From Zygophlyctis sp. KS116 (Eukaryota > Fungi > Chytridiomycota), in contig BAAFSQ010000356.1 in NCBI GenBank assembly GCA_054661495.1, forward strand, positions 1 through 9,104: DNA of 9,104 nucleotides. The letters run 5' to 3'. Under the pieces are notes generated by a model. The model did not search any database. It saw only the letters and a list, made by a program, of their open reading frames with translations, and had not been told where the DNA came from. Within the stretch, counting starts at the first letter, position 1; each line of letters begins with the position of its first letter. Below are positions 1 through 9,104 of this stretch, one piece after another. A program made the position numbers and the translations under genes.

Positions 1-22
1 TAAGATAATCTTGTATTTCTAG

Positions 23-96
23 GGAAAGAAGCTGCTGATGCATTTCTATCTCAGGCAAAAACTCTAGAAAGTATAATGCTGCAACTGCCAATGTAA
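23..96 (+). CDS. Probable terminal exon of an upstream gene (partial; ...KEAADAFLSQAKTLESIMLQLPM*)
   Basis: Bases 1-22 (taagataatcttgtatttctag) look like a truncated micro-intron ending in TAG. An open frame follows, ending at TAA 94-96. No family recognised. Confidence 0.35.
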
Positions 97-198
97 ACGC
101 ATCAAAGGCATACAAGAAAACGCATCCAACTTTTCCCAATAAGGTGGGTATCAGTTAGTGAGTTTGAGTGGTTGGTTTTGGTCAGATCAGAGTTGAAA

Positions 199-3100
199 AT
201 GTCGATTGGACCAAATGAAGCATCGGCGCTGTTGTCTTCTTTAGGAGCAGCAACTCCCGATCAGATTTCTCAGACATTCAACTTTTGCTTGCAGTTATTA
301 GCAAAGGACTCATTAGCATCATTGACCCTTTTACCAGGACTATTGGCTAATTTAAGTCTAGAGTTATCGCAAGAGAATAGTATTCTGTTGCTGAAATGTT
401 TACTTTTTATTCTTAAAACGGCTGCCAATTACGAACCTTCAACTGCAATTTCTATATTTTCATCAGGACTGGAAGGATTGGGGACTTATTCTGTTAGTGA
501 TCAGCCTCAGTTGCTAAAGGAATGGATTCTATCAATGACAACTATTTACCCATTGCTGTTTCGGTTTTTATGTAGACATTTTTCAGATTCCACTCCTTGG
601 GATCTATTCAGTTCACAAGTAAATATTATTGAAAGTTTGTTGCATCATCCAAATGATGGTATTAAAGTTGCAGTTACAAAGTTTTTACAGGTTGTAGTGT
701 TGATAGGAAGTCCTAGAGAAGGTGTAAGATTTAATATTTTTTTTATAAGTATAGGGAGATCGATCATATCCTTCAATTGATGACATTCCATTTCATCATC
801 CTTTTTTAATTTCAAATGATTTGAGGAATGATGGGGTTTTAGCGTTTAATAAGTTGATTGCTATACTCTCAATGAATCTAATGTACATATTTTTACGATT
901 AATTTGATAAGGCCTCCAGGTGTAATGACAGCATCAATTCACTCTCTTCAATCTATATGTCAAAATAGATCAGAATTTTTGGATTTTACTGTTAAAACTC
1001 TTTTACAATGGTCGTCAAGTTCTCCAGATCATTTGAGTAAAATGCAAAAAAGATCAGTTGAACGGAGTATAAAGATTTTTATGTTGTGTATGTTGAAGTA
1101 AGTTTAAGCTTTTTAATAAATTTTAGGAATGCAGCGGCCGAACCACTTCTTGATTATATTCAAGAGTTTTTGTTGGAAATAGGTGTAAGATCTATGGAAA
1201 TTAGGATGCGTATTCAGCAGAAAACAAGTAAAAAGGCATTTGCATCAGATTGGGAAGAGGATGCCAAATTAATTAAAGTATTAATTTTATTCTAAAATAT
1301 TAGACTGAACAAGATTTTCAATTATCTGATTTGTTTTTGCGAACTGTTAATATTACTCAGATTCCGTATCCTATACTTATTGAAATAATTATTCATACGT
1401 TGCTTACGGTTACCCCACAAAACTGGGAACTAGGAATGAATGTATTTCCATTATAAAGTTAAATTTTAGTTTTATAGGCAAATGAATGGTATTTTAAGCC
1501 CGGAAGAGATGGCTGCAGCGGTGGCAGCAGAATCTGCACAAGTGCAATCTGTGGAACCGGTTTCTGTACCAGAAGGAGAGGAAGTTAAGGAAGAATCAAT
1601 GATTATATTAGATGCTGATCCTGAGTCTGTTGTTCAGCCACCTAGAGAACTCTCTAGCTATGAAAAGCATCAAGTCTTTCAAGAAATTCTTCATAGATTT
1701 TTTGAATCCGAATATAGATTTTCGGGCTCAACTGGGTCCGGTGGTCAGGCCGTGACAATAAAAATTCACCAGGTATCAGAGACAGACTCTTTGGCAGCTG
1801 CGAAAAGTGGTTGGATTCTGCTAATATCAAGGCTTTTAAACAGAGGCCAATCGATTCCCGATACTCCACAATTCGAAACCATATTAAAAGCAAAGGAGAT
1901 TTTGGTATCGTTTATTTTAGATAGCTTCAAGGACCGTATGGATCTTGCTATACTTTGGCTCCATGAAGAGTACTTTAAGCGCTCGTGGATGCCTGAGTTA
2001 TCGGATGACCGAGATACCTACTCACTATGGTTTCAAAGTGTTTTATATGGTCTTCAAAAACCTAGAAACGACCAAGGAGAGTATGCCTTAGATCATAAAG
2101 ATCGTGCATTTACACGTTTTCTAATGGACGCCCCTGATATAGACTTTGATTTTGTGTTTGAAGTCATCGATATTTATTGCAATGAGCCTGAAAGAATGGC
2201 ATTAGGAATCTCTACTTTGCGGGATATGATCCTCTATCGACCGGTTGTAAGATCTCGCTGTATGGAAATGCTCCTCCAATTATGCAGGCATAAACGTATA
2301 TTTTCATGTTTTAATACTAGATAAAACTACAAGAGCGACCTCGATCGTTACTTGCAAGAAGTTCTACAAAGAGCACATTACACTCGGCCCACTAGTAGAA
2401 AAATATGCACTGGAAACAATGAAAAAACTACTTGAGGCACCTGAAGAAGAAGTAGAAGAAATACCAGTTGGTGAGGCTGAAGAAGAAATACCAGTTGGTG
2501 AGACTGAAGAAGAAATAGATCAAATGATTGAAAAAGAACTACCAGACGTCGCAATGACTGATGTTGAAAAGTCAACTGAGGGAAAAGCTGAAGAAGTTTC
2601 AGCTCTAGAATGGAAAGAAGCTGACATCATTAGACATCTTGAAATGTACTTTTCTTTCTGTAGCAAGAATCATGAATTTTTGGATGAGTATGCTCAAATT
2701 ATAATTTAATTGTTAGGATTTTTAATCTATTCCCAGAATTCTCTGATTCGGTAAAAAAGGTGGTCCAGAAACACATTGGTGGTTTAGTCAAGGCGCTTTC
2801 TTCTACCCCTTCTAAGTTGTATTCTCTGATAGATATCTTCCCCAAAGGCTCTGATGCATTAATTCTTCGAATCATTGCTGTTTTAGCAAGTTCAGACCCA
2901 ATACCAGAGAGTTTGATTGAATCCGTTAAAGGATTGTACAGTAAGCAGGATATGGATGCCCGATTCTTAATTCCTATTTTAACAGCGTTACCGAAAGTAA
3001 ATTTTGTATATCTAATCTGTTTAGAATGAAATATTACAGGCTTTACCAAAAGTTTTCAAATTGCTTGATGGATCAGAAGCGCAAAAGAGTGTCGTTCGGG

Positions 3101-3716
3101 ATGTAATGATCAAGTTGATACGCTCTAAAAAAGAAATTTCTAGTGAAACAGCGGCAGAAACTGATTTGCCACCTATCATGACCCCTGTTGAGCTAATGAT
3201 TTGGATCCATTCTGCTGAAGATAGCCTTGGTTTGAAAGTGGCTGTTGAAGGTAAGAATTAACAATAATTTTATAATTAGCCACATCTATTTGCTTTACTA
3301 CTCGAGAATATTACACTCAAGAAACTCTTGCGATTGTTTTGCAGCAGCTTTTAGATCTCTCTAAACTTCCCACTCTTTTAATGCGTACTATTATACAAAC
3401 CGTCACACTTTATAAAGACTTGGCTGGATTTATTAATTCCATCTTGACTAGACTCATTATGAAAAAGATTTGGACATATCCAAAGCTTTGGGATGGGTTT
3501 ATTAGATGTTGTACCGTAAGATTTTAATTCACTCAGTTTTAGATTATGTTTCCATCATCTCTACCAGTGGTTTATGCGCTTCCAAAAGGACAGGCCCAGG
3601 AAGTTTTTACTAAATCTCCAAAGCTTAAAGAAGCTTTAAAAGTGTTTATTGAATCATTACCATCTCACCAGCGTCATAGAAGAGAATTCAAAACATTATT
3701 ACCTCTGGTTCAATAG
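199..3716 (+). CDS. SYMPK: Symplekin/Pta1, scaffold of the pre-mRNA cleavage and polyadenylation complex (~1078 aa, 11 exons)
   Basis: Exons 199-723, 755-882, 912-1097, 1127-1277, 1304-1441, 1470-2295, 2321-2687, 2717-2996, 3025-3250, 3280-3515 and 3543-3716 total 3237 nt and read through without internal stops. All 10 introns are GT-AG, 25-31 nt. N-terminal motifs [17 protein letters not shown] and [12 protein letters not shown], central [10 protein letters not shown] and [14 protein letters not shown], and C-terminal [11 protein letters not shown]...[21 protein letters not shown] match the symplekin family. The ATG is in AAAATG context. Confidence 0.92.
2455..2517 (+). repeat. In-frame 27-bp tandem duplication in the symplekin acidic loop (EEIPVGEAE / EEIPVGETE / EEI)
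   Basis: gaagaaataccagttggtgaggctgaa (2455-2481) and gaagaaataccagttggtgagactgaa (2482-2508) differ at 1 nt, followed by a partial third copy. Confidence 0.95.
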
Positions 3717-3722
3717 AATAAA
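3717..3722 (+). promoter_or_regulatory. Candidate polyadenylation signal AATAAA immediately after the symplekin stop
   Basis: TAG 3714-3716 is directly followed by aataaa; the AT-rich background lowers specificity. Confidence 0.4.
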
Positions 3723-3862
3723 ATAGATTTTATTACCAATAAGTGCTTTTCGTAAATTATTTGACTTTAAGCATAAAAAATGCTGTCAAAAAACACGCAA
3801 CAATTATAGAATTAAATTGACATTATCTATTCATAATGTATGAAAATATAATCCTGATAAAG

Positions 3863-5241
3863 TTATTCTGGCGGAGCATAGTATGGGTACAGAGAAACAA
3901 CTTCCTTCTTGTTCTTTGCAACTTGATAAACATTCTTCCATACATCCAGTAATTCTTGAGCGGAATTAATATCTTCATCTATTCTCATCAATCCCAAAAT
4001 TTCAAAAACAGCAGGATATGTTGAAGCGAGTGGACTTATTGTTGCGAATAAATGGTCCCTTGAAGCAAATTCATTTGGTTTTTTCAACATGACACGAGCA
4101 ATTGAGATCGAAAGACTATTAACATCATAGCGAATAGACGGAGAGTGGTGCTCGAATTCCATTCCAGGTGTAGTAGAGCTAATAAAACCTCCAAACTTTT
4201 TAGCAGAACCAAAATCAATCAAAACGACTTTAGTACGAGTTTCAAACATTAGATTAGTCAGTTTAATATCACAATGAGCTAGTCCTTGAGATGCAAATGA
4301 ATAAATGGCTGAAATTCCACAAAGTAGAATAGATATGATAGCTTCCTCACGTGGGAATTTATCTAGATTAAGTAACCAGTCTGCGACTGTTTCTACATAC
4401 ACAGGGGTAAACATGGCCGCTCTTTCTTCAGGCAAGCTAATAATGTTGATAATAGGCATAACACAGGGACCTACTACTATTTTACCAACCTCTACTTCAG
4501 CTTTGATCGTATCAAGTCGCCCAATCTTTGCACAATAGCGTGATTTGTCGTCATAGACCGATTGAATTATTGTTCCTGCTTGGCTCGGGTGCGAAATAAT
4601 TTCACCGAAACGGTAACCATACGCTTCACCAACTTGCAACTTGGTGGTTGTCTTGAGAATTAATTTTGCTTCGTCAACAAATTCTCTTGCTTGATTCCTT
4701 GTCCAGCCAGTGCATTCATGAAGGCGGTGATTAAATTGAGTCTTTTTTGTCAGTAATCTGATCAGAGAATCAGACAATTTCGGGCCATCAACTAATTCTT
4801 GTATCTTTGGGACGTAAGCCTCTTTGTCAATCGCAGGCGGGCTCAATTCTGATATTAGTCCCTCATCACTAAAATACCTCTTTTCATTTCTGTACCAATA
4901 ACACTGACAATAAGAGCATCTTTTAATGACTTTCCAAGACCATCCACAGGTGAATCTTCCTCGAGCGGCTCTTCCTGTTTGTAAGATTTGAAATCATTTA
5001 CATTTTTTCTTTTAGAATTTCTCTTATCAAATGATTGCTTGTTCTGAAAGACCAAGAGATCAGAAGGACTTATTCCTTTGAGATGGCTGTCAGAGTACTC
5101 GGCTTTGACAGCTTTTCTAAACTGAGCAATAACAGCAGATGAAGGAATAGTCACATAATCAGCAGTCGTTCCCTTGTATGGCTTTCCAGTCCCATAGTCA
5201 TAGAGATGAAACCAAATATTGGATTGATCTGTACTTGACAT
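3863..5241 (-). CDS. Crinkler (CRN)-type protein: ubiquitin-like CRN N-terminal domain plus C-terminal Ser/Thr protein kinase (440 aa, or 449 aa if the 27-nt intron is retained)
   Basis: The N-terminus IWFHLYDYGTGKPYKGTTADYV..FRKAVKAEY..DLLVFQNKQSFDKRN..EEPLEEDS..LGKSLKDALIVSV resembles CRN header domains of chytrids and oomycetes. A 29-nt intron at 4877-4849 (gtatt...gactaatatcag) joins it in frame to ORF 3863-4846, which has kinase motifs CAKIG (VAIK lysine), HCDIKLTN and DFG. A second probable intron lies at 5001-4975 (27 nt, in frame). Confidence 0.85.
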
Positions 5242-5264
5242 TTTTCTTTTTTTGAAAAGCTTAT

Positions 5265-5390
5265 CTTTGACTTTGGCGTCTTTTGTAGGTGTTTTTTTTG
5301 ATTTTGACGTCTTTTGTAGGTGTTTTTCTTTGACTTTGACGTCTTTTGTAGGTGTTTATTCTTTGATTTTGGCGTCTTTTGTAGGTGTTT
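5265..5390. repeat. Four-copy minisatellite, unit 31-33 bp (minus strand ACACCTACAAAAGACGYCAAARTCAAA...)
   Basis: Units start on the minus strand at 5388, 5355, 5323 and 5292 (periods 33, 32, 31). The core cgtcttttgtaggtgttt is identical in all four copies, and length variation is confined to the A/T run. Confidence 0.95.
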
Positions 5391-5751
5391 GGTTGTCTTT
5401 AGCCAAGTTTCTTAGCCTTTCAAACATTGCTTCAACTGTATGAAATTCAATTTCAAGTCATTAATCTGTAAAGTTAGTACTGTCTCAATTGATCAACATG
5501 AAAATGCAGTTTATTTTTCCGCTAAATATTTAGGATAATATCTTATGCCTTGAGTAGTATAATCTGGAATTCGTACTTTATGGATAATAATTCATGAACA
5601 GCTATTTTGACAACAGATTGCAGTTTTTTAGGTTGAACGTGAACGTTAACCAGTCTTTTTGGATTTCCTTGTATAATAATTAAATAGTTTCCAGACTCAA
5701 TGATAATTGTCATACCGCCAAAACCAACAAGTAACTTTATTCAAGACAACT

Positions 5752-6639
5752 TTACTGATTAGATTTTTTGGGTTTCAATGCTTTGCGAGTCTTGGAAGCT
5801 TTCTTCTTTAAAGTCTTCTTCTTTATAATCTTCTTTACAACCTTTTTCTTTTTAATTGGAATTGATTTTTTGACCTTTTTCTTTACAACTTTTCCTTTTT
5901 TAACAATTCTTCCCACTTCTTTCACAGAGTCTTTAACTTGTTGAATCTCAGAATCATAGTCTAACATTTCCTTTTTGAAAACTTTCATTTCAGCCTGATA
6001 TTTTTGTAAGAATAATTGCTTTTTAGAAGATTCCAATTCTCTCCATGCACGTCCCAAGATTGAAGCCTGTTCAGTAACAGGAATGTTACTCAAACTTTCT
6101 AATCCATACAAACTAGGATTAGAGCGAGCAGCTGTAGAGAATTTAAAGTAAGGACTTAACGGTTTTACAGGTTTGTTCTTATCTACAGGCGGTTTTTGCG
6201 TAATCTTTCCAGCAAGTTTTTTAAAGGACCAGGCCTGATTTTCAAGATAAGCATCTGCAGATGTTCGATTGGCCATATATATTTTCAAGTTTTGAGAATA
6301 ATCTTGTTTAGATTTTTCATATTCTTCAATAAATGGCTGAGAATTTGAGTTTGTTGTTAGATTACCTTTTTCTCCTCATCAGACATTTCACTCCATTCTT
6401 TAGATGCTTTACTTGCAGCATTTCTAAATTTTGTTTTTGCATCGGACTCTAAAGAGTCTTTGAGCTCCTGACGGATTTTACGCGATGAAAACAATATATA
6501 CGCAGACACTGGTCTCTTTGGATACACAACAGCAGGCTTCTCAATTTTCTTTAATATTGTCTTTGCATCTATTGTTAATTCTATTAATAATACATGGCAA
6601 AAGAGACTTTGGCGCACTCAAAAACGAGAAAATTTTCAT
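5752..6639 (-). CDS. Two-HMG-box protein with Lys-rich C-terminal tail, probably mitochondrial nucleoid Abf2/TFAM-like (277 aa, 3 exons)
   Basis: Exons 6639-6594, 6568-6366 and 6336-5752, with introns 6593-6569 (25 nt) and 6365-6337 (29 nt). HMG box 1 is PKRPVSAYILF...ASKEWSEMSDEEKKPF and box 2 is PVKPLSPYFKF...LGRAWRELESSKKQLF. The N-terminus MKIFSFLSAPKSLLPYAK lacks acidic residues, like a presequence. Mitochondrial identity is inferred. Confidence 0.85.
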
Positions 6640-6650
6640 TTTACGGAAAA

Positions 6651-6666
6651 CACGAACGCGACGCGA
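6651..6666. promoter_or_regulatory. Candidate MCB/SCB-like cell-cycle elements (CACGAA, 2x ACGCG)
   Basis: cacgaacgcgacgcga lies within the 32-nt gap between the RNR-like stop and the HMG start; a CG-dense patch in AT-rich DNA. Confidence 0.4.
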
Positions 6667-6671
6667 ATATT

Positions 6672-7785
6672 TTAAAAGTCTTCATCAAGTTTAAACACTA
6701 CAGTCTCCAGACTCTTTTTTACAGTCTTTTTAGGAGTTGCAATTACTCTTGTCAATGTATGATCTCCATCTTCTGATAGAGCTTCCTTTTTTAAAATTGG
6801 TTCAATCCATGATAATGGATCTTTAACCTTGTAAACTGGTGCATATCCTAGATTAAGTAAAATATTATCGGCATGCCAATTTAATCTCATTTTTACAGAT
6901 TTACCATCTACAGAATTCCCTCCAAGAGTTAAATTAGTTCCCATTAATCCTAATACATCATCAACAACTGCACTTTCAACTTTAATAAGATCTTGAACAA
7001 TTTTTATAGCTTGAAACTGACTAGGCTTCTTTATCAAATGACTAGAAATAATATCCATAAAATGAGCATAAGAATTAAAATCTCTTGCAACCTTGCAAAT
7101 ACTTTTAAAAAGACCTGGAATAGCTTTTTCTTCAGCCTTTACCAAATACATAAATATATCCATTAATCCTCTATACAACATATGATAGTAAATCCCCAAA
7201 GCTAATACTCGAACACCAAAAGAGTCAGTAGTATCCGTAATATTTGATTCAATCCATGCTTTTCTTAATGAAAGAGAATTCAACTTGCTAGTAGATTCAA
7301 GAATTGCATCCTTGTCCGAGTAATTACTAGTAAAAAGATCCAAAATAACTGTAAATAATTCATTATGAATGTTTCTTTGCATTCCCATAAACCCAAAAAA
7401 ACATCTAGCTTCAGACACTTGAATTTCATCAGATATTTTAGAAACGAGATTTTCACTTAAAAAGGCATCATTAATTGCAAAAAGTGCAACTAAAGTCGTC
7501 AAAAAGGATTTCTCCTTTCCAGAAAAATTATCAAACTTTTCAGAGTCATGTCCTAATTCTATTTCTTCGGCGGACCAGAATTTAGCCTCGGCATTCTTGT
7601 ACGCCTTCCAAATCTTGATTTAGTAAAAGAAATTGTACATTATCATATTGTATTGGAAATAAAACAAATCTCTTATTATTATGAGCAAGGAGAGGTTCGG
7701 TCTGTTCCTTGACGTCTAAAACTACCATCTTTTTAGTAATCGGTGTAGTTCCAGTGCCAGACTCCATCAATGTGTTTGAAATCAT
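6672..7785 (-). CDS. Ribonucleotide reductase small subunit (R2/beta) paralogue lacking most di-iron ligands and the radical Tyr (362 aa, 2 exons)
   Basis: Exons 7785-7639 and 7613-6672, with a 25-nt intron at 7638-7614. R2 motifs: EPLL..N.KRFVLFPIQY..IWKAYKNAEAKFWSAEEIEL, ENLV...EIQVSEARCFFGF, NIH.E, PGL..S...ARD and C-terminal FKLDEDF. The frame is intact with no internal stops. Confidence 0.92.
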
Positions 7786-7921
7786 TTCTCAAGTCGCGAT
7801 TTGGCCGCTCGTAAGTCTTTAAAGCATTTAAATGCCTAATATAGCTCTGATATAAGGATTATCATTTGATAAGAGAAATTAGCGGTGACTTTAGAGCGCA
7901 AGTTTTTAGGAAAATTAAAGA
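7786..7921. promoter_or_regulatory. Compact bidirectional promoter/5'UTR region between the divergent RNR-like gene and YPT1 (136 nt)
   Basis: Head-to-head ATGs at 7785 (-) and 7922 (+). Contains a CG-rich patch tcgcgatttggccgc (7794-7808) and an intron-like segment at 7811-7844. Confidence 0.6.
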
Positions 7922-8646
7922 ATGAATCCCGAATAGTAAAATCTATTTTTGACTGACTGATAGTGACTATCTCTTTAAACTTTTACTGATTGGAGATTCC
8001 GGTGTTGGTAAGTCTTGTCTGTTACTTCGATTTGCTGTATTTTACATTTTACATTTTGAAATACTTAGGATGACACGTATACAGAGTCTTACATTTCTAC
8101 AATTGGAGTAGATTTTAAAATCAGAACAATTGAATTAGAAGGGAAAACTGTTAAACTGCAAATTGTAATTTTAATAATTAAGTAAAAAAAGTGGGACACT
8201 GCAGGTCAAGAAAGATTTAGGACTATCACGTCTTCTTATTACAGAGGAGCACATGGAATTATTGTTGTGTATGATGTTACAGATCAGGAAACTTTTTCAA
8301 ATGTAAAACAATGGTTACAGGAAATTGATCGATATGCAAGTGAAGGTGTTAATAAGTTGTTGGTTGGGAATAAAAGTGATTTGGTGAATAAAAAAGTTGT
8401 AGAGTTTAAGACTGCAAAGGTAAATTTTTAAAAAAAGAAATTTTATATTAATAGGATTTTGCTGATCAATTAAGCATTCCATTCTTGGAAACCTCAGCCA
8501 AGAATGCAACAAATGTAGAACAAGCTTTTTTAACAATGGCTAAACAGATTAAAGATAGAATGGGTTCTCCTTCGTCTGGTGTGTCCAAGGACAAGGTTAA
8601 ATTGGAAGGAAAGTCTGTTAATGTCAAGGGTGAGGGTTGTTGTTAA
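7922..8646 (+). CDS. YPT1: Rab1/Ypt1 small GTPase (200 aa, 5 exons); missed by the ORF track
   Basis: Exons 7922-7935, 7964-8036, 8069-8164, 8192-8419 and 8455-8646 (603 nt), with introns of 28, 32, 27 and 35 nt. Protein reads [83 protein letters not shown]...GNKSD...ETSAK...GCC*, with all G-boxes and the CC prenylation motif. Confidence 0.98.
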
Positions 8647-8647
8647 A

Positions 8648-9017
8648 ATGATTACTGTCACAATTCGAATTATTAAAAGCTTTGAGTATCGAAACTTTAA
8701 AAATATAATTCTACATATTGATCCATTAATGACTGTCCAAGAGTTGAAGGTTGAAATAATGAAAAAGTTGCCAAAAGGCTTAAATAATATAAATTATGAT
8801 ACTCTTAAAATTTATGTAAAGGCTCATGGATCTAAAACTTCAAATTTGATTATAAACTTGGATAATCAAGGAATGTTGGATGATTTAAAGACTTTAGAGT
8901 CTCAAGGTTTGAGAATTAGGTTTAAAAGGATTAGGGGTTGAAAATGAAACTGAACTTTCATTCTTTGTTTTATGTGATTATCAAAAATTTAAAGAGAATC
9001 CAGTTACAAAGTGGTAA
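8648..9017 (+). CDS. UPF0538 / C2orf76-family (DUF2340) ubiquitin-like protein (113 aa, 2 exons)
   Basis: Exons 8648-8906 and 8935-9017, with a 28-nt intron at 8907-8934. MITVTIRIIKSFEYRNFKN...YDTLKIYVKAHGSKTSNLIINLD...GVENETELSFF...DYQKFKENPVTKW* follows the family pattern ITVR.IRSFE.RN / YD.LKI...AH.SKT / ETE..FF / NP...W. Confidence 0.88.
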
Positions 9018-9104
9018 TGCGGCATTCCATGTTTTTATACCAGTTGGCAGTAAGTCTGTAACTAGAAATTTCATTAGGAATTTTAGCAACTTTTGCAATT
9101 TCAG
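9004..9104 (-). CDS. Probable 3' end of a convergent gene entering from outside the window (...EIAKVAKIPNEISSYRLTANWYKNMECRITTL*)
   Basis: Open minus-strand frame from the window edge (codon at 9102) to TAA at 9006-9004, with protein-like composition. Only 32 codons are visible. Confidence 0.4.
   Translation of the reverse strand, partial: EIAKVAKIPNEISSYRLTANWYKNMECRITTL

Follow-up and report, generated by a model that had tools for sequence, protein, structure and literature searches.

Why would a genome keep a small subunit of ribonucleotide reductase (R2) that has lost its catalytic site? The question arises from a gene of the chytrid Zygophlyctis sp. KS116, which lies in a 9,104-nt stretch of contig BAAFSQ010000356.1 (hereafter, the window). 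The original prediction was that this gene encodes an intact but dead R2, which could be a beta-prime subunit that evolved independently of Rnr4 from Saccharomyces cerevisiae, or a regulator of the enzyme. Rnr4 is usually seen as an oddity of budding yeast, and why an R2 would need a dead partner is not settled.

An R2 paralog with an incomplete cofactor site

The gene is on the minus strand and has two exons, a 25-nt intron with GT..AG ends, and a product of 362 amino acids (Table 1). A relative with 77% identity (L009) has a 25-nt intron at the matching site and the identical MIS start, and the copy in a near-identical strain also retains the intron. The neighbors of the KS116 gene are a divergent Ypt1/Rab gene on one side and an HMG-box gene on the other. 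The Ypt1/Rab gene (7960-8941, +) has very short introns, one of which (35 nt, in the 8418-8452 region) is skipped in an RNA contig, and a DUF2340 gene is close behind it. The HMG-box gene (5752-6617, −) combines two HMG-box matches with a long lysine-rich tail. It lies next downstream of the R2 paralog in this genome and in L010, and apparently also in L009, where an HMG-like ORF follows the paralog. The window also contains a multi-exon symplekin/Pta1 gene (172-3716, +; PF11935 and PF12295) and, at 3863-5241 (−), a 128-aa ORF with a faint match to the Crinkler N-terminus (E 0.054) that is directly upstream of a 327-aa kinase-like ORF (PF00069). This DNA is also present in freshwater metagenomes.

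Table 1. Features of the R2 paralog, in window positions.
Feature	Positions	Strand	Remarks
Exon 1	7785-7639	(-)	Residues 1-49, 49 codons; EPLL..N..RFVLFPIQY motif common to canonical R2
Intron	7638-7614	(-)	25 nt, GT..AG; same place and length in relatives
Exon 2	7613-6672	(-)	Residues 50-362, 313 codons plus TAA; ferritin-like R2 fold
Module 1, residues 30-72	7545-7698	(-)	N-terminal strand, helix A, FWSAEE loop; interrupted by the intron
Module 2, residues 110-136 (helix C)	7353-7433	(-)	Glu ligand now R129, radical Tyr now F136, H132 unchanged
D98	7467-7469	(-)	Ligand position kept (mouse D139); in 26/40 of the family
Y191-Y192	7185-7190	(-)	Y192 for ligand E233; aromatic 191 typical of the family
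D227-F228-N-S-Y231	7068-7082	(-)	D227 near-invariant, F228 for E267, Y231 for H270
Tail linker, residues 326-355	6696-6785	(-)	Stands in for the KTNFFEKRV.EY segment; low pLDDT; TPKK at 342
Heptapeptide FKLDEDF	6675-6695	(-)	R1-binding motif; F..DF in 97% of members reaching it

Homologue searches were run exon by exon, and the AlphaFold model covers exon 2. Exon 2 matches the profile of the ribonucleotide reductase small chain (PF00268) at 143 bits, against a cut-off of 33.6. The model of exon 2 (pLDDT 88.8) adopts the R2 fold, with TM scores of 0.75-0.78 against the human, mouse, and yeast R2 structures; its helices are continuous through the ligand positions, and its tail is disordered. From its first residue onward, exon 2 aligns with residues 91-354 of mouse R2 (1h0n), and the alignment to human R2 is free of gaps up to exon-2 residue 156, so the residue numbering that was first proposed holds (W62=W103, D98=D139, R129=E170, H132=H173, F136=Y177, Y192=E233, D227=D266, F228=E267, and Y231=H270 of mouse R2). 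The alignment bears out the predicted loss of four iron ligands (E170, E233, E267, and H270 become R129, Y192, F228, and Y231), which leaves two of the six, D98 and H132, and the predicted replacement of the radical tyrosine Y177 by F136. Thus, the six ligands of active class Ia R2 (D,E,H,E,E,H) are absent as a set. The radical-transfer segment KTNFFEKRV.EY is absent from the C-terminus, and so is the C-terminal transfer Tyr (Y370) of active class Ia R2, while the protein does end in the R1-binding heptapeptide, FKLDEDF. R226 and D227, which had been noted as conserved, are both present here, but within the family described below this is true of D227 (43 of 44 members) more than of R226 (18 of 44).

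[DE]xxH motifs occur in the protein at positions 68 and 331 only, and none lies within the metal helices; therefore, the site is not restored by any register shift. With two of six ligands and neither the radical Tyr nor the transfer Tyr, the protein is predicted to be catalytically dead, and it is more degenerate than Rnr4, which keeps three of the six.

In line with the original prediction, the gene is not a pseudogene: its frame is open and dN/dS is about 0.1 at two distances, which is evidence of purifying selection. Relative to L009, dS is 1.36 and dN is 0.15 (ratio 0.11), and relative to a close strain there are 8 synonymous and 3 conservative changes (dN/dS 0.10). Across residues 50-72 there are 12 synonymous and zero replacement changes (dN = 0, with synonymous sites saturated), and the codon for Arg129 varies synonymously. 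Weak evidence that the gene is transcribed comes from RNA libraries, in which two short contigs fall within exon 2 (7195-7349 and 6923-7179). None of the RNA-library contigs crosses the intron of the paralog; one of the same libraries shows a spliced joint in the neighboring Ypt1 gene.

A chytrid family and the canonical R2 beside it

Homologue searches and ligand tallies identified at least 44 ligand-poor R2 sequences among the matches listed. The member from Batrachochytrium dendrobatidis is BATDEDRAFT_37293, and the other named members are from Homolaphlyctis, Boothiomyces, Terramyces, Gorgonomyces, Spizellomyces, Gaertneriomyces, Rhizophlyctis, Borealophlyctis, Chytriomyces, Physocladia, Chytridium, Cladochytrium, Nowakowskiella, Clydaea, Polychytrium, Quaeritorhiza, and two Synchytrium species (including Synchytrium endobioticum). 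We take these sources to represent eight chytrid orders. In Batrachochytrium and Synchytrium, the current annotation is hypothetical protein or ordinary R2. A full ligand set or an FFE..Y segment is found in none of the 44 members (the less degenerate P0010 keeps four ligands and the Tyr). Arg or Lys occupies position 129 in 32 of 44 sequences, and 43 of 44 retain H132. A Tyr is rare at position 136 (2 of 44) and usual at position 231 (36 of 44). Q128 is present in 98% of the family and K223 in 80%. All 36 aligned members match PF00268 and no other family, and members are overall 25-30% identical to R2. An intact and a dead copy are both present in eight named taxa. (In the annotation, two members, P0030 and P0032, are long fusions; one has 689 aa and includes methyltransferase domains, and the other has 590 aa. 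The Batrachochytrium copy has a methyltransferase gene nearby, so separate genes may have been merged in these two models.)

Among the matches listed, no family member came from other fungi or from viruses. Seven viral matches to family-specific patterns all carried the canonical E.[IV]H motif and thus lend no support to a viral source, in a tree that samples viruses sparsely. A scan of metagenomes with a generic pattern from the family alignment gave loci at 27-31% identity, which is the level of ordinary R2, and searches of the ESM Atlas by features and by shape gave generic R2 clusters only. Our literature search, which lay mostly outside subscription journals, found no paper on a chytrid R2 paralog or on BATDEDRAFT_37293. 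This pseudo-R2 family of chytrids is real, conserved, and apparently undescribed. Other ligand-poor copies (P0067, P0111, P0066, and P0080, from Chlorella sorokiniana/ohadii, Picozoa SAG22, and two unnamed sources) do not join the chytrid clade in the tree, and dead R2 copies may have arisen repeatedly.

The family forms one clade (support 100/100) in which the KS116 copy groups with homologues from Rhizophydiales (98/90). The branching broadly tracks the chytrid orders, which indicates vertical descent. The tree leaves out Rnr2 and Rnr4 of S. cerevisiae; its Rnr4-like sequences are those of Kazachstania, and these nest with yeast-type RNR2, apart from the chytrid clade (97/91, or 88/99 once the chytrid clade is left out). 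The best tree thus separates the two groups, as the idea of an independent origin would have it, but the tree alone does not establish this: forcing the Rnr4-like proteins and the chytrid family, both of which have long branches, into a joint clade costs 8.5 log units and is not rejected (p-AU 0.065). In a quick tree with the ligand and convergent columns masked, the chytrid clade held at 100 and the placement of the Rnr4-like proteins was lost. The case for independence therefore draws on further observations. Rnr4 is a copy from the whole-genome duplication of yeasts, and pre-duplication yeasts have one RNR2 (PMC2704937); also, Rnr4 and the chytrid family lost different ligands. With this evidence, a separate origin of the chytrid family is likely. 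A position as sister to chytrid R2 was not recovered in the tree and is not rejected either (p-AU 0.295). The duplication that gave rise to beta-prime would have taken place at or before the base of Chytridiomycetes.

A search of the same genome for a canonical R2 found an intact copy. The 12.7-Mb genome has exactly one other R2 gene (C3:886-1900, L001), which encodes all six ligands, the radical Tyr, and KTNFFEKRVGEY. R1 is encoded at a single locus, with the catalytic motifs SSCF, SNLCTE, CNLAS, and YYLR and a terminal CxxCS, and a search of the genome for a class III enzyme found none. The canonical R2 is itself altered at near-invariant sites: EP is changed to ET, RFV to RLA, a Gln to Tyr, and, in helix C, a Gly to Glu. 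The paralog, for its part, has the changes Gln125Met and Ile126Gly. The Gly is kept in 251 of 255 R2s and the Gln in 242 of 255. The independent sequence P0273 shares these changes, and relatives (P0274-P0276 and P0281) have some of them. These substitutions may mean that the homodimer surface of this canonical R2 is being lost. Ten other canonical R2 sequences from chytrids have the ordinary interface motif without these changes; therefore, dependence on a beta-prime may differ by lineage, and beta homodimers may work in most chytrids.

Possible roles of the paralog

We think that the paralog is probably a radical-less beta-prime, the silent half of a beta/beta-prime heterodimer with the canonical R2 (beta). 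Beta would carry the di-iron/tyrosyl radical and the transfer Tyr. Beta-prime would provide a dimer surface, steady beta during cofactor assembly, and anchor itself on R1 via the heptapeptide, while its former metal site would be plugged by Arg/Lys and Tyr.

The main reason for this proposal is where the family is conserved. Residues 30-72 and 110-136 comprise the N-terminal strand and helices A and C, which we take to be the beta-beta interface. Measured against a canonical R2 from a chytrid, family members are 66% identical over residues 30-72, 23% over 73-109, 60% over 110-136, 22-26% over 137-325, 5% over 326-355, and 62% over 356-362. Similarly, the family keeps 18 of the 23 canonical invariants in residues 30-70 versus 0 of 11 in residues 326-355. 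Helix B is relaxed (the 23% segment), and the tail linker is not conserved across the family. As residues 30-49 are in exon 1 and were outside the first two queries, the conservation is not simply due to search bias. A protein that pairs with itself could drift, yet the segments of the presumed dimer surface are still beta-like, which implies a slowly changing partner. Also, the canonical R2 of this genome has changed in the same segments, as would be expected if it no longer needed to pair with itself. We infer that the conserved segments form a dimer surface, with beta as the partner and an activating effect. The segments may also be those that folding requires.

Three further considerations are consistent with a heterodimer. 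First, the features expected of a beta-prime seem to be in place: an intact R2 co-occurs, and the tail and the presumed dimer surface are kept. The C-terminal segment of R2 binds R1 (PMC3824934), and Rnr4 likewise keeps its dimer surface, has lost the constraint on helix B, and stabilizes Rnr2 (PMC2704937). Second, a class Ia holoenzyme uses a single beta at any one time (PMC8463856, PMC11482829), and therefore one dead half is affordable; in yeast, one cofactor per Rnr2/Rnr4 dimer suffices. Third, the gene is under purifying selection, and the family shares with Rnr4 the two replacements at positions 231 and 68 that are described below.

The main rival, which we consider unlikely, is that the paralog is a negative (dominant-negative) regulator that binds beta, the tail-binding cleft of R1, or both, and so lowers dNTP synthesis in non-replicating stages such as zoospores and resting spores. 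It keeps the R1-binding heptapeptide and the W62/E65/E66 surface without a radical or a transfer Tyr, and C-terminal peptides of R2 are known inhibitors of R1, according to work cited in PMC3824934. Also, a TPKK motif that matches the CDK consensus (6726-6737, −) lies about 18-20 residues before the end. It is doubled in L009, and TPxK occurs at a similar distance from the end in Boothiomyces, Terramyces, and P0169. However, TPxK is patchy (12 of 30 members have it anywhere), and a pure competitor for R1 would need only the tail, yet the beta-like dimer surface is kept in eight orders. The erosion of the canonical R2 in this lineage suggests dependence rather than antagonism. Inhibition retains some probability, since a mixed dimer might also run at half activity or be blocked, but the pattern of conservation favors a heterodimer partner.

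More improbable is an adaptor that sets the compartment or half-life of beta with little effect on cofactor assembly. The conserved interface would fit an adaptor as well as it fits our proposal, and the tail is lysine-rich with its TPKK motif. There is also a precedent in yeast, where the small-subunit heterodimer is retained in the nucleus in a regulated way. Against this, the linker is not conserved across the family, and the conserved heptapeptide points to contact with R1.

A new function outside of ribonucleotide reduction, or a metal-free redox function of the remodeled site, is less probable still. The pocket is constrained rather than random: H132, D227, and W62 are kept, and Y231, Y191, Q128, and K223 are specific to the family, often at the high frequencies given above (such as 36 of 44 for Y231 and 43 of 44 for H132). 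Class Ie R2 is active despite the loss of ligands, with a Lys in the metal site (PMC8463856). But class Ie requires both the radical Tyr and the tail Tyr, which are lost here; Rnr4 has the identical His-to-Tyr plug and no activity; and the best-kept parts of the protein are surfaces, not the pocket. Finally, that the gene is a decaying duplicate or an annotation artifact, to which the long branches in the tree and the lack of a spliced RNA read over the intron might point, is hardly credible given the open frame, the dN/dS of 0.1, the conserved intron, and the 44 intact homologues.

If the paralog is a heterodimer partner, then the family would be a second case of beta-prime, older and further stripped than Rnr4 and kept across the chytrid orders. 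It would suggest that a beta-prime needs a dimer surface and the heptapeptide, not the transfer tail, and it would provide a natural test of half-of-sites asymmetry in a eukaryotic ribonucleotide reductase. A bolder version, which we put forward tentatively and with some doubt, is that an obligate asymmetric beta/beta-prime enzyme has been present in the whole fungal class since its origin, separate from Rnr4 yet converging on some of its substitutions, with the catalytic R2 here losing its homodimer surface. If so, the asymmetry would extend to pathogens of amphibians (frogs) and of potato. Animals and plants are not known to need such a subunit, so drugs against it could act selectively on Batrachochytrium and Synchytrium.

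Comparison with known systems

Rnr4 (PDB 1jk0_B, 1sms) is similar in being an R2 paralog without a di-iron center that occurs beside an intact R2, in keeping the dimer surface and the R1-binding tail with a relaxed helix B, and in having a basic residue in place of one Glu ligand. But Rnr4 keeps D93, E124, and E186 and loses His179, Glu273, and His276 (Rnr2 numbering), while in the chytrid family the first His remains and the three Glu and the last His are gone (D,E,Y,E,R,Y in Rnr4 versus D,R/K,H,x,x,Y in the family). Rnr4 also keeps a Tyr at the radical position and KTTFFEKKVSDY (the FFEK motif), both of which are lost in the chytrid family, and it is about 55% identical to Rnr2, whereas the chytrid family is 25-30% identical to R2 and spans eight orders. 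The family has replaced 17 canonical invariants, and at 2 of these positions the change is the one seen in Rnr4 (Tyr for His at 231, Glu for Asp at 68). Sommerhalter and colleagues are said to have found, in 2004, that the loop after helix A of Rnr4 orders helix B of Rnr2. Position 68 is in this loop, and a tie between its replacement and the ordering of helix B is a lead only. Judged by the sequence features that we tested, the family is probably of the beta-prime kind and probably not an Rnr4 orthologue.

The apicomplexan R2_e2 (the PfR4 clade) is also a second R2 clade that extends throughout its lineage and has conserved a C-terminal motif; it lacks the C-terminal transfer Tyr and often has Phe at the radical position (PMC3824934). 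Most functional residues are conserved in R2_e2 (PMC3824934), whereas four of six ligands are lost in the chytrid family. R2_e2 belongs to a lineage that is unrelated to chytrids, and PMC3824934 does not mention them.

The metal-free class Ie R2 of bacteria resembles the chytrid protein in that three Glu ligands are replaced and a basic residue is in the metal site, but it depends on NrdI and has retained both the tail Tyr and the radical Tyr (as DOPA), neither of which is present in the chytrid protein. Class Ic R2 and R2lox share the Phe at the position of the radical Tyr, but they keep their ligands and bind Mn/Fe, whereas the ligand set of the chytrid protein is incomplete. R2lox also lacks the R1-binding end, while the chytrid protein has the heptapeptide.
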